IMG/VR virus record: IMGVR_UViG_3300036985_010228
Coordinates: 12,090-76,089 of that record
Source of the DNA: a virus
Reading direction: 5' to 3' (one strand)
DNA length: 64,000 nucleotides
The notes beneath the pieces are model-generated. The model had not been told where the DNA came from and made no database searches. It worked only from the letters and a program-made list of their open reading frames with translations. The position numbers and the translations under genes were made by a program. This document shows, piece after piece, positions 1 to 64,000 of this stretch (position 1 is the stretch's first letter; each line of letters opens with the position of its first letter).

Positions 1-1476
1 GTGCTCCAGTCGGACGCCTACCAGTTGGCGACGCCGATCGAGCAGTTCGACCCGACCACTGGCCTCATGAACGTGGAGCGTCCCAATCCCAGGGCGCTTC
101 AGGTCGTGGCCTCCATGGACTTCTACACGACGATCGGCACCGGCAAGGTCGGCGGTCTCATGTGGGCCGGGACGCAGCTTGACGCTGGGTACCTCGACAA
201 CTCGACGGCAGGAGCCCTCGACCGGATCCCCGCCTCGTCCTCGTCCCTCCCGTGGCGGGTGAACCCCCGTGCTTTCACGGAAGGCCAACTCTCGAACACG
301 TCCCGTGGGTCAGCCAGCATTCAGTTCTCGAATGCCAATCTGATCAACGGGGTCACCGCCACTCTGTATGTGACCCTGACACGGCCCGACGGGGTCGCCG
401 TCACGTTCACTGGGGCGCTCGCTCCGGGCGTCGGGCTCTTCTTCGGGTCGAACACCCTCGACCTCGCTGCGAGCCTCGTCCAGGAGATCAACGCGAACGA
501 CACGCTGAGCCACACCATGGCGGCTCTTGCGCTCGGGGACCGAGTCGTCGTCGTGGCGAAGGACGTGGGCACAGCCGGGAACGGCTCGACCCTCACACTC
601 GGATACGCGACGGCTCCTGTTCCGTTCGTTCCGGCCAACCAGGCTGCACAGATCCTCGACGGGTCTGGCCTCGGGGTCTACCCGTCGAGCAACGCCCACC
701 CGGTAGGCGCTGTCGTGACTGCGGCACCGCTGGCTGGCGGGGTCAACATTCCGGTCAACGGTGGCACGGGCAACTCCGCAATCTCGATCGTCGGCATGAC
801 CGAGCGTCTCCCGCTTGGGATCCTCGTCAGCGACTCGGACTTCATTTCGGAGAACCCGCTCGGGGACAACGCCTCCGCCATGCGGACGTACCCCGGTGGG
901 ATCCGCCCCGTGTACTCGAACCTCCCGCTCACGAGCGGTGGCTCCGAGTACACGCGGTTCCTGAACGACCCAGGCTCGCTCCTCTCCATGAGCGACGGCG
1001 GTGTCCTCCTCTACACCCCGTACACGTCGAGCACTCCGGCGGGCTCGAAGAAGTTCCGTATCTTCCGTGGTGGCGGTGCGCAGTTCGTGCTGTCGGGCAC
1101 GGCTCCTGGCGGCCCCGTGGATTGGGTGAGCGACTCGTTCCCTGCGAGCCTCAAGCCCGTCCTCAAGGGCGCAGCCCTCGCCTGCAAGGCGCTCCTCGTC
1201 CGCAACTTCCACGAGGAGGCGTTCTCCGGGGCGGCTCCCAATCGGGTGCGGTCTGAGGGTGACGAGCTTCAACTCGTGATCCTCACACAGGCCGTCTACG
1301 GCAACGGGAACACCCAATCTGACGGCGTGACCCTCTCGGGTCAGATCTCTCCGACCGGCTACGGTGAGGGCTACTCGGCGTCCGACCGGTATCTGCTTGA
1401 GGGTCGTCCCATGGACAGGGGCCGGACGCGCACGACACCTGACCCGGCACTCCAACCTGCGCCGTACTTCAAGTAG
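1..1476 (+). CDS. Virion structural protein, 5'-truncated by the window edge; paralogous domains to 52058-55354
   Basis: Gly/Ser/Thr-rich. Has a sheath/flagellin-like insert (LAASLVQEINAN...VVVVAKDVGTAGN). C-terminus (LLVRNF...EGDELQLVILTQ...ASDRYLL) resembles that of 52058-55354 (MIVRAT...KGELLLLILSR...AAALYRT). Confidence 0.6.
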   Translation: MLQSDAYQLATPIEQFDPTTGLMNVERPNPRALQVVASMDFYTTIGTGKVGGLMWAGTQLDAGYLDNSTAGALDRIPASSSSLPWRVNPRAFTEGQLSNTSRGSASIQFSNANLINGVTATLYVTLTRPDGVAVTFTGALAPGVGLFFGSNTLDLAASLVQEINANDTLSHTMAALALGDRVVVVAKDVGTAGNGSTLTLGYATAPVPFVPANQAAQILDGSGLGVYPSSNAHPVGAVVTAAPLAGGVNIPVNGGTGNSAISIVGMTERLPLGILVSDSDFISENPLGDNASAMRTYPGGIRPVYSNLPLTSGGSEYTRFLNDPGSLLSMSDGGVLLYTPYTSSTPAGSKKFRIFRGGGAQFVLSGTAPGGPVDWVSDSFPASLKPVLKGAALACKALLVRNFHEEAFSGAAPNRVRSEGDELQLVILTQAVYGNGNTQSDGVTLSGQISPTGYGEGYSASDRYLLEGRPMDRGRTRTTPDPALQPAPYFK

Positions 1477-1541
1477 CCTAGTCAGACCCATGTGGGGCAA
1501 GTAGCTCAGTGCCCTGGAAACTGAGACCTGAGAGAAACACC

Positions 1542-2003
1542 ATGACCCTCCGCTCCAAGCTCATTCGCTTGGCTCACCAGAACCCGGATCTCCGGCCCCA
1601 CCTCCTCCCGCTGCTCAAGCAGGCGGCAGGGGAAGTGAACGTCCCTGGACTCCATATCCTGGGCAACGCTGTGGTGTCTGGTAAGGGCAAGGTGCTCATG
1701 CGAGCCCAGGCACTCGGCAATGCCCAGGTGACTGGGGAGTCAAAGGTGTTTGGCCGCGCCCAGGTGTCTGGCAATGCCAAGCTGACAGGCAAGGCTAGGG
1801 TGTATGACAACGCCCAGGTGGCTGACAACGCCCATGTGGGAGGTGACGCCCATGTGCATGGCAAGGCCAAGGTGTTTGGCACCTCTGAAGTGTATGGTAG
1901 TACCAGTATCTCAGGCACCGCCGGGATCCTCGGTGGCAAGTGGGACGGGTCTGAGGGGCCTATCACTTCTGGCCAGTGGAAGGCTCCGGGCGTTCCCGCC
2001 TGA
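1542..2003 (+). CDS. Hexapeptide-repeat (left-handed beta-helix-like) protein with an N-terminal basic amphipathic leader
   Basis: Repeats AQVTGE/SKVFGR/AQVSGN/ARVYDN/AQVADN/AHVGGD. Leader MTLRSKLIRLAHQNPDLRPHLLPLLKQAA. ATG 1542 preferred over GTG 1509. Confidence 0.7.
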   Translation: MTLRSKLIRLAHQNPDLRPHLLPLLKQAAGEVNVPGLHILGNAVVSGKGKVLMRAQALGNAQVTGESKVFGRAQVSGNAKLTGKARVYDNAQVADNAHVGGDAHVHGKAKVFGTSEVYGSTSISGTAGILGGKWDGSEGPITSGQWKAPGVPA

Positions 2004-2043
2004 TCAACCAATGGCTCGTAGTGTTCTGACTGGAGTGACCTGA

Positions 2044-2634
2044 ATGGATCCCAATGCTCTCCCACCCACTGACGGCCTCATGGCTGCTATCCAACAGCAG
2101 CACTGGCCGATCGTCGCCGGGTTCCTGATCACCTTCCTTGTCTACGGGGCGAATCACGCTGGCCTTCAGGCGAAGGTCGGCGCGAAGTGGATTCCCCGAA
2201 TCGCAATCGGGCTCGGAGTCCTCTCCGCAATCGCAGCCCAGCTTCTTCTCGGGATCTCCTGGCAGGAGGCACTCAGCAAGGGCTTCCTGGCAGGAGCCAC
2301 GGCCACGGGCCTCTGGGAGGTCCTGCTGAAGGACCTGCTCCCCAAGATCCCCGACAAGACCGTCGCTGCCGTCGTCGAAGCCGTCGAGGCTGTCGTCTCG
2401 AAGGCGACTCTGAAGACCGCCAAGCCTGCTGACTCAGAGGCCGCCGCAACGACCGTCAAGGCCAAGAAGAAGCCCGGCCCCAAGCCTGGCACCAAGAAGG
2501 TCAAGGCGGAAGCTGTGGTCGCCCCGGCTGCTCCGGCAGAGGTCCCTGCGGCTCCGGTGGTTGCAGAGGAGCCCAAGGCACCTGAAGCTGCTGCTGAGGT
2601 TCCCGCCAGTCCGCCCGTCGAGCCGAAGCCCTAG
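2044..2634 (+). CDS. Holin-like membrane protein with Lys/Ala/Pro-rich C-terminal tail
   Basis: About 3 hydrophobic segments (WPIVAGFLITFLVYG; IAIGLGVLSAIAAQLLLG; GFLAGATATGLWE). SD GGAG upstream. Confidence 0.55.
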   Translation: MDPNALPPTDGLMAAIQQQHWPIVAGFLITFLVYGANHAGLQAKVGAKWIPRIAIGLGVLSAIAAQLLLGISWQEALSKGFLAGATATGLWEVLLKDLLPKIPDKTVAAVVEAVEAVVSKATLKTAKPADSEAAATTVKAKKKPGPKPGTKKVKAEAVVAPAAPAEVPAAPVVAEEPKAPEAAAEVPASPPVEPKP

Positions 2635-2673
2635 CCAATCTGAGTGCCGCCTCTGCGAAGGGGTAACCTACCC

Positions 2674-2889
2674 ATGCAATGGCGGCAGAGCCTTCAGGAG
2701 GACCGTGGTCGGATCTGGACCGACTACGTCTCCGACTGCGAGAAGTGGCGGGTGGAGCAGGGCCACTCGGTAGAGCCTGACGAGGTCTGGGCGCTGTTCA
2801 GCATGGAGTCCGGCAAGAGGAAGTGGACCTCCTCTCACCGGACTCTTGCTGAGGCGAAGGCCGCAGCCGAGGCTCAGAACAGTTCGTAG
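2674..2889 (+). CDS. Small hypothetical protein
   Basis: Typical codon usage; ends with TLAEAKAAAE, a motif common in small phage proteins; TAACCT -10-like hexamer 4 nt before the ATG. Confidence 0.55.
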   Translation: MQWRQSLQEDRGRIWTDYVSDCEKWRVEQGHSVEPDEVWALFSMESGKRKWTSSHRTLAEAKAAAEAQNSS

Positions 2890-3707
2890 GCGCGGTTCCC
2901 GTTCAGGTCGAGGATCCTGTACTGGTGGAGCTTGTCGCCGACGATCTTGAGTTGCGGCCCGCTCAGTCGGCGGCCTTGGGAGACGTACTTCTGGGCAATG
3001 TCCTGGGCGAAGGTCATGACCCACTCGTCGTTGGCGCGCTTTGCCGCGACCCAGAGCCTGCGGAGCGCGTCGAGCCGAAGCTCACGAGTCTCGTCCACCT
3101 CACCCACAGGGTCAGGAGCCTTCGGGTTCGGCTCGATCTTCTGCGGGTCTGGCACCTTCACCGGGCGCTTGGACTCCTCCAGAATGAAGTCCCGCTCGCG
3201 GGGCATGAGCACGCCGCCCTGCTCGATCTTCCGGTGGTAGGCGAGCAGTTCGTTGTCGTTCTTCCAGCCGGGGATCTTCTCGATCAGATTGAGCAGGTCG
3301 ATCTTGTACTTCTCGCGGTCCTCGATCACCGAGATCGCGTCGTAGAAGTCCGAAGACGACAGGTACGCCTTCTTCATGGTCTCGACGCCAGCGGCCCAGG
3401 TCTTCTTCCAGCCGATCGTGCGCTTGAAGTGGCCTTGGCCCTGAGCCTTCTTGTTGAGCGTCCTGCCGGTCACGGTGCTGACGAGGGCAAGCTGCATTGA
3501 GGCTCGACCGACGGCCATTGCGTCGTCCGCAGAGCCGATCGTGCTGGAGAGCTTCACGGCGACTGAGGGTGAGAGGGCGAGCAGGTAGACACCCGCAAAG
3601 CGGGGGTCACGCGACCACTTCCCACGGTAGCCGATCGAGTCGAGCCACCCCTCCAGTTCCTCACGACCGATCTGAACGTAGGTGGCTGCTGCCGTCACGG
3701 TTCCCAT
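2874..3707 (-). CDS. Hypothetical protein, co-transcribed with the helicase
   Basis: 277 aa ORF starting 2 nt after the helicase stop, GGAG SD. C-terminal motif FAQDIAQKY...RRLSGPQL. Confidence 0.75.
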   Translation of the reverse strand: MGTVTAAATYVQIGREELEGWLDSIGYRGKWSRDPRFAGVYLLALSPSVAVKLSSTIGSADDAMAVGRASMQLALVSTVTGRTLNKKAQGQGHFKRTIGWKKTWAAGVETMKKAYLSSSDFYDAISVIEDREKYKIDLLNLIEKIPGWKNDNELLAYHRKIEQGGVLMPRERDFILEESKRPVKVPDPQKIEPNPKAPDPVGEVDETRELRLDALRRLWVAAKRANDEWVMTFAQDIAQKYVSQGRRLSGPQLKIVGDKLHQYRILDLNGNRAYELF

Positions 3708-3708
3708 G

Positions 3709-6700
3709 TCAGTTCTCCTCCTGGGGAGACGCGAGGCGACCCCACTGAGCCTCTAGTTCTTCGGGCGGTGGCTCCTCCTGAGCCATGTGCTCGAACTGTG
3801 CGATCTTGGACAGGGGGATCAGGAAGTCGCTGACGCTCGCCGTCCTGAGGTAGTTGGCGAAGGACGCGGCCCTCTCGCCCTCCTCCACTCCACCCTCCTC
3901 CACTCCGCCCTCCCCAGCCTCTGCCATGCCCTCTTCCTCGACGGTGCCGACGAGAGGGATACACGACTCGGACATGAACACGCTGGGCGACACGTCCTTG
4001 TCGTTCACGATCTGGGGCTCCAGGATCGTGACCTTCTGCCGACCCCGTGTGAGGGCGACGTAGGCGAGGCGGCGCTCGGATTCCATCATCTTTGGGTCCT
4101 CCATGGACCGCTTGTGCGGGAACCCGCCGTCCCACATGGGAATGAAGAGGTTCTCGACCTCCAAGCCCTTCCAGCCGTGGACGGTTCCAAGCTGGACCGC
4201 GTCAGGCCGCTCGGAGGGCTTGGGCTCGGTCTTGCCCTTCTCGAACTTCTTCGGGACGTTCCGCTTGTTGGCTTCGACGAGCGTGGTGATGTAGTCCGTG
4301 AACTGAATCGCCAGGGGGAACTTCTTGGCGGCCTTCAGGAGCGGATTGATCGGAGCCATTGCGTAGCTCGCGAGCATTTCCGGGGTGATCTTCCCGTCCC
4401 CCTCGTCCGCGATCATTTGCACTTCCGACATGGCCTCTGCGTCGTCCATGAGGCTGGCCGACAGGGAGTCCACGAGGGTGTCGCCGTCGGGTCCCTTGAA
4501 GTTGATAATGAAGTTGATCAGGTCGGTGGCGGACCCGGACCCGACCTTGGTGACCTCCTCCAGGTAGTCGGCATACGCCTGGAGCTTGTCCACCATTTCG
4601 CTCCGGAAGTAGACCTTCTTGGCCCCCTTCTTGTTGACGAGGAAGTCGTAGTAGTCGGTGACCTTCAACTCGTCCAGCTTCCCACCGAGCTTCGGGCCGT
4701 TGATCCCGAAGTCGGGGGCCTTCACGCCGTCGAGGACGCCCTTGTTCCGGGCCTGAACGCTGTCAGTCCGCAGGGTCGTGAAGAGGCCAATGATCGGCCC
4801 AATCGCCGGGCCGCCGAGGAAGTTCTTCTTGGCCCGGAAGGGGATCCCCTCCTCGATCATCTTCATTGCGAAGGCGAACAGTTCCTTGTTCGTGCGGACA
4901 GCGAGGCCGTAGTTCGAGTAGAACTTCCCCGTCTTCCCAGCCTGCCTGACCTCTTCGAGGTCGGCGAGGATCCCGTCAGTCAGCGACGAGGCCGCTGCGT
5001 CGAGGTCGCGCACGGAGAGGCGCTGGATTGAACCCTCGCCCTCCTTGGGGTTCGACTTGCAGGTCATGGGGATCTGCTTCGCATTGTGGGCGATCAGCTT
5101 GTTCGCTGCGTCCACGATCGCGTTGCCCGACCGGAAGTTCGTGTCGAGGAGCTTCGTGGTGAAGCCCTCGCCGCCTGGGACGAGGTTGGACTTCTCGATG
5201 AACCGGTCTGGGTCAGCGGCTCTGAACTCGTAGATCGCCTGCTTGTCGTCGCCAATGAAGGCGAACGTGTCGGCGGACATCTTCCCGCTCGCCCTGGGCT
5301 TCAGGGTCTGCGGGTCGAGGTAGCCAGCGACGAGGCCAATGAACAGGTGCTGCGCGGCGTTGAGGTCCTGCGCCTCGTCCACGAGAATACACTTGTACTG
5401 CTTCTGGTACTTGTTGAGCAGGGCCGGGCTCTCAATCAGTTCCCGCGTGGGCTGAATGAGCATATCGTCGAAGTCGAGGGCTCCCTTGATTTGGGGGATA
5501 TTCCCCTTGAGCCACTCGTAGGCACCGTAGACGGCAGAGAAGATCTTCTGCCTCTCCTGGCTCTCCGCTGCCCCCAGGTCGTTGCCCTCGTCGTCCTCGC
5601 CCACGGCTGTCTCGGGGGCCTTCTGGCTGTCCATGAAGATCGAGCCAGGGGCCTTGAGGCTGTTCTTGTTGAACGAGGTGAACTTGGTGAACTCGCCGAT
5701 CGGAATGTCCTTCCGCTCGCCGTCCTGGTCCTCGACGGTGAAGTCGTCGTCGGACGCCCCAATGTTGAACCACTGACCGGCGGGGTTGTGGATCCAGTAC
5801 TTGTACGGGGAGTCGGCGAAGTCGAGTACCTTCTGCTTCCTCGCCAGCGCCTTCTTCACTCCGCTCTCAGACACCCCGTTCTCGGCGGCAGTCTTGACGA
5901 GGACGTTCCGACGGGTCAGCCCGGCGGCTATGAGGGGGTGGGTAATGATCCCTTCGAGGACCTGCTTCTCGTTGGGCGCAAGCGTGCTCGGGTCCTGCGT
6001 GAACATGGACTGAAGCGCCTTCAGCGCGTTCTCGGCCTTGTCCGCCCCGACGGCTGCGCGGAGTTCTGCGGTGGCCTTCTCCACGGTGGTCCCGCGTGTG
6101 TTCCAGCCCTTGAACCGACGGGGTTGACGCCACTTGGGGTCTGCGTCTGCGAAGTTGAGCTTCGAGCCGTCGATCCGCAGGTTGGAGAGAATGTCCCAGA
6201 AGTTGTCGAGGCCCGGACCGAAGACCTCGATCCAGTAACCGGAGCCAGCCTGGGTGACCTTGACCTTCGGGATCGACGACAGGAAGTCGTTGAGGGTGTC
6301 GATCGCGGCACCCACGAGGGTCTTGAAGCGCCCCTCCTCCTGGAGGAAGAAGTCGAGCGGGCTCTTGGCCTCGACAGGGTTCTGCACCGGGGACTGCGTC
6401 TCGATTGCCGGGTTCTGGCGATCCTCCGGAGCACGCTCAGGCTCCTCGATCTGCTTGGCGCTCGGTGCGGCGTTCGGGAAGAACGACATGGCCTCCTTCG
6501 GAGGCAGCGGGGGCTGTCCGGCCCCCGCTTGCATTTTCACCTGGGCGATTGCAACCCGCATGAGGTTGGAAATGTCCCCGTCCTTGAGCACGTCGCCGCC
6601 CCCGCGCTTGCTCTCGCGCAGGATCGTGAAGCCGACCGAGTGGGTCGTTCCGATACCGGGCATCTTGTCGAGGTCAGGGATCGGGAAGCCGATCTCCCCG

Positions 6701-7704
6701 GCGTACCGGGCGATCCGCTCCTTGAGTTCCTCTGCGCTGTCCTTCGTGAAGCTCATGGCCATGACGTTGGACATTGACAACCCGAGGTCCTGGACGTGGT
6801 GGATCACCTTGCCCGCGAGGACGCGGGTCTTGCCCGAGCCTGCACCAGCGGCGATCACGCACTTCCCACGCACGAGCATTGCGTCCTCCTGCTCGGGGGT
6901 CATTCCGAGGTGGGCGCTGATCTTCGTCGTGTGGTTCCCCTTCTCCCCGATCTGGGCGAGCTTGGAGGCCGCGTGAGCCTTGACCGAGGCCGGGTCCTTC
7001 GACCGCTCAGCGACACGGGAGACCTTCTCCAGCAGGTCGGCGTTCTCCTCCGTGGCTTCGGCGGCTGCCGGGTCGGTCGGGTCGAGAGAGTCGAGCCTCC
7101 GAGTGTTCTTGGCGACCCGGTCGAGGATCATGTCGGCGGACACCACGTCCACGGCCACCTCCTCGATCTCCGAGACAGGGTTGCCGCAGATTGCAGTCGC
7201 CTCTTGGGTCCACCGCTTGAGGAGGGAGAGCTTGCCAGACGCCATGCGGATTCCGGCGAGCTTGAACAGGCGCGGAAGCGGGTCCGTGACCCCGGCTGCC
7301 TGGCAGATCCGAACCGCCTGTGAGGCGTCCTCATTGAACACGTCGCGCAGGACGTTCGAGTGAGACTTCATTCGCGGGAGGAGGAACTCCAGGAAGTCCG
7401 CACGGAGGTTGTAGGCGGGGTACGCTGCCCCTCGAAGGGACATATCGATCCGCGTCTTCACCCGGAGCTTCGCCTTCTCGGCGGCGTCCCGGAGGAGCGA
7501 GTCAATCCCCGCGTCCACCGACGAGGCCACGCGACGAAGGGCGGCGTCACCGTCTCCCCGGTGCTTCTTGAGCCGCTCCAGGTCCACGCCTGGCAGCATG
7601 AGCGGGTCGTCCCCCAGGACGGCAAGGATCTGGTCCACCGAGGCGACCGCCAGGTAGTAGGCGGCCATGTCCAGGAAATCGGGGGCAAGGACTTGATCAG
7701 ACAT
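3709..7704 (-). CDS. SF1A UvrD/Rep/PcrA-family helicase with long N-terminal extension and about 350 aa internal insertion
   Basis: Motifs AGAGSGKT, SFTKDSAEEL, GTTHS, LDFDDML, LVDEAQD, IGDDKQAIYEFRAA, NFRS, TVHGWKGLE, ESERRLAYVALTRG. Confidence 0.93.
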   Translation of the reverse strand: MSDQVLAPDFLDMAAYYLAVASVDQILAVLGDDPLMLPGVDLERLKKHRGDGDAALRRVASSVDAGIDSLLRDAAEKAKLRVKTRIDMSLRGAAYPAYNLRADFLEFLLPRMKSHSNVLRDVFNEDASQAVRICQAAGVTDPLPRLFKLAGIRMASGKLSLLKRWTQEATAICGNPVSEIEEVAVDVVSADMILDRVAKNTRRLDSLDPTDPAAAEATEENADLLEKVSRVAERSKDPASVKAHAASKLAQIGEKGNHTTKISAHLGMTPEQEDAMLVRGKCVIAAGAGSGKTRVLAGKVIHHVQDLGLSMSNVMAMSFTKDSAEELKERIARYAGEIGFPIPDLDKMPGIGTTHSVGFTILRESKRGGGDVLKDGDISNLMRVAIAQVKMQAGAGQPPLPPKEAMSFFPNAAPSAKQIEEPERAPEDRQNPAIETQSPVQNPVEAKSPLDFFLQEEGRFKTLVGAAIDTLNDFLSSIPKVKVTQAGSGYWIEVFGPGLDNFWDILSNLRIDGSKLNFADADPKWRQPRRFKGWNTRGTTVEKATAELRAAVGADKAENALKALQSMFTQDPSTLAPNEKQVLEGIITHPLIAAGLTRRNVLVKTAAENGVSESGVKKALARKQKVLDFADSPYKYWIHNPAGQWFNIGASDDDFTVEDQDGERKDIPIGEFTKFTSFNKNSLKAPGSIFMDSQKAPETAVGEDDEGNDLGAAESQERQKIFSAVYGAYEWLKGNIPQIKGALDFDDMLIQPTRELIESPALLNKYQKQYKCILVDEAQDLNAAQHLFIGLVAGYLDPQTLKPRASGKMSADTFAFIGDDKQAIYEFRAADPDRFIEKSNLVPGGEGFTTKLLDTNFRSGNAIVDAANKLIAHNAKQIPMTCKSNPKEGEGSIQRLSVRDLDAAASSLTDGILADLEEVRQAGKTGKFYSNYGLAVRTNKELFAFAMKMIEEGIPFRAKKNFLGGPAIGPIIGLFTTLRTDSVQARNKGVLDGVKAPDFGINGPKLGGKLDELKVTDYYDFLVNKKGAKKVYFRSEMVDKLQAYADYLEEVTKVGSGSATDLINFIINFKGPDGDTLVDSLSASLMDDAEAMSEVQMIADEGDGKITPEMLASYAMAPINPLLKAAKKFPLAIQFTDYITTLVEANKRNVPKKFEKGKTEPKPSERPDAVQLGTVHGWKGLEVENLFIPMWDGGFPHKRSMEDPKMMESERRLAYVALTRGRQKVTILEPQIVNDKDVSPSVFMSESCIPLVGTVEEEGMAEAGEGGVEEGGVEEGERAASFANYLRTASVSDFLIPLSKIAQFEHMAQEEPPPEELEAQWGRLASPQEEN

Positions 7705-7723
7705 TGAGGAGACTCCCACAGGT

Positions 7724-7744
7724 GGACGGCTATCCTAGCCGTCC
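7724..7744. promoter_or_regulatory. Perfect 9-bp inverted repeat between divergent genes
   Basis: GGACGGCTA-TCC-TAGCCGTCC lies between the helicase start (minus strand) and ORF 7770 (plus strand). Confidence 0.5.
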
Positions 7745-7769
7745 TATCGCGTAACTATGGCAGAAGGCC

Positions 7770-8384
7770 ATGCCCTACCGTACACCCTCACCACCACCCG
7801 CCCCGGAGACACCCAAAGGGCTCGGAGCCGACTTCTGGAGCGGGTCCAACGGGTCCTCAGAGACCCGTGCAGCCATGGCTGCCGACAGCCAAATCATTGC
7901 GGGTCTGAAGAAACTGGTTCGCCAGTGGTACAAGACCACGCAGAACAAGTACCCGAAGGACTACCACGTCATTTTCCACGACCTCAACCTGGCCACGCTC
8001 GGCAAGGCCGAGTTCATTCGGGTGGGGGGCAAGTCCAAGTACCTCCTGGGGGTGCTCACCGCGACAGCCAGGGAGGAGGGGCTGCTCGAAATCGTCGGGA
8101 AGCTGTTCGACCAATCCACGGGCAGCAAGCTGGAAATGGTGAAGTACACGCGGGAGTCCGCCGTCCGGTGGATCGAGAACGACCCGCAGGTCCGGCAGAT
8201 CCTGGACGCCTCCTTCGCTGCGAACGTGAGCAAGCTCGACAAGTACCTGCTCGCCAAGTACCCGAACGTGCAGCCGAAGGACGTAATGGAGGCGGTCTAC
8301 TTCAGGGCGGTCGCGAGGTACGAAATGCAGACGTTCGACTCGCCCGCCCTCGCCCACGACCTCTACAAGTACCTCTTCGACTGA
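7770..8384 (+). CDS. Hypothetical protein
   Basis: 204 aa ORF with genome-typical codon usage. This frame, not the 5' part of ORF 7757, is the coding one. Confidence 0.75.
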   Translation: MPYRTPSPPPAPETPKGLGADFWSGSNGSSETRAAMAADSQIIAGLKKLVRQWYKTTQNKYPKDYHVIFHDLNLATLGKAEFIRVGGKSKYLLGVLTATAREEGLLEIVGKLFDQSTGSKLEMVKYTRESAVRWIENDPQVRQILDASFAANVSKLDKYLLAKYPNVQPKDVMEAVYFRAVARYEMQTFDSPALAHDLYKYLFD

Positions 8385-8407
8385 CCGGTAAGGTCGGGAA
8401 CCCACCC

Positions 8408-9592
8408 ATGATTATCTGCTACACAGGCGAGACGCCCCCGGACTCGTTCGAGAGTTCAATCTTCCTGGCCGGACCGTCCCCCAGGAGCGAGACCGACCCG
8501 AACTGGCGGCCCGAGGCCCTGGAGTGGTTGGAAGATCTCGGCTTCGAGGGCGTCGTCTTCGCCCCAATCTACCGGGGCAAGCCCACCGTCCCCTTCGACT
8601 ACGACAAGCAGGTCGAGTGGGAGAGGAAGTGGCTCAACGCCTCCGACCTGATCGTGTTCTGGATCCCCCGCGACCTGAAGAAGCTCCCCGGCTTCACGAC
8701 GAACGTGGAGTACGGAATGTGGCTGCGGTCGGGGAAGGTTCTTCTCGGGAGCCCTGAGGGGACCGAGAAAATGCAGTACCTGGAGTGGTGGGCGGACCAG
8801 GAGGGTGTCCCTGGCTACAACGACCTGTACACGCTCCTCGAAGACGCGGTGGAGAAGCTCGGGGCTGGGGCGACCCGGTCGGGCGGCGAGCGTGAGGTGC
8901 CGCTCCACCTGTGGTCGAAGCCCGAGTTCCAGACCTGGCTCTCCCTTCAGAAGGCCCAGGGGAATCGTCTCGACGGGGCTCAGGTCGTCTGGACCTTCAG
9001 GGTCGGCAAGAACAAGGAGACGACGTTCCTGTGGGCGCTCCACGTTGACGTGTGGATCGCGTCCGAGAAGCGGTCCAAGACGAATGAGGTCGTCCTCTTC
9101 CGCCCCGACATTTCCTCAATCGTCGTCTACTGCCGCCCCCCCGATCGAGCGGGTTGGGACTGGCTGCTCGACACGGAGATCGTCCTGGTGGAGGAGTTCC
9201 GGTCGCCCGTGGCAAACAACCTGGGCATGGTCCGCGAGGTGCCGGGCGGTTCTTCCACGAAGCCAGGTATCGACCCTGGCACCCTCGCCGCGAAGGAACT
9301 GGAAGAGGAGACGGGCCTCGCGATCTCCGAGGACCGCTTCAAGTTCGTCGGGTGGAGGCAGGTCGCCTCGACGCTCTCGGCTCACCGGGCACACGTCTAC
9401 GCCGTCGAACTGACGCCCGAGGAAATGCTCGCGCTCCGGTGGGACGACCAGGCTCACGGGAACCACGACGAGACGGAGTACACGTTCACCCGTGTCCTGA
9501 CGGTCGTGGACCTGCTGGGGGACCAGTCAATGGACTGGGCCAATCTGGGAATGCTCCTTCAGGCGCTTTTGACAGCCCCGGACAACCTCTGA
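8408..9592 (+). CDS. Nucleoside 2-deoxyribosyltransferase-like domain fused to a NUDIX hydrolase
   Basis: N-terminal SIFLAGP...NWR...QVEWE...DLIVFWIPR...TTNVEYG (NDT/Rcl-like). C-terminal Nudix box PGG...AAKELEEETG. Confidence 0.85.
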   Translation: MIICYTGETPPDSFESSIFLAGPSPRSETDPNWRPEALEWLEDLGFEGVVFAPIYRGKPTVPFDYDKQVEWERKWLNASDLIVFWIPRDLKKLPGFTTNVEYGMWLRSGKVLLGSPEGTEKMQYLEWWADQEGVPGYNDLYTLLEDAVEKLGAGATRSGGEREVPLHLWSKPEFQTWLSLQKAQGNRLDGAQVVWTFRVGKNKETTFLWALHVDVWIASEKRSKTNEVVLFRPDISSIVVYCRPPDRAGWDWLLDTEIVLVEEFRSPVANNLGMVREVPGGSSTKPGIDPGTLAAKELEEETGLAISEDRFKFVGWRQVASTLSAHRAHVYAVELTPEEMLALRWDDQAHGNHDETEYTFTRVLTVVDLLGDQSMDWANLGMLLQALLTAPDNL

Positions 9593-9610
9593 GGGGCGTA
9601 AGAAGCCTCG

Positions 9611-11233
9611 ATGACCCAGGCAACGCCACCCCCCGACCCGACGCTTGCCGCAACGGTCTACGAGAAGCTGAAAGGGATCCGAGCCAAGAAGGACCTGACG
9701 GCTCGTCCAACCAAGCACCTCCGTCAGACCTTCACGGCTCTCGACGGAACCGACCGACCTCTCAAGCTCCGCTACTACCAGGTCCAGGGGGTCATGCACC
9801 TCCTCGCCATGAAGCGGTTCCTGCTCGGTGACGACACAGGGCTCGGCAAGACCCTGGAGAGCATTGCAGCCCTCTGCTACCTGTGGGAGCGAGCGCCCAA
9901 TCTCAAGGTGATCATTCTCACCACCAAGTCCGCCCTGGAGCAGTGGCGGAGTGAGTTCTCGAACTTCACGACCGGGGTGCAGGTCTTCGTCTCCAGGGGA
10001 ACGCCTGCGCAGCGTCGCAGAGCCCGCAGTGAGTACGAGAGCGCCACCGGACCTGCCGTGCTCGTCATGGGCTACCGGTCTGCGGTCCAGGACTTCTCCG
10101 ACATTCAGGACTGGTCCGGCTACGTCTTCATTACCGACGAGGCGACTGCGTACAAGAACAACACCACCCAGGTCCACCAGGTCTGCCGCCACCTCGCGTC
10201 GAAGGCGGACCGGACGTGGGCGCTCACTGCCACCCTGATCAAGAACAGCCTGATCGAGGGTTGGGGTATCTATCAGGTCGTCGCGCCGGGGCTGTTCGGG
10301 AACAAGAACAACTTCCTCAACGAGTACTGCATTACCCGTATGCAGACGCTCCCCGGCAGCCGCCGACAGGTGCCAATCATTGTCGGCTACCGAGAGCGGG
10401 ACGTGGTGGCGTTCAGGGACAAGATCGACCCGTTCTTCCTGGGCCGACCGAAGTTCGAGGTCGCCTCTGAGCTACCGCCGCTCGTGACGAGGCACGTCAA
10501 GTGCTCACTCACGAAGTTCCAGCAGGAGAAGTACGCTGAGGCGCTCGCGGGCCTCCTCGAAGTCGGCAAGGACGACCAGGTCGAGGAGAAGGAGGTCACG
10601 AAGCTCACCGCCGTGACCTACTGCCAGCAGATCGTGAACCACCCCGAGTTGATCGGGTGTGAGGGCGACTCGGACAAGCTCGACACCCTCCTCGACCTGC
10701 TGACCGACGGGGAACTCGCCGAGGAGAAGGTGATCGTCTTCACGCGGTTCCGGAAAATGGTGGACCTCATGCTCCCGGTCCTCGCGAAGGCCGGGGTCCA
10801 TGCAACCCGTATCACGGGCGCAGAGGACGAGAGGGACCGCAAGAAAGCCCAGGACGCCTTCCAAGACCCGAACTCGAAGATCCGGGTGGTGTGTATCACG
10901 ACCGCTGCGTCGGAGGCGATCAATCTCCAGGCCGCCAAGGCGATTATCTTCTATGACACCCCCTGGTCGGCGGGGGACTACCTTCAGCTTCTTGGGCGTA
11001 TGATCCGAATCGGCAGCACCCACGACCGCTGCTACGCCCTGCACCTCGTAGCAGAAGGCACAATCGACGACCGGGTGACGAAGGTCATGGGGACGAAAAT
11101 GGGGCTCGTCGAGAAGGTGCTGGGGAAGCGTATCAAGGGAGAGGCGGACACTGACGTGGTGGTATCTGTCGAGAATGACCTGTCCGACCTGTTCAACGCC
11201 CTCGTCCAGGACGCGAAGAAGGGCCGCCCTTGA
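9611..11233 (+). CDS. SNF2-family (SF2) helicase
   Basis: LRYYQVQG, GDDTGLGKT, DEAT, ALTATLIKN, KVIVFTRF, SEAINLQAA, QLLGRMIRIG. Confidence 0.92.
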   Translation: MTQATPPPDPTLAATVYEKLKGIRAKKDLTARPTKHLRQTFTALDGTDRPLKLRYYQVQGVMHLLAMKRFLLGDDTGLGKTLESIAALCYLWERAPNLKVIILTTKSALEQWRSEFSNFTTGVQVFVSRGTPAQRRRARSEYESATGPAVLVMGYRSAVQDFSDIQDWSGYVFITDEATAYKNNTTQVHQVCRHLASKADRTWALTATLIKNSLIEGWGIYQVVAPGLFGNKNNFLNEYCITRMQTLPGSRRQVPIIVGYRERDVVAFRDKIDPFFLGRPKFEVASELPPLVTRHVKCSLTKFQQEKYAEALAGLLEVGKDDQVEEKEVTKLTAVTYCQQIVNHPELIGCEGDSDKLDTLLDLLTDGELAEEKVIVFTRFRKMVDLMLPVLAKAGVHATRITGAEDERDRKKAQDAFQDPNSKIRVVCITTAASEAINLQAAKAIIFYDTPWSAGDYLQLLGRMIRIGSTHDRCYALHLVAEGTIDDRVTKVMGTKMGLVEKVLGKRIKGEADTDVVVSVENDLSDLFNALVQDAKKGRP

Positions 11234-12057
11234 CCTCCGAGGCCGAGGTCAAAGTCTGCCCGCGTTGCTACGGGCGAGGCGCAATCGACCTGGTGGAGAC
11301 GCACTACGGCGTCCCCATGACGCGCCCGTGCGAGTGTGTGCTTGCACGGGACACCCTCAAGAACCTCAATCGTGCCTGGCGTGGTCTGTCAGACGCCCCA
11401 CGGATTGCAGGCTCCCCGCTGGTTGAGCACACCAATCAGTGCGCGTATATCACCGCCTCGACTGACACCTTCAGGGCTCACCTCCGCCATGTGGGCCTCA
11501 AGCAGGGTCGGAACTGGTCCTTCTGCGTTGCTTCGGACGCGGAGCTTATCACTGCCTGGCTCGGCTCAGTCGGTCTGTCGGGGAAGGAGATCCTCGACCC
11601 GGACGCGGCGAGTGTCTCCATGGAGAAGCTCACCCTCGTGGACCTCGTGGACCCCCCAGACCTCCTGATCATTCGACTCGGCGTGAAGTCGGCGCGGAAC
11701 GTCGCAATGCCGGAGGTGTTCCTCGAAGCGATCTCCCACCGGGAGCACGTCAGGAAGCCCACCTGGGTTGTCGATCAGCCCATGCAGCAGTTCAACCCCA
11801 ACCACCTGTGCTACTCGGAAAGCGCGGCGGAGATCCTCTCCCAGTGGGGTCACTTCCCGCTCGACGGGGACCTGCCTGAGCAGCCCGTCAGCATTGTCGA
11901 GGTCGGGTTTGCCGGTGCTGACGATCAACCTGTCTCCAGTGGGCTGACACTCTCCGGGGCGGGTCATGCCTCGAACTCAGGAGCACGTCGAGTGGAGCGA
12001 CCCACTGCACCTGAGAAGCCTCGCAAACGCAGCAAGTTCAAGCGAGACGACTCATGA
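11230..12057 (+). CDS. DnaC/DnaI-like helicase-loader homologue with N-terminal Zn ribbon and degenerate P-loop
   Basis: CPRCYGRG...RPCEC; PDLLIIRLG in a Walker-B-like position; R...KPTWV; immediately upstream of DnaB. No recognisable Walker A. Confidence 0.55.
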   Translation: MTSEAEVKVCPRCYGRGAIDLVETHYGVPMTRPCECVLARDTLKNLNRAWRGLSDAPRIAGSPLVEHTNQCAYITASTDTFRAHLRHVGLKQGRNWSFCVASDAELITAWLGSVGLSGKEILDPDAASVSMEKLTLVDLVDPPDLLIIRLGVKSARNVAMPEVFLEAISHREHVRKPTWVVDQPMQQFNPNHLCYSESAAEILSQWGHFPLDGDLPEQPVSIVEVGFAGADDQPVSSGLTLSGAGHASNSGARRVERPTAPEKPRKRSKFKRDDS

Positions 12058-13598
12058 AGTTCCTGATCCGCTCCACGTTCATTTCGGCCCAATCGGACGA
12101 CAAGGACCTCACGTTCCGCAACTTCCTGCTCTTCGACGACTCGGGGCTGGGGTTCGACGTTCCAGAGGACGTGACGCTCTGGGACTTCATTCGAGGGTTC
12201 TCCCGGACACACAACCACTCCCCCGACGTTCGGACTATCCGGTCACACTTCGAGGCGCTCCGCCAGCCAGAGCCGGTGGACCGGCTGGAAATGATCCTGG
12301 GGCTGAAGCCGCTCTACAAGGGCGACTTCATAAAGCGCCTCGAAGAGCGCGCCGAGGACCGGCGTGTCCGCCTCACGAACGACCTTCTGCGTGAGGCTGC
12401 GCAGATCGTACAGACGGGCGTCGAGTTCAAGGAGGGCAAGATCTCGAAGCTCCTCCGTGGCCCGGTGGACGCGATCCGATACCTGATCAACAGGTCCCAC
12501 GACATTGTCACCCCCACCAGCAGCGCCCGCCTCTCGGGCGAAGTGATCGGGGACGGCGAGGACTTCAAGATCGAGTACGACCGGGTGGAGAGCGACCCCA
12601 TGGCTGGCGTCGGCCAGTTCACCGGGATCCGCCAACTCGACGAGGCGCTTCGGGGCGCGAAGAAGTACGAGCTTTGGACCCACGCTGCGTTCACGGGCGG
12701 GCTCAAGAGCACACTCATGTTGAACTGGGCCTACAACCAAGCTGTCTACATGAGGTACGACTCGTGCGTGTTCTCGCTGGAAATGCCGTACAACCAGTGC
12801 CGCCGGATCATTTACTCCATGCACGGCCTGCACGGCAAGTTCAAGGACATACGAATCAAGCTCGGCATTCAGAAGGAGTCTGGCCCCACCGTGGGGCTGA
12901 ACTACGACAGAATGCGGGACGGGGAAATGACCCCGGCGGAGAAGACGTTCCTCTACAGCCATGTGATCCCCGACTTCGAGTCTGGGGGCTACGGCAAGAT
13001 CCACATTGAGGTCGCCGACCCCGACAAGGACGACTTCACCGTCCTCGACCTCAAGTCGAAGGCCGAACTGATCTACTCGAAGTCCCCCTTCTCGCTCCTG
13101 TTCGTGGACCACGCTGGGCTCATGGCCCCGAGGAAGTGGTCCCAGAGCACGACCGAGCGACTCAACGAGGTGATCCGCGACCTGAAGCGCCTCGCAATGA
13201 ACTTCAATCGCGGCGCAGGGATCGCGGTGGTCGCCCTCTTCCAGATCAGCCGCGAGGGCTTCAAGGCCGCTGAGAAGATTGCAGAGAAGTCGAACGGCAC
13301 CTTCGGCACTGGCCCCTACAACCTGACCCACCTGAGCTACGCGAACGAGTGCGAGCGAAGCAGCGACGTGGTGACGGCCTCGTTCGTCAATGACGATCTT
13401 CGGTCGAATAACCGGGTTCTCTTCCAATGCCTCAAGACAAGGGACAGAGCACCCTTCCAGAACTTCTACTCGCGGGTCGAGTGGGACTGTCGCCGTATCT
13501 TGACCTCCGACGAGGTCCCCCTCATGACAGGGAAGACCAGCAACGCCTCACCTGACAAGGTGCAGGACGCCCTGAACGAAATCATTGGAGAAATCTAG
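12054..13598 (+). CDS. dnaB: DnaB-like replicative helicase
   Basis: TGIRQLD, AAFTGGLKST (Walker A variant), FSLEM, LFVDHAGL, LKRLA, QISREG, ERSSDVV, CLKTRD. Confidence 0.88.
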   Translation: MKFLIRSTFISAQSDDKDLTFRNFLLFDDSGLGFDVPEDVTLWDFIRGFSRTHNHSPDVRTIRSHFEALRQPEPVDRLEMILGLKPLYKGDFIKRLEERAEDRRVRLTNDLLREAAQIVQTGVEFKEGKISKLLRGPVDAIRYLINRSHDIVTPTSSARLSGEVIGDGEDFKIEYDRVESDPMAGVGQFTGIRQLDEALRGAKKYELWTHAAFTGGLKSTLMLNWAYNQAVYMRYDSCVFSLEMPYNQCRRIIYSMHGLHGKFKDIRIKLGIQKESGPTVGLNYDRMRDGEMTPAEKTFLYSHVIPDFESGGYGKIHIEVADPDKDDFTVLDLKSKAELIYSKSPFSLLFVDHAGLMAPRKWSQSTTERLNEVIRDLKRLAMNFNRGAGIAVVALFQISREGFKAAEKIAEKSNGTFGTGPYNLTHLSYANECERSSDVVTASFVNDDLRSNNRVLFQCLKTRDRAPFQNFYSRVEWDCRRILTSDEVPLMTGKTSNASPDKVQDALNEIIGEI

Positions 13599-13601
13599 GA
13601 C

Positions 13602-13955
13602 ATGAGCCACAGACAACCGAGGTGGATCTCGTATGACACCTGGGCGTGCTTCAGGCATATCCCAGCGGCCAAGATCCCCGCCACGGCAGCAACTTGCTGG
13701 TACTGCGTGGACGAGCGCCCACTGCCTGAGTTCCGGCCACCTCCCCCGGAGAGGGCCTACGGCCAACCCCGTGACCAGATCATGCCGGTCATGAGCGGGG
13801 AGACTTGCGCGTGGGAGGGGTGCAAGAACCCGACTACCATGCAGAGCAAGTACTGCTCGCGGAAGTGCTCGAACAACAACGCGAGGGCTCGTGCCGCTGC
13901 CCGCAAGGAGCAGGCACCCGACCAGGCTGCGCCAGCGGGGGAACCTGCTGAGTGA
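13602..13955 (+). CDS. Small Cys-rich zinc-binding protein
   Basis: CxxH/CxxC cluster and CAWEGC...KYCSRKC. Confidence 0.7.
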   Translation: MSHRQPRWISYDTWACFRHIPAAKIPATAATCWYCVDERPLPEFRPPPPERAYGQPRDQIMPVMSGETCAWEGCKNPTTMQSKYCSRKCSNNNARARAAARKEQAPDQAAPAGEPAE

Positions 13956-14536
13956 GTCGGTCGAAGGACAGGGCGGACCGAATCAAGGCTGAGATCCCCC
14001 TCCTGGAGGTCTTGGCCTCCTACGGGTACGCCGTTCACCCTGGTGGGGGTGACAGGGAGCAGCAGTTCTCCTGTGACCTTCACGGCGACGGCACTGACTC
14101 AAAGCCGTCGGCACGAGCCTACCCGGACACGAACCAGTGGTACTGCTTCGCGTGCGCGACCAGCCGCGACGCAATCCAGACCGTCCGTGAGAAGGAGGGC
14201 CTCGACTTCAGGTCCGCCTGCGACCTGCTGGAGAGGAAGTTCGGTCTGCCCCCGCTCCCCTGGGATCCAGAGGAGGACGAGGCTGGACACCTCGACCTGG
14301 AGTCGGTGCTGTCGGTCCCAATCCCGACGGCTTCTGACGCACAGGCGAGGGTTGCGACCCTCCTTCGTGCCATGACCAGGGAACGGTCCCTGCCTCTGAC
14401 AGAGACCCTCCGGCTGTGGGAGGAGCATGACAAGCTCGCCACCTACCTGGAGAAGGGCTCCGAGGGGCTCCTCGACGAGTTCACTGGGTTGCGTGACCGT
14501 CTGATCCGGACCCTCAGGTCTACCAGTGCCGCGTGA
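13952..14536 (+). CDS. CHC2 zinc-finger protein (DnaG primase zinc-binding domain only)
   Basis: CDLH...DSKPS...WYCFAC...DAIQTV...GLDFRSA. No TOPRIM domain follows. Confidence 0.85.
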   Translation: MSRSKDRADRIKAEIPLLEVLASYGYAVHPGGGDREQQFSCDLHGDGTDSKPSARAYPDTNQWYCFACATSRDAIQTVREKEGLDFRSACDLLERKFGLPPLPWDPEEDEAGHLDLESVLSVPIPTASDAQARVATLLRAMTRERSLPLTETLRLWEEHDKLATYLEKGSEGLLDEFTGLRDRLIRTLRSTSAA

Positions 14537-14961
14537 ACGGACTCGCCGTCACCAGAATCCCAGACCTCTCCTGGGGTGAACCAAAGGTCTGCCGGGCCGT
14601 CGGCAACGACCGTGACCCCTGGGGCGTGCTCGTAGTCCTCAAGGAGACGCCCTGGGAGGCGCTCGTTCCGCTCGTCCCGTCGAGGGTCTTCGACCAGGCT
14701 CTGAGGGGGCACGCCACGCCACTCATGCGAGTGGTGGGGCCTCCGCCCTCTGCCTTGGCGAGGCGGCTTCCGGTCCTCTACGCGCAGTGCCGGGAGCGGG
14801 AGCATTGCGTCAATGCCTCCCCAGCCTGCGTTCCGGGGGAGAAAATGCCTGACTGCTGGGAGGGCGACGGAATCAAGCCAGAAGCGGTGGGGGTAGCGTC
14901 ACAGGTCGCTCGTCTGTGGCGCGAAGGAATGCTGGTCATAGTCGTCGTCCCAGAGGAGTAA
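14533..14961 (+). CDS. Hypothetical protein with Cys cluster
   Basis: GTGA-coupled within the replication operon. Confidence 0.65.
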   Translation: MNGLAVTRIPDLSWGEPKVCRAVGNDRDPWGVLVVLKETPWEALVPLVPSRVFDQALRGHATPLMRVVGPPPSALARRLPVLYAQCREREHCVNASPACVPGEKMPDCWEGDGIKPEAVGVASQVARLWREGMLVIVVVPEE

Positions 14962-14968
14962 GAGGGTC

Positions 14969-17638
14969 ATGGCCAACGGTATCTTCGAGTTCATGGAGGA
15001 CATGGCCACCTTGAAGGTGGAGCTTCACAAGTGGATGACCGACGGGTCACACCACTTCGTTCTAGGGACGACCGAGAACCTCCCGTCAATCATTGACGAG
15101 TGCGTCGCTTCCGGCCTGTACTCCCTCGACCTCGAAACGACGGGCCTCGACAACCGGGTCTTCGACGGTGAGACAGTCGCCAAGATCGTCGGCTGCTGCC
15201 TCTCAGCCGACGGCGTCACCGGCTACTACATTCCGCTCCGGCACAAGGTCGGAATGGAGCACAACGTCCCGTGGAGCCTCTTCAAGCGGGAGCTTCTCCG
15301 GCTGATCAACTCGCCTGCGAGGGCGATCTTCCACCACGGGAAGTTCGACCAGGAGTTCCTTCAGTTCTGCGGTGGTGAGCCTCTCGGCGAGTGGGACGAC
15401 CCAAGGAAGTGGGAGGACACGCTGATCTGCGCGTACCTCCGGGACACCCGGCAGAAGCGGATCGGGTTGAAGCCCCTGGCCGAGACAGAACTCGGCATGA
15501 CCATGATCGAGCTACCCGAGCTTTTCCCCGAGGACAAGCGCAAGAACGGGCTCGACTTCTCGGAGTTGGACCCGACGTGGCTGCCTGTTCGGATCTACGG
15601 GGCGAGCGACGCGATCTGCACCTGGAAGCTCTTCCCGAAGCTCTCAGCAGCGATCCTCCAGCCCGAGGACGGGAACGGCAACCAGTCGCTGATCTACTCG
15701 ATCGAGAAGCTCTGCGTGACGGCGACCCGGTGGATGGAACGCGCCCGCATTCTCACCGACCAGGACAAGGCGAAGGAACTGATCCGGATCGGCCAGAGGG
15801 AGTGGCTTGCCTCGATCGAGGAGGTCTACAAGTCGGCCTCCGAGATCGTCGGGCGGGACGTGCGGCCCGGCTACTACCGGCTCATGGCAGGCCAGATCGA
15901 GGGGCACGCTGCCTTTGACCCTGAGGAGGTCTCTCCCTCGTACATGGACCGTGTGGACTCTCTCCGCCGGGAGTCCGACAAGCTCAAGCTCGACCCGGTG
16001 GAGCTTGACGGCAAGAAGGTCAGTGTCAAGACCGTCTCCAAGCGGGTATCCCACCTCATAGACAAGGGGATCACCGAGGAGGTTGACTTCCCCGTCGTCT
16101 ATGACCTTCTCAGCCCACAGCAGTTGGGGTCACTCCTCCGGGAGTGCAAGATCCCAGGGCTCACGGTGACCGAGAAGTCCGGTCAGGTCTCGACCGCGAA
16201 GGACGAGCTAGACCGAGTGCTTGAAGAGCAGGGGGCCAAGTACCCCTTCGCTGGGAAGATCAAGCGGTTCCGCGAGGTCGGTAAGGCGCTCTCGACGTAC
16301 CTGCTGCCGATCATTGAGGACTGTGCCCCTGACGGGACCCTGCGGGCTGACTTCAACGCCCACAAGATCGACACGGGCCGGTTCAACGCCCAGGGGAGCA
16401 AGACCCCGAAGCTCGACGGGGGCACCCGGTTCCCGTTCCACGGGACGCCCGCCACCTACGACCCGACGCGGCCTGAGTGTCTGGCTCGAATCCGTGAGTG
16501 TCTGATCTCCCGCCCCGGCAAGAAGTTCGTCTCGATCGACTTCTCCGGCGTCGAGCTTCGGATCGTGACGAACCTCTCGAAGGAGCCCCGGTGGCTGCGG
16601 GAGTTCTTCCACTGCTCGGGCTGCGACCATATGTTCCCCAGCGGGGACGGGGAGAACACGCCAGAGCCTCCGCCACCGTTCTGCCCGGTGTGTGGGTCTG
16701 ACAAGATCGGCGACCTGCACACGCTCACCGCCCTCTCAATCTACGGGGACGACGCGATCAAGCGCCCCGACTGGAAGATGCTCCGAGGGAACGGCAAGAG
16801 CACCAACTTCGCGCTCTGCTACGGCGGCGGCGGCAACGCCGTGGACGCCTCCACTGGCTGTGGCAAGCAGGAGGGCTGGCGGATCAAGGAGAAGTTCGAC
16901 AAGTCCTACCGGGGTCTGGCCGCATGGTGGCAGTACCAGCACTCCTACGCCCGGAAGTGGAAGTACGTCGTCACCGCTCTCGGGCGGCGGTATCCGCTCC
17001 CCGACATTGACAGCGAGCTTGGTGGCTTCCGCTCGAAGGCCGAGCGCAACGCGACCAACGGGCCGATCCAGGGCACGAGCGCCGACATAACCAAGCTCGC
17101 CATGGGTCTGATCTACAAGGAGTGCAAGAAGCGGGGGTGGCTCGACAAGGTCCACCTCCTGATCACCATGCACGACGAGCTTGACTTCGAGATCGACGAC
17201 GACATTCTCGCCGAGGCGATCGAGTCATTCGTCGTGATCATGAACCGGAACCCGGCGCTCCTCCGGCTCAAGTGGCCAGTGCCGCTCACGTCCGACGTGG
17301 AGATTGGCCTCAACTGGATGGTCCCCTGGGGACTCAACAAGATCCGCAAGTCCGGCAAGTGGCCCGCCGAACTCCAGGGGCTGTTCCCCGACGCCGGGGT
17401 GAAGCCGCCGGAGGGTGACACCCCCGCCGAGAAGCCGAAGACCAAGAAGTCGGAGGTCGTCCGGACCTACAAGGTCAATGCCTTCTCGACCTCCGAGATC
17501 GAGAGCTTGGCCGCGCTCCTCACGGCAGGGGCGTCTGCGAGCCCGGCAGAACTGAAGGTCGTCGGACCGGAGGACGAGGACCTGACGGCGGTGCTCATGA
17601 CCGCTTGGGGCAGGCCCCTCCCGGAGGTCGAGTCGTGA
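14969..17638 (+). CDS. polA: Family A DNA polymerase with 3'-5' exonuclease domain and zinc-ribbon insert
   Basis: ExoI DLETTG, ExoII HHGKFD, ExoIII YGASDA; TGRF; motif A DFSGVELR; motif B RGNGKSTNFALCYGG; NGPIQGTSADI; motif C MHDEL. Confidence 0.95.
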   Translation: MANGIFEFMEDMATLKVELHKWMTDGSHHFVLGTTENLPSIIDECVASGLYSLDLETTGLDNRVFDGETVAKIVGCCLSADGVTGYYIPLRHKVGMEHNVPWSLFKRELLRLINSPARAIFHHGKFDQEFLQFCGGEPLGEWDDPRKWEDTLICAYLRDTRQKRIGLKPLAETELGMTMIELPELFPEDKRKNGLDFSELDPTWLPVRIYGASDAICTWKLFPKLSAAILQPEDGNGNQSLIYSIEKLCVTATRWMERARILTDQDKAKELIRIGQREWLASIEEVYKSASEIVGRDVRPGYYRLMAGQIEGHAAFDPEEVSPSYMDRVDSLRRESDKLKLDPVELDGKKVSVKTVSKRVSHLIDKGITEEVDFPVVYDLLSPQQLGSLLRECKIPGLTVTEKSGQVSTAKDELDRVLEEQGAKYPFAGKIKRFREVGKALSTYLLPIIEDCAPDGTLRADFNAHKIDTGRFNAQGSKTPKLDGGTRFPFHGTPATYDPTRPECLARIRECLISRPGKKFVSIDFSGVELRIVTNLSKEPRWLREFFHCSGCDHMFPSGDGENTPEPPPPFCPVCGSDKIGDLHTLTALSIYGDDAIKRPDWKMLRGNGKSTNFALCYGGGGNAVDASTGCGKQEGWRIKEKFDKSYRGLAAWWQYQHSYARKWKYVVTALGRRYPLPDIDSELGGFRSKAERNATNGPIQGTSADITKLAMGLIYKECKKRGWLDKVHLLITMHDELDFEIDDDILAEAIESFVVIMNRNPALLRLKWPVPLTSDVEIGLNWMVPWGLNKIRKSGKWPAELQGLFPDAGVKPPEGDTPAEKPKTKKSEVVRTYKVNAFSTSEIESLAALLTAGASASPAELKVVGPEDEDLTAVLMTAWGRPLPEVES

Positions 17639-17946
17639 GCACCCTCGAAGAGCGGGTCGAGAAGCTGGAGTCCGACCTGAAGGTGGTCGCCCAGGTAGTG
17701 GCGTCTGTCACTGACGACACGCTCAGGGTGTGCCTCGTGCTCCAGGAGCTATCGACCGGCGGGTATCTGCCCGACCTTCCGTGGGAACTCGGGACGGCTC
17801 TCGTGGACCTCCAGTACGCGAAGCGCCCTGGGGCGAAGGAGGTCGGCGGCAAGCCGGTCGAGCTTCGGGTCGCAGAGCTAGAGCTTCAGGTTCAGACTCT
17901 TCGGGAGGCGTTCCGGAGGAGAGCAGATGACCAACAGATTGGATAG
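17635..17946 (+). CDS. Hypothetical coiled-coil protein
   Basis: GTG overlaps the polA stop; LEERVEKLE. Confidence 0.6.
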   Translation: MSTLEERVEKLESDLKVVAQVVASVTDDTLRVCLVLQELSTGGYLPDLPWELGTALVDLQYAKRPGAKEVGGKPVELRVAELELQVQTLREAFRRRADDQQIG

Positions 17947-18631
17947 GCAACTCGACCTCCTCCAGGACTGCAACGAGCACCGGACTCCTCCGAAGGAGTT
18001 CATGAGCATTTTCTGCCAGCGGTGTCGCAACGGCAACTGCGTGAACGCTGGGTGGGCTGAGTCCACCTGGGAGGATCGTATTGCCACCCAGGTCAGCCGC
18101 CTGCTCACGAACCCGAACTTCGGGGACCCGAGGGACCCACAGTTCAAGGACGTGGTGAACCTCGACTTCCGGCACCTGGCCGAGCCCCTGAAGGTGGACT
18201 CGTGGGAGGTCCCGCAGGCACACCTCGTTCTCCCTGAGCGTCAGACGAGTCGCTCCGAGGACGTGGAGCGGGCGATCCAAGCCCTCTCCGAGGCTCGTGG
18301 CGGGAAGCCAGCCGCGCCAGCCGTCGAGGTGACGACAGCCGCAGAGGCTGTTCCTGTCCAGCAGGCTCCTCAGCCCCCCGTCCCTGTGCGCCCGGACCCG
18401 AGGCCAAACCCCCGGCACTACACAGCCGATACACCTCCTGTGTCCTCACCCCAGAGGGACGCCAACACGGCCTTCCCTGCGGAGGGGCTCATGCTCGACG
18501 GGAGCCCGCCTGACCTACCTGGTCCAGGAGGGTCCACGGGAGACCCATGGGCACCACCCGCTCCGACCAATCAGCCACGAAAAGTCCCCGTCGGTGCCCG
18601 GATCCGAATGGGGGAAGAGCCGAAGAAATGA
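17927..18631 (+). CDS. Hypothetical protein (Cys-containing N-terminus, Pro-rich C-terminus)
   Basis: SD GGAGGAG; CQRCRNGNC. Confidence 0.7.
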   Translation: MTNRLDRQLDLLQDCNEHRTPPKEFMSIFCQRCRNGNCVNAGWAESTWEDRIATQVSRLLTNPNFGDPRDPQFKDVVNLDFRHLAEPLKVDSWEVPQAHLVLPERQTSRSEDVERAIQALSEARGGKPAAPAVEVTTAAEAVPVQQAPQPPVPVRPDPRPNPRHYTADTPPVSSPQRDANTAFPAEGLMLDGSPPDLPGPGGSTGDPWAPPAPTNQPRKVPVGARIRMGEEPKK

Positions 18632-19005
18632 CCCCGAACTACCTGATCGAGATCTACGCCCTCATTCACGCCACCCGCTCCCGAGCAGCGTGGAGCGTCG
18701 TGCTGGTTCCACGAAAGCGGTACGAGGAGACGATCCTCACGATCTCGGCTCTGAGCGACGTACAGTTCTGTGGTCGCACGATCCTCTGGCCTGACACGAA
18801 GCGGAAGCTCTCGGTCGCCTACGCTGGACAAGAACTCTTCGTCCCCAAGGGAACCCCATTCAATCTGTTCCTCGCTGGTTGGGGTGGCTCCTCGAAGGAG
18901 GACGCGAAGGCGCTGGTCGCATGGCGCGAGGCCGCTCTGAACTTCATTCCGTGCTCGGATTGGGCGGTCGGATCTCAGTTCGTCGAATCTGTCCCGGCGG
19001 TATAG
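18628..19005 (+). CDS. Hypothetical protein
   Basis: ATGA-coupled to the upstream gene. Confidence 0.6.
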   Translation: MTPNYLIEIYALIHATRSRAAWSVVLVPRKRYEETILTISALSDVQFCGRTILWPDTKRKLSVAYAGQELFVPKGTPFNLFLAGWGGSSKEDAKALVAWREAALNFIPCSDWAVGSQFVESVPAV

Positions 19006-19039
19006 CTTTCGGTCCTATAGACCTCGCGGGGTGTCTGAC

Positions 19040-19354
19040 ATGGGTAACTGGTGGTTTGACGATCAAGGGAAGAACAACTTGAAGGGCGTCCCAGGGGACG
19101 ACTCGAACAAGGTAGTTCTCCCTGACAGTTCGATCATTGGTTTCATGCTCGAAGTCCCCCTTGCTCGCAGGGACTTCAAGCTGATCGTGCCCACCATGCT
19201 CCCCCTGGAGCAGGACCGCCTCAATGCCCTCGTCGCCCAGAACCCACGAATCCTGGAGCTTGAGCCCAACCTCGACCCTGGAATCCAGGACGACCGGCTC
19301 ATGCAGAAGTTCAACACCCCTGGGTTTCACGACCCGAACCGGAGAAAACGATGA
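19040..19354 (+). CDS. Hypothetical protein
   Basis: Follows a CTATA candidate late-promoter motif; typical codon usage. Confidence 0.6.
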   Translation: MGNWWFDDQGKNNLKGVPGDDSNKVVLPDSSIIGFMLEVPLARRDFKLIVPTMLPLEQDRLNALVAQNPRILELEPNLDPGIQDDRLMQKFNTPGFHDPNRRKR

Positions 19355-19737
19355 AGACCACCGCTCTTGCACTCCTGACCTCTCTCGCGATCCTTTCCGG
19401 CTGTGCGACGATCCGGGACAAGGCTGTCTACGCAACGGAGGTTCAGTATGTGGACCTGACGGTTCGCCGTGAAGCTCCGGTGGTCCGCCAGTTCCTGACG
19501 ACCTCCTGCACCTGTTCCGCCACGTTCGAGTGGACGGCGTCGGCAGAGGGTGGCTCGTCTACCGACTGCGCTGCGGCGGCGGATTGGTACCGGGTGTACG
19601 CGACGCGCTGGGCGTGGCACGTCTCCATGATCCAGTACAACGGCAACATGACCGACACGGACCCCGGCCCGATCCCGGAGATCGTGCCCTCGTGCGAACT
19701 CCCGGAACTCCCGCCGACCGCCGGAGGTGAGTCGTGA
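19351..19737 (+). CDS. Lipoprotein
   Basis: Signal peptide MKTTALALLTSLAILSG-C (lipobox); several Cys; Pro-rich tail. Confidence 0.75.
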   Translation: MKTTALALLTSLAILSGCATIRDKAVYATEVQYVDLTVRREAPVVRQFLTTSCTCSATFEWTASAEGGSSTDCAAAADWYRVYATRWAWHVSMIQYNGNMTDTDPGPIPEIVPSCELPELPPTAGGES

Positions 19738-20129
19738 GCGCCCTCTTCAAGGGAGGGGTGGACACCCTCATGCGCCTGCTCAAGACCCAGGGCGTCCCTG
19801 CGGTCTCGGCCTCGCTGGAGAAGCTGTCCAACGAAGCCACGGAGGACTGGCAGAAGTCCCTCCTCAAGATCGGCGTCAGCCTGATCTCCGAGCACGGCGT
19901 GGACGGCCTGAACATTCTCGAAGACACTGTCTCCAACCTGCTGAACGGGAAGACAGTGAACCTCTCGGCGCTCTCAATGCAGGAGGCGAGCGACATTCTC
20001 GCCGTCATGCAGCGGCGCGAGGCTGACCACAAGAACCAGGTCACGCTCTACACACAGGCGGTGATCGAGGCGCTCGGTAAGGCGCTCTCGACCCTCGTCT
20101 CGACCCTCTTCAAGGAGATCCGGCTGTGA
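19734..20129 (+). CDS. Hypothetical helical protein
   Basis: GTGA-coupled to the lipoprotein gene. Confidence 0.65.
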   Translation: MSALFKGGVDTLMRLLKTQGVPAVSASLEKLSNEATEDWQKSLLKIGVSLISEHGVDGLNILEDTVSNLLNGKTVNLSALSMQEASDILAVMQRREADHKNQVTLYTQAVIEALGKALSTLVSTLFKEIRL

Positions 20130-20404
20130 CAGCCCCCCGAACAACTGCCGGTCCAGGGCATATCTTCCACGGTGGCGGCGAGGTCGCCCCGGAACCCGTG
20201 GTCGCAGCCCCAGTCGCCCCGGCTGCCAAGCCGAAGTCGCACCACAAGAAGCCGGAGCCGGTCGCAGCCCTGCCCGTCGAGCCCGAGCCCGTCGAGCCTG
20301 AGCCCACGCCTGAGGCCCAGCCCGAAGTTCAGCCTGAGGAGCCCTCCGAGAAGCCCAAGAAGGCGAAGGAGCCCAAGAAGAAGAAGTCCGAGAAGGACGA
20401 GTGA
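20126..20404 (+). CDS. Low-complexity Pro/Glu/Lys-rich protein
   Basis: GTGA-coupled; SD AAGGAG. Confidence 0.55.
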   Translation: MTAPRTTAGPGHIFHGGGEVAPEPVVAAPVAPAAKPKSHHKKPEPVAALPVEPEPVEPEPTPEAQPEVQPEEPSEKPKKAKEPKKKKSEKDE

Positions 20405-20416
20405 ACTGCTGCCCGC

Positions 20417-20836
20417 ATGGTCCTCACCGTCTCCAAGTACATACCGAAGGAACTCTACGGGTTCCTTGAGGGTGCTGGGCAGCGGGTCTTCTTCCACCTG
20501 TCCGAGTTCGACCCGCTAGGCGGGCCGCCTCCAATCATTGGAGAACAGGTCGAGGTCGGGCAGATCGAGCTTGTTGAGAGCAAGAGCTACCGCGCCAGGT
20601 CGGTGAGGCGAGTGCTCAGGACCGAGCACCTCACCGGGACAGTCACTCGATTCGACCACCGGGTAGGGTATGGCTTCGTCACGGTGGGGAGAGAGCAGTT
20701 CTTCCTGCACCGAAGCGACCTCCTGGACGGGAGCCTGCCGCTCGTGGGGGCGGTGGTAGAGTTCTACGTCGCTGGCTCGATCCGACCCTCTGCACGTCCA
20801 CGGGCGTGCCATGCCCGTCTCCTGCGAGGTACCTGA
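20417..20836 (+). CDS. Tandem cold-shock-domain (OB-fold) nucleic-acid-binding protein
   Basis: Two RNP1/RNP2-like pairs: YGFL...VFFHLSE and GYGFV...FFLHRSD. Confidence 0.85.
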   Translation: MVLTVSKYIPKELYGFLEGAGQRVFFHLSEFDPLGGPPPIIGEQVEVGQIELVESKSYRARSVRRVLRTEHLTGTVTRFDHRVGYGFVTVGREQFFLHRSDLLDGSLPLVGAVVEFYVAGSIRPSARPRACHARLLRGT

Positions 20837-21406
20837 ATGAGCAACGGTCGCAACGCCTTCGGTGGGAAGAACCCCAACTCGATCTACGTCCCCATGTCGG
20901 AGACGGAGCAGGAGGTGGTCTCCCGGCTGATTGAGAACGGCGACCTTCAGGTGGTCATTCACGGCTGGGGAGTCGTGGACAAGCCGAAGCTGACGCTCGG
21001 GGACGCGCAGGTCATGATCCCCATGACGATCCGGTTCGACCGGCCTGACCAGCCCGTCGGGGTCACCTACTTCGACCTGGAGCTACGGACGCTGTCCGGG
21101 TACAAGCTCTTCCGGGAGCAGCACCCGACGATCTACAACGGGCAGCCGCTCATGGTCATGGCCGGGACCGAGATCAGCATGGTCTGGCACATCGGCATCA
21201 ACCACATGGACCCCCGCCTCGTCAAAGCGATCCTCCCAGGTGCAGTCGGCCTCACGTCCCGCGTCCTCGACAAGGACACAGGGCGGGCGACGGTGACCGG
21301 GAACATGAAGCTCGACGCGGCGAAGGAGCGGACGCTCGCTGCGGTTCGACGCGGCGAGGCCAAAGTTCGCGCCGATAAAGAGAAGGACCTCAAGAAGCTC
21401 CGGTAG
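20837..21406 (+). CDS. Hypothetical protein
   Basis: 189 aa ORF abutting the CSD gene. Confidence 0.7.
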   Translation: MSNGRNAFGGKNPNSIYVPMSETEQEVVSRLIENGDLQVVIHGWGVVDKPKLTLGDAQVMIPMTIRFDRPDQPVGVTYFDLELRTLSGYKLFREQHPTIYNGQPLMVMAGTEISMVWHIGINHMDPRLVKAILPGAVGLTSRVLDKDTGRATVTGNMKLDAAKERTLAAVRRGEAKVRADKEKDLKKLR

Positions 21407-21467
21407 CGGTTTCCACGCTATGCGTCGCCCCGGTTAGCTACGTCCCTCGGGCGGAGCGGAGGCACGC

Positions 21468-22091
21468 ATGGCTCTGATCGGAAGTGGGGAGAGGGCACTG
21501 ATTCTGAGCGACCAGGTGAGCACAAGCTCGCCGATTGGTCTGGACCAGGAAACGCCTCTCTCTGGCCGGATCCTGATCTTCCTCGACTCAACCCCCACCC
21601 ATGGGCTCTGGTCGAAGGACGAGTCCGGTGCCGTCAAGCCGCTCAACGGCGGCACAATGTCCGACCTCTCCTGGGAGGCCGTCACACCCTTCGCTTCACC
21701 AACCCCGGCGGGGGACATTACACACTCGGGGCGTGTGGCGGTTGGTCTCGACCCGTTGCTGCTGGTTCCGATCCCTGCGGGGATCGAGTTCCAGGTGGTC
21801 GGGTCTGAGTCCCTGGAGGGCTCAATCTTCTTCCTGGAGGGCACGGTCGCAGGCGACCAGGTGTCCCACAACCAGGTCTTCGCCAGCACGACCGACAAGG
21901 GGCTCTACGCCAAGCCGGAGGGACTCCCCGAGCGGCGGATCGACGCCCCTGGGCTCATTCGGAAGAAGATCCCCGCCGGAGAGCAGATCATTGCTCCCGA
22001 CGGCTCTCAGTACCTCGTGTTTGGCAGCTTCACTCTTGAGGCAGGGGCTGTGCTCACCCTGCTTGGGGACGCGGACCTCGTGGTCCTCTGA
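21468..22091 (+). CDS. Putative virion fibre/decoration protein
   Basis: First gene of the fibre block; carries a variant of the shared GLxxxDxxGxxxPL module. Confidence 0.55.
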   Translation: MALIGSGERALILSDQVSTSSPIGLDQETPLSGRILIFLDSTPTHGLWSKDESGAVKPLNGGTMSDLSWEAVTPFASPTPAGDITHSGRVAVGLDPLLLVPIPAGIEFQVVGSESLEGSIFFLEGTVAGDQVSHNQVFASTTDKGLYAKPEGLPERRIDAPGLIRKKIPAGEQIIAPDGSQYLVFGSFTLEAGAVLTLLGDADLVVL

Positions 22092-22097
22092 AGAACC

Positions 22098-23516
22098 ATG
22101 GCCAAGATCCTCACGACTGACGGCGCAGCACCCGCAGAGCTTCCGGCTCCTGGGACTCATGCCGTCTACACGAAGAACGACCTCCCCGGTGTGTCTGGCC
22201 TCTACGTCATGGACAGCACGGGCGTGGAGGTCGGCCCGCTCTCCACTGGCGGCGGGCCGCCGGGAGGACCCGCGAGCGGTGTCCTGACAGGGAGCTACCC
22301 TGGCCCTGGGCTTGCCGCTGGCGTCGTCGGCACGGTCAACATTGCGCCCCTGGCCGTCACGTCCACGGAGTTGGCCGACAACTCGGTGACGAACGTGAAA
22401 ATGGCCGACAACTCGGTCAACACCCTGGAGCTAGTGGACTCGGCTGTCCAGACAGCCAAGATTGCACTCGGGGCCGTCAACACGGCGAGGATTGCGCTCG
22501 GGGCTGTGACAGCCGACCGGCTCGCAATGACTCCCGTGCCCTACGGGTTCATTCTCTCGGACGCCGTGGGTGGGCCATGGACGGGCGGGCTACCCCTGCG
22601 GGTGAAGTTCGCGGCTCCTTCCGGGATCTCAATCCTCGGGGACCTCGGTGGCCTGACCGACCCGGCCTTCCCTCGGCTCAGGGGTGCCCTCGACGCGGAC
22701 CTCGGGTACCTGCCGAAGGTGCTGCCCTACCAGATCAAGTCCTCGGTGGACCTGGCGGGACGCACAGACTACCCGACGGTCTTCGACGTTGCCAACTCTA
22801 TCCTCCAAGTGGTGACACTTCCCGACTCGCGGAAGTACCCGCCAGGCACGGAGCTTACCTTCGTCCATAAGGGTGACGCGCCTATCGTCATTCTCAAGAC
22901 CGGCACGGTCGGCGGTGGTTTCTCCAATATCGTCGGCAACTCCCCCCGCGTTCCGGCTGCGGACCAGTTGGTCATTCCCGGACAGACCCGGCGGTTCACC
23001 ACGTTCGGGACCGGGTGGCTTGTCTCTCGGGAGGTCTTCTCCCGCCTCAAGAACGTCTCGGCTGCTCTCGGGACGGCAGACGCAGTGGGTGGGTCTGCTG
23101 CCTGGAAGTTGAACCCGGCTTCCTCCTCGGTGTGGGAGGCTCTGAACTCGCTTGGGTTCCTCTCGTTCCCTGTGGACCTGCCTGAAGGCTCGACCCTCAC
23201 GGACGTGGAGGTTCTCCTTGCAATGTCTGGGGCGGTCCCAGTGACCACCATGGCGGTCTACCTTTACCGGGAGGACCTCGACTATGTGGCCCTGACGAGG
23301 GCTAGTGTCCTCGTCGCTGGACCTGTCTCAGCCGCTGCCGTCTCCGGAGGGGTGATCCAGAAGGTGTCCCTCACCGGTCTGACTGAGATCCTCTACACCC
23401 CAGGCGACGGGGCTGCACCTCAACGGTATTGGACTGTGGCTATCGCGCCCTCCTCTGGCGTCCCTGGAGCTACTCAGAACAGCGTCTTCGGAGTGCGTCT
23501 CACCTACACGCTCTGA
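22098..23516 (+). CDS. Fibre protein with 10-aa repeats
   Basis: Decapeptide repeats DNSVTNVKMA/DSAVQTAKIA/LGAVNTARIA; GGPASGVLTGSYPGP motif. Confidence 0.7.
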   Translation: MAKILTTDGAAPAELPAPGTHAVYTKNDLPGVSGLYVMDSTGVEVGPLSTGGGPPGGPASGVLTGSYPGPGLAAGVVGTVNIAPLAVTSTELADNSVTNVKMADNSVNTLELVDSAVQTAKIALGAVNTARIALGAVTADRLAMTPVPYGFILSDAVGGPWTGGLPLRVKFAAPSGISILGDLGGLTDPAFPRLRGALDADLGYLPKVLPYQIKSSVDLAGRTDYPTVFDVANSILQVVTLPDSRKYPPGTELTFVHKGDAPIVILKTGTVGGGFSNIVGNSPRVPAADQLVIPGQTRRFTTFGTGWLVSREVFSRLKNVSAALGTADAVGGSAAWKLNPASSSVWEALNSLGFLSFPVDLPEGSTLTDVEVLLAMSGAVPVTTMAVYLYREDLDYVALTRASVLVAGPVSAAAVSGGVIQKVSLTGLTEILYTPGDGAAPQRYWTVAIAPSSGVPGATQNSVFGVRLTYTL

Positions 23517-23529
23517 TTGAGAAGAACAC

Positions 23530-24207
23530 ATGAGCCGAATCCTCACCACTGACGTACCCGTAGACCCGCCCAATCCTGCGGCTAGAACCCACACCCTCTA
23601 CACGAAGGCGGCGGGTCTTTTCGTCAAGGACTCCACCGGGACCGTGGTTGGTCCGCTCTCCACGGGCGGGGGACTCGCCCCCCCAAGCAGCCAGGACCAG
23701 TTCCTCTTCGCAGACAGCACGCCTGCGTGGGTTGCTGGACTTCCACCACGGGTGAAGTTCGCGGGGCCTTCCAGGATCTCGATCCTCGGTGACCTCGGGG
23801 GTCTGACCGACCCTCAGAGCCCCCGCGTCGTGAACTCGGTCGGCGTGGACGTGAACCTCGGGTACTTGGCTCGGACGCAGTACTCAGCCTTCCCAGCGGG
23901 TGGCGGTGCGCCTCCAGGCACGGCTCTGCCGGACGGCTTCACGTTCTACGAGGTCAGCCTGATCGCAGACGCCTGGTACCTGCTCCCTGATTGCAGGGTG
24001 TACCCGCCGGGAACGGAGATCGTGGTGGTGAACGCCACGAACTTGGTCCAGGTCGCCCGTATCACGGCAGACGGTGGTGGTGACGCCAACAGGGCGATCA
24101 TTGGTCCTTCTACCGCGACCGGCGGCACCCAGGACATAAGCCCCGACTACTCCGGGCGACGGTTCCTCACGAACGGGTCCGGTTGGATCCTGATCGGAGC
24201 GTTCTGA
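23530..24207 (+). CDS. Short paralogue of fibre protein 22098-23516
   Basis: Shared N-terminus (ILTTD...TK...GL..DSTG..VGPLSTGGG) and near-identical RVKFA.PS.ISILGDLGGLTDP block. Confidence 0.7.
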   Translation: MSRILTTDVPVDPPNPAARTHTLYTKAAGLFVKDSTGTVVGPLSTGGGLAPPSSQDQFLFADSTPAWVAGLPPRVKFAGPSRISILGDLGGLTDPQSPRVVNSVGVDVNLGYLARTQYSAFPAGGGAPPGTALPDGFTFYEVSLIADAWYLLPDCRVYPPGTEIVVVNATNLVQVARITADGGGDANRAIIGPSTATGGTQDISPDYSGRRFLTNGSGWILIGAF

Positions 24208-24208
24208 C

Positions 24209-24757
24209 ATGGCTGGCGCGTTCAACCTGCGCGGTGTAGGGGCGATCTACCTCGACCCGAACCCCAGCCTCCCTGAGGGTGGTGACCTGAACTCGGGGAT
24301 CCTCACCTTCAACGGGACCTCTGGCGCTCTGTACCTCTCATACTTCAACCAGAGCCAGATCCAGGTCACACAGCAGATCCCCGGCGGAGAGACCGGGATC
24401 CTCGCCTCGAACATTCTCGTCGGGAAGTCAGGCACGTTCGGGGAAGTGTCCACGCTTGTCGGGGCGCTCTACCTGCCCTCAGGGGACCTCAGCAGTTCGT
24501 CGGCCTACCTTCAGGTGTCCAACCTGCAAGGGGTTTCGGTCAACACCTTCACGGTGGAGATCCTCCCCGTAGGTGGTCAGATCCCCGTTGCCACCTTCGC
24601 GATCTCGGCGGACCCGTCCCAAATGAACGCGGGGGTGGTCAGCGTCACCAACCCCTTGCCCCTCACTGAGGGTTGGTACGGGGTGTTTGCCTCAGCCGTT
24701 AGCTCCGCGCCTTGCTTGATCGGCGGGCTCCGGCTCTGGATCTACCCGACTCCTTGA
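24209..24757 (+). CDS. Putative virion protein
   Basis: Beta-rich composition within the fibre block. Confidence 0.55.
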   Translation: MAGAFNLRGVGAIYLDPNPSLPEGGDLNSGILTFNGTSGALYLSYFNQSQIQVTQQIPGGETGILASNILVGKSGTFGEVSTLVGALYLPSGDLSSSSAYLQVSNLQGVSVNTFTVEILPVGGQIPVATFAISADPSQMNAGVVSVTNPLPLTEGWYGVFASAVSSAPCLIGGLRLWIYPTP

Positions 24758-24773
24758 GGCTAGGGACTCCTAA

Positions 24774-25850
24774 ATGCCCAGCATTGTAGTCAAAAACGTC
24801 ACCTCCGCACCGTTCCAAGGGACGGCGGCGACGACGCTTTTCACGAAGGCTGACGGTCTTTGGGTCGTCCTGGAGGACGGCACCGTCTACGGCCCGCTCG
24901 GCGTTGGTCTTGGGGGACCTGCGGGCGGCGCTCTTGCTGGGAGCTACCCCAATCCGACGATCGCCACTGGTGCAGTCGGGATCAATCAGATCGCCGACGG
25001 GTCGGTGACGGGGGTGAAGATTGCGAACAGCGCGATCTCGCTCGCGCAGATCAACCCTTCCCTGATCGACCCAATTCCGGCTCTTCCGGGGCTCAGGACT
25101 CTGGGCTCAGGCGCGAACCAGGCCGTCGCGGGCAATGACCCCAAGCTCTACAACGCGAGGGTGCCCACAGGCACGGCTGCGGGAGCCGGGAGTGACCTCG
25201 GTGGCACCTACCCGAGCCCGACGATTGCGAAGCTCCAAGGCTTCCCCCTCAGCATTGTCGCTCCTGCGGTCAACAACGTCCTGACCTGGGACGGCGCGAA
25301 GTGGGTCGCAGCCCCAGGCGGTGGCGGTGGTGGTGTCCCTGGGGGCGACCTCTCCGGGACGATCCCCGCAGCCGTCGTTGTCGGCCTCCAGACCTACCCT
25401 GTCTCGGCGACAGCCCCCCTTCCTGGAGAGGGTCTCGTCTGGAACGGGATCCACTGGGCTCCGACCGCCGTGACGACGGGAATGCCCGGCCAGGTTGGTG
25501 GGACGTGGTCAGACCCCACGACCCTGCTGACTGTCCGGACCTTCGTTCGGTCGAGCGGTGTGGCCAACACGGTGGTCGCGGCGGACAAGACGCTCCCGGC
25601 CACGGCCCTGCCTCTGGTCGGCATGATCTCAGCGATCCCGGTCGCTGGGACCGTGACCGTGATCTACTACGGCGAGGTCTTCTGGGCTCCTGGAACCCTG
25701 ACCCCCGGCGCTAGGTACTTCCTGAATACTTCCGGGACCATGGTGACTCCGGCTCCGGCTCCAGTCGTCGGCGAGGTCTCTATCTACCTGGGCTACGCGA
25801 AGAGCCCGACGATCTTCGTGCTCACACCGGGCGCTCCTGTTTTCCTCTGA
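24774..25850 (+). CDS. Gly/Pro-rich fibre or head-decoration protein
   Basis: GGDLSG/GSYPNP repeats, LTWDGAKWVA and LVWNGIHWAP motifs, C-terminal LTPGARYFL...GYA domain. Confidence 0.7.
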   Translation: MPSIVVKNVTSAPFQGTAATTLFTKADGLWVVLEDGTVYGPLGVGLGGPAGGALAGSYPNPTIATGAVGINQIADGSVTGVKIANSAISLAQINPSLIDPIPALPGLRTLGSGANQAVAGNDPKLYNARVPTGTAAGAGSDLGGTYPSPTIAKLQGFPLSIVAPAVNNVLTWDGAKWVAAPGGGGGGVPGGDLSGTIPAAVVVGLQTYPVSATAPLPGEGLVWNGIHWAPTAVTTGMPGQVGGTWSDPTTLLTVRTFVRSSGVANTVVAADKTLPATALPLVGMISAIPVAGTVTVIYYGEVFWAPGTLTPGARYFLNTSGTMVTPAPAPVVGEVSIYLGYAKSPTIFVLTPGAPVFL

Positions 25851-25901
25851 CCACCCCTTTCCGCTCTATAACCGGCGCTCTGTAGAGAACGAGGCTGACG
25901 A

Positions 25902-26231
25902 ATGGCTGCTGCAAAGCGATACAAGCTCACCCAGGAAATGATCGACTCGTTCTACACGCAGGACGGGAAGTTCCAGTTCCGGACTGGGTTCGACAGGGAC
26001 AACGAGAACTGCATTTGCGGTCCCATGCTCTGCCCGGTGATCGAGATCAACGACACCGACGTGGTGCAGACCACGAACGTGACCGCCCAGGACTACCTCC
26101 TCCACTTCAGGATCCCTCAGGGGATCTCCAAGAACGGGGTGAGGCCCCCGGCAGGTCCCGTGTGGCTCGACGTGACGGCTACTCAGCCAGTCGCGAACGT
26201 GGACCTCGACCCGTACTTCCCCCAGCAGTGA
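25902..26231 (+). CDS. Hypothetical protein
   Basis: SD GAGG; follows a CTATA-N11-GTAGA motif. Confidence 0.65.
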   Translation: MAAAKRYKLTQEMIDSFYTQDGKFQFRTGFDRDNENCICGPMLCPVIEINDTDVVQTTNVTAQDYLLHFRIPQGISKNGVRPPAGPVWLDVTATQPVANVDLDPYFPQQ

Positions 26232-26238
26232 CAATCCA

Positions 26239-26259
26239 ACCTCCTGCCTAGCAGGAGGT
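26239..26259. terminator. Intergenic hairpin
   Basis: ACCTCCTGC-CTA-GCAGGAGGT; no U-tract. Confidence 0.35.
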
Positions 26260-26311
26260 ACCGAGCTTTAGACAGCAAACCTTCGGCAATCTGCCAAGAA
26301 GAGGCTCCACC

Positions 26312-29300
26312 ATGTCAGTAGGAATTCCGCTGAAGATCGTCAACGGCACGACGCAGCAACTCGCAACCGGCGACAACGTCTCAGCGAACGGCATGGAGCA
26401 GCGGTCGGGGACGGCCCTGACCCTCGGCAACGCCTCCACGACCGGTATCGACATTGGCACCGGGGTCGGTCTCACGGCGCTCAACATTGGCTCCGGCTAC
26501 ACAGGCGCGGCCCAGATCATCAACGTCGGCACGAGTGCGACCACCGGGTCGGTGATCAACCTCGGTTCGGCCTCCTCTGAGGTGGTCGTTCCCGGAACCA
26601 TGACGGTCACGACGACCGCAGCGTTCGACGGCGCGACGACGATCGGCACGTCGCCCGGCACGGACGGTGACACCCTCACCGTCTACGCCATGACGACCTT
26701 CACGGCAGGTCGCGTGACGGGGAGTATTGACTTCAAGAAGGAGACCGCAGGTCACGCGCTCACGGTCGTGGACTCCACGACTCGGGCCGCTGCTGGTTCG
26801 CCCCTGACCGTCCGGTCCGCTGCCGGTGCGACAGACGGTGGGGTCGGCGGCGTCCTCTCGCTCAAGTCTGGTGCTGGCGGTGACGTTGTCCAGGGCACGA
26901 ACACCAGCTTCGCGGCGTCAGCAGGTACAACCACCTTCGTGACCCCCCAGGCGCTCTTCGTGGGTGGGGACGTGGGTCGCACGATCCGGATCGCTGGATC
27001 CACGACGAACAACGGCGACTTCACGATCGCCTCGTATATCAGCCCCACCTCCGTGACCTGGGCTACGGGCGTCGGACTGACTGAGGCGGGCGCAGGGACG
27101 TGGGAGTTCACGAGCGTCCTGGGTCAGGCCGGTGGTGCTGTCTCCATGATCGGTGGGGCCGGTGGTATCGGTTCGGTTGACCTCGCCGCAGGCGACGGTG
27201 GTGCGATCACAATCTCGGGCGGCACAGGCGGCGCGGGCGCGGTCGGTGGCTCCGGTGGTGCTCTCACGCTCACCTCGGGTGTGCCTACTGGCACCTCCCT
27301 GCCCGGCGTTCTTTCGATCCAGTCCGGCGGGGCGGACATTCTCACGGTGGACGGTCAGGGCAACGTCGTCCTCAAGACGATCGCCGACGACAGCATCAAC
27401 ACGCTCAGCCTGAGCACGGGGAATAACTCCAGCAAGGGCGGCGGCGCTTTCAGTGTCGTCACGGGCAACGGTGGCTCTGCCTCCCTTGCGGTCGGCGGGA
27501 AGATCTCTCTCACCGCAGGCAACGGTGGTTCGGGGACCGGGGCTGACGGCGGCTCTGTCGAGATCACTGCTGGTAACAGCGGGTCCACGACGGGCAACTC
27601 GGGTGCAGTCACGATCCTGGGTGGCAGCACCACCTTGGGCGGTGTGGACGGTGGCAACGTCACCCTCACGGGCGGCACTTCTTCCGCAGCCAAGGCTGGT
27701 GGTGTGATCGCAACCACCTCGCGCACGGCCAGCGGTGTCACACCCACAACGGACGGCCCTGTCCTCACGCTCACGCAAGCCGCTGGCTCTGCGAGCGTGT
27801 GGGTCGGTGCAACGTCCCCCCACGGCAACGTGTCTGGCACACAGGGCTCGCTGTACCTGAAGACGGACGGCACGGTCTACGTCAACACGACCACGGGCAC
27901 GACGTGGACCCAGCTTGCAGCGTCGGGCGGGACCAGCCTCCAGTCGGCCTACGACGCGGCGACGCCGACGATCGCCCTCGACACCTCGGGCGGTATCCAG
28001 TTCAATCAGGTTGACGGCACGAACGTCAACGCACCGACGCTCTCGCTCACCAACACCGAAGACGGTGCGGCGAACAGCACCCTCTCGGTGGACCGCAGCC
28101 CGGTTACCACTCCGGCGGCTGGTTACGGTATCACCGTCGCAATGGGTGTAAACGCGACGGCCACCGGTCTGAACCTCGTCCAAAGCGGTACGGCAAGCGG
28201 TTCGCACGGTATCAACGTCAACATCACCGGCCCCCAGCATCTTACGGCATACGGTGTTGGTATCAATGTCCAGAACGCCGGGTCAACTGGCACTGGTCTC
28301 TCCGTCACACACGCGGGTACTGGACCCGGCATTTCGGTGGCCGCGAACGGAACCGGAATCGCCGCCCAGTTCAACGCCTCGAACAGCCCCACCTTCGGCA
28401 GCACTGTCACCATGGCCAACACGGGCACTGGCGGCGGCTCTGTCCTGGACATCACGGGAGCCCTGGGTCACGGCGGAATCAGCCTCGCGGCGGTTGACGC
28501 GGTGGGCGTCGGTATCACCATGAGTGGCCTGGGCACTGGCCTGATTGTCGATCAGACCAGCACTGGTGACATTGCCCTGTTCAAGGACAACGGCTCGGCG
28601 ATCCTCACCCTCACGGGCGCGGGAGCGATCACTGCTGAGCCCACGAGCGGACAGAACTTCACCGTTCAGTCCAAGGGTGGCGCGACGGCAATCGCCCTCA
28701 ACACGACGACCGGTGTGACCCCCACGGGTGCAATCACGATCGACTCCGCAGCGGGCGTCTCGATCGACGCAGCAACCTCCTCGAACTTCACGGTCGCAAG
28801 CGGCGCGGCTCTCGAACTGACGTTCGGGGCGCACGGCTCGACGATCGACCTCAACACGCTCGCCGACCCGTCGCTGGTCGGCTTCACCAAGCAGTCGATC
28901 GTCGGCGCGCTCAACGAACTCAAGGTCGGCACCACGGCGGCCTCGCAGATCGTCCAGACCGGGTTCGACACCGCAACCAACTCGGTCACGGCGGGTATGC
29001 TCGGCTACCTGACCACGACGGCAAATCGGGTTCAGAAGGCTATCGCAACCTCCCTGGCTGCGGCATTGGTCTTCGGAGCCAACGAGGGCACGGCGGGGTC
29101 CATGACCACGGCGGGCACGATCGAGGACCAGACCGTGGACGCAGGCGTCGTGCTTCTCCCAGGCGACCGTCTGTTCCTGTCAGCTTCGACGGCTGGCTCG
29201 GTCACGAACGTCGCCCCGTCCACCCTCACGCAGGTCGTCATTCCGGTCGGCTACTCCCGCACGGGAAGCCCGGTCGCTAGCTCGGGTACGGGGGACTCCT

Positions 29301-29560
29301 TCGCCTCTGCCACTGGAACCACCACACTGACGGATGCTGGTGCAACATGGACGGCTGCGGACGTGGGTCGCACGATCGTCATTGCGGGCGCAACCGATCC
29401 TCTCCACAACGGAACCTTCGTGATCACCGCACAGGGCGGCACGACGGTATCCTACCTGAGCGCCACCCCCGGCGCAGACCAGGCATACGCGGGTGCCTGG
29501 ACCGTCTACAAGCGCACGAACGACATGGTCCTCGCGGTCGGCTCGCCGGTCGTCCTCTGA
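26312..29560 (+). CDS. Long Gly/Thr-rich fibre/adhesin protein
   Basis: 1082 aa; repeated GG.(V/I).(I/L)..G units; two copies of a DVGRTI.IAG...NG.F.I module; C-terminus homologous to that of 24774-25850. Confidence 0.8.
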   Translation: MSVGIPLKIVNGTTQQLATGDNVSANGMEQRSGTALTLGNASTTGIDIGTGVGLTALNIGSGYTGAAQIINVGTSATTGSVINLGSASSEVVVPGTMTVTTTAAFDGATTIGTSPGTDGDTLTVYAMTTFTAGRVTGSIDFKKETAGHALTVVDSTTRAAAGSPLTVRSAAGATDGGVGGVLSLKSGAGGDVVQGTNTSFAASAGTTTFVTPQALFVGGDVGRTIRIAGSTTNNGDFTIASYISPTSVTWATGVGLTEAGAGTWEFTSVLGQAGGAVSMIGGAGGIGSVDLAAGDGGAITISGGTGGAGAVGGSGGALTLTSGVPTGTSLPGVLSIQSGGADILTVDGQGNVVLKTIADDSINTLSLSTGNNSSKGGGAFSVVTGNGGSASLAVGGKISLTAGNGGSGTGADGGSVEITAGNSGSTTGNSGAVTILGGSTTLGGVDGGNVTLTGGTSSAAKAGGVIATTSRTASGVTPTTDGPVLTLTQAAGSASVWVGATSPHGNVSGTQGSLYLKTDGTVYVNTTTGTTWTQLAASGGTSLQSAYDAATPTIALDTSGGIQFNQVDGTNVNAPTLSLTNTEDGAANSTLSVDRSPVTTPAAGYGITVAMGVNATATGLNLVQSGTASGSHGINVNITGPQHLTAYGVGINVQNAGSTGTGLSVTHAGTGPGISVAANGTGIAAQFNASNSPTFGSTVTMANTGTGGGSVLDITGALGHGGISLAAVDAVGVGITMSGLGTGLIVDQTSTGDIALFKDNGSAILTLTGAGAITAEPTSGQNFTVQSKGGATAIALNTTTGVTPTGAITIDSAAGVSIDAATSSNFTVASGAALELTFGAHGSTIDLNTLADPSLVGFTKQSIVGALNELKVGTTAASQIVQTGFDTATNSVTAGMLGYLTTTANRVQKAIATSLAAALVFGANEGTAGSMTTAGTIEDQTVDAGVVLLPGDRLFLSASTAGSVTNVAPSTLTQVVIPVGYSRTGSPVASSGTGDSFASATGTTTLTDAGATWTAADVGRTIVIAGATDPLHNGTFVITAQGGTTVSYLSATPGADQAYAGAWTVYKRTNDMVLAVGSPVVL

Positions 29561-29582
29561 GCCTTCTAGGGGAGTGAACTGA

Positions 29583-29611
29583 GGGAAGCCACCCAATCTG
29601 GGTGGCTTCCC
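29583..29611. terminator. Strong hairpin after the long fibre gene (terminator or processing site)
   Basis: Perfect 13-bp stem GGGAAGCCACCCA-ATC-TGGGTGGCTTCCC; no poly-U. Confidence 0.5.
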
Positions 29612-29626
29612 CGCTACAGGAGACCC

Positions 29627-29986
29627 TTGCCCGCGTTCAAGCCAATCGTCCTCGGACCCACGGGTTCCATGGAGCAACTTCCCGTAGGGAGCGTCCTGGT
29701 AGGGGCAAACTCCTCGGGCAGTGCGACGTTGGACTTTGGGCTGGCCCCTGGCTCGAATATCGCTGAGGCGGTGGTCACGGGCCTCCCTGCAATCACTGCG
29801 GGGGCTCGGGTTCAGGCTTGGCTCATGGCGTCTTCGACGGCCTCGCACAACAGCTACGAGCACGCTGTCGTGCCTATGAAAATCACTTGTGGGAGCGTCA
29901 TTCCAGGGACTGGCTTCACGATCACAGGTGTCACGGAATGGCGTCTAACCGGAACCTTCACTGTCCAGTGGATAGTGTGGGCGTAG
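29627..29986 (+). CDS. Small virion/fibre-associated protein
   Basis: SD AGGAG, TTG start; N-terminus KPIVLGPTGSMEQLPVG resembles the start of 26312. Confidence 0.65.
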   Translation: MPAFKPIVLGPTGSMEQLPVGSVLVGANSSGSATLDFGLAPGSNIAEAVVTGLPAITAGARVQAWLMASSTASHNSYEHAVVPMKITCGSVIPGTGFTITGVTEWRLTGTFTVQWIVWA

Positions 29987-29996
29987 TGAGGGCTTC

Positions 29997-30191
29997 ATGA
30001 TCACTTCAGGCGGACCACTCGGCGGCAACTCGGTGAGCGACGTTCCAGACGGAACGTCGATCGACCTCCCTTGTGACGACCCAAGGGGTCGTCTTGCCCG
30101 CTACACGGCCTACACCGACCCGGAGACGGGCCAGCAGCAGGCGATCTTCGCTGGATTGGTACAACCCCCAGCCCCCCCGGTAGGAGTCTGA
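29997..30191 (+). CDS. Small hypothetical protein
   Basis: Fills the gap in the operon; SD GAGG. Confidence 0.5.
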   Translation: MITSGGPLGGNSVSDVPDGTSIDLPCDDPRGRLARYTAYTDPETGQQQAIFAGLVQPPAPPVGV

Positions 30192-30192
30192 C

Positions 30193-31635
30193 ATGGCTGG
30201 CTTTCGCGTAGAGGGCAACACCTCCGGCAACGTCGCAGAGGTTGACTCTGGGCACCACCTCCTGACCAATCTCGGCAAGGACACGGCGCTCGCTGGGTAC
30301 GTCGCGATCATGTCGGAGAACGACGACGGCGCAGATACGGGCGTTCCGTACCTCCAGTCGCCTGAGACGACCGACGACTTCCGGCTTCGCGTGGGTACGG
30401 ACACGCTGCTGCTGAGTGAGTCCTTCAACTACACGGCTCAGAACTCAGGGGTGTTCAAGCACCTCCTGACGACCATGACGATCACGTACACGTCAGGTCT
30501 CGTGAACCTGAACGCTGGAGCCAGTGTTGCAGCAAACACGCAGGCACTCTTTCAGACGTGGCGGACGTTCCCCCTGACAGGTGCGGCACCGACCTACTTC
30601 GAGTGGACGGCGCTCTACATGAGCACGCTCCAGTCGGACAACGTCATGGAGATCGGCGCAGGCATTCCCTCGACGGCAACCCCTTGGGCGCTGAACGACG
30701 GAATCGTGTTCCGCTACACGGCGGCTGGAGAGTTGAAGGGAGTCATTTCCAACAACGGCTCTGAGACAATGACCCCGGCGTTCACGAACGTCCCTGCGGT
30801 CGGTGTGCTTCACCGTTATGTGATCACGGTGAACCAGACAGAGGTCGAGTTCTGGATCGACAACACGCTCCAGGCGAAGCTCGACATTCCTGGTGGGACT
30901 GGAAGCCCATGCTCAGAGTCAGCACTCCCGGCGTTCTCCCGTATCTACAACACGTCAGCATTCGTAGGTACAGCGCAGATCCTCAAGGTCTCGGACACAA
31001 CGGTCAGCCTGGGTGACTGGGCGACTAGCAAGGCGTGGTCGGATCAAATGGCCGGTGCTGGCCTCAGCGCGATCCAGGGCGCTGGCGGCATGGCTCAGGG
31101 CTCGACCGCGAACTACGCCAACAGCGCGGCCCCGGCCTCTGCCACTCTTGCAAACGCCACGGCAGGCTATGTCACGCTCGGAGGTCAGTGGCAGTTCTTG
31201 GCTGTGGCTGGATCCGAGACTGACTACGCGCTGTTCGGGTACCTTGTGCCCGCACCAGCAGTCGCGGTCACGGGGCGACAACTGTTCATTACCGAAGTGT
31301 CAATCTCTGCGATCAACACCGTCGCAGCGGTGGCTACCACTGCGACGGTGCTCCAGTGGGCAATCGCTGTGGGCTCGTCCGCCGTCTCCCTGGCGCAGGC
31401 TGAAGGTGCTGCGACCAAGGCTCGCCGGGTCAAGACGCTCGGGTTCCAATCTTTCCCGATCGGTGCGGCAATCGCAGCCATGCCGACACCCCCGGAGATC
31501 GTCCGCAACTTCAAGACCCCCCTCGTAGCAAACGCGGGTGAGTACGTTCACGTCATTCTCAAAATGCCGATCGCGACGGCGACCGCCACGCAGATCATTC
31601 GTGGCACCTGTTCGATCACTGCCTACTGGGAGTGA
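30193..31635 (+). CDS. Beta-sandwich (lectin/LamG-like) virion protein
   Basis: SD AGGAG; HRYVITVNQTEVEFWIDN is typical of concanavalin-like folds. Confidence 0.55.
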   Translation: MAGFRVEGNTSGNVAEVDSGHHLLTNLGKDTALAGYVAIMSENDDGADTGVPYLQSPETTDDFRLRVGTDTLLLSESFNYTAQNSGVFKHLLTTMTITYTSGLVNLNAGASVAANTQALFQTWRTFPLTGAAPTYFEWTALYMSTLQSDNVMEIGAGIPSTATPWALNDGIVFRYTAAGELKGVISNNGSETMTPAFTNVPAVGVLHRYVITVNQTEVEFWIDNTLQAKLDIPGGTGSPCSESALPAFSRIYNTSAFVGTAQILKVSDTTVSLGDWATSKAWSDQMAGAGLSAIQGAGGMAQGSTANYANSAAPASATLANATAGYVTLGGQWQFLAVAGSETDYALFGYLVPAPAVAVTGRQLFITEVSISAINTVAAVATTATVLQWAIAVGSSAVSLAQAEGAATKARRVKTLGFQSFPIGAAIAAMPTPPEIVRNFKTPLVANAGEYVHVILKMPIATATATQIIRGTCSITAYWE

Positions 31636-31779
31636 CTTCGGTTGGGTGCCCCCAACCTGACACCCTCAACATGAGAATGGCTGCGTGACCCTCCGAAAGG
31701 CACTGGTAGAAGCGGCGTGGGTATCATTGGGAGGGGCGTAACTACCCCACCAACCCTCACCTGAGAGATAGCACTACCC

Positions 31780-32097
31780 ATGGCCAAGCCGAAGAAGCCC
31801 CAAGCCGTCGCCGCCCCGGTCGCAGAAGCCCCCGTCGCGGTCGCCGCAATCGAAGAGACGCCCGTTCCCGCTGACCCCTACGCGGTGACCGAGTTCGTGC
31901 TCGACCCGCACGACGCGACGCTCGTGCAACTCAGCCAGGAGCGGATCCAGAACGCCCAGCTTCACCTCCAGAACCGCAAGAACGAGTTCGAGGGGCTCCT
32001 CGCTCAGGTTCGCACGAAGTACGAGGAGGGTGGCAAGTTCACCATGTCCACGATCGACGTGGCCCGTGGCGTCGGCGGTCGGGCTCTCCGGCGCTGA
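31780..32097 (+). CDS. Hypothetical coiled-coil protein (possible fibre chaperone)
   Basis: Located after the fibre block; helical C-terminal half. Confidence 0.55.
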   Translation: MAKPKKPQAVAAPVAEAPVAVAAIEETPVPADPYAVTEFVLDPHDATLVQLSQERIQNAQLHLQNRKNEFEGLLAQVRTKYEEGGKFTMSTIDVARGVGGRALRR

Positions 32098-32100
32098 AGA

Positions 32101-32144
32101 GCGACCTGAGGCGATCTAGTAGATCCTCAGGCTCACTAGGTCGC
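32101..32144. terminator. Intergenic stem-loop
   Basis: CCTGAGG-cGATCTA-g-TAGATC-CTCAGG with flanking GCGACCT/AGGTCGC. Confidence 0.4.
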
Positions 32145-32193
32145 CCAATCAGGGCGCTACGTTGCTGTCCCTATACTTGTGCCTCGGTAGCCC

Positions 32194-32745
32194 ATGAGTC
32201 CGAAGCCCCCGAAGCCAGCGAGCCCGTCCCAGGTCAGCTACACCAAGCACCTGATCGACCAGGCCGTGTCTGGAGTCAAGGGCGTCCCCGGCTGGCTCTC
32301 GAAGGACGAAGCTCCCTCGGAGAAGCAGCTTGCGGACATGGACGCCGACGCGATCTCGGCGCTCATTGACTCACTCAAGGCCCGCAAGCCCTTCGAGGTC
32401 GAGCGGTTCGGCAACGGCTCCTACCGAGTCCACAGAAAGTCCTCCCTCATGACACCCTCAATCTCTCGTGTTGCGTACATGGCGCTCGCCCGGCAAGCCG
32501 TGAGGGGTGTTCTGGCGGGGCGGCTTCCCTCTGGCCCCGGAGCAGAGGAGGCGAAGAAAATGCTCGACATGATGCTCCAGGACGCGCCTGTCGGGCACGT
32601 CTTCTCCGCGAAGGACGTTCACAAGAACGTCGGCGGCAAGTGGATCGAGATCTTCCAGTCCCTCGGCTCGACCTTCGGGGACAAGGTGCTCCTCCGCACG
32701 GACGAGCCCGGCAAGTACATGATCGCCAAGGCCAAGCGGCACTGA
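32194..32745 (+). CDS. Two-module hypothetical protein
   Basis: N-terminal PASPSQVSY..HL...ISALIDSLK module; internal MTPSISRVAYMALARQA motif. Confidence 0.7.
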   Translation: MSPKPPKPASPSQVSYTKHLIDQAVSGVKGVPGWLSKDEAPSEKQLADMDADAISALIDSLKARKPFEVERFGNGSYRVHRKSSLMTPSISRVAYMALARQAVRGVLAGRLPSGPGAEEAKKMLDMMLQDAPVGHVFSAKDVHKNVGGKWIEIFQSLGSTFGDKVLLRTDEPGKYMIAKAKRH

Positions 32746-32750
32746 TCTGC

Positions 32751-33764
32751 GTGCGTGCGCTCGGCCAACTAAGCGTCCCAATCTTTCTTCAGGAGAAGAG
32801 CTACTCCTGCGGCGCGGCGGCGGTACGCTCGGTCGTCTCGTACTTCACCGGGCAGGACATTCCTGAGCAGGCGCTCCGGGCCGCCTTGAAGACGAGCCCG
32901 GAGGAGGGGACCGACCCTTCCGACATGGTGGCGTTCCTCGACCGGCTGCCTGGGCTGACGGTCCAGTTGAGGCCCCTGACTGTCGAGGACCTCCGCCGCT
33001 GTGTGGACGGTGGGGAGGTCGTGATCGTCGAGCTTCAAGCCTGGTCCGAAGAGAAGGACCCAGACTACCGGAAGTCGTGGGACGACGGTCACTTCGTCGT
33101 CCTGAGCGGGTACGAGGGCGACCGGTTCCTCTTTGCTGACCCGTCCTCGGAGAAGCCAGACTACCTCGAAGCGGACGAGCTTGAGGAGCGGTGGCATGAC
33201 GAGGACGGGGGAATGCGTGCGGAGAGGCTGGGGATCGTCTGCACGCCCAAGAGAGCTACGCCCATGAGAACAGCCTCGCAGCACCGTGTCGGTCGGATCT
33301 TCGCCCTGAAGGTCGCCCTGGAGACGAAGAAGTGGGGGCCGTTCGAGTTCAAGATCGACCGTCCGAAGGGCTTCAAGAAGGAGTGGCCCCAGGACGACGG
33401 CTCGGTCAAGAGGTACACCTACCCGGTGGACTACGGGTACTTCGTCGGCCACACGGGCGAGGACAACGAGGGTCTCGACGCCTTCATTGGGGACGACCCT
33501 GAGGGGAAGATTGAGAGCTTCCTCAAAATGAAGCCAGGCAAGGACGGGAAGCTCGTCCCTGACGAGACGAAGTTCCTGATCGGCCTCACGGAGGACGAGC
33601 GCAAGAAGGTCATGGCGCTGTACGAGCCGGGAATGGTCACGGACCTCAAGGACTTCGTGGACGTGTACGAGTTGGTCGCCGCCTTGAACCACTTCCGGGA
33701 CAAGAAGAACAAGAAGGCAGCGGCGGCTCGGGTCGCGGCCAGGTTCCTCGCTCGTCAAATCTGA
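32751..33764 (+). CDS. C39-like cysteine peptidase fused to an inorganic-pyrophosphatase-like domain
   Basis: QEKSYSCGAAA, DGHFVVLSGY, FADPS (Q-C-H-D). C-terminal IDRPKG...YPVDYGYF..HTGEDNEGLDAFIG. Start is uncertain: GTG 32751 chosen, in-frame ATG at 33264. Confidence 0.8.
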   Translation: MRALGQLSVPIFLQEKSYSCGAAAVRSVVSYFTGQDIPEQALRAALKTSPEEGTDPSDMVAFLDRLPGLTVQLRPLTVEDLRRCVDGGEVVIVELQAWSEEKDPDYRKSWDDGHFVVLSGYEGDRFLFADPSSEKPDYLEADELEERWHDEDGGMRAERLGIVCTPKRATPMRTASQHRVGRIFALKVALETKKWGPFEFKIDRPKGFKKEWPQDDGSVKRYTYPVDYGYFVGHTGEDNEGLDAFIGDDPEGKIESFLKMKPGKDGKLVPDETKFLIGLTEDERKKVMALYEPGMVTDLKDFVDVYELVAALNHFRDKKNKKAAAARVAARFLARQI

Positions 33765-33829
33765 TCTGTCGCTCAGGGAAAAGTGTAAAAGCCTCCGCCC
33801 CGTTCGCTTAGGGTGCAGGAGGCCAGTAC

Positions 33830-34774
33830 ATGGCGACGGTGATTCCTGTCACGGGAGAGACAGTTCAGGTAGAGCCTCCGGATAGCCTCCAGGAGGTTGA
33901 CCGGCTGATCGCTCCGTCGGTGCCGATCTACGCCCGCAGGGTCTGGTCCAACGGGGACTCAACCTTCATTTTCTCGGACCTCCCCAACGGGATCTACAAC
34001 GACATTCACAACGTCCGGGCCACCCGGTTCATTGTGTCGCGAGGCGGCGCGGGTGAGTCAGTCTACGGGTCGGCGCTGTTCCTCTCCAGCGAGGAGTGGG
34101 GCCAGCTTGAGGCGTCTGAGGTGGCGCGGCAGTCTGCCGCGATCCAAGCCCACCACCAGCAGAGTGTATGGGCCAAGATTCCGGGTGACACCTACCCCAT
34201 AAAGGAGCAACTCAAGGGGCTCGGTGGCAAGTGGGACGCCACCGCCCACACTTGGATCGTTCCGGCTGCCCGAGAGCAGGAGGCGCTCAAGCTCGTCGCG
34301 CTGCAAGCGGCCAAGACCAAGCTCGTCGCCCGCAACCGTGGCACCTCCAATGGCCCGGCCCAGGAGGTGGACGGAGCGCCTCGGCTGAACAGCCTCCCTG
34401 GCAAGTGCCACCTCTGCGGCACCTCTATCGCCGCAAAGCAGGGCTCCCTCTTCTATGTGGCCAAGACGCCCGGTGCCCGCAAGACCGGCTGGCTCGTGGA
34501 GTGTCTCCCGTCGCAGGGCTGCAAGTCCGCTGGTCTTCCCGCAATCCTCGACGAGGAAGGGATCTTCGGTGTTCCTCCGCGTCCTCGCATTCCCGAAGGG
34601 CTCGACGACGAGGAGATCTTCCGCGAGCCTTCGCGCCCCATGGCCGGGAAGGCTCTCGTGGCAGACAAGGGGATTGAGGACCTCTTCGAGGACGCGCCCA
34701 AGCAGCCTGACCCTGCTGTAGAGTTCAGGGACGACACCCTCGACCGGTTGTTGGACGAGGAAGCTCCGTTCTGA
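33830..34774 (+). CDS. Multi-module hypothetical protein (DUF3846-like, DUF5710-like, Zn ribbon)
   Basis: SD GGAGG; DTYPIKEQLKGLGGKWDA...W; CHLCG...C; acidic tail. Confidence 0.6.
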   Translation: MATVIPVTGETVQVEPPDSLQEVDRLIAPSVPIYARRVWSNGDSTFIFSDLPNGIYNDIHNVRATRFIVSRGGAGESVYGSALFLSSEEWGQLEASEVARQSAAIQAHHQQSVWAKIPGDTYPIKEQLKGLGGKWDATAHTWIVPAAREQEALKLVALQAAKTKLVARNRGTSNGPAQEVDGAPRLNSLPGKCHLCGTSIAAKQGSLFYVAKTPGARKTGWLVECLPSQGCKSAGLPAILDEEGIFGVPPRPRIPEGLDDEEIFREPSRPMAGKALVADKGIEDLFEDAPKQPDPAVEFRDDTLDRLLDEEAPF

Positions 34775-34831
34775 GGGCACCGGTTGGGGGACGACGTGAG
34801 CGTCAATGCGTGGTCCGGGGACTGAGCCCGG

Positions 34832-34867
34832 CTCAAGGACAGTCTCAAGGACAACCTCAAGGACAGT
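34832..34867 (+). repeat. Three 12-bp direct repeats
   Basis: CTCAAGGACAGT / CTCAAGGACAAC / CTCAAGGACAGT. Confidence 0.85.
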
Positions 34868-34872
34868 GGACC

Positions 34873-35112
34873 ATGAAAGAGACACAGGGACAGATCGCTG
34901 CACGGCTCGGGATCAGCAGGCAGGCCCTCTCGGCACGGATCCGACGTGGCTGGAAGCTGAAGGACGCCACCAACACCCCTGCGAAGGCCACGAACCAGAG
35001 GTTCGAGGGAGTGGACACCGTCCGGGCTCGGTGTGCGGCGGCGGGCGTCCCTGAGAACACCTACTACTCCCGTATCCAGCGGGGGCTGACTCCCGAAGAG
35101 GCGCTTCGCTGA
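34873..35112 (+). CDS. Small duplicated helix-turn-helix DNA-binding protein
   Basis: IAARLGISRQALSARIRRGW and GVPENTYYSRIQRGLTPEEAL. Confidence 0.7.
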   Translation: MKETQGQIAARLGISRQALSARIRRGWKLKDATNTPAKATNQRFEGVDTVRARCAAAGVPENTYYSRIQRGLTPEEALR

Positions 35113-35153
35113 GTTCTGCTGTCAGATTCCCGAAACCCCAGCGTCATTGCTGC

Positions 35154-35747
35154 ATGACCAACCAGAAGGACGACCTCGACGTGCTCTCCAACCTCACCCC
35201 CGACCCGGCGCTCACGCCGCGCATTCACGCGGCGATCGACGCCACCAAGGCGTCCGACCCGACCTACTGGGAGCGTTGCCAAGCGCAGCGTGACCCCCGT
35301 TCCCCCGGAGCCGCAGGGAGCGTCCTCGACCTCCGCCCCGGCTACACGGGCGACCTCGAATCGCTCCTCCGTGCGTGCGAGTGGAGCGAGTACCCCCACC
35401 CGGACGTGCTTCCGATCGCCAAGGCGTTCCGGACGTTCGACCTCCAGGGGCGCATGGGCCTCGTCGCCCTCACCGACCTCCCGGCGGACACCAAGGTCTA
35501 CCTCCGTGACCCGAAGGAGACGGGCAAGGCGGAAGCCTGCGTCGTCCACGCGCTCGGCACCCAGGTGCCGTTCGTGACGGCCCTCCTCGGCCCGGCAGAG
35601 GGCGGCGGCGAGTGCCTGTGGACCTTCCACCCTGGCCCGCCGATCATGCCCTCAACGGTCCCGACCCCGCCCGCAAGCGAGGCGGAGATCTCGGCGGCTC
35701 AGGCGCTCGCCCTCGGGCTCAAGTGGGCGAAGTGCGTCGCTGAGTAG
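35154..35747 (+). CDS. Hypothetical protein
   Basis: 197 aa; LWTFHPGPP motif. Confidence 0.7.
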   Translation: MTNQKDDLDVLSNLTPDPALTPRIHAAIDATKASDPTYWERCQAQRDPRSPGAAGSVLDLRPGYTGDLESLLRACEWSEYPHPDVLPIAKAFRTFDLQGRMGLVALTDLPADTKVYLRDPKETGKAEACVVHALGTQVPFVTALLGPAEGGGECLWTFHPGPPIMPSTVPTPPASEAEISAAQALALGLKWAKCVAE

Positions 35748-35756
35748 AGTCCACCC

Positions 35757-35981
35757 ATGAGGAAGATCCGCCTCCCATGCTACGGGACCGTGACCGGAAC
35801 GAGCAACTCGGTCGGGGCGGATTGGTTCGGGGTCTGCGAGAAGTGCGGCCTGCAAGTGACTGTGTCTGGTTTCGGTGCAGCACCACCTCACCTGGTGGAA
35901 GTGGCCGTTCCTGACGAGGTCGCTGAAGCGTTCGTCGCAATCGGTGGTGAGGTCGTCGTCTCGAAGGACGACCTCTCGTGA
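35757..35981 (+). CDS. Small hypothetical protein with CxxC
   Basis: TAGAGT hexamer 6 nt upstream; CEKC. Confidence 0.55.
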   Translation: MRKIRLPCYGTVTGTSNSVGADWFGVCEKCGLQVTVSGFGAAPPHLVEVAVPDEVAEAFVAIGGEVVVSKDDLS

Positions 35982-36145
35982 TCGACGACCTCCGGCCCAA
36001 GGGGACCGTCGAGGTGACGTGCTCGGTTTCTGGGTGTGATTGGTGCTTCTGGGTGGACGCCCTGGACGAACGGCTACCTGACGGACCGTTCCTCTGTGGG
36101 GAACACGATCCGAAGCCACAGACGCTCCAGAAGTCTCCTGAGTGA
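35978..36145 (+). CDS. Small Cys-rich protein (not in the ORF track)
   Basis: GTGA-coupled; VIDDLRPKGTVEVTCSVSGCDWCFWVD...LCGEH, 55 aa. Confidence 0.5.
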   Translation: MIDDLRPKGTVEVTCSVSGCDWCFWVDALDERLPDGPFLCGEHDPKPQTLQKSPE

Positions 36146-36182
36146 GTCGGTGGTTCACTTATAGGCCCACCCTGGGTATAGG

Positions 36183-36362
36183 GTGAGCCTAGTGCCTACC
36201 GAGAAGCACGCTGCGAGGATCTACCTGGACGAGTCGCTGATGGATTGGCTTCGCTCGGAAGCCAAGCGTCGGTGCTGCTCAATCTCCCAGGTCGTCCGAG
36301 ACCTCATTGTAGACCGTATCAGTCCGCCTCCCCCCAAGGAGGCAGCCAGTGACCTACGGTGA
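36183..36362 (+). CDS. Ribbon-helix-helix (CopG-like) protein (not in the ORF track)
   Basis: 59 aa; ARIYLDESLMDWLRSEAKRRCCSISQVVRDLI fits the RHH strand-helix-helix pattern; overlaps the endonuclease start. Confidence 0.7.
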   Translation: MSLVPTEKHAARIYLDESLMDWLRSEAKRRCCSISQVVRDLIVDRISPPPPKEAASDLR

Positions 36363-37290
36363 GGTCTACGTCGTGACGTGCTCTGTGAACGGCAAGCAGT
36401 ACGTCGGGCAGACGACCAGCGGGGCAGAGAAGCGTTGGTACAAGCACCAGCGAGACGCCTGTACAGGGCGTGGGCGCTTGCTTGCCATGGCGATCCGCAA
36501 GTACGGCGTCGAGAACTTCCGAATGGAGGTCGCTGACACAGCAACCAGCCTGGAAGACTTGAACGTCAAGGAGATTGCCTTGATTGCGGGCCTCAACTCT
36601 CGCTCCCCACATGGCTACAACCTCATGGAAGGCGGTAGCAACGGGAAGCACTCGGAGGAGACCCTGGCGAAGATGCGGGGGCGTGTGCGCTCCCCAGAGG
36701 CACGAGCGAAGATGCGGCTCGCAAAGCTGGGGACACAACCTTCACCACAGGCTCGTGAAGCTGCCAGGCTTGTGAACCAGACACGGCAGAAGACGCCTCA
36801 AGAGATTGGGGGTACGCGGAAGTCAAACCAAGAGCGTGTCTGGACCTCTGAGATGCGGGAGAAGGCTAGCCTTGCACAGCGAGGTCATAAGCGTTCACCC
36901 GAGTCTGTAGAGAAGACTCGACGGGCACACCTGGGAAAGAAGCTGTCCCCAGAGCACATTGAGAAGACCAGGCAGGCCAATTTGGGTCGAAAGCCTACGG
37001 CTGAGACCAGGTCGAAGATGAGTGAGGCAGCCAGGCGACGCGGGGGAGGTAGCCCTGAGGCACTTGAAGCAATGCGCCAGGCCAGTCTAGGGAGAGTGTG
37101 GTCCCCTGAAGCCAGGGCCAAGCTGAGTGATCGTCTGAAGGGGCTCAAACGATCACCTGAGGCCATTGAGAGGATGCGAGCAGCAAAAGCTGTCACCTCG
37201 CCTGAAACACTGGAACGAATGCAGATTGCAGCGCAGAAGAGGGCACGGCGTCAGCGGGAACTCCGTATGTCTCTGGGGGGTATCAAATGA
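36349..37290 (+). mobile_element. Free-standing GIY-YIG homing endonuclease with NUMOD3-like repeats
   Basis: GEVYVVT...NGKQYVGQT, RWYKH, GYNL; many HSEET/SPEAR..K(M/L)S repeats; atypical codon usage; SD AAGGAGG. Confidence 0.9.
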
Positions 37291-38147
37291 GCTTCGGGTG
37301 GACAGGCTTCTTTCGCGCTGGCGCGTGGCAAACTTTCCGACGATTTGTGCTTGACGAGCGACGGGACGTACTCGGGCGAATCGCCGTGATCAACGCTGAG
37401 CTTGTCCGGATCGGAGAGGTCCGGGTGTTCTACGCCCGGACCGACCCTGACGACCCGAACTCGCCCATGAGCGAGTCGCGGATCGGGTTCGCGGTGGCTA
37501 CGAACTCCAGCCTGGAGCGGCTGTTCCAGGCGTACATTGCCCAGGGCGGCAACCCCTTCGACATTTCCATGTTCCTGACGCCGGACTCCTTCGAGACGGT
37601 CACGGTGGAGGACGACGGGACGATCTCTGAGGTCCGGGAGACGCAACCCTACGGCGGCATTCTGTCGCCGCGCACGGCGGACCCTGCGACGCCCGGCCTC
37701 TACACGGGCGGCTGGCTCCCCCTGTGGCGCTACCCTCCCCGCAAGTTTGGCAACAATATCACCCACGTCTCCGAGTCCGCCGAAATGACCCCGGCGATCA
37801 ACGCTGCCCGTGATTGGCTCTCCCAGGAGATCCGCACGAAGCGCAACGACCTCGAAGCCCGGATCCTCAAGCTCTGCGACCTCCGCGAGCAACTGATCAG
37901 GGAGCGGGACGAGATCCTCCCCCAAGCTGTGGGTGGGGTCATTGCGGGCGTTCCGTTCGGGGACAGCTTCGCGATCTCCTTCCACGTCTCGTCGATCACG
38001 AAGTCGATCGACGAGATCTTCTACCCGCTCCAGGAGGACGGCACCTACGACTTCCTCACCCCCCGAGCGACGGCCCCCAACCCTCCGTACCCTGTCCTCC
38101 TGGAGGACGCGGACACGGGCGAAGAAGATTGGACAGGTCTGGGGTGA
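37287..38147 (+). CDS. Hypothetical (probably virion) protein
   Basis: 286 aa, upstream of the baseplate genes. Confidence 0.7.
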   Translation: MSFGWTGFFRAGAWQTFRRFVLDERRDVLGRIAVINAELVRIGEVRVFYARTDPDDPNSPMSESRIGFAVATNSSLERLFQAYIAQGGNPFDISMFLTPDSFETVTVEDDGTISEVRETQPYGGILSPRTADPATPGLYTGGWLPLWRYPPRKFGNNITHVSESAEMTPAINAARDWLSQEIRTKRNDLEARILKLCDLREQLIRERDEILPQAVGGVIAGVPFGDSFAISFHVSSITKSIDEIFYPLQEDGTYDFLTPRATAPNPPYPVLLEDADTGEEDWTGLG

Positions 38148-38214
38148 CCCTGAGGCAGCAGCGACACCCGGTTTTCTTAGCTCCCTGGGCCAATCCCAGG
38201 GGCGAGGAGAACCT

Positions 38215-38391
38215 GTGTCCCGCACCCGTCACCACCGCTCGCAGAAGCATGGGTTCACGTCCGGACGTGAACCCGCCTGGTATCGCCGTCAGCACATGAG
38301 GCTCTGGAGGGCTCGCTGCAACCACCTCACCCGTCTCGGGAAGTACGACGTGCTGCCCCTCTCTCGGGAGCGGTACGGCTGGTACTGGTGA
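38215..38391 (+). CDS. Small Arg/His-rich protein with hairpin-sequestered SD
   Basis: SD GAGGAG, GTG start; MSRTRHHRSQK...PAWYRRQHMRLWRAR...YGWYW, 58 aa. Confidence 0.55.
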   Translation: MSRTRHHRSQKHGFTSGREPAWYRRQHMRLWRARCNHLTRLGKYDVLPLSRERYGWYW

Positions 38392-38433
38392 GGCTTGGCG
38401 TTTCGCCCTATCACCGCACGGGAAAGAGAGCCC

Positions 38434-39546
38434 ATGTCGCGTGACGTTCAACTGGCTGTGCCCTGCCCTCATATCATTGGGGAGGAGCGCACCGTTCTGT
38501 CGGCTGACCGGGTCACGCTTCAGACGAAGAAGCCGATCTCGGGGATCGGCCTGCTCCAGGTGGTCGTGAACGACCAGTACCCGGTGAGCCCCTCGATCGG
38601 GATTCAGTCCTCCGGGTCGCTGACCTCCGGCAAGGCTGAGCCGTACCTGATTACGCCCGGCCTCAACGACCTGCTCGTCAGGACCCAGGACAGGTCCGTC
38701 GCGCTCAATCTGCCGACTGGATACCAGAGCGCGGCGGCCTTGGCTGCGGTCCTCAATGCAGCGGTCGCCGACCCAAAGGGCCGCCCGTTCATGGTGGCCT
38801 CGGTCGTCAACGGCGTCCTCAATCTCAAGGAGAACACCTCCTTCGGGACGACCTCCCAGGTGCGCGTCAGCGGTGGGGCGACCGACGGCCTCGGGTTCTT
38901 GGACCAGGTGGGTGCAGTCGGGCAGGTCGTCATGCCGCCCTTCAACCTCTTCAGCCTGAGCTACCAAGACCCGGAAGGCGTCTTCGAGAACGGCTACTTC
39001 ATTCAGTTCGAGAGCCCTGTCCGGGCCAACTACTACTTCGGGATCACCTATCAGGTGGTCTGGCACCAATGCCTTCGGTGCCGTGGGACAGAGGTCGAGA
39101 ACGACTGGCGCTTCGACGTGGACGGGGCACCGCTCGTCGTCCGCAACGACAACCTGCTCTACCAGTCGTGCCTGAAGATCCTGCTCACCGAACTCAAGTC
39201 GAATATCTACTACCCCTGGTACGGGGCAGGGCTCATGAGCCTGATCGGCTCGAAGTCGAACGCTGCGTCCGCCGTCAATATCAGGCAGGCTGTGCAGCAG
39301 GCGCTCTCGACGCTCCAGAACCTCCAGAACCAGCAGTCCAAGTACCAGAAGATCTCCCCCAAGGAGCGCCTCTACTCTGTGGACAACATCGGTGTGAAGC
39401 AGTCCCCTTCGGACCCAACAGTCTTTCTGGTGGACGTTTCGGTGAGGAACTACGCCATGTCTCCGATTGACATTACGATCGTCTACACAGCCCCTGGAGC
39501 CTATGCGCTTCCTGGGACAAACAAGCTGTCTTTGGGGAGCTTCTGA
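38434..39546 (+). CDS. Baseplate wedge protein with C-terminal gp25/GPW-like domain
   Basis: LYQSCLKILLTELKSNIYYPWYGAGLMSLIG...; directly upstream of the baseplate J-like gene. Confidence 0.75.
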   Translation: MSRDVQLAVPCPHIIGEERTVLSADRVTLQTKKPISGIGLLQVVVNDQYPVSPSIGIQSSGSLTSGKAEPYLITPGLNDLLVRTQDRSVALNLPTGYQSAAALAAVLNAAVADPKGRPFMVASVVNGVLNLKENTSFGTTSQVRVSGGATDGLGFLDQVGAVGQVVMPPFNLFSLSYQDPEGVFENGYFIQFESPVRANYYFGITYQVVWHQCLRCRGTEVENDWRFDVDGAPLVVRNDNLLYQSCLKILLTELKSNIYYPWYGAGLMSLIGSKSNAASAVNIRQAVQQALSTLQNLQNQQSKYQKISPKERLYSVDNIGVKQSPSDPTVFLVDVSVRNYAMSPIDITIVYTAPGAYALPGTNKLSLGSF

Positions 39547-42500
39547 ATGACGCTCAAGGTACTCGCTCCGGACGGAACCTACGGGACTGCGGTGGCCTTC
39601 TCGACCACCACCACGTCGAGGTTCTTCACCGGCACAATCAACTCCGACACGGCAGACCTCGAAGTCTCGATCCGTGGTGGCGGCTTCACGTCCGACCCCG
39701 CAATGGTGTCGTTCTCGGCGGCTGGGTGGATCGTCCCCAATCCGACCTCCTATCCGAACGGCCTCGACCTGTTCTCCGGCGAGAACCTCGTCGAGGTGCG
39801 GTCTGTGCCGCTCTCGGGCGTCCCCTCGGCTCCGGTCACAGCGTCGGTCTACCTGCTCGCTTCTTCGGTGGTTCAGTCGATCGAGACACCGACTGCGATC
39901 ACCGTCGAGCGTCTCGACAGCGCAGTGAACGTGTCGGTGCAGGGGCTCACTGACCCGACGGTCACTGGGTACAACTTCTACGCCTCGGCTACTGCGGGCG
40001 GCGGCACCGTCGGGTACTCCCGTGTCAACGCCCAGCCCGTCTCGATCCCGGTGAAGAAGGAGAGCACCGTCTCCCTCTACAACCTGACCAGCAAGAACGT
40101 CACTCAGAGCGTGGTCCCGCTGTACGTCCGGGCGCTGATCACTCAGGAGAACCTGGCCCAGGTCACCCTGGAAACGGACGTGGACTCGGCGGTTCAGATC
40201 CCCGACACCGTCTCGCAGATCCAAGTGGACGTGTCGATCTCCTCCCTGGAGCAGACCTCCTTCTTCGAGTTCCTGCACAACCGGAAGTACAACCTCTCGT
40301 CTGTCCCCTCGACCATTCCGGTGGGGTCGTTCTCGGTCCTCCCCTCGACCGAGCCCCTCTACTACGTCGTGACGGCGATCTTCTTCAACCCGGTCTCGCA
40401 GGTCGAGTACGAGTCGAGCTACTCCCAAGAGGTCGTGGCGAGCCCGATCGACGTTCGTATCTCGACGCAGAGCATTCCGGCGGTCAGCCGCCAGCAGATC
40501 CTCCAGAACTCGGTCGCCTCGATCTACCGCAAGGACAAGGACATTGCGGTCCAGCCGGGCTCGGTCGTCAGGGACACCGTCCTCGACCCGTTCTCGACAG
40601 AAGCCGAGCGTATCCGGTTCCTGCTCGACTTCATTTACCGGGCGTCGTCGTTCGACACGCTCCTAGCGATCGACGACCCGACAGGCAGCGGCGTCTCGAT
40701 CCCACCCGCCTCGTCGAGCTACAAGATCGCACTCTCGAAGGCGCTCTACCTGGCGAACCCAACCCTCGTCCAGACGGTCATTGACGGGGCGTTCGACAAG
40801 CTCGCAGCCAACTTCGGCGTGACCCGCACCCCTGGACAGCGGGCGATCGGCGAGGTCCGCTTCTACACGGCGACCACACCGACGGTCACGCTTCAGGCCC
40901 AGCTTGGAACTCTCCTCTCGGCGGGCGGCGTGTCATTCAGGTCCTCGCGCATTGCGGAGATCCCACTCGACCGGCTGGCCTCCTTCTACAACCCCTCGAC
41001 CGGCCAGTACTCGATCATTGTCCCCGCACAGGCTGTGAGCCCAGGGTCGGCGGGAAACGTCGGCCCACGGCAGATCTCCTCGGGGGCTCCGTTCGGTCTC
41101 TCGGTCACCAACGACAACGCCTTCTTCGGCGGCACCAACGCACAGAGCAACGCCGAACTCGCGGCGCTCGCACGAGGCTCTCTCTCCTCGGTCGATACCG
41201 GCACGACGCAGGGCTACTACCAGACGGCTGCGAAGGTCCCTGGTCTCGTCCAGGCCAAGGTCGTCGAGGCGGGCAACCCGCTCATGCAGCGGGACTACGA
41301 CCCGGCGACCGGGACGCATATCGGCGGCAAGGTGGACGTGTGGGCGCAGGGGCAGCGGCTCGCCACGGTCACGGACGTGTTCGCCTTCACGTTCATTCGG
41401 AAGCGGGACGTGCAGTTCGTGGTCCTCGGCGACCCTGGGGCGCTTCAGTTCCAGGCGCTCGACCCCGACCTCTCCACCACGAACCCGCTCACCGAAATGC
41501 TCGACTACCCGTCGATCGGGCTTGGGCTCAGGAACGCGACCTCGGGGCTCACCTACAACCTCGCGGGCGTCACCTACCTCAACTACAACACGATCAAGCT
41601 CTCGCTCGACGTGCCCCAGCCGTTCGAGCTACCGACCCTGACTGACGTGATCCTCGGGGACTACCGGTACAGGACGGGCGAGAAGTTCGTCTTCACTCGG
41701 CAGCCCGTGGAGAGCCTCACTACGGTCGTCGGAGAGGCGTCCGGGACGCTCGACCCTTCGATCTACTCCCTCGTCCACCCGAACTCGCCGCTGGCGCTGG
41801 GGCGGTCCACGAAGGCCGGAGACTACCTTCAGATCACGGGGAGCGCAGACCCGACGCTCTCGATCCCGACAGGGACGATCCTCGCTGTCACGAACGAGTC
41901 CCACGTCATTGTCGGGGAGTACTTCGAGTACGTCCTCCGGCTCGGGGCCGACTCACTGACCGTGAAGGTCACGAACTCGACGGGCACTGTTACCTACGCG
42001 AGTCCGTTCGTCTCCTCGACCCCCGACTACACGATCGTCGAGGGTGACCAGACCAACCCGCTGGGGATCAAGCGCACGTCTACGAGCGCGATCTCGGACG
42101 GCCAGACGGTCCTGATCAGCTACAACTACGACGAGAACTTCACCGTCACCTATCAGACCAATCTGATCACGAGCGCCCTCCAGCTAGCTCTCGACGAGAC
42201 CAAGCACGGCACGGCAGACGTGCTCGGGAAGGGCGGGGTCCCCGTCCCGGTGGACCTGACGGCGACGATCGTTCTTCGGCGCGGGTTCCAGCAGAGCACG
42301 GTGGACACTAGGATCCGCACGAACCTCGGCCTGCTGATCGCCGGGCTCCGCATGGGCGTGCCGCTTCGTCGGTCGGACGTGGTGAACGTCCTCGACTCGG
42401 TGGGCGGCGTCTCCTACGTCGTGCTGCCCATGACGAAAATGGTCCGATCGTTCGGCTCCCAGGTCGTCAAGGACAGCGTCAACTCCAGCCAGATCGGGGA

Positions 42501-42975
42501 CGCCTTCCGCGTTGACCTGTGGTCGGACGCGCTCAACTCGGTCTGGCTCCTGACCGACCAACTGACGGCAGCAACCACGACCGGCGGAGGCCCCGTGGGG
42601 AACTTCCGGGGCGTCTTCCAGGACGACGCAGCCATGGTTCTTCAGACCAGCCTGCCCGCGCAGCTTCGCGAGGCCCCCGGTCGCGCCTTCATTATCGGCA
42701 ACGAGGGCGCTGTGATCCCCAACTACAGCGACGACTCGACGCTCTACTCTCAGGGGTATATCACCCCGACCGACATTGCGAACCGTCGCCAAGCGATCAC
42801 GCAGAACCGGGTCATGGTCTCCCTTCAGATCGGGGACGCCCCGTCCAACCACACCTACTGGGCGACCTACACGGTCGCCTTCGAGACCGGTGAGAAGGAC
42901 ATTGTGCCCTCCGGCGCTGAGTACCTGACCCCCGGCGTCTTCACGTTCACCTATTCGGAGGACAAGTCGGACTAG
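39547..42975 (+). CDS. Baseplate J-like (gp6-type) protein, extended
   Basis: PGSVVRD, FDKLAANFGVTR..G.RAIGEVRF, A..PGSAGNV, GGTNAQSNAEL, GKVDVW, LRMG..LRRSDV. Confidence 0.85.
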   Translation: MTLKVLAPDGTYGTAVAFSTTTTSRFFTGTINSDTADLEVSIRGGGFTSDPAMVSFSAAGWIVPNPTSYPNGLDLFSGENLVEVRSVPLSGVPSAPVTASVYLLASSVVQSIETPTAITVERLDSAVNVSVQGLTDPTVTGYNFYASATAGGGTVGYSRVNAQPVSIPVKKESTVSLYNLTSKNVTQSVVPLYVRALITQENLAQVTLETDVDSAVQIPDTVSQIQVDVSISSLEQTSFFEFLHNRKYNLSSVPSTIPVGSFSVLPSTEPLYYVVTAIFFNPVSQVEYESSYSQEVVASPIDVRISTQSIPAVSRQQILQNSVASIYRKDKDIAVQPGSVVRDTVLDPFSTEAERIRFLLDFIYRASSFDTLLAIDDPTGSGVSIPPASSSYKIALSKALYLANPTLVQTVIDGAFDKLAANFGVTRTPGQRAIGEVRFYTATTPTVTLQAQLGTLLSAGGVSFRSSRIAEIPLDRLASFYNPSTGQYSIIVPAQAVSPGSAGNVGPRQISSGAPFGLSVTNDNAFFGGTNAQSNAELAALARGSLSSVDTGTTQGYYQTAAKVPGLVQAKVVEAGNPLMQRDYDPATGTHIGGKVDVWAQGQRLATVTDVFAFTFIRKRDVQFVVLGDPGALQFQALDPDLSTTNPLTEMLDYPSIGLGLRNATSGLTYNLAGVTYLNYNTIKLSLDVPQPFELPTLTDVILGDYRYRTGEKFVFTRQPVESLTTVVGEASGTLDPSIYSLVHPNSPLALGRSTKAGDYLQITGSADPTLSIPTGTILAVTNESHVIVGEYFEYVLRLGADSLTVKVTNSTGTVTYASPFVSSTPDYTIVEGDQTNPLGIKRTSTSAISDGQTVLISYNYDENFTVTYQTNLITSALQLALDETKHGTADVLGKGGVPVPVDLTATIVLRRGFQQSTVDTRIRTNLGLLIAGLRMGVPLRRSDVVNVLDSVGGVSYVVLPMTKMVRSFGSQVVKDSVNSSQIGDAFRVDLWSDALNSVWLLTDQLTAATTTGGGPVGNFRGVFQDDAAMVLQTSLPAQLREAPGRAFIIGNEGAVIPNYSDDSTLYSQGYITPTDIANRRQAITQNRVMVSLQIGDAPSNHTYWATYTVAFETGEKDIVPSGAEYLTPGVFTFTYSEDKSD

Positions 42976-43008
42976 ACCTCACGCTCTGACTGGGCTACAG
43001 TTCGTGGC

Positions 43009-43887
43009 ATGAGGTTCAACTACGGCGGCAAGGCAAACCTGGGTGGGATCTACAGGATCCTCAATCTCGTGAACGGGCGCTTCTACATAGGGAGCACGTT
43101 CCGATTCAAGACCCGGTGGCCTCAGCATGAGTATGCCCTGCGAAGAGGAGCCCACTCCAACCGAGCCCTTCAAGGCGACTTCCACGAGTCAGGAACTGAC
43201 GCTTTTGCGATTGAGGTTGTGCAGGTGGTGCTTGAAGGGAAGGAGGCACGAATTGCTCTCGAAGAGGATATGCTCGCCTCCCACTTTGACAGCCAAATCC
43301 TTTGCTACAACGCAACCGTCAAGTGCCCACCCTCTCAAGAAGGCTTGAGGAAAGGACCCTGCCCAGCAGGGACAAAGGCAAAGATCCGCGCCGCGAAGAT
43401 AGGGGCTGACAAGCCAACCCGAGAAGTTATCGAGAGGCGCAGGGTTGGGATCCGTGCCGCCTATGCAGAGAGGGGTGACGTGATTCGTGAGAAGCTCAAG
43501 GCGGTCCACCTGGGGTCAAATCGCCCGGAGTCCACGAGGGAGAAAATGCGCGAGGCGTGGGTTCGCCGAAAGGCGAGGGCTGCCCAGCCTGGCCTCCCAC
43601 TCGTCTCTGACGCACAACGTGAACAACTCCGTGCGGTCTACACGACTGAGGAGTCGGTGGCAAAGTTCAAGGCTCGGATGGGGACGGAAGAGATCAAAGC
43701 GAAGCGCGTTGAGTCCTGGAAGAAGGTCCGCCCACGAGGCACGAAGAGGACACCCACCCCTGAAAGGACCAAGGAGAAGATTCGTGCCTCAAAGATTGGG
43801 AAGCCACGCACGGAGGCCGCCAAAGCTGCCATGCGGGCCGGACACGCGAGGCGTCGAGAGCGTCTAGCGTCTGAAGACCGGACCTGA
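43009..43887 (+). mobile_element. Second free-standing GIY-YIG homing endonuclease
   Basis: GGIYRILNLVNGRFYIGST, RWPQH...H.N..LQ.DF, CYN; NUMOD3-like repeats; atypical codons. Confidence 0.9.
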
Positions 43888-44018
43888 CACCTCCGTCTGG
43901 GGGTGTGACTTCACTCACCCTGCCACAGGACGCACCAGACCACCACTCGCCGCCCCAGACGGCACCAGACGGCACTGGAGCGTCAGGTGGTGTGAAGTCA
44001 AAAGGTGTAACATGGGGG

Positions 44019-44429
44019 ATGAAGAACGAGGACAATGTGTGTGGCTTCTGCCGCCGATCTTTCCACACCCCCCAGGCAAAGGACGCCCATGTACACTGGT
44101 GCCATCACCAATGCTCGGTCTGTAAAGTCATCCTCAAAACTGCAAGCTCCCTGATGAATCACTGGGGTAGGTGTCACCCACAATGTCCGAAGTGTGTGAA
44201 AACCGGCAACTGCGATCACTTCGAGAGCCACAAGGCTTTGGTGGAGCACTACCTGAAGGAACACCCAGAGGTGGCGGCTCCGGCGAAGCCACGGCCTCTC
44301 TTTTTCCGCTGCCCCGTTTGCAAAAAGAAGTTCCCGGCAGAGCAGGGTATGAAGGACCACCATCGGTTCGTGCATACCAAGGTGGCCGCAGTTGGCGATC
44401 AGGAACACCCCGAGAAGAGCCTTGGGTGA
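44019..44429 (+). CDS. Protein with four tandem C2H2-type zinc fingers
   Basis: CGFC...H...CH, CSVC...H...CH, CPKC...H....H, CPVCKKKF...HHRFVH. ATG 44019 is 5 nt after TAACAT. Confidence 0.75.
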   Translation: MKNEDNVCGFCRRSFHTPQAKDAHVHWCHHQCSVCKVILKTASSLMNHWGRCHPQCPKCVKTGNCDHFESHKALVEHYLKEHPEVAAPAKPRPLFFRCPVCKKKFPAEQGMKDHHRFVHTKVAAVGDQEHPEKSLG

Positions 44430-44520
44430 TTCTACCGAACTTCGACCAGGTCGTGAACAGGTAGCGCCCCGCCTACCAAGGGCTGTGCGGTTCTCCTCCT
44501 CTCGGGCAGAGAGGTAGAGC

Positions 44521-47500
44521 ATGGCTACGGATCCCACACCCAAGTCTCGTGCGACCGGCGGCCTGGTCACAGTCCTCCCGGCGTCTGTGACCGGGCCGAC
44601 CGTCCAGAACCCGGCCCCCTTCGACCAAGAGGGCCAGGTTGACGAGTCGCGTGTCCGGGCTGTCGCCGACCAGATCACGACGGTCTTCCTCAACTCGCTC
44701 CCGTCGAACTACGTCGCGGAGACGAAGGGGCCGTACTACGCCCAGCAATTCCAGGCGATTGCGGAGGAACTCGCCCGTATTCAGGTCACCTCGGAGGACG
44801 CCTACGAGGACGCGGACTACAACTTCACGCGCCCAGAAGTCCTCTTCCAGTTCCTCGCGGACCTGATCTTCCCGACCTCCGCCGAGACGGGCCTGCCGAA
44901 TCTCGACGGCGACCTCACCTACAGGGCGTTCCTTCAGAAAATGGTCGTGTTGCTCCTCAAGGGCAGCAAGACCGTCACGCTCCTCGAAGGCGTCGAGGCT
45001 CTCACCGACGCTGAAGTCTCGGTCCTCGACGAGTCCGACTTCATTGGGAAGCCGGGCGTCGGCTGGGGGGTCGCGAACCGGTTCACGTTCGAGGTCAACG
45101 TCTCGAACCACCACCGGACGACTGGTGGCAGCACGGTTGACCCCCACTACCACACGGTCAAGATCAATGCGGCGGGCGAGGGCGTCACCACGGGGATCAC
45201 CTGGGCGGACGGCTCTGGTCCTGACCACGTCCACGTCATTCTGGGGTTCCTCGTCGCAGAGGCTTCGGCGACGGGCCTCCCGGCGCACACGCACGACCTG
45301 CTCTCGGACTTCGCCAATCTCCCGATCATTCTCGCGCAGAACGTCGCGATCGTCATGCGGGCGCTCCGCCCCGCGCACACGCTCTACGAGTACCGCAACC
45401 TCTTCCGCGAGACGTACCGCCACGTCTTCACCGACGACTACCAGAAGCTCGAACTCGACTCGTACTACTACGACGACTTCCGGAAATACTGCACAGGCGT
45501 CAAGGAGATTGGCTCCTCCACCGGGGTTATTTTCGCCGACAGGTACACGCTCAACGACGTGGTGAGCTTCCGGTCGGTCCGGGTCGGGGCTCCGCTCGTG
45601 ATCGCCTCTGGGGCGAACGCGGGTCGCTACCTCGTCCGTGAGGTGCTCTCATTCCCGTTCGGTGACGACCCGGTCGCTCGGGCGTACACAACCTCGCCTA
45701 CGGGACTGAGCGGCACGGCCAGCGTCGTGGACGGGGCGTTCGTTGACCTCCTTCAGGATTGGGCGCTCGCCGTCCCAGGGGAGGTTCTCACCTTCGCGGT
45801 CGGACCCAACGCAGGTCGGTACGTCCTGGAGACGGTCCTCGGCTTGAACGGCGGCCCGGTCGGTTCGGCTGCTGGCCCTGCAACTGAGGTTCGCCCTGCG
45901 GTCTGCTTCCTGCGGGTTGGCCCCAAGTTCCCGGCGGCAGCCAGCGGTGTGGCCTACACGGTCGAAGTGGACCGCCTCGGCATTCGGTCCTCGATTGAGG
46001 TCACGAACGAGGACGTGGCGAGCCAGTTCTTCGCGCCTCCTGCTGGCGGCCAGGCGAGCTTCTTCACGGCTCGCGGGCCTCTCGTCAGGCGCTACGGGGA
46101 CGCGACCCCGGCGACCCGTTCGGACGTGACGGTCCTCTACGACGGGGTGCCTGTCGCAGTCTCCGACGTGAACCCGTACACCGGGGAGGTCACGCTTTCC
46201 GCCCCGCTCGCGAGGTTTGCTCCTGGGGCGCACACGGTCACGATCTCGTACCGGTGGTTCCCTGCCCCGCTCATGGGCTTCGCTGGGCTCAACACGAAGG
46301 GTGTCACGCTCAATCGGTGGAGCTTGGCGGGCGGTCGGAACACGACCTCGCCGACCTCTGGCGGGTACTGGGGCGGCTTTCGGACCTCGCGGTTCCCGCT
46401 GTCCCTCGGGCTCGGCAGGTTCCCCAAGAGGAAGCCCCCGGTCAGGATCGCCCACAGGTACATTGCCTTCGAGCGCGCCTACACCTCGGCCCTGAACTCC
46501 CCGACGACGCTGCTCCTCAATCAGGCCCCAGGCAGGGTCTCGGTCCCCTACGCTGAGGCTGACGTTGTACCGACGGCAGTTCAGTACGAGGGCACGGCCA
46601 GCCCAGCAACTCCGTGGACAGCTAAGGGCTCGGTCACGGGCACCTCTGACGGTGACCGCTACACGCTCACGGACTCCAGCACGACAGAGGTGGGCTACTG
46701 GTCGCAGGACTTCGAGCTTCCTGTCGCTTCGGTGGTGGGGACGGCGGCCCGGTTCCAGATCGAGAGCTACACGCTCGACGGGGTGTTCACGGGTGTCGGG
46801 TTCGGGATCCACAACGACCGGCGGCTCTACCTGGCGGGTGCGCTCGTCGTCAACGGGCTCAAGCACATTGGCCTCTTGGCCCGGCCCGGTGAACTCAATG
46901 CACTGAGTTCGTGGATCGTCGGCCCTCTCGCCAACAGCACGATCCTCGCCCCCAAGATCGTAACCTGCACGCTTGCTCAGGCACCGAAGCTGCTGGCCTC
47001 CGGGCAGAAGTTTCAGATCCTCTCTGGCAATCAGGCGGGCGTCTACACGGTCGATCAGGTCTTCCTCGACCGCAGGCGCAACCTCGCCACGATCACGATC
47101 GTCGAGACGTTCCCAGGCAATCCCGCCCTCTTCGGCAACAAGTACGTCGATCTCGTCTTCGAGACAGCATGGGACGCCGGGCAATGCACCTGGCGGCTCT
47201 ACGCCAGCACCCGCAACGACTCAGTGCAGCTTGTGTTCGGCGGGGCGACCGGCGGCACGCTCGCCACTGTCTCGGGCGGACCAGTTCTGGCCTCTCCGGC
47301 GTACCTCGGGCCTGACGTTCTTCCGCAGGGCTCGGGCCGCTACCTCTGGGGCTCGTTCGACCGCAAGGCCACGAACACGACGACGTGGGACTTCGTTCGG
47401 TACCTGTCCACGCCCGACGGTGGAACTCGGTTCTCGCGTGGCACCGTCGTAGACACGCAAATGACTGGGGACCCGGAGGACGCCGAGTGGTTCCTCACGA

Positions 47501-50058
47501 CGCCCTATGGTGACTCGGCGACGGCGGGCGGGCTTCTTCGGATCACGGCAACCCCTGCTGAGGTCAACCTCGACACGTCCTACGGCTACGGGCTGGTGGA
47601 CCCGTTCCTGAACGGTCGTCGAGTCTCTGCGTTCGACGCCAAGCTCAATCTCGACCGGGACACCTCAGGGGCGGGTGGTGCTGCCCTCACCATGAAGGAC
47701 ACCCACCGCGAGGCGCGGCTCGGGAACATTCTCTACCAGGACAACGGAGCGAGCGGGAAGCTCGTCTTCGCCCAGCCGTCGTTCTCTCTCGTGGGGGCAA
47801 CACCACCTACCTCGCAGGGGTGGGCGGCGTTCACTGACCCTGGGTTTGGAACTCCGACCACCTTCGCGAACGGACCTGAGACTCTGCTGACAGGGGCGGG
47901 CGGGCTCGTCCCGTGGCTCTGGGTCCAGGCGCTCCCCACTCCTGCAATCAGCACAGGCCGCACTTGCGAGTTCCGGCTCTCGGTGAATGACTACGCGCTG
48001 AGCGGGTCGGGCACGACGGGCCTGAGCTTCTTGGCGAGCGTCAGCAACAGGATCGTGGCCGTCACGTTCACTGGGCCGGACCTCGTCAATCTAGTGGACG
48101 TGACTGGGCCGGTTCTGGCGAGCGCCGCTGTTCCGTGGAGTGACGGGGCACGGCGCACCTACCGCCTGGAGGTGAGCCCCTCCGCCAACCTCGTCGAACT
48201 CTACGTGGACGACGTGCTGGCCACGTCGTTCGCCTTCGTCGCGTTCCCGCTCTTCGCAGCTACCGCAGACGGGCTCTCGTTCGGATACCTGGCTGAGGTC
48301 GGGGCTTCGTTCGAGGTCTCCCTGAACAGCCTCTGCTTCATGGAGCGGCTCGACGGGGTGGCCAACCTTCACCGGACGTTTGGGATCTGGAAGGGCGGAG
48401 ACTTCTCGAACCTCGACAACTGGGAGATCCCCCGGTCCGACGGCCTGAGCGTCCCCAACTCCGACCCCGCCTCGGCTCCCGTGGACATGGACTGGCGCTC
48501 GGAGTGCTGGGTCCGTCTGTTCGTGGACCCGACGTTCGGTGCAGTCTTCCTTCGACCTGACCTGCCCGCTCCTCCGGGGTACACAGGTGACTTCGCCACG
48601 CAGTCGCTCGACCCGACAGCTTCTTGGGCTCGCGTCGATTACGCCAAGCTCCCCAGGGCAGAGAGCGACACCAGGTTCGGGTCCGTCTTCTTCGGCGCGC
48701 TCAATCCGGCGGCCTCGACGATCCAGTTCTGGAACGAGGTCCGCTACCGGGTCTTCACGCACACCTCCATTGACTACCGAGCGCCCCAGCGAATGGCGCT
48801 CAATCAGTGGAACGTCATTTCGAGCGGCGACTACCTGAAGGACCGGACCCCTGAGCAGGTCATTGTCGCGGCCTTGACCCCCACGAGGGTCAGCCTCCGC
48901 CCGGCGCATATCTTCGCGAACCGAGTCTTCCAGGTCATTGTCGAAGGGGTGCCTCTCGCGCAGGCCACCTGGCGCTTCAACGCCGACAGCCAGGAGATCA
49001 CCCTCTTCAACGCACTGCCCTCGACGGGCTACCCGGTCACGGTCGTCTTCGCGGTCGGCAAGCCGGTCACGACCACCTACCTCCAGAGCCAACCGCTCCC
49101 TGAGTCGCAGACGATCCTCAATGAGGGGACGCCCGTCGTTCCAATGGGGCAGGTCGGCCAGGCGACGGTCTCCACTGTCTCGGGTGACGGCGGGCCGACG
49201 CCTGCCTTCCCTCCAGCGGTCCCTGCGGACCCAGCGTACTTCCTCCGGGACCAGTACCTCGTCCGGAAGTTCGTGGACGACCCGGACCTGCTGTACGAGC
49301 AAATGGACTTCTTCCAACTGGAGGACGACGGCGTCCGGGGGAAGATCTCGTCCTTCTGCGACGGTCCAGGAAACGGCACGGGCCTCCGCGAACTCGGCCT
49401 CGACGGGTCGAGCTTCACCGAGAACCTCTCCCCAGTCACGTCTCCGTCGGCCTCCAACTTCGGTCGGGGTGCCGGACGGTTCGGCCCAGTGCTGTTCGCC
49501 TCGGGCGGGCGCGCAGGAGTCATGGGGCTCCTCGGACCTGCCAGCTACGTCACTCCCTTCTCAGGTCCCAATCCGGCCCCCACCGGACTGCGGGCGGCAA
49601 TGCTCTCGCCGACAGGACCCTCGGCAGGGGTGGTACCCGGCTCAGGCGAAGGTGCAATCAACAGGGAGGTCTTCTGGGTGCTCAGGCTGGGCTCCAGCCC
49701 AGGCTCGGTCCTCGCGAATGCGATCCCGCCGATCGACACCCCACTGATCGAGGGGACGATCCTCCTTCCAATCGTTCCGGTCACGGCGGACCAGAGCTAC
49801 GCCTCGGCTGGCCCGGCCCCAATCAGCCCGTCGGTCGCAGGTCCCGCCACAGGTGCCGCCTGGTATCAAATGGCTGCGGCGGCCTCGTACCCACGATTGG
49901 GTCCATGGGCGGGCTTGGCGGCCCTGACCACGAACTCGCTTCTGTACGGGTCCTCGTCCCTTCAGCCCTCAGGCGTCCCGCTCTCAGGACAAGGTATGGT
50001 TCTTCGAGGTGGCATTCCTCTGCCTGCGGCCCCGGTTCCGGTGTCCGGGGTGCTCTGA
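44521..50058 (+). CDS. Very large baseplate/tail protein (1845 aa)
   Basis: Follows baseplate J; N-terminus resembles P2 gpI-type wedge (YRAFL...LLKGS...LRPAHT); His-rich insert HYH...HVH...HTH; beta-rich repeats. Confidence 0.7.
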   Translation: MATDPTPKSRATGGLVTVLPASVTGPTVQNPAPFDQEGQVDESRVRAVADQITTVFLNSLPSNYVAETKGPYYAQQFQAIAEELARIQVTSEDAYEDADYNFTRPEVLFQFLADLIFPTSAETGLPNLDGDLTYRAFLQKMVVLLLKGSKTVTLLEGVEALTDAEVSVLDESDFIGKPGVGWGVANRFTFEVNVSNHHRTTGGSTVDPHYHTVKINAAGEGVTTGITWADGSGPDHVHVILGFLVAEASATGLPAHTHDLLSDFANLPIILAQNVAIVMRALRPAHTLYEYRNLFRETYRHVFTDDYQKLELDSYYYDDFRKYCTGVKEIGSSTGVIFADRYTLNDVVSFRSVRVGAPLVIASGANAGRYLVREVLSFPFGDDPVARAYTTSPTGLSGTASVVDGAFVDLLQDWALAVPGEVLTFAVGPNAGRYVLETVLGLNGGPVGSAAGPATEVRPAVCFLRVGPKFPAAASGVAYTVEVDRLGIRSSIEVTNEDVASQFFAPPAGGQASFFTARGPLVRRYGDATPATRSDVTVLYDGVPVAVSDVNPYTGEVTLSAPLARFAPGAHTVTISYRWFPAPLMGFAGLNTKGVTLNRWSLAGGRNTTSPTSGGYWGGFRTSRFPLSLGLGRFPKRKPPVRIAHRYIAFERAYTSALNSPTTLLLNQAPGRVSVPYAEADVVPTAVQYEGTASPATPWTAKGSVTGTSDGDRYTLTDSSTTEVGYWSQDFELPVASVVGTAARFQIESYTLDGVFTGVGFGIHNDRRLYLAGALVVNGLKHIGLLARPGELNALSSWIVGPLANSTILAPKIVTCTLAQAPKLLASGQKFQILSGNQAGVYTVDQVFLDRRRNLATITIVETFPGNPALFGNKYVDLVFETAWDAGQCTWRLYASTRNDSVQLVFGGATGGTLATVSGGPVLASPAYLGPDVLPQGSGRYLWGSFDRKATNTTTWDFVRYLSTPDGGTRFSRGTVVDTQMTGDPEDAEWFLTTPYGDSATAGGLLRITATPAEVNLDTSYGYGLVDPFLNGRRVSAFDAKLNLDRDTSGAGGAALTMKDTHREARLGNILYQDNGASGKLVFAQPSFSLVGATPPTSQGWAAFTDPGFGTPTTFANGPETLLTGAGGLVPWLWVQALPTPAISTGRTCEFRLSVNDYALSGSGTTGLSFLASVSNRIVAVTFTGPDLVNLVDVTGPVLASAAVPWSDGARRTYRLEVSPSANLVELYVDDVLATSFAFVAFPLFAATADGLSFGYLAEVGASFEVSLNSLCFMERLDGVANLHRTFGIWKGGDFSNLDNWEIPRSDGLSVPNSDPASAPVDMDWRSECWVRLFVDPTFGAVFLRPDLPAPPGYTGDFATQSLDPTASWARVDYAKLPRAESDTRFGSVFFGALNPAASTIQFWNEVRYRVFTHTSIDYRAPQRMALNQWNVISSGDYLKDRTPEQVIVAALTPTRVSLRPAHIFANRVFQVIVEGVPLAQATWRFNADSQEITLFNALPSTGYPVTVVFAVGKPVTTTYLQSQPLPESQTILNEGTPVVPMGQVGQATVSTVSGDGGPTPAFPPAVPADPAYFLRDQYLVRKFVDDPDLLYEQMDFFQLEDDGVRGKISSFCDGPGNGTGLRELGLDGSSFTENLSPVTSPSASNFGRGAGRFGPVLFASGGRAGVMGLLGPASYVTPFSGPNPAPTGLRAAMLSPTGPSAGVVPGSGEGAINREVFWVLRLGSSPGSVLANAIPPIDTPLIEGTILLPIVPVTADQSYASAGPAPISPSVAGPATGAAWYQMAAAASYPRLGPWAGLAALTTNSLLYGSSSLQPSGVPLSGQGMVLRGGIPLPAAPVPVSGVL

Positions 50059-50122
50059 TACTTGGGGATCGCTACGTCGCCTATCTTCCGCGAAGGGAGC
50101 GGCCTCACCTGAGCAGGATTGA

Positions 50123-50755
50123 ATGCGACAGAAGGACTCAATGCCTAGGCCGAAGCAAGGCTTCAAAATGGGAGCAGCCATTCGCTACAACGACGCGATC
50201 CTGGGCGCGAAGGGCAAGTTCCTTATCGAGCTTCGGGACTCCCGCACGGGCGACCTTCTCCACTACGAGGAGAAGGACAATATCATCACGCTCGACGGCG
50301 GCGTGCTGGCGGCAATGCTCTTTGCTGCTGGAGCCACCAGCACGAGCGGGATCACCATGCTCTCGGTCGGCACAGGGGCGACCGGCCCGCTGCTGAACCC
50401 AGACGCTCCGGACCCCCGGCAGAGGCACCTCAACGCCGAGATTGCGCGCAAGCCGTTCTCCAGCGTGACGTTCCGAACCTCGGCAGGCGCTGTGTCTTCG
50501 GTGCCCACGAACGTCGTGGACTTCACCACGATCTTCGGTGAGGGTGAGGCGGTCGGCCCGCTCAACGAAATGGGCCTGCTGCGGACGATCTCCATGAACC
50601 CGCTGGTGCTGAACCCGGTCCCCTCGGTGTTCCCCGCATACGACCCCACTGTCGATCTGACCTTGTTCGACGTGGAGGTCAACGCACTTACATTTTCTGT
50701 CGTCTCAAAGCCAAGTACCTCAATACTTTCGGTCACTTGGCGGCTTACATTCTGA
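50123..50755 (+). CDS. Tail-collar/baseplate-fibre junction protein
   Basis: NIITLDG...LSVGTG...LNAEIARK...GEAVGPLNEMGL...K.STSILSVTWRLTF. Confidence 0.7.
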   Translation: MRQKDSMPRPKQGFKMGAAIRYNDAILGAKGKFLIELRDSRTGDLLHYEEKDNIITLDGGVLAAMLFAAGATSTSGITMLSVGTGATGPLLNPDAPDPRQRHLNAEIARKPFSSVTFRTSAGAVSSVPTNVVDFTTIFGEGEAVGPLNEMGLLRTISMNPLVLNPVPSVFPAYDPTVDLTLFDVEVNALTFSVVSKPSTSILSVTWRLTF

Positions 50756-50798
50756 TCTTGGCACACCACTAGATACTTCACCGTGGTATCATAGTGTC

Positions 50799-52058
50799 GT
50801 GACCAACAAGCTGACCTGCATGGTGTGCGGAAGAGTCGGGTTCCTTCGCCTTCCGAGACACCTGAGCCAGATACACAAGATGGGTGGGGACGAGTACTGT
50901 GCCCTCTTCCCAGGTTCAATCCTGGAGGTCCCGTCGGCGGGAACGCCAAAGTGCGCTTCCTGTGGTGTCCCCGTCGAAGGCTACAGCCCACGGGCGGCGA
51001 ACGTGAAGTGCGAGGAATGCAGGACCACCCCAACCTACCGCAAGAAGGGTGCGGGCGACCCCAAGCTCGTCACTTGTTGTCTGTGCGGCCTGTCCCGGAA
51101 AAGACTCGGAGAGCACCTGGAAAACAAGCACTCCCTCACACCCGCAGAGTACACCACAGCCTATCCTGGTGCTCTTGTGGGGGTTCCTGGAACCCGTGCT
51201 CGATCAGAGGGTTGCAAGGAGAAAATGAGGGCAACTGCAAAGATTCGGTGGGCGAGCCCTGGGGAGAGGGAGGCCCAATCTACTCGTCTGAAAGAGTCTG
51301 CCCCCTGGAAGGGAAAACACCTAGGTCCAAGGCACCGGGGAGCAATCTCACTCGGTGGTACAGGCGTGCCACACACCCTTACCAGCGAACAACGAAGACA
51401 GAGGGGTATGCGGGGCAAACAGGTTCTTGGGGTTGTTCGCCAGCAACCCGGACATTCAGAGAGTCTCTCTCAAGGCCAGAAGTCCCGGCGTTTACACGAC
51501 CCGCTAGTTGGGTTCAGCAATCCTGAGACGCGCCGCAAGTCCCTCACCTCCCGGATCAAGAACGGCACCCTTGCTCCGCAAGGATCTGGTCGTGGTATCT
51601 GTGGTTTTCGGGTGGGCATCCCCCACTACTGCCGCTCGACTCTGGAGGCAAACTTCGCTCGTGTGTTGACCCACTTCAAGGTCCGGTACAACTACGAGCC
51701 AAAGGTGTTCAAGCTCGCCTCAGGGTCAATCTACATCCCCGACTTCTACCTGCTCGACCCGATCCCTGAGCTTGGCGTTCCTGCGGGCTGGGTCGAGTTG
51801 AAGGGCTGGCGGAAGGCAGACGGGACCGTTACCTCTCAAGCAAAGATTGGTGCCTTCGTCCAGGAGTACGGTAGCCCCATAGTGGTGATCGCTGAACGCG
51901 ACCCTCTGTGGGTGAGGATCCAATCTGAGGTGGGCACCGTGATTTCCCTGTGGGAAAGGCCAGGTAGGAACCTCAGAACGCACCCTCGGATTTTCGGCCC
52001 GTCCGCGTTTCTTCCTATCCCTACCCAAGTCGAGCACGCCTCTGAGGCAAGTACCTGA
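50799..52058 (+). mobile_element. Free-standing PD-(D/E)xK endonuclease with repeated zinc-finger modules
   Basis: Two CxxC...HL...H.....EY...(F/Y)PG modules; C-terminal RSTLEANFA...YEP...YIPDFY...VELKGW; atypical codons. Confidence 0.8.
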
Positions 52059-55000
52059 TGCCCGACTTCAAGCGTTACTACAACGACCCGGCCTATCCGA
52101 CCTCGGTATCGCGGGATGTCCCCCCCGGCGAGTACTCGTGGGACTCGGTGATCTATCAGTCGGGCCGTCCCGTACTCGACGCAGAACTGAACCTCTCAGC
52201 AGGGGCAGCCGAGTACGCGAAGCTCCTTCAGGACTCGAAGACGCTGCCCTCGGGCTTCATTCGGGCTCAATCGAGCCGTGATTCGTTCGCGGCCTTCAGC
52301 TTCTTCTCTGCGATTGCGGGCAACGCGAACAAGTTCGCCCTCTCGAAGCTCATGGCGTTCGTGGCTGGAATGCCCGTCGTCGTCGAGTACACGGGTACGG
52401 CCACGCCAGGCACGAACGAGATCGTTCTTCCGGCTCCTCCTCCGACGGTCGGCCCGCCCGACGTGAAGCGCACGGACTTCGTGTTCCTCGAAGTCTGGCG
52501 CACGCTCGTGGCCCCTTCGCCTCGGGCCATGGGCTCCGTGGAGATCGTGGACCCTGTCCTCACAATCTCCCCAGGCGACACGGTCACGATCAACGCAGTC
52601 CCGGTAGGCGGCCCACTCGTCGTCTTCACGGCCAACGGTGGTGGCCCCACAGGCTTCGCAATCGGAGGCTCCGGCGCAGCGACGGCCTCGGCTCTGGCTG
52701 CGGCGATCAACAACCCGGCGAACGGCCTGTACCCGAGCTACGTCGCCGCGAACACGAGCGGGACGAACGTAGCCACCGTCTCGGCGACCTTCGGCGGCCT
52801 GACCGGCAACCTGATCACCCTCGCCCGCGTCGAAGCGGTCGGCGGCTCGATCAACCTCTCGGGTGCCACCCTCCTCGGTGGTGCAGACCGTCCGAACAAG
52901 CCCTCGCAGAGCACGGTCTACCGTCATGGCAACGTGGGCAGCCCACTGGCAGTGGCGCTCCCGGACGAACTCGTCGATCCCGTGATCAACGTCGAGACGG
53001 CCCAGCGGGTCCAGGTCCAGTACCGGCTGCGGACCTACTCGGCGGTCCCCCCGGTAGGGATCAACCCCAAGACGCAGCCTGACGGATTCTCCAATCCCTC
53101 GGTGGTGGCTCAGGGTGCGCAGGCGGCCCCGGTGGCGACCTACCCGTTCGTCCCGGCGGACAACGCGACCGTCGTGCTGAACTCCGACGCGACCAAGTAC
53201 GGCCTCGAAGACAACGGCCTCTACGTCGCTGGAGACGGCTCACAGGCTGCGGCCTTCGCTCTCGGGACAGTGGACGGGTTCGTGTACGCGATCCCCGTCT
53301 GCTTCGCGTTCCGGCGCAGCGACGCCACCCTCACTGGCGGGTTCAATCCGGCGACCTCGGCCAACAGCGGGCTCCCTGTGGCTCACGCGGCGGGCTTCCC
53401 GAACGCGAACCTCAATCCCTCGGGTCCGTACCTGATCGCAGCAGGCAAGTCGGACCGGCCTGACGGCCTTTTCGCGGACATTGTCGTCGCGACCGACATT
53501 CTCGACCTGCGGCGTCACGTCACCCCGCCGGGCTACGACTTCGGGACGGAGGCGAAGTACCAGCTTCAGAGCCTCCTCGACAAGAAGACGGCCACCTGGC
53601 AGGTAGACGGCTCCGACTGGGCTTCGATCGGCAACGGCTCGGGCGACCAGTCCACCTACCCGTTGTTCTGCGACGAGATCGGTCGCGAGAACGGGAACGG
53701 GGGCGTGCCTCCGGCCTCCGGCGACACGTTCCGTGGCAACACGATCCGCAACTACGACCACATTTCTCGTCGCTTTGGCTCGCAGAGCGTGGTCGAGCGA
53801 GTCGTGTTCGAGGTTCTCCCGACGGGTGTGTACCCGACGGGGATCACCGTCGTGAAGGCTCCCCCCAGTGCCAACAGTTGGTGTGAGGGTGACGAGGTCA
53901 CGATCGCCTTCGGCGGCGCAGCGGGTCTGAACCCCTCGACGGTCCAACTGTGGACCGGTGCTGGGGCTGTTCCTGGTGCGACGGTCGCTGGCTTCTGGCC
54001 GGTCGGCACGAAGGTCACGGACCTGATCTCGGTCTTCCATGACGACGGCCACAACGCCGCCCCGATCGACCAGCGGACGCAGCTTGCGACGGTCGTGGGG
54101 ATCGGCACAGAGGTCGTCACGATCAAGCTCGACGGGAATCCGTCGGTCGTGAACGACGGTGGTACGGCGGCCAACCACCCGGTCATTGCGGACCCGGCTG
54201 TGGACAACGGTTCGGTCCGCCGACTCTTCATTGAGTTGGAGATCACCTACCCGACAGGGTTTGGCCTCAGCCAGACCCCAGACATTGCGGTCACCCCCAG
54301 CACGCTGTCCGGGTACCCCGGCTACGACGCCGGGGCGATCATTGAGAACGCCCCGGCTCAGCGTCCTCCTGAAATGCTCGCAGCGTGGATCCCACAGCCC
54401 AAGTTCAGGTCCGGCTACCGCGAGGTCAAGCTCGAACAGAAGTCGGCTCCTGGCGCTGCTCAAGTCACGGACCTCCTGGTCACGCGAACTGGCTCGACTG
54501 TGTACCCGCCCCGGAGGTTCTTCGCAGACTCTCTCGTGGCGAACGGCGTCGGACCTGCGGCCACCTCGACCTTCGGTAGCTCTGAGCGTCGGATCGACCT
54601 GAACGTCGCGGTCGCCAATCAGACGCTCGTCCAGGTGGACTACTACCCGCAGGACGCGGTGCCCAATGCGGGCGCTGTTGGCTACCAGACGGCAGTCTAC
54701 TACCGCACGAACGCTCCTCAGACGGCAGGCGTTCAGGCGGGTGCTCTCCCCCCGTCGCTGCTCCCCACCGAACTGACGGTGGAGCCGGTGTCGATCTCCT
54801 CGGAGGTCTGGACCGGTCAGACGGGCAAGGGCTCGGTGGACCTCGGGTTCCCCTACGAGTCGCCCCTCGACCAGATTGCGGTGGCGACAGGTGTGCCTCC
54901 GGCTGCGCTCCCGAAGGAGTGGTTCTTCTCGGCTCTGGCAGAGGTGTCGGTCGCTGACTTCTCGGCGGCCACTGGGCTCCTCAGCCTGCACTCGTTCGTC

Positions 55001-55354
55001 CAGGTGGACGGGACCAACCCGATCCAACTCGGCGACGCCTTCACAGGTCGTGGCCCGCTGAAGGACCCTGAGTTCCGGGCCTACTACGACATGGCGAACC
55101 CCGGTGGGTACAAGCCGACGACCATGGCGCAGCCGCTCTTCGGACCGACCCGCCACAAGGTCTTCCAGCCAATGATCGTGCGTGCGACTCAGAACACGCT
55201 GCTCTTCCGTAAGGGGGAGTTGCTGCTGCTGATCTTGTCTCGGTTCTCGGAACTCGACCCCGACAACAAGATCGCCTTCTCGGACCTTCCCGCGATCCGA
55301 ACAGCGGCGGCCCTCTATCGGACGCGCAACCTGCTGTTGACCGTCGGAGACTGA
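52058..55354 (+). CDS. Large virion structural protein
   Basis: VIYQSGRPVLDAELN, RTDFVFLEVW and ETAQRVQVQYRLR motifs typical of large-phage baseplate proteins. Confidence 0.7.
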   Translation: MPDFKRYYNDPAYPTSVSRDVPPGEYSWDSVIYQSGRPVLDAELNLSAGAAEYAKLLQDSKTLPSGFIRAQSSRDSFAAFSFFSAIAGNANKFALSKLMAFVAGMPVVVEYTGTATPGTNEIVLPAPPPTVGPPDVKRTDFVFLEVWRTLVAPSPRAMGSVEIVDPVLTISPGDTVTINAVPVGGPLVVFTANGGGPTGFAIGGSGAATASALAAAINNPANGLYPSYVAANTSGTNVATVSATFGGLTGNLITLARVEAVGGSINLSGATLLGGADRPNKPSQSTVYRHGNVGSPLAVALPDELVDPVINVETAQRVQVQYRLRTYSAVPPVGINPKTQPDGFSNPSVVAQGAQAAPVATYPFVPADNATVVLNSDATKYGLEDNGLYVAGDGSQAAAFALGTVDGFVYAIPVCFAFRRSDATLTGGFNPATSANSGLPVAHAAGFPNANLNPSGPYLIAAGKSDRPDGLFADIVVATDILDLRRHVTPPGYDFGTEAKYQLQSLLDKKTATWQVDGSDWASIGNGSGDQSTYPLFCDEIGRENGNGGVPPASGDTFRGNTIRNYDHISRRFGSQSVVERVVFEVLPTGVYPTGITVVKAPPSANSWCEGDEVTIAFGGAAGLNPSTVQLWTGAGAVPGATVAGFWPVGTKVTDLISVFHDDGHNAAPIDQRTQLATVVGIGTEVVTIKLDGNPSVVNDGGTAANHPVIADPAVDNGSVRRLFIELEITYPTGFGLSQTPDIAVTPSTLSGYPGYDAGAIIENAPAQRPPEMLAAWIPQPKFRSGYREVKLEQKSAPGAAQVTDLLVTRTGSTVYPPRRFFADSLVANGVGPAATSTFGSSERRIDLNVAVANQTLVQVDYYPQDAVPNAGAVGYQTAVYYRTNAPQTAGVQAGALPPSLLPTELTVEPVSISSEVWTGQTGKGSVDLGFPYESPLDQIAVATGVPPAALPKEWFFSALAEVSVADFSAATGLLSLHSFVQVDGTNPIQLGDAFTGRGPLKDPEFRAYYDMANPGGYKPTTMAQPLFGPTRHKVFQPMIVRATQNTLLFRKGELLLLILSRFSELDPDNKIAFSDLPAIRTAAALYRTRNLLLTVGD

Positions 55355-55359
55355 CGCCC

Positions 55360-58300
55360 ATGCCGCGCAGAGTAGACCCTTCTTCAATCCTCACAGGCGC
55401 TGGCTCGGCGATCCCCGGCTCGGTGTCCGCGTCTGCGGTTACCTCGGGTGACACCGGGTCCACCTCAGGCACGCTCGACGCCCACCTCGCTGACCCGGCG
55501 GGCGCGCACGCAGCCTCTGCAATTTCGATCCAAGACCTCTTCGAGCGGTACCTCGCGGGTGACGTGGAGGGTGCCCTCGGAGAACTCGCCGCCCTCGTAC
55601 CACCGGCCCCAGGACCGATCGGCTCGGCAGGTCCGCCGTGGCTTGGCTCGACGAACACGGGTGTGCCTGACTGGGGAGTCCTGAAGCTCTGGGACGGGGC
55701 TCTCAATCTCTCGTCGGTCAACAGCCCGAACTCGATCTACCCGTACTACTGGCGGGCTCCTATCTCTGCCACAGGCACCGGGGTGGACACCTGGTCAGAC
55801 CCGACCTTCAACGTGGAAGACACGGTCGGCCCGAACGTCTACACGGGCGGCGGCATGGGGAAGGCCCACGCTGGGTTCGTCACCGTCTCCATGAACCCTG
55901 GGGGCTTCCCGCCTCCGGCAGACGGCTACCCGTCGTGGAGGATCTTGCCCTCCCTCCCGCTCTCGGCGGGAGGTGACGTTGCCTCGGTCGTCTCGGGGAT
56001 CGTGTCTCCGGCAGACCGTGGCGTGCTGGCGCTCGTGACGTGGCCCGCAGGCGACATTGCGGCCCCGCTCGCAGCGACCTCGGTCGCTGAGATCCAGGCT
56101 CGCTGCCTGGCCGCCCTCGTCCTCGGGCAGGGGCTCTCCAGCGGGAGCGGCGGCTGCGACGGCGCACCTGGTGGGATCTTCACGGTCGGCTCACCCACCC
56201 CGTATGACTTCCCTGGTCAGGCGGCAGGGCAGTTCGAGCTTGACGAGATCCACACGGGCGTCCCCCGCGTCGGAGGCACAGCCCCAGTCGCCAATCCGGC
56301 GGCGGGTCAAGTCCGGCTGCTGACTGACCCAACGGCGGTCCCAGTCACGTTCGTCCCACCGACGGTCGTTGGCGGCCTCCCAATCTTCGGCGCAACGCCT
56401 GCGGCCACAGGTGGCGGCACGGTGAGCAACTTCTTCGCGTACAGGCTCCCGTACCTGAAGGACTACTCGGCGCTGACGGGCTTGGTCTACACGCCTGCCT
56501 TCGAGAAGGACCGCTTCCTCTCGAAGATCCAGCCTGCGCTCCCCCCGGCGACGCCAATGTCCTCGGGTGGCAGCTACGACGACTTCACGGCGGACTACTG
56601 GGCGATCCAGATCGCCCGCTACCGTCACAGGTTCGTCCTCGGGGTCGGCGCACCGGCAGCACTTCGGAGGGACGGCAGCTACGCGCTCGTCCACTTCAGG
56701 CGCGAGCAGTTCTTCGAGGAGTACGTTCGAGACGGGATCGTGCCGACCGCCGACAAGGTCTACTCGGTCAATCTCGTGAACTGGTCGGGCGCAGCCCAGG
56801 TGGACAACCTGGTGGACCTGACGCTCCTGGCCCCGACGGCTTCTCCGGCCTACGCGGTGAACACGTCTGAGGTCTCGGAGGATCCGAACGTCAACGTCCC
56901 GGCCCTCTTCGGGATCAACACGTTCACCCTGTCGTTGAAGGGTGGGGCGACGACCACGAAGGTATCCGGGGTGAACTACCTCGTGCCCCGTGACCCTAGC
57001 CTTCAGGACGCCAACCCGCTCTCCTACAACCTGGGGATCACCGACCTGGAAGTGACGATCACGGACGTTTTCGGGGACAGCTACCGCTCGCACGACACGG
57101 TGCCGACGGCAGGCCCACTCCTCGGAGACACGCGGTTCCAGGCGCTCAATCAGAACCCGGTGTTCCTCTCGTTCTCGTCGTTCTCCTACGAGGGCAACGA
57201 GAACATTGCGACCCCGGCCTCGACGATCTCGATCGGCAGCGCGCCGTTCGCTGCGGCACTGTTCTCAGCTTCGCTCGGCCAGGTACGCCGCCAGCGGGTG
57301 GAGTTCGGCTACGCTGACCTTGACGGGACTGGTCCGGCTCCGGCAGCCAACGCTGTGATCTCGACGGGTGCCTTCGCGATCCCGAACGGGCTTCTGTTCA
57401 CGGGGGACGCGAACACGCCGGTCTTCACAGAGGACGCCAAGGTTCGTGTCTCCGTCCGCAAGGCGCTCAACGTGGACCCGGTCACGGGCTACCCGAAGCC
57501 GCTGGTCCCCTTCGACCTGCCCTCCTTCGTCGCAGAAAAGTACCTCTACCACTCCATGAAGGAGATCAACGACCCCCCAGGGTCGGTGAAGCCGACCTAC
57601 GGCAACCCGGCGAACACGACGAACGCCGTCTGGAACGCCACGAAGGACCGTGAGGAGCGGTTCCTCGACGAGGTGTACCGCTACCCGGCGATCTGGGACA
57701 CGACGGTGCCCCTGCCTGTCGCCCAGGTCCAGAACCTGATCGGCCCAGGTCTGCCATGGGGCTTCGCGCCCGTCCCCGTCCAGGTGCGTCCTGGCCCGCT
57801 GGGTGGCTCCTACGACGGCTACTACCTCCAGGGCTTCAGCGGGACAAGCCTGATCAGTGGCCCTCCCTTCACGGTGGAGCTTCAGGTCGCTGGACTTCCG
57901 GAGCGCAATCCCCCGTACACGGACGGCTTGGACGCGCCCTTCCCGTCGCGTGGTGTTCTCCTCTACCCGAAGGACAACTACTCGATTGGGTACAACCCGG
58001 TGGGTCCGGACTACTCGACGGCGTCAACGGGGAGCCCTAGGATCTACCAGCGCGTTTTCGACGCGGGTGCTGCGAACGTCGGTGCAAGCTCGATCACCCT
58101 CCGGTTCTGGGGTGTGACGCTCGCGGACTTCGCCTTTGCTGGACCCGGACCTGGCGGGCTGGGTCTCGCCTGCCTGGCGAAGGTTCCTGGGTTGACGGCG
58201 TGGTTGGACGTGGGGCGGCCCGACGGCGCAGGCCCCTCGAAGCAGGACCCTGCTCTCGACGGTGCAGGGTGCCTCGTGGTCGGCCCCAACACCTTCGACT

Positions 58301-58521
58301 TCGTGGACCCGGCCAGTCAGATCCAATACGCCCAGGTCGAGGTCAATCTCGGACCTCTCGCAACGCTCTTCCTGAATGGGGAGGGGAAGTGCCCCGTCCT
58401 CGTGTTGGTTGCCCTCAAGGACAACGCCACCGGGAAGGCGCTGGATTGGAAGAATGTCCCCCCAACAGATCCGACCAGTGCCTGTAGAGGGCTCGTCGGG
58501 ATCGAGGTGGTGGTCCCATGA
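55360..58521 (+). CDS. Large virion structural protein
   Basis: 1053 aa; HLADPAGAHAASAIS...DVEGALGEL N-terminal motif; ERFLDEVYR. Confidence 0.7.
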   Translation: MPRRVDPSSILTGAGSAIPGSVSASAVTSGDTGSTSGTLDAHLADPAGAHAASAISIQDLFERYLAGDVEGALGELAALVPPAPGPIGSAGPPWLGSTNTGVPDWGVLKLWDGALNLSSVNSPNSIYPYYWRAPISATGTGVDTWSDPTFNVEDTVGPNVYTGGGMGKAHAGFVTVSMNPGGFPPPADGYPSWRILPSLPLSAGGDVASVVSGIVSPADRGVLALVTWPAGDIAAPLAATSVAEIQARCLAALVLGQGLSSGSGGCDGAPGGIFTVGSPTPYDFPGQAAGQFELDEIHTGVPRVGGTAPVANPAAGQVRLLTDPTAVPVTFVPPTVVGGLPIFGATPAATGGGTVSNFFAYRLPYLKDYSALTGLVYTPAFEKDRFLSKIQPALPPATPMSSGGSYDDFTADYWAIQIARYRHRFVLGVGAPAALRRDGSYALVHFRREQFFEEYVRDGIVPTADKVYSVNLVNWSGAAQVDNLVDLTLLAPTASPAYAVNTSEVSEDPNVNVPALFGINTFTLSLKGGATTTKVSGVNYLVPRDPSLQDANPLSYNLGITDLEVTITDVFGDSYRSHDTVPTAGPLLGDTRFQALNQNPVFLSFSSFSYEGNENIATPASTISIGSAPFAAALFSASLGQVRRQRVEFGYADLDGTGPAPAANAVISTGAFAIPNGLLFTGDANTPVFTEDAKVRVSVRKALNVDPVTGYPKPLVPFDLPSFVAEKYLYHSMKEINDPPGSVKPTYGNPANTTNAVWNATKDREERFLDEVYRYPAIWDTTVPLPVAQVQNLIGPGLPWGFAPVPVQVRPGPLGGSYDGYYLQGFSGTSLISGPPFTVELQVAGLPERNPPYTDGLDAPFPSRGVLLYPKDNYSIGYNPVGPDYSTASTGSPRIYQRVFDAGAANVGASSITLRFWGVTLADFAFAGPGPGGLGLACLAKVPGLTAWLDVGRPDGAGPSKQDPALDGAGCLVVGPNTFDFVDPASQIQYAQVEVNLGPLATLFLNGEGKCPVLVLVALKDNATGKALDWKNVPPTDPTSACRGLVGIEVVVP

Positions 58522-58646
58522 TCGCTGAAGCCCTACGTCGTGAACTGGCCCGCCGCATTGCGGCAAAAGCAGAGCAGGTCCGCCTCGCTGCGGTCCGTGC
58601 TGCTGTCCGTGCAGAGATCCAACGCCTGACCACCCCACCCAAGTAG
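58518..58646 (+). CDS. 42-aa Arg/Ala-rich helical peptide (not in the ORF track)
   Basis: ATGA-coupled; MIAEALRRELARRIAAKAEQVRLAAVRAAVRAEIQRLTTPPK. Confidence 0.45.
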   Translation: MIAEALRRELARRIAAKAEQVRLAAVRAAVRAEIQRLTTPPK

Positions 58647-58649
58647 ACC

Positions 58650-58904
58650 ATGCTGAATATGCACGACTTCAGGGGCTTCTACACCACCTTCCCAGGGGCG
58701 TGTGGGCCTGACGGTCGCTGCCTCACCTGTGGCAAGCCAGGGGACACAACCGGGTGCTCAGAGTGTAGGAGGACCCACACCGTGTCCTCCTACACGGTCA
58801 CTGTGGTCCCGCCGTTAGTATCACCACAGGTGTTCTGCGGACATGGCCGACAAGACGGGCACCTTTGCCCACATTGTCTAGGGATCTCAAAGGGGTACGG
58901 CTGA
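58650..58904 (+). CDS. Small Cys-rich protein
   Basis: Three CxxC pairs. Confidence 0.45.
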   Translation: MLNMHDFRGFYTTFPGACGPDGRCLTCGKPGDTTGCSECRRTHTVSSYTVTVVPPLVSPQVFCGHGRQDGHLCPHCLGISKGYG

Positions 58905-58940
58905 GGGTGGATAGCCAATAGGCCGCGTAAGTTACGACCT

Positions 58941-59336
58941 ATGGACGGCATACTCCAATCGACTTTCAGTCCCTTGCTTCAGTACGGCGTGCTGGGTATC
59001 AACACGATCGTCTTCGCCGTCGTGATCTACTACCTGTGGACCTCGGGGAACAAGGAGCGTGGGCTACTCATGACCCAGATCACGACGCTCCAGGACGCAC
59101 GGGTGGCGAGCGAGCACGCCCTTCAGACCGCCCGCGTTGCTTCCGAGCGCGAGATCCACGAGGCCCGTGTTGCCGACTACAAGGTCGTGCAGGGTACGCT
59201 TCTCGAAGTGACCCGACAGAGCACGGCAGCCGTTGCGGCAGCCACGTCAGCCGTGGAGGCCATGCGCGAGACCATGCTTGACACGAAGGCCACCTTGAAG
59301 GAATTGGGTGACGAACTGCGGCACCGAAGGAGCTAA
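58941..59336 (+). CDS. BhlA/UviB-like single-TM holin-type protein with coiled coil
   Basis: LLQYGVLGINTIVFAVVIYYLW...KER; three 11-aa ARVA repeats. Confidence 0.55.
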   Translation: MDGILQSTFSPLLQYGVLGINTIVFAVVIYYLWTSGNKERGLLMTQITTLQDARVASEHALQTARVASEREIHEARVADYKVVQGTLLEVTRQSTAAVAAATSAVEAMRETMLDTKATLKELGDELRHRRS

Positions 59337-59338
59337 CC

Positions 59339-59590
59339 ATGCCAGTCGCGAAAGAGAAGCAGGACCTCACACCTGTTCGTCCGGCGCGTGAGCGGAGGAT
59401 CAGCGAGGTGGACCAGGAACGGATCGATTCCGAGATCCGCGCCTACCTCTTCGACCTTCCACCCAACGTGGACAAGTTGCGTGCGTCGGCTGAGCAGGCT
59501 GTCAGAGAAGCCCGAGACCTCCGCATGGAGGCGCGCAGGACCACCACTGCCAGCCAGTCCGCCATGGCTCGCGTAGCCCCCAAGAAGTAG
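59339..59590 (+). CDS. Small hypothetical protein
   Basis: SD AAGGAG. Confidence 0.6.
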   Translation: MPVAKEKQDLTPVRPARERRISEVDQERIDSEIRAYLFDLPPNVDKLRASAEQAVREARDLRMEARRTTTASQSAMARVAPKK

Positions 59591-59698
59591 ACAGCCGCCA
59601 CAACCTGTGGCAGGCTCTTCGGGTGCTGACCCCCGTACCCAAACAGACCTCCTTCATGACCGGGCCGCTTGCGGCGGCTCGTCGAAGGAGAGTGTCTC

Positions 59699-60070
59699 AT
59701 GGGTCACCACAAGCGCGGGCGAGCGAAGAACCGTAGGGCTGGCTGTCTCTGGTGCAAGCCGCAGAAGGCCAATGGCCTGAAGGGCAGTGAAGCGCACCAG
59801 ACCTGGCAGGAACGCAAGTCGCGTGTCTCAGAGCATGAGCAGCGAGAAGCGGTCCTGTGCAAGGCTCACGTCCTGGAAGCCGAAGAAGACTTCTGGTGTG
59901 AGGGCGAGATCTCTGAGCAGGATTGCGAGTGCTCGGAGTGCTGCTCTTGGCAGGAGAGCCTCGCTGCTTCAACAGCGTATGAGCCTGAGCCTCTCAGGGC
60001 TCCGCTTCAGCCCCACCAGACGTACAGGGCTTCGCGCAGCCGGGGGAACACCTCGGGGATCTCCAAGTAG
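59699..60070 (+). CDS. Small protein with basic N-terminus and Cys motifs; SD in a hairpin
   Basis: SD GAAGGAG; MGHHKRGRAKNRRAGCLWCKPQK. Confidence 0.55.
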   Translation: MGHHKRGRAKNRRAGCLWCKPQKANGLKGSEAHQTWQERKSRVSEHEQREAVLCKAHVLEAEEDFWCEGEISEQDCECSECCSWQESLAASTAYEPEPLRAPLQPHQTYRASRSRGNTSGISK

Positions 60071-60534
60071 AGGCACACAGCCGCGACGCTCGTCGGGGCT
60101 CCGTCCTTGAGGTAGGGGTAGAGCCCTTGATTGAGGAACTTCCACCGATTGCGGGGACCGTCCTTCGTGTGCTCCTCGCAGTAGTCGATCGAGTCGTCGA
60201 ACCTGTACCAGTCGGGGTGCGAGGTCAGGGGCCGAATGAGAAGGGCGTCCTTCAACCCGAACTCCTTCCGAAAGAGGACGTAGTTGACGTTGTTCGCGCC
60301 CTTCTGGTAGGCCCATGACTTGGGCTTCTCGCACGCGAGGAGAATGTCCAGGTCGAAGTGCTTCTTGGCGTCCCCTCCGGCGAGCGTCTCGATCGCCGGG
60401 CGGTTCGCCGTGACCCACTCGTTGAAGGTGGTTCGGCTCATTTCGCAGAAGTCCTCGTAACGCTGCTCGAACGCCAGCGTCGGCTTGAACTTGCGGACTC
60501 CGTAGCCGATCGCCTTGTGGACTCGGATCCCCAT
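60007..60534 (-). CDS. Hypothetical protein
   Basis: Last gene of a minus-strand operon. Confidence 0.7.
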   Translation of the reverse strand: MGIRVHKAIGYGVRKFKPTLAFEQRYEDFCEMSRTTFNEWVTANRPAIETLAGGDAKKHFDLDILLACEKPKSWAYQKGANNVNYVLFRKEFGLKDALLIRPLTSHPDWYRFDDSIDYCEEHTKDGPRNRWKFLNQGLYPYLKDGAPTSVAAVCLYLEIPEVFPRLREALYVWWG

Positions 60535-60535
60535 G

Positions 60536-60841
60536 TCAGGTCTTCCCCTCTGCACGGCGGGCTAGCTCTGCGAGCGCCTGACGGAAGAGCCACCAGTACA
60601 GGTCGTCCTCCCCTGTCTCATGGGCGCGAGCGTAGTCCGCGATCCGCTCGCGAAGTGCCTCGACGGTGAGGTTTTCGTTGCTGGGCTCTTCGGACACCCG
60701 AAGCAGGCGCTCAAGCTCAAGCTCAGCCTCCTTTTGGTGTTGGCGGGCCTCCTGAACTCGAAGCTCCAACCACTTGGTGCGGCTGCGAGCCATTTCGCTC
60801 CGGGCCTTTGCGTCTTTGGTGCGGTCGTCTACCTCGCTCAT
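60536..60841 (-). CDS. Hypothetical coiled-coil protein
   Basis: ATGA-coupled. Confidence 0.6.
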   Translation of the reverse strand: MSEVDDRTKDAKARSEMARSRTKWLELRVQEARQHQKEAELELERLLRVSEEPSNENLTVEALRERIADYARAHETGEDDLYWWLFRQALAELARRAEGKT

Positions 60842-62130
60842 GTCTGTGGCTCCCTAAGCCTGTACGTCCGTGGACCAGAGGGGTCCTTCAGTGAGCCGAC
60901 CCAGATTGGGGCGATCCAGTTGCTGATCGAGGGACGCTGCTCCTTCGGGATCGGCGTGCCGTCAATCTTGCGGGGGCCAACCAGGAACGTGTGCCAGTGC
61001 CCCTTGCGAATATGCCCGGAGACCCTCCGACCTGTCGAGGTGAAGTCTCGGTCGCCGCCGACCTCTTGCTCGATCGTCGAGCCGACCCACACGACCCTGT
61101 GCTTGGGGAGCGTGTCGAGCTTGCGCTGAAGCGCCTTACCAGACCCCTTGCGCGGGTTTTTCACGCCCTTGAGCCGTGACTTCAGGCGGTCCCGCTCGTT
61201 GTCGCTCGTCACTGGGGCGCTCACCTCAGCGTTCGAGGCGTTCATGTAGAGGATCGTGTTGACCACGATCCGCATGAGCTTCCGGGCCGTCTCCTTGACG
61301 GTGTTGGCGTGCGCCTCCGTCTGACCCCGCTGGAAGAGTTCATGCTCGTGGTCGGACGCCTCTGCCCTCCGATTGCTCAGGAGCGAGGAGAGCGCATGGT
61401 CGATATTGATCCGACCACCCTGGTCTACCACAAGGGCGCGACCTCGGTGCTCCTTGAGGACGGCAGAGGTCAGCTTGGACTCTGCCTCTATGTTGGTGAG
61501 AGCCTCGCGCATTCTCGGCTTGTCCAAGCGCACGTCGAACTGGTCTTCGAGTCCAGTGTCCTCGTGGAACGGACCGAACGCGACCTTTTGCTCGTGGAAG
61601 CTCCTGCTCTGCTCTGTCCACCGGTCGAGGTCGAGACGGAACCAGAAGGTCGCGTCGTCCAGTGGGTCGAGGCTCTTCTCGTTGGCTGCGCCCCAGGCGA
61701 GAATGACGATCGCGTTGGCCGTGGGCTCCTTCGCCACATAGCACCCGGCGACCTTGTGCCACTGGGTCCGCTCCCCGCCCCACAGGACGAGCCCCTCGGA
61801 CTCTGGGGTCGCGAGGTAGAAGCATGGGTGGGGGAGTCGGATCAGGTCCGTGGGAATGTCCTCCAGGGACGTGTTCGCGAACGCCTCCTGCATTCGCGGC
61901 CCGACGCACACGACCTGCTGGTGGTGCCACTGATACGAGAGAACCAGCCGCGTCATGGAGTAGGTCGTCGAGTACGACCTCGCGAAGTCAGCCAGACCAC
62001 ACGACTCTCCGGTGGGGTCGTTGATTATCTCCAGCCGACGCTCAGCGTCGAGGCTGAGGACGTGCTTGAGGAACGGGACCTTGTGGTCCTTCAACGCCTC
62101 GAAGTGAATGCGTGGCTTGGGCAGTGTCAT
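60838..62130 (-). CDS. Hypothetical protein with C-terminal HxRxGHW motif
   Basis: HIRKGHWHTF...WIAPIWVG. Confidence 0.75.
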   Translation of the reverse strand: MTLPKPRIHFEALKDHKVPFLKHVLSLDAERRLEIINDPTGESCGLADFARSYSTTYSMTRLVLSYQWHHQQVVCVGPRMQEAFANTSLEDIPTDLIRLPHPCFYLATPESEGLVLWGGERTQWHKVAGCYVAKEPTANAIVILAWGAANEKSLDPLDDATFWFRLDLDRWTEQSRSFHEQKVAFGPFHEDTGLEDQFDVRLDKPRMREALTNIEAESKLTSAVLKEHRGRALVVDQGGRINIDHALSSLLSNRRAEASDHEHELFQRGQTEAHANTVKETARKLMRIVVNTILYMNASNAEVSAPVTSDNERDRLKSRLKGVKNPRKGSGKALQRKLDTLPKHRVVWVGSTIEQEVGGDRDFTSTGRRVSGHIRKGHWHTFLVGPRKIDGTPIPKEQRPSISNWIAPIWVGSLKDPSGPRTYRLREPQT

Positions 62131-62226
62131 GCGTCTACCCAGGAAGCGATTGGGAGGGGTGCCTCTTCACGATTCAACCCTTACGCCTTTTGATTTATCT
62201 GCCTCCCAGGTTGAGGGCTGCTTCCA

Positions 62227-62493
62227 ATGAGCTACGACGAAGACCCACCGACCCGTCCGCACCGTCGCCCTCCCTCCCTCTCCTTGGGGCACATTGAGAA
62301 GTGGGGCCTCATCGAGGCATGGCTCGTCGGGGACAAGGAACGCAGAGTCACGCTCGTGTCCGGGGAGAACGGCCTCAAGGTCATGGTCCACGACCCGATC
62401 CGGGGCATGGTCACCGAAGACGTTGGGCGGGACGAGGACCCGAGCGCGACCGTGTTGCGGTGCCTGGGGCGATTTTCTCTCCTGACCCCCTAG
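62227..62493 (+). CDS. Small hypothetical protein
   Basis: SD GAGG; typical codons. Confidence 0.5.
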   Translation: MSYDEDPPTRPHRRPPSLSLGHIEKWGLIEAWLVGDKERRVTLVSGENGLKVMVHDPIRGMVTEDVGRDEDPSATVLRCLGRFSLLTP

Positions 62494-62519
62494 ACAAGTT
62501 CGCGGCTCGAAGCTATCGT
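62491..62519 (+). promoter_or_regulatory. Sigma70-like promoter
   Basis: TAGACA-17 nt-TATCGT, ending 9 nt before ATG 62529. Confidence 0.65.
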
Positions 62520-62528
62520 CTACAAACC

Positions 62529-62549
62529 ATGCAGCCCCACCTCACGTAG
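62529..62549 (+). promoter_or_regulatory. Leader uORF MQPHLT ending in UAG; read-through frame VRSRGPPPQK... continues to TGA 62654
   Basis: ATG CAG CCC CAC CTC ACG TAG GTT CGT TCT CGC GGT CCT CCA CCA. Confidence 0.6.
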
Positions 62550-62623
62550 GTTCGTTCTCGCGGTCCTCCACCACAGAAGTTCGCCGCACGTCACCCGTGT
62601 CTCGAATTTCTCAGGAGGAACCC

Positions 62624-63070
62624 GTGGAAAAGAACGAACAGATCGAGGGACTGAAGAAGACGCTCACCGCAACGGTCGAGCGCAAGCAGCAGAACACCCG
62701 TGAGCGGGTCGCCTACAAGAAGGCGAACCCTTCGAGTGGCAAGTACGACGACCAGCGCGAGAACTGCATTCGCTCGTACTGGAAGGAGAACGCGGACCTC
62801 AAGGAGGAGATCCGCCACCAGGGGCTCGCCTACGCCTTCCTGCGGGGTCGGCGCTACTGGGTGACCGAGAGGGCGACCAAGAACCCCCCGGACGCTGGGA
62901 TCGTCGCTGGTGCTCTCGGCGGACCCTCCTTCACGGAGGCCGTCCAGGCGTGGCTCGACGAGAGCCCGACCCCGGAGGAGAAGCTCGCGTTCGAGCAGCA
63001 CCTCGCTGCTGCGGCTGTGAAGGCACGCGAAGAGTACAGGGCACGCTCTGCCGCCAAGAGGGCCGCGTGA
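62624..63070 (+). CDS. Hypothetical protein with RHxxLAYxFLRGxxY motif
   Basis: SD AGGAGG at 62613-62618, GTG 62624; IRHQGLAYAFLRGRRYWVTE. Confidence 0.8.
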   Translation: MEKNEQIEGLKKTLTATVERKQQNTRERVAYKKANPSSGKYDDQRENCIRSYWKENADLKEEIRHQGLAYAFLRGRRYWVTERATKNPPDAGIVAGALGGPSFTEAVQAWLDESPTPEEKLAFEQHLAAAAVKAREEYRARSAAKRAA

Positions 63071-63357
63071 AGGGCTACTTCGTCGCGTGCTCGACGGGCT
63101 GCTCTTGCTGCTCGAACGAGAACCACACCAGGGGTCCCTTCTCCTCCCGCGAGATTGCGGAGGGGGCCTGCGCCAAGTACCTGGAGGTGGGGATTCTTGG
63201 CTCTCAATACGCCCGCAAGGGCCGCTACCGGGTCGAGGAGTACGACGCGGAGCTTCTGCCGGACGGTAGGGTGATCGCCGCCAACGTGGTGTTCCCGAAG
63301 TGGAAGGACGAGGACATTCTGGTGGACGATCAGGTCTACCTGGAGATCGGAACGTGA
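63067..63357 (+). CDS. Small hypothetical protein with CSTGCSCC motif
   Basis: GTGA-coupled on both sides. Confidence 0.65.
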   Translation: MKGYFVACSTGCSCCSNENHTRGPFSSREIAEGACAKYLEVGILGSQYARKGRYRVEEYDAELLPDGRVIAANVVFPKWKDEDILVDDQVYLEIGT

Positions 63358-63665
63358 AGCTCTTCCTGGTGACCCGGCGGGACCTCTCCGCCGGGTTGCG
63401 GGCCGCCATGCTCTGCCACGCGCTGCGGGAGTTCAGGGCAGGCCACGAGAAGATCGACGCGGAGTGGTACGCCACCTCGAACACGCTCGTGCTCCTGGAG
63501 ACCGACGGCCTCGACTCGCTCACGGAGTTGGCCGACCTCGCCACGAGAAGGGGCGTCCCAATCTCCCGGTTCGAGGAGCCAGACCTCGGGGGAGTGCTCG
63601 CTGCTGTCGCTATCGGCCCGTCAGGGCGTAAGCTGGTTCGTGACCTCCCGCTGGCGTTTGCGTGA
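63354..63665 (+). CDS. PTH2-type peptidyl-tRNA hydrolase-like protein
   Basis: KLFLVTRRDLSAGLRAAMLCHA...W...TLVLL...FEEPDLGG...AVAIGP...LPL matches the PTH2 pattern. Confidence 0.8.
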   Translation: MKLFLVTRRDLSAGLRAAMLCHALREFRAGHEKIDAEWYATSNTLVLLETDGLDSLTELADLATRRGVPISRFEEPDLGGVLAAVAIGPSGRKLVRDLPLAFA

Positions 63666-63673
63666 GGGCACAT

Positions 63674-63745
63674 GGTCCCGTAGCCTAGTGGTTCAGGCAA
63701 CGGATTCTAAATCCGGCAACGCGGGTTCAATTCCTGCCGGGACCG
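63674..63745 (+). tRNA. Amber-suppressor tRNA, anticodon CUA
   Basis: Acceptor GGTCCCG/CGGGACC; D-arm GCCT-AGTGGTTC-AGGC; anticodon arm ACGGA-TTCTAAA-TCCGG (CTA at 63707-63709); T-arm GCGGG-TTCAATT-CCTGC; discriminator G; CCA not encoded. Confidence 0.88.
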
Positions 63746-63763
63746 CTGATCGTCGAGGTAGTC

Positions 63764-64000
63764 ATGAAGGGCGGCAACATCTCACGGCACAAGAAGACGA
63801 AGCTCGGTATGCTCCCTGGGGACATTCCGATTCAGGGCAAGGCTCGAATGCTGGAGAAGCGAGAGCGTGTGCTGCCTGAGTCAATGGACCCCAAGGGCAC
63901 GATCGGGGCGAAGTGCGCGAAGAGCTACAAGCGGGACGTGGTGAAGCTCGCAAACCGCAGGGCGAGGCGGGCACCAGTCGAGACAACCAACGAGGAGTGA
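63764..64000 (+). CDS. Small basic protein
   Basis: SD GAGGT; KRDVVKLANRRARRA. Confidence 0.6.
   Translation: MKGGNISRHKKTKLGMLPGDIPIQGKARMLEKRERVLPESMDPKGTIGAKCAKSYKRDVVKLANRRARRAPVETTNEE

What the first reader, a model, noticed from the sequence alone, without database searches (positions are those of the whole stretch)
62491..63745. Candidate amber read-through feedback switch: uORF-UAG-RGPP leader controlling an operon with PTH2 and its own amber-suppressor tRNA
Seen in sequence: (1) a promoter-like TAGACA-N17-TATCGT, then a near-leaderless uORF MQPHLT stopping at UAG (62547-62549). (2) Read-through gives VRSRGPPP. (3) The nucleotides at and after the amber codon (GGTTCGTTCT 62549-62558; TCCTCC 62564-62569, within the Gly-Pro-Pro codons) are complementary to the SD region AGGAGGAACC (62613-62622) of the first gene. 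(4) The read-through frame runs over that SD and start codon to TGA 62654. (5) The three genes are chained by GTGA overlaps and followed within about 10 nt by tRNA(CUA). Established: RAGP/RAPP/RGPP motifs (SecM, ApdA, ApdP-type) stall ribosomes, PPP needs EF-P, and PTH2 recycles peptidyl-tRNA. Inference: a ribosome paused at the UAG, or stalled at RGPP after suppression, melts the anti-SD helix. Translation of the operon would then report RF1 activity versus suppressor-tRNA level. This would be an autoregulated translation-stress or counter-defence module; the sign of the feedback cannot be read from sequence.
Basis: partly seen in the sequence, partly recalled or inferred. Interest (0 to 1): 0.92.

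Follow-up and report, generated by a model that had tools for sequence, protein, structure and literature searches.

The report
Stop-codon-gated ribosome-stalling phage leader
A large phage starts a small operon with a tiny leader whose ribosome-stalling Arg-Gly-Pro-Pro motif can be reached only by reading through a UAG stop with the phage's own UAG-reading tRNA; the stall should uncover the start site of the next genes, so the leader looks like a natural switch, absent from the literature I could search, that reports whether stop-codon read-through is working.

Summary
The leader is also conserved. I found 15 leaders in about 13 diverged phage lineages (GC 30-66%). Each has a 2-12-codon uORF, an in-frame stop, 2-6 codons, and then R(G/A/D)PP. 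The motif codons vary almost only at third positions. In 11 of 14 folded leaders they pair with the Shine-Dalgarno/start region of the next gene. Fourteen leaders use TAG, and a CUA tRNA lies nearby wherever the contig allows. The one leader with TAA sits beside a UUA (ochre) tRNA. Three related loci have no stop+RxPP leader: two have no suppressor tRNA nearby and one has a possible opal tRNA. Fourteen of the 15 precede a gene of one unnamed helical family (ORF1), followed by a Pth2-like hydrolase wherever the contig continues. One database protein fuses the two.

Best reading (about 0.65): read-through leads to an RGPP arrest on the anti-SD arm, which unmasks the SD, so ORF1 and PTH2 are made only when suppression works. 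No expression data exist, and the arrest itself is inferred.

This scan's agents have already reported the same design on other DNA (at least 31 genomes). I found no paper describing it. New here: the ochre variant, the RAPP/RDPP and low-GC variants, and the ORF1-PTH2 fusion.

The parts
62227..62493 (+). Upstream 88-aa gene (context). It is syntenic in relatives. Its TAG stop overlaps the -35 hexamer.
   Evidence: tblastn finds homologues directly upstream of the leader in L005, L007-L010 and L012. No Pfam or PHROG match.
62491..62519 (+). Sigma-70-like promoter TAGACA-N17-TATCGT, ending 9 nt before the uORF ATG. The uORF is therefore probably leaderless.
   Evidence: Promoter scan. A -35/-10 pair ends 4-11 nt before the uORF start in 12 of 14 lineages. 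The TSS has not been mapped.
62529..62549 (+). uORF MQPHLT ending at TAG 62547-62549, the gate codon.
   Evidence: In L007/L008 and a sediment contig it is kept with only synonymous changes, CAC>CAT and ACG>ACC.
62550..62654 (+). Read-through extension VRS-RGPP-PQK... ending at TGA 62652-62654. The arrest core RGPP is at 62559-62570. At the predicted stall the P site is on CCT 62565-62567.
   Evidence: R(G/A/D)PP is in frame with the stop in 15 leaders, and its codons vary at third positions. RGPP is the strongest EF-P-refractory arrest core (PMC12992588).
62550..62569 (+). 5' arm of the leader hairpin (anti-SD). It begins 1 nt after the TAG and includes the Gly-Pro-Pro codons GGUCCUCC.
   Evidence: MFE and centroid folds. 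11 of 12 motif nucleotides pair with -15..+3 of the ORF1 start.
62575..62610 (+). Inner hairpin capping the leader helix.
   Evidence: Also present in L007, L008 and L012.
62613..62639 (+). 3' arm of the hairpin: SD AGGAGGA (62613-62619), GTG start (62624) and ORF1 codons 2-6, all sequestered.
   Evidence: The start position is supported by ATG at the same place in L007/L008 and by G>A at 62624 in contig X5.
62624..63070 (+). ORF1, 148 aa, an all-helical protein of an unnamed family with the motif LAYAFLRGRRYW. This is the gene directly gated by the leader.
   Evidence: No curated Pfam or PHROG family. AF2 model pLDDT 90. 1146 cluster representatives at E<=1e-3. Fused to a PTH2 domain in P0064.
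63067..63357 (+). ORF2, 96 aa, Cys-rich. A variable insert between ORF1 and PTH2.
   Evidence: GTGA overlaps. Present only in WIN and L007, replaced or absent in other lineages.
63354..63665 (+). Pth2-like peptidyl-tRNA hydrolase, 103 aa, translationally coupled to the upstream genes.
   Evidence: Pfam PF01981, E 4.3e-6, 27.3 bits against cut-off 23. phrog_1866 and phrog_3668. Homologues at 38-95% identity in all related loci.
63674..63746 (+). Amber-suppressor tRNA, anticodon CUA, anticodon loop UUCUAAA.
   Evidence: ARAGORN. Infernal 62.9 bits. It is the only tRNA in the 76-kb record.

Best explanation
The leader is a read-through-gated arrest-peptide switch.

OFF state. The mRNA probably begins at or next to the uORF AUG (inferred). 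The free leader folds into a long hairpin that buries the SD, the start codon and the first codons of ORF1 (shown in silico).

Termination. A ribosome translating MQPHLT normally meets UAG and is released by RF1. In that position it covers only the base of the hairpin, so the SD stays hidden.

Read-through. If the phage's charged tRNA(CUA) outcompetes RF1, the ribosome reads on for 3 codons and then meets Arg-Gly-Pro-Pro. This is the strongest known EF-P-refractory arrest core. The ribosome stalls with RGP-tRNA in the P site (inferred from the literature).

ON state. The stalled ribosome sits on the anti-SD arm, because the Pro-Pro codons CCUCC are themselves the anti-SD. The SD and start of ORF1 become free. 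ORF1, ORF2 and PTH2 follow through their overlapping GTGA junctions.

Net logic. The ORF1/Pth2 pair is made only when nonsense suppression is actually operating. The likely reason is that the pair deals with a consequence of suppression, such as peptidyl-tRNA drop-off or ribosomes running past stop codons. That last step is speculation.
For: Conservation. 15 leaders in about 13 lineages share the plan uORF - stop - 2-6 codons - R(G/A/D)PP. The lineages span GC 30-66% and PTH2 identity down to about 38%. 14 of the 15 precede an ORF1-family gene.

Selection on the peptide:
- Arg is coded by CGC, CGT, CGA or AGA.
- Gly/Ala/Asp is coded by 7 different codons.
- Pro is coded by CCT, CCG, CCC or CCA.
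- All four third positions vary, but only two of the eight first/second positions do.
- The stop and the motif are always in frame despite 3-nt indels.
- No canonical start codon lies between the stop and the motif.

Population data. A variant contig differs at 13 of 31 nt in the promoter spacer but at only 3 of 85 nt in the leader, and all three are synonymous.

Link to the tRNA:
- A CUA tRNA lies within 3.5 kb of 11 of the 12 TAG leaders whose contig continues. In the twelfth, L009, the anticodon call is ambiguous.
- The only TAA leader (L030) lies beside a tRNA with anticodon UUA.
- L013 and L040 lack a suppressor nearby and lack the motif.

Structure:
- The hairpin has z = -5.0 in the window and -0.9 to -5.2 in the ten relatives with shuffle controls.
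- In 10 of 11 high-GC leaders, 8-11 of the 12 motif nucleotides pair with -15..+3 of the ORF1 start.
- Masking a ribosome footprint at the stop leaves the SD helix formed. Masking it at the first Pro codon raises the mean unpaired probability of the SD/start region from about 0.25-0.4 to 0.46-0.61 in 7 of 7 leaders.

Literature. RGPP and RAPP arrest robustly with varied N-terminal contexts and resist EF-P. RDPP is partly permissive. RGPP is the most avoided 4-mer in bacterial proteomes (PMC12992588; PMC10951233).
Against: - There are no expression, TSS or ribosome-profiling data. No RNA run holds the locus.
- Arrest by a 13-residue nascent chain has not been shown. Published RAPP/RGPP arrest peptides are longer, and their N-terminal context modulates stalling (PMC10951233).
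- The amino acid carried by the tRNA, and whether the host charges it at all, are unknown.
- The computed rise in SD accessibility is moderate, because other weak pairings form in the model.
- RNAalifold on a plain MAFFT alignment gave only weak consensus support, since helix registers shift between lineages.
- In L009 the neighbouring tRNA is ambiguous: UCU with a 7-nt loop, or CUA within an 8-nt loop.
- How the arrest is ever released is unexplained.
Confidence: 0.65

Rival explanations
1. Product-reset or constitutive arrest leader. During the relevant phase of infection, TAG is read efficiently, so the stop is not the regulated step. The RGPP arrest is then the default state. The regulated step is its release, for example by Pth2/ORF1 acting on the stalled peptidyl-tRNA or on dropped-off peptidyl-tRNA. 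This would give negative autoregulation of the operon.
For: The operon encodes a peptidyl-tRNA hydrolase. ORF1 is fused to it in P0064. The short nascent chain (11-18 aa) cannot be pulled from outside the tunnel, so some release route is needed.
Against: This does not explain why a stop codon cognate to the phage tRNA is conserved in frame in every leader, including TAA with UUA. The window shows no in-frame TAG in long genes, and about 10 genes end in TAG, so TAG is not a general sense codon here. Pth2 enzymes are known to act on free peptidyl-tRNA, not on ribosome-bound peptidyl-tRNA (general knowledge).
Confidence: 0.12
2. Termination-pause (RF1) sensor. The regulatory event is a ribosome waiting at the UAG when RF1 is scarce or inhibited, and this pause melts the helix. 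RGPP serves only as a safety brake that stops read-through ribosomes from running over the ORF1 start.
For: The 5' arm starts 1 nt after the stop in the window. The logic has a precedent in prfB, where RF2 autoregulation depends on a pause at UGA (PMC5009743, listed; general knowledge).
Against: With a footprint at the stop, the upper helix holding the SD stays formed in all 7 leaders tested. A TAA gate in L030 would be read by both RF1 and RF2, yet it matches the local ochre tRNA. A safety brake would not need the strongest known arrest core placed exactly on the anti-SD.
Confidence: 0.1
3. The same gate with a different output. The stalled ribosome, or its absence, mainly controls transcription polarity (Rho) or mRNA decay across ORF1-PTH2-tRNA rather than SD access. 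In the window this would also control the supply of the co-transcribed tRNA, giving positive feedback.
For: The tRNA lies 8 nt after PTH2 with no terminator-like site between them. A synthetic TAG-in-leader switch works through Rho (PMC6412442).
Against: The conserved feature is SD/start sequestration by the motif codons. In L016 and L017 the tRNA is on the other strand, so control of tRNA transcription cannot be general.
Confidence: 0.08
4. An RNA-only element, such as a stability or processing hairpin. The uORF, the stop and RGPP would be by-products of the anti-SD sequence CCUCC.
For: CCUCC in one of three frames reads Pro-Pro. The hairpin is strongly conserved at the nucleotide level among close relatives.
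Against: Arg switches between the CGN and AGA codon families. Gly/Ala uses 6 codons. Third positions vary while the amino acids stay the same. Frame and stop are kept in 15 of 15 leaders despite indels. The stop codon tracks the tRNA anticodon.
Confidence: 0.03

Closest known systems
RAPP/RGPP-type regulatory arrest peptides (ApdA, ApdP, ApcA; seven Streptomyces lividans uORFs) - PMC7897499, PMC10951233, PMC12992588
   Same: Both have an R-(A/G)-P-P core just upstream of, and co-directional with, the regulated gene. The stall is expected with RAP/RGP-tRNA in the P site and Pro-tRNA in the A site. The arrest resists EF-P. RDPP is also a permissive, avoided motif.
   Different: Here the arrest ORF is interrupted by a stop codon cognate to a phage suppressor tRNA. 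The nascent chain is only 11-18 residues and has no signal or membrane segment, so neither the input nor the release can be a pulling force. It is encoded by a phage. It regulates Pth2 and an unknown partner, not localisation machinery.
SecM-secA and MifM-yidC2 leaders
   Same: A ribosome stalled on the leader disrupts a hairpin that sequesters the SD of the downstream gene.
   Different: Those leaders sense secretion or insertion activity through force on the nascent chain. This one would sense whether a stop codon is decoded.
AMD1 stop-codon read-through followed by a C-tail arrest peptide (eukaryote) - PMC13025110
   Same: The arrest sequence is reached only by ribosomes that read through a stop codon.
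   Different: AMD1 read-through is by near-cognate decoding, and the stalled ribosomes queue to silence the main ORF. Here a dedicated suppressor tRNA is encoded alongside, and the stall is predicted to activate a downstream cistron.
Synthetic 'Uaa transcriptional switch' (TAG placed in the tna/trp leader peptide) - PMC6412442, section 6
   Same: [quoted passage not shown]
   Different: That switch is engineered and acts through Rho or attenuation. The element here is natural, conserved, and acts (by prediction) on SD access through an RGPP arrest.
prfB (RF2) autoregulatory in-frame UGA - PMC5009743, listed
   Same: An in-frame stop codon early in a message is used to measure termination capacity.
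   Different: The prfB outcome is a +1 frameshift that produces RF2 itself. Here the competitor is a suppressor tRNA, and the outcome is an arrest that opens a downstream RBS.
Stop-codon-recoded phages (TAG to Gln, 'code 15') and jumbo phages with orphan suppressor tRNAs (XacN1) - bioRxiv 10.1101/2021.08.26.457843, PMC5852040
   Same: A phage-encoded tRNA(CUA). In XacN1 no target of the suppressor could be found, just as this window shows no recoded genes.
   Different: This window is not recoded. The leader provides at least one conserved, specific target codon for the suppressor.

Membership tests
RAPP/RGPP-type regulatory arrest peptides | C-terminal core Arg-(Ala/Gly)-Pro-Pro in the translated frame | tested here: met
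   RGPP at 62559-62570. The core is RGPP, RAPP or RDPP in 15 related leaders, with synonymous codon variation.
RAPP/RGPP-type regulatory arrest peptides | Ribosome actually arrests at RAP/P (peptidyl-tRNA accumulates, toeprint visible, EF-P refractory) | not testable with these tools
   Needs in vitro translation and toeprinting, or Ribo-seq. Inferred only from PMC12992588 and PMC10951233.
RAPP/RGPP-type regulatory arrest peptides | Stall site positioned so that the stalled ribosome frees the downstream gene's SD | tested here: met
   Motif nucleotides pair with -15..+3 of the ORF1 start in 10 of 11 leaders. Constrained folds agree. In silico only.
RAPP/RGPP-type regulatory arrest peptides | Uninterrupted ORF with an N-terminal signal or membrane segment, so that force releases the arrest (monitoring substrate) | tested here: not met
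   The ORF is interrupted by TAG. The nascent chain at the stall is 13 aa (11-18 in relatives, 8 in L028) and has no hydrophobic segment.
Peptidyl-tRNA hydrolase Pth2 (PF01981) | Profile match above the curated cut-off over the whole domain | tested here: met
   27.3 bits against 23, residues 1-96 on profile positions 1-106 of 115. Only a weak sequence match to a solved structure: 1rlk, E 0.12.
Peptidyl-tRNA hydrolase Pth2 (PF01981) | Catalytic residues and hydrolase activity on peptidyl-tRNA | not tested
   No residue-level or structural comparison was made. An enzyme assay is needed.
Amber-suppressor tRNA | Canonical cloverleaf with a 7-nt anticodon loop carrying CUA | tested here: met
   ARAGORN. 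Infernal 62.9 bits, loop UUCUAAA.
Amber-suppressor tRNA | Aminoacylated in the host and able to decode UAG | not testable with these tools
   Identity elements are ambiguous. Suppressors in the related loci differ widely, with discriminator G or A.
Stop-codon-recoded phage (TAG as a sense codon, code 15) | Many genes, typically late ones, interrupted by in-frame TAG | tested here: not met
   ORFs of 1053-1845 aa are open under table 11, including structural genes. About 10 of 43 coding-like ORFs end in TAG. No TAG has clearly coding-like sequence on both sides apart from separate genes. Only 64 kb of a much larger genome was seen.

The most novel reading that the evidence does not exclude
The module is a closed-loop controller of genetic-code state. 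The leader measures the ratio of UAG suppression to termination. Its outputs are ORF1 and Pth2, which work as a complex (they are one polypeptide in P0064). These act back on the measured quantity, for instance by hydrolysing peptidyl-tRNA(CUA), by releasing RGPP-arrested or read-through-stranded ribosomes, or by modulating RF1. The phage would thereby hold nonsense suppression at a set level in a host and a genome that still use TAG as a stop. The ORF1 family (more than 1000 sequence clusters) would then be a new class of translation factor.
Probability: 0.2. Interest if true: 0.92.

Novelty: new variant of a known kind. Interest (0 to 1): 0.85.

Why it matters
Arrest-peptide leaders are known sensors of secretion, membrane insertion, metabolites and antibiotics. 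None is known to sense whether a stop codon is being decoded.

If confirmed, this would be the first natural genetic read-out of nonsense suppression. It would be the natural counterpart of switches that synthetic biologists built by placing TAG in leader peptides.

It also gives a concrete, conserved target for the 'orphan' suppressor tRNAs of large phages. Published read-through searches found no target for them (XacN1, PMC5852040).

It ties Pth2-like hydrolases and a large unnamed protein family to suppressor tRNAs. It offers a compact, portable part of about 100 nt for reporting suppressor-tRNA activity in vivo.

It bears on how phages move between standard and recoded genetic codes. A phage that still ends about a fifth of its genes in TAG evidently needs to know when its suppressor is active.

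Tried and rejected
Searches that found nothing useful:
- Megablast of 61000-64000 against GenBank phages gave no match.
- A single-protein ORF1 scan of viral contigs found no relative. Alignment-based scans were needed.
- The genome-contig scan with A3 found no relative in 185,579 species genomes. Alignment A8 was too diverse to search with. The host therefore remains unknown.

Analyses that were inconclusive:
- RNAalifold on a MAFFT alignment of 7 leaders gave weak consensus energy, because helix registers differ. I relied on per-sequence folds instead.
- ORF1 structure: Foldseek against PDB gave nothing at E<=1e-3. VIA-align gave only generic helical hairpins at Z about 10, below the level that is meaningful for helical proteins.
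- ORF1 has no PHROG match. Its only Pfam match is below cut-off (zf-HC2, 19.4 against 22.2).
- Complex prediction for ORF1 + PTH2 returned no verdict.
- Comparing the suppressor tRNAs with the 36 tRNAs of a related phage found no close parent, so amino-acid identity could not be assigned.

Expression:
- No RNA holder is listed for the locus. The DNA holders are sediment metagenomes.

Ideas rejected:
- Wholesale TAG recoding is not seen in this window.
- The baseplate-J gene ends in TAG with a 292-aa ORF in frame after it. That ORF is a separate GIY-YIG endonuclease gene, not a read-through extension.
- No RF-1 domain is encoded in the 76-kb record.
- The motif CCCTAGAC is not enriched in the window.
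Full report
**What the window is.** The window is the last 64 kb of a 76-kb IMG/VR record that CheckV rates 17% complete. It encodes a baseplate-J protein, a family-A DNA polymerase, DnaB-like and UvrD-like helicases and a GIY-YIG endonuclease. GC content is about 64%. It is therefore a fragment of a large phage. The same ORF1 protein occurs on a 176,827-bp contig, and relatives sit on contigs of up to 472,929 bp. The locus lies 250 nt from the contig end.

**Checking the observation.**
- TAGACA-N17-TATCGT at 62491-62519.
- ATG 62529 opening MQPHLT, ending at TAG 62547-62549.
- The read-through frame VRSRGPPPQK..., ending at TGA 62652-62654.
- SD AGGAGGA at 62613-62619 and GTG at 62624.
- Three genes joined by GTGA overlaps. 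The third is a Pfam PTH2 match (27.3 bits, cut-off 23).
- A tRNA(CUA) at 63674-63746 (62.9 bits), 8 nt after the PTH2 stop.

The leader RNA (62526-62640) folds into one long hairpin, dG -43.7 kcal/mol, z = -5.0. Its 5' arm (62550-62569) starts one base after the TAG and contains the Gly-Pro-Pro codons. Its 3' arm (62613-62639) contains the SD, the start codon and ORF1 codons 2-6. A single copy of this pattern is not very improbable, at 0.26 per shuffled window for any stop codon. The decisive test is therefore conservation.

**Conservation.** ORF1 has few close relatives (9 clusters). Alignment-driven scans of viral and metagenome contigs with ORF1 and with PTH2 recovered many loci. The gene order is kept in the closest lineages: 88-aa gene, leader, ORF1, variable insert, PTH2, tRNA(CUA).

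Each of the leaders below has a short uORF, an in-frame stop, 2-6 codons, and then R(G/A/D)PP:

| Locus | Leader | Note |
|---|---|---|
| window, L007, L008 | MQPHLT-TAG-VRS-RGPP | |
| L005 | M(TLV)NHHL-TAG-IRSA-RGPP | |
| L006 | MISHHT-TAG-VNLP-RGPP | |
| L009 | MNSHHT-TAG-VCFA-RGPP | |
| L012 | MKPLRRH-TAG-VRL-RDPP | |
| L016, L017 | MTWT-TAG-L(H/P)LP-RGPP | |
| L018 | MIWT-TAG-LHLSLA-RGPP | |
| L023 | MRPFW-TAG-LGC-RGPP-stop | |
| L030 | MHSLRSDWNCHL-TAA-LP-RGPP | TAA gate |
| L036 | MNTFL-TAG-NYNA-RAPP | GC 30% |
| L037 | MNGL-TAG-LPLA-RAPP | |
| L039 | MNYL-TAG-VRA-RAPP-stop | |
| L028 | MK-TAG-II-RAPP-stop | low GC, upstream of an unrelated ORF |

The genes downstream of the L023 and L030 leaders belong to the ORF1 family by profile comparison (E 1.6e-5 and 8e-8).

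**Is the motif translated?** Across the 15 leaders the codons are as follows:
- Arg: CGC, CGT, CGA or AGA.
- Second residue: GGT, GGC, GGA, GCA, GCT, GCC or GAT.
- The two prolines: CCT, CCG, CCC or CCA.

All four third positions vary, whereas first and second positions change only for the Arg family switch and the G/A/D alternatives. This is the signature of selection on a peptide, not only on an RNA helix.

The stop and the motif are always in the same frame despite 3-nt indels. No ATG, GTG or TTG lies between them, so the motif can be translated only by reading through the stop.

Population data agree. A related sediment contig differs from the window at 13 of 31 positions in the promoter spacer. 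It differs at only 3 of 85 positions in the leader, and all three changes are synonymous in the uORF/read-through frame.

**Link to the suppressor tRNA.** A tRNA(CUA) lies within 3.5 kb of 11 of the 12 TAG leaders whose contig continues. The twelfth, L009, has a tRNA next to PTH2 whose anticodon is ambiguous. The one leader whose gate is TAA (L030) lies next to a tRNA whose anticodon loop CUUUAAA gives UUA, an ochre suppressor (50.6 bits).

Related loci without a stop+RxPP leader are these:
- L013: tRNA-Arg(CCU) and a tmRNA nearby. None of the 36 tRNAs in the 222-kb record is CUA. Its leader has two TAGs but no RxPP.
- L040: only sense tRNAs nearby.
- L038: a tRNA with loop CUUCAAA, possibly UCA (opal), and TGA-terminated mini-ORFs but no RxPP. 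This case is unresolved.

L009 is a caveat. Its tRNA reads UCU with a 7-nt loop (Infernal) or contains CUA in an 8-nt loop (ARAGORN).

The suppressor tRNAs of different lineages are very different from one another, with discriminator G or A. The switch therefore probably depends on read-through itself, not on which residue is inserted.

**Mechanism from anatomy.** In 10 of 11 high-GC leaders, 8-11 of the 12 motif nucleotides pair with positions -15 to +3 of the ORF1 start. The RAPP leaders L036 and L039 do the same, while the L037 fold is unclear. The Pro-Pro codons CCUCC are themselves the anti-SD.

The stop-to-start distance is 75-93 nt. The nascent chain at the predicted stall is 11-18 residues, or 8 in L028.

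I masked a ribosome footprint (-12 to +14) on the leader in two positions. With the stop codon in the A site (P site on the last sense codon), the SD helix stays formed. With the first Pro codon in the P site, the helix is removed, and the mean unpaired probability of the SD/start region rises from about 0.25-0.4 to 0.46-0.61 in all seven leaders tested.

A sigma-70-like -35/-10 pair ends 4-11 nt before the uORF start in 12 of 14 lineages. This suggests a leaderless uORF. L023 instead gives its uORF its own SD.

The literature supplies the stalling step. RGPP and RAPP give robust arrest with varied N-terminal sequences and are not rescued by EF-P. RGPP is the strongest core and the most avoided tetrapeptide in bacterial proteomes. 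RDPP is partly permissive. Streptomyces uses such uORFs upstream of diverse genes (PMC12992588; PMC10951233).

The best-supported model is:
- Default OFF.
- Termination at the gate codon keeps the switch OFF.
- Read-through brings the ribosome to the arrest motif on the anti-SD arm, which turns it ON for ORF1 and the coupled PTH2.

The fold and the conservation are shown. The TSS, the suppression, the arrest and the induction are inferred.

**What is regulated.** ORF1 is an all-helical protein (AF2 pLDDT 90) with no informative structural neighbour and no curated family. An exhaustive profile search finds 1146 cluster representatives, nearly all standalone proteins of 100-170 aa. One of them (P0064, 231 aa) carries the ORF1 domain fused to a PTH2 domain. 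This argues that the two act together.

PTH2 homologues in large phages are strikingly often next to suppressor tRNAs: 13 of 20 loci. In L031 the PTH2 reading frame itself appears to begin MEP-TAG-VHRLYTVTREDL, which is another way to make Pth2 depend on suppression.

Why Pth2 should be tied to suppression is not established. Handling peptidyl-tRNA or stranded ribosomes produced by read-through is the obvious guess. A tmRNA sits in the same neighbourhood in L013.

**Not a recoded genome.** In this window, ORFs of up to 1845 aa are open under the standard code, including structural genes. About 10 of 43 coding-like ORFs end in TAG. The suppressor is the only tRNA in the 76-kb record. The leader is thus the only identified target of the suppressor. 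This echoes jumbo phage XacN1, where two tRNA(CUA) genes had no detectable targets (PMC5852040).

**Comparison with what is known, and novelty.** The element works like the SecM/ApdA class of arrest-peptide leaders. It fails two of their defining features: an uninterrupted ORF, and a force-bearing N-terminal segment.

Read-through followed by arrest has a eukaryotic analogue in AMD1 (PMC13025110). TAG-in-leader switches have been engineered (PMC6412442).

Four full-text searches found no description of a natural stop-codon-gated arrest leader or of a link between Pth2 and suppressor tRNAs.

Within this scan the same design has already been reported by other agents in at least 31 other genomes. 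These are AI notes, not independent evidence, but they agree with the result here.

This report adds:
- the single-TAG form with the ORF1 family;
- the TAA/UUA covariation;
- the RAPP, RDPP and low-GC variants;
- the conserved spacing between promoter and uORF;
- the ORF1-PTH2 fusion;
- population-level synonymous variation.

**Verdict.** I class it as a new variant of a known kind, of high interest. It awaits reporter and toeprinting tests.

Noticed in passing
L030:2580-2700 and L030:4173-4263: Ochre version of the switch. The leader is MHSLRSDWNCHL-TAA-LP-RGPP. A 90-nt class-II-like tRNA with anticodon UUA lies downstream of PTH2.
   Followed up: yes
L031:3470-3530: The PTH2 frame itself seems to start ATG GAA CCG TAG and continue VHRLYTVTREDL, which aligns with the N-terminal strand KLFLVTRRDL. 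This would put an in-frame TAG at codon 4 of PTH2. A tRNA(CUA) lies at 4076-4150.
   Followed up: partly
protein P0064 (231 aa): A natural fusion of the ORF1-family domain (residues about 5-118) with a PTH2 domain (127-222).
   Followed up: partly
L038:2730-2860 and L038:3378-3452: An ORF1-family gene is followed by a tRNA whose loop CUUCAAA would give anticodon UCA (opal suppressor?). The leader has MT-TGA and MRTVR-TGA mini-ORFs and a CCUCCU anti-SD, but no RxPP.
   Followed up: partly
L022, L025, L026 at about 4180-4215; L028 at 4184-4213: A low-GC clade (32-34% GC) has mini-leaders MM-TAG-IA-RPPN-TAA and MK-TAG-II-RAPP-TAA, placed after tRNA-Cys and upstream of a 137-aa ORF unrelated to ORF1. 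Here the tRNA(CUA) lies upstream of PTH2.
   Followed up: partly
L013 / record G001, 9.2-20 kb and 74.1-75.5 kb: A related phage fragment (222 kb, 50% complete) carries 36 tRNA genes in one cluster, none of them CUA. Next to its ORF1-PTH2 pair lie a tRNA-Arg(CCU) and a tmRNA (tag ANDNSYAQAIAA). Its leader has two TAGs in frame with ORF1 but no RxPP.
   Followed up: partly
L009:3168-3241: The tRNA after PTH2 can be drawn two ways: with a 7-nt loop AUUCUAA (anticodon UCU, with a U-C mismatch in the stem), or with a perfect 5-bp stem and an 8-nt loop AUUCUAAC containing CUA.
   Followed up: partly
window 42973-43001: A second TAGAC-type promoter-like site, TAGACC-N17-TACAGT. It overlaps the TAG stop of the baseplate-J gene and lies just upstream of a GIY-YIG endonuclease ORF (43009-43887) that is in frame with it.
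   Followed up: partly
window 62491-62493: The upstream 88-aa gene ends in TAG. Suppression would extend it by 69 residues across the leader and into ORF1's region in another frame. How the phage tolerates its own suppressor at its roughly 10 TAG-terminated genes was not examined.
   Followed up: no
window 63067-63357: ORF2 (96 aa, with a CSTGCSCCSNENH cluster) is present only in the window and L007. Other lineages carry different inserts, or none, between ORF1 and PTH2.
   Followed up: partly
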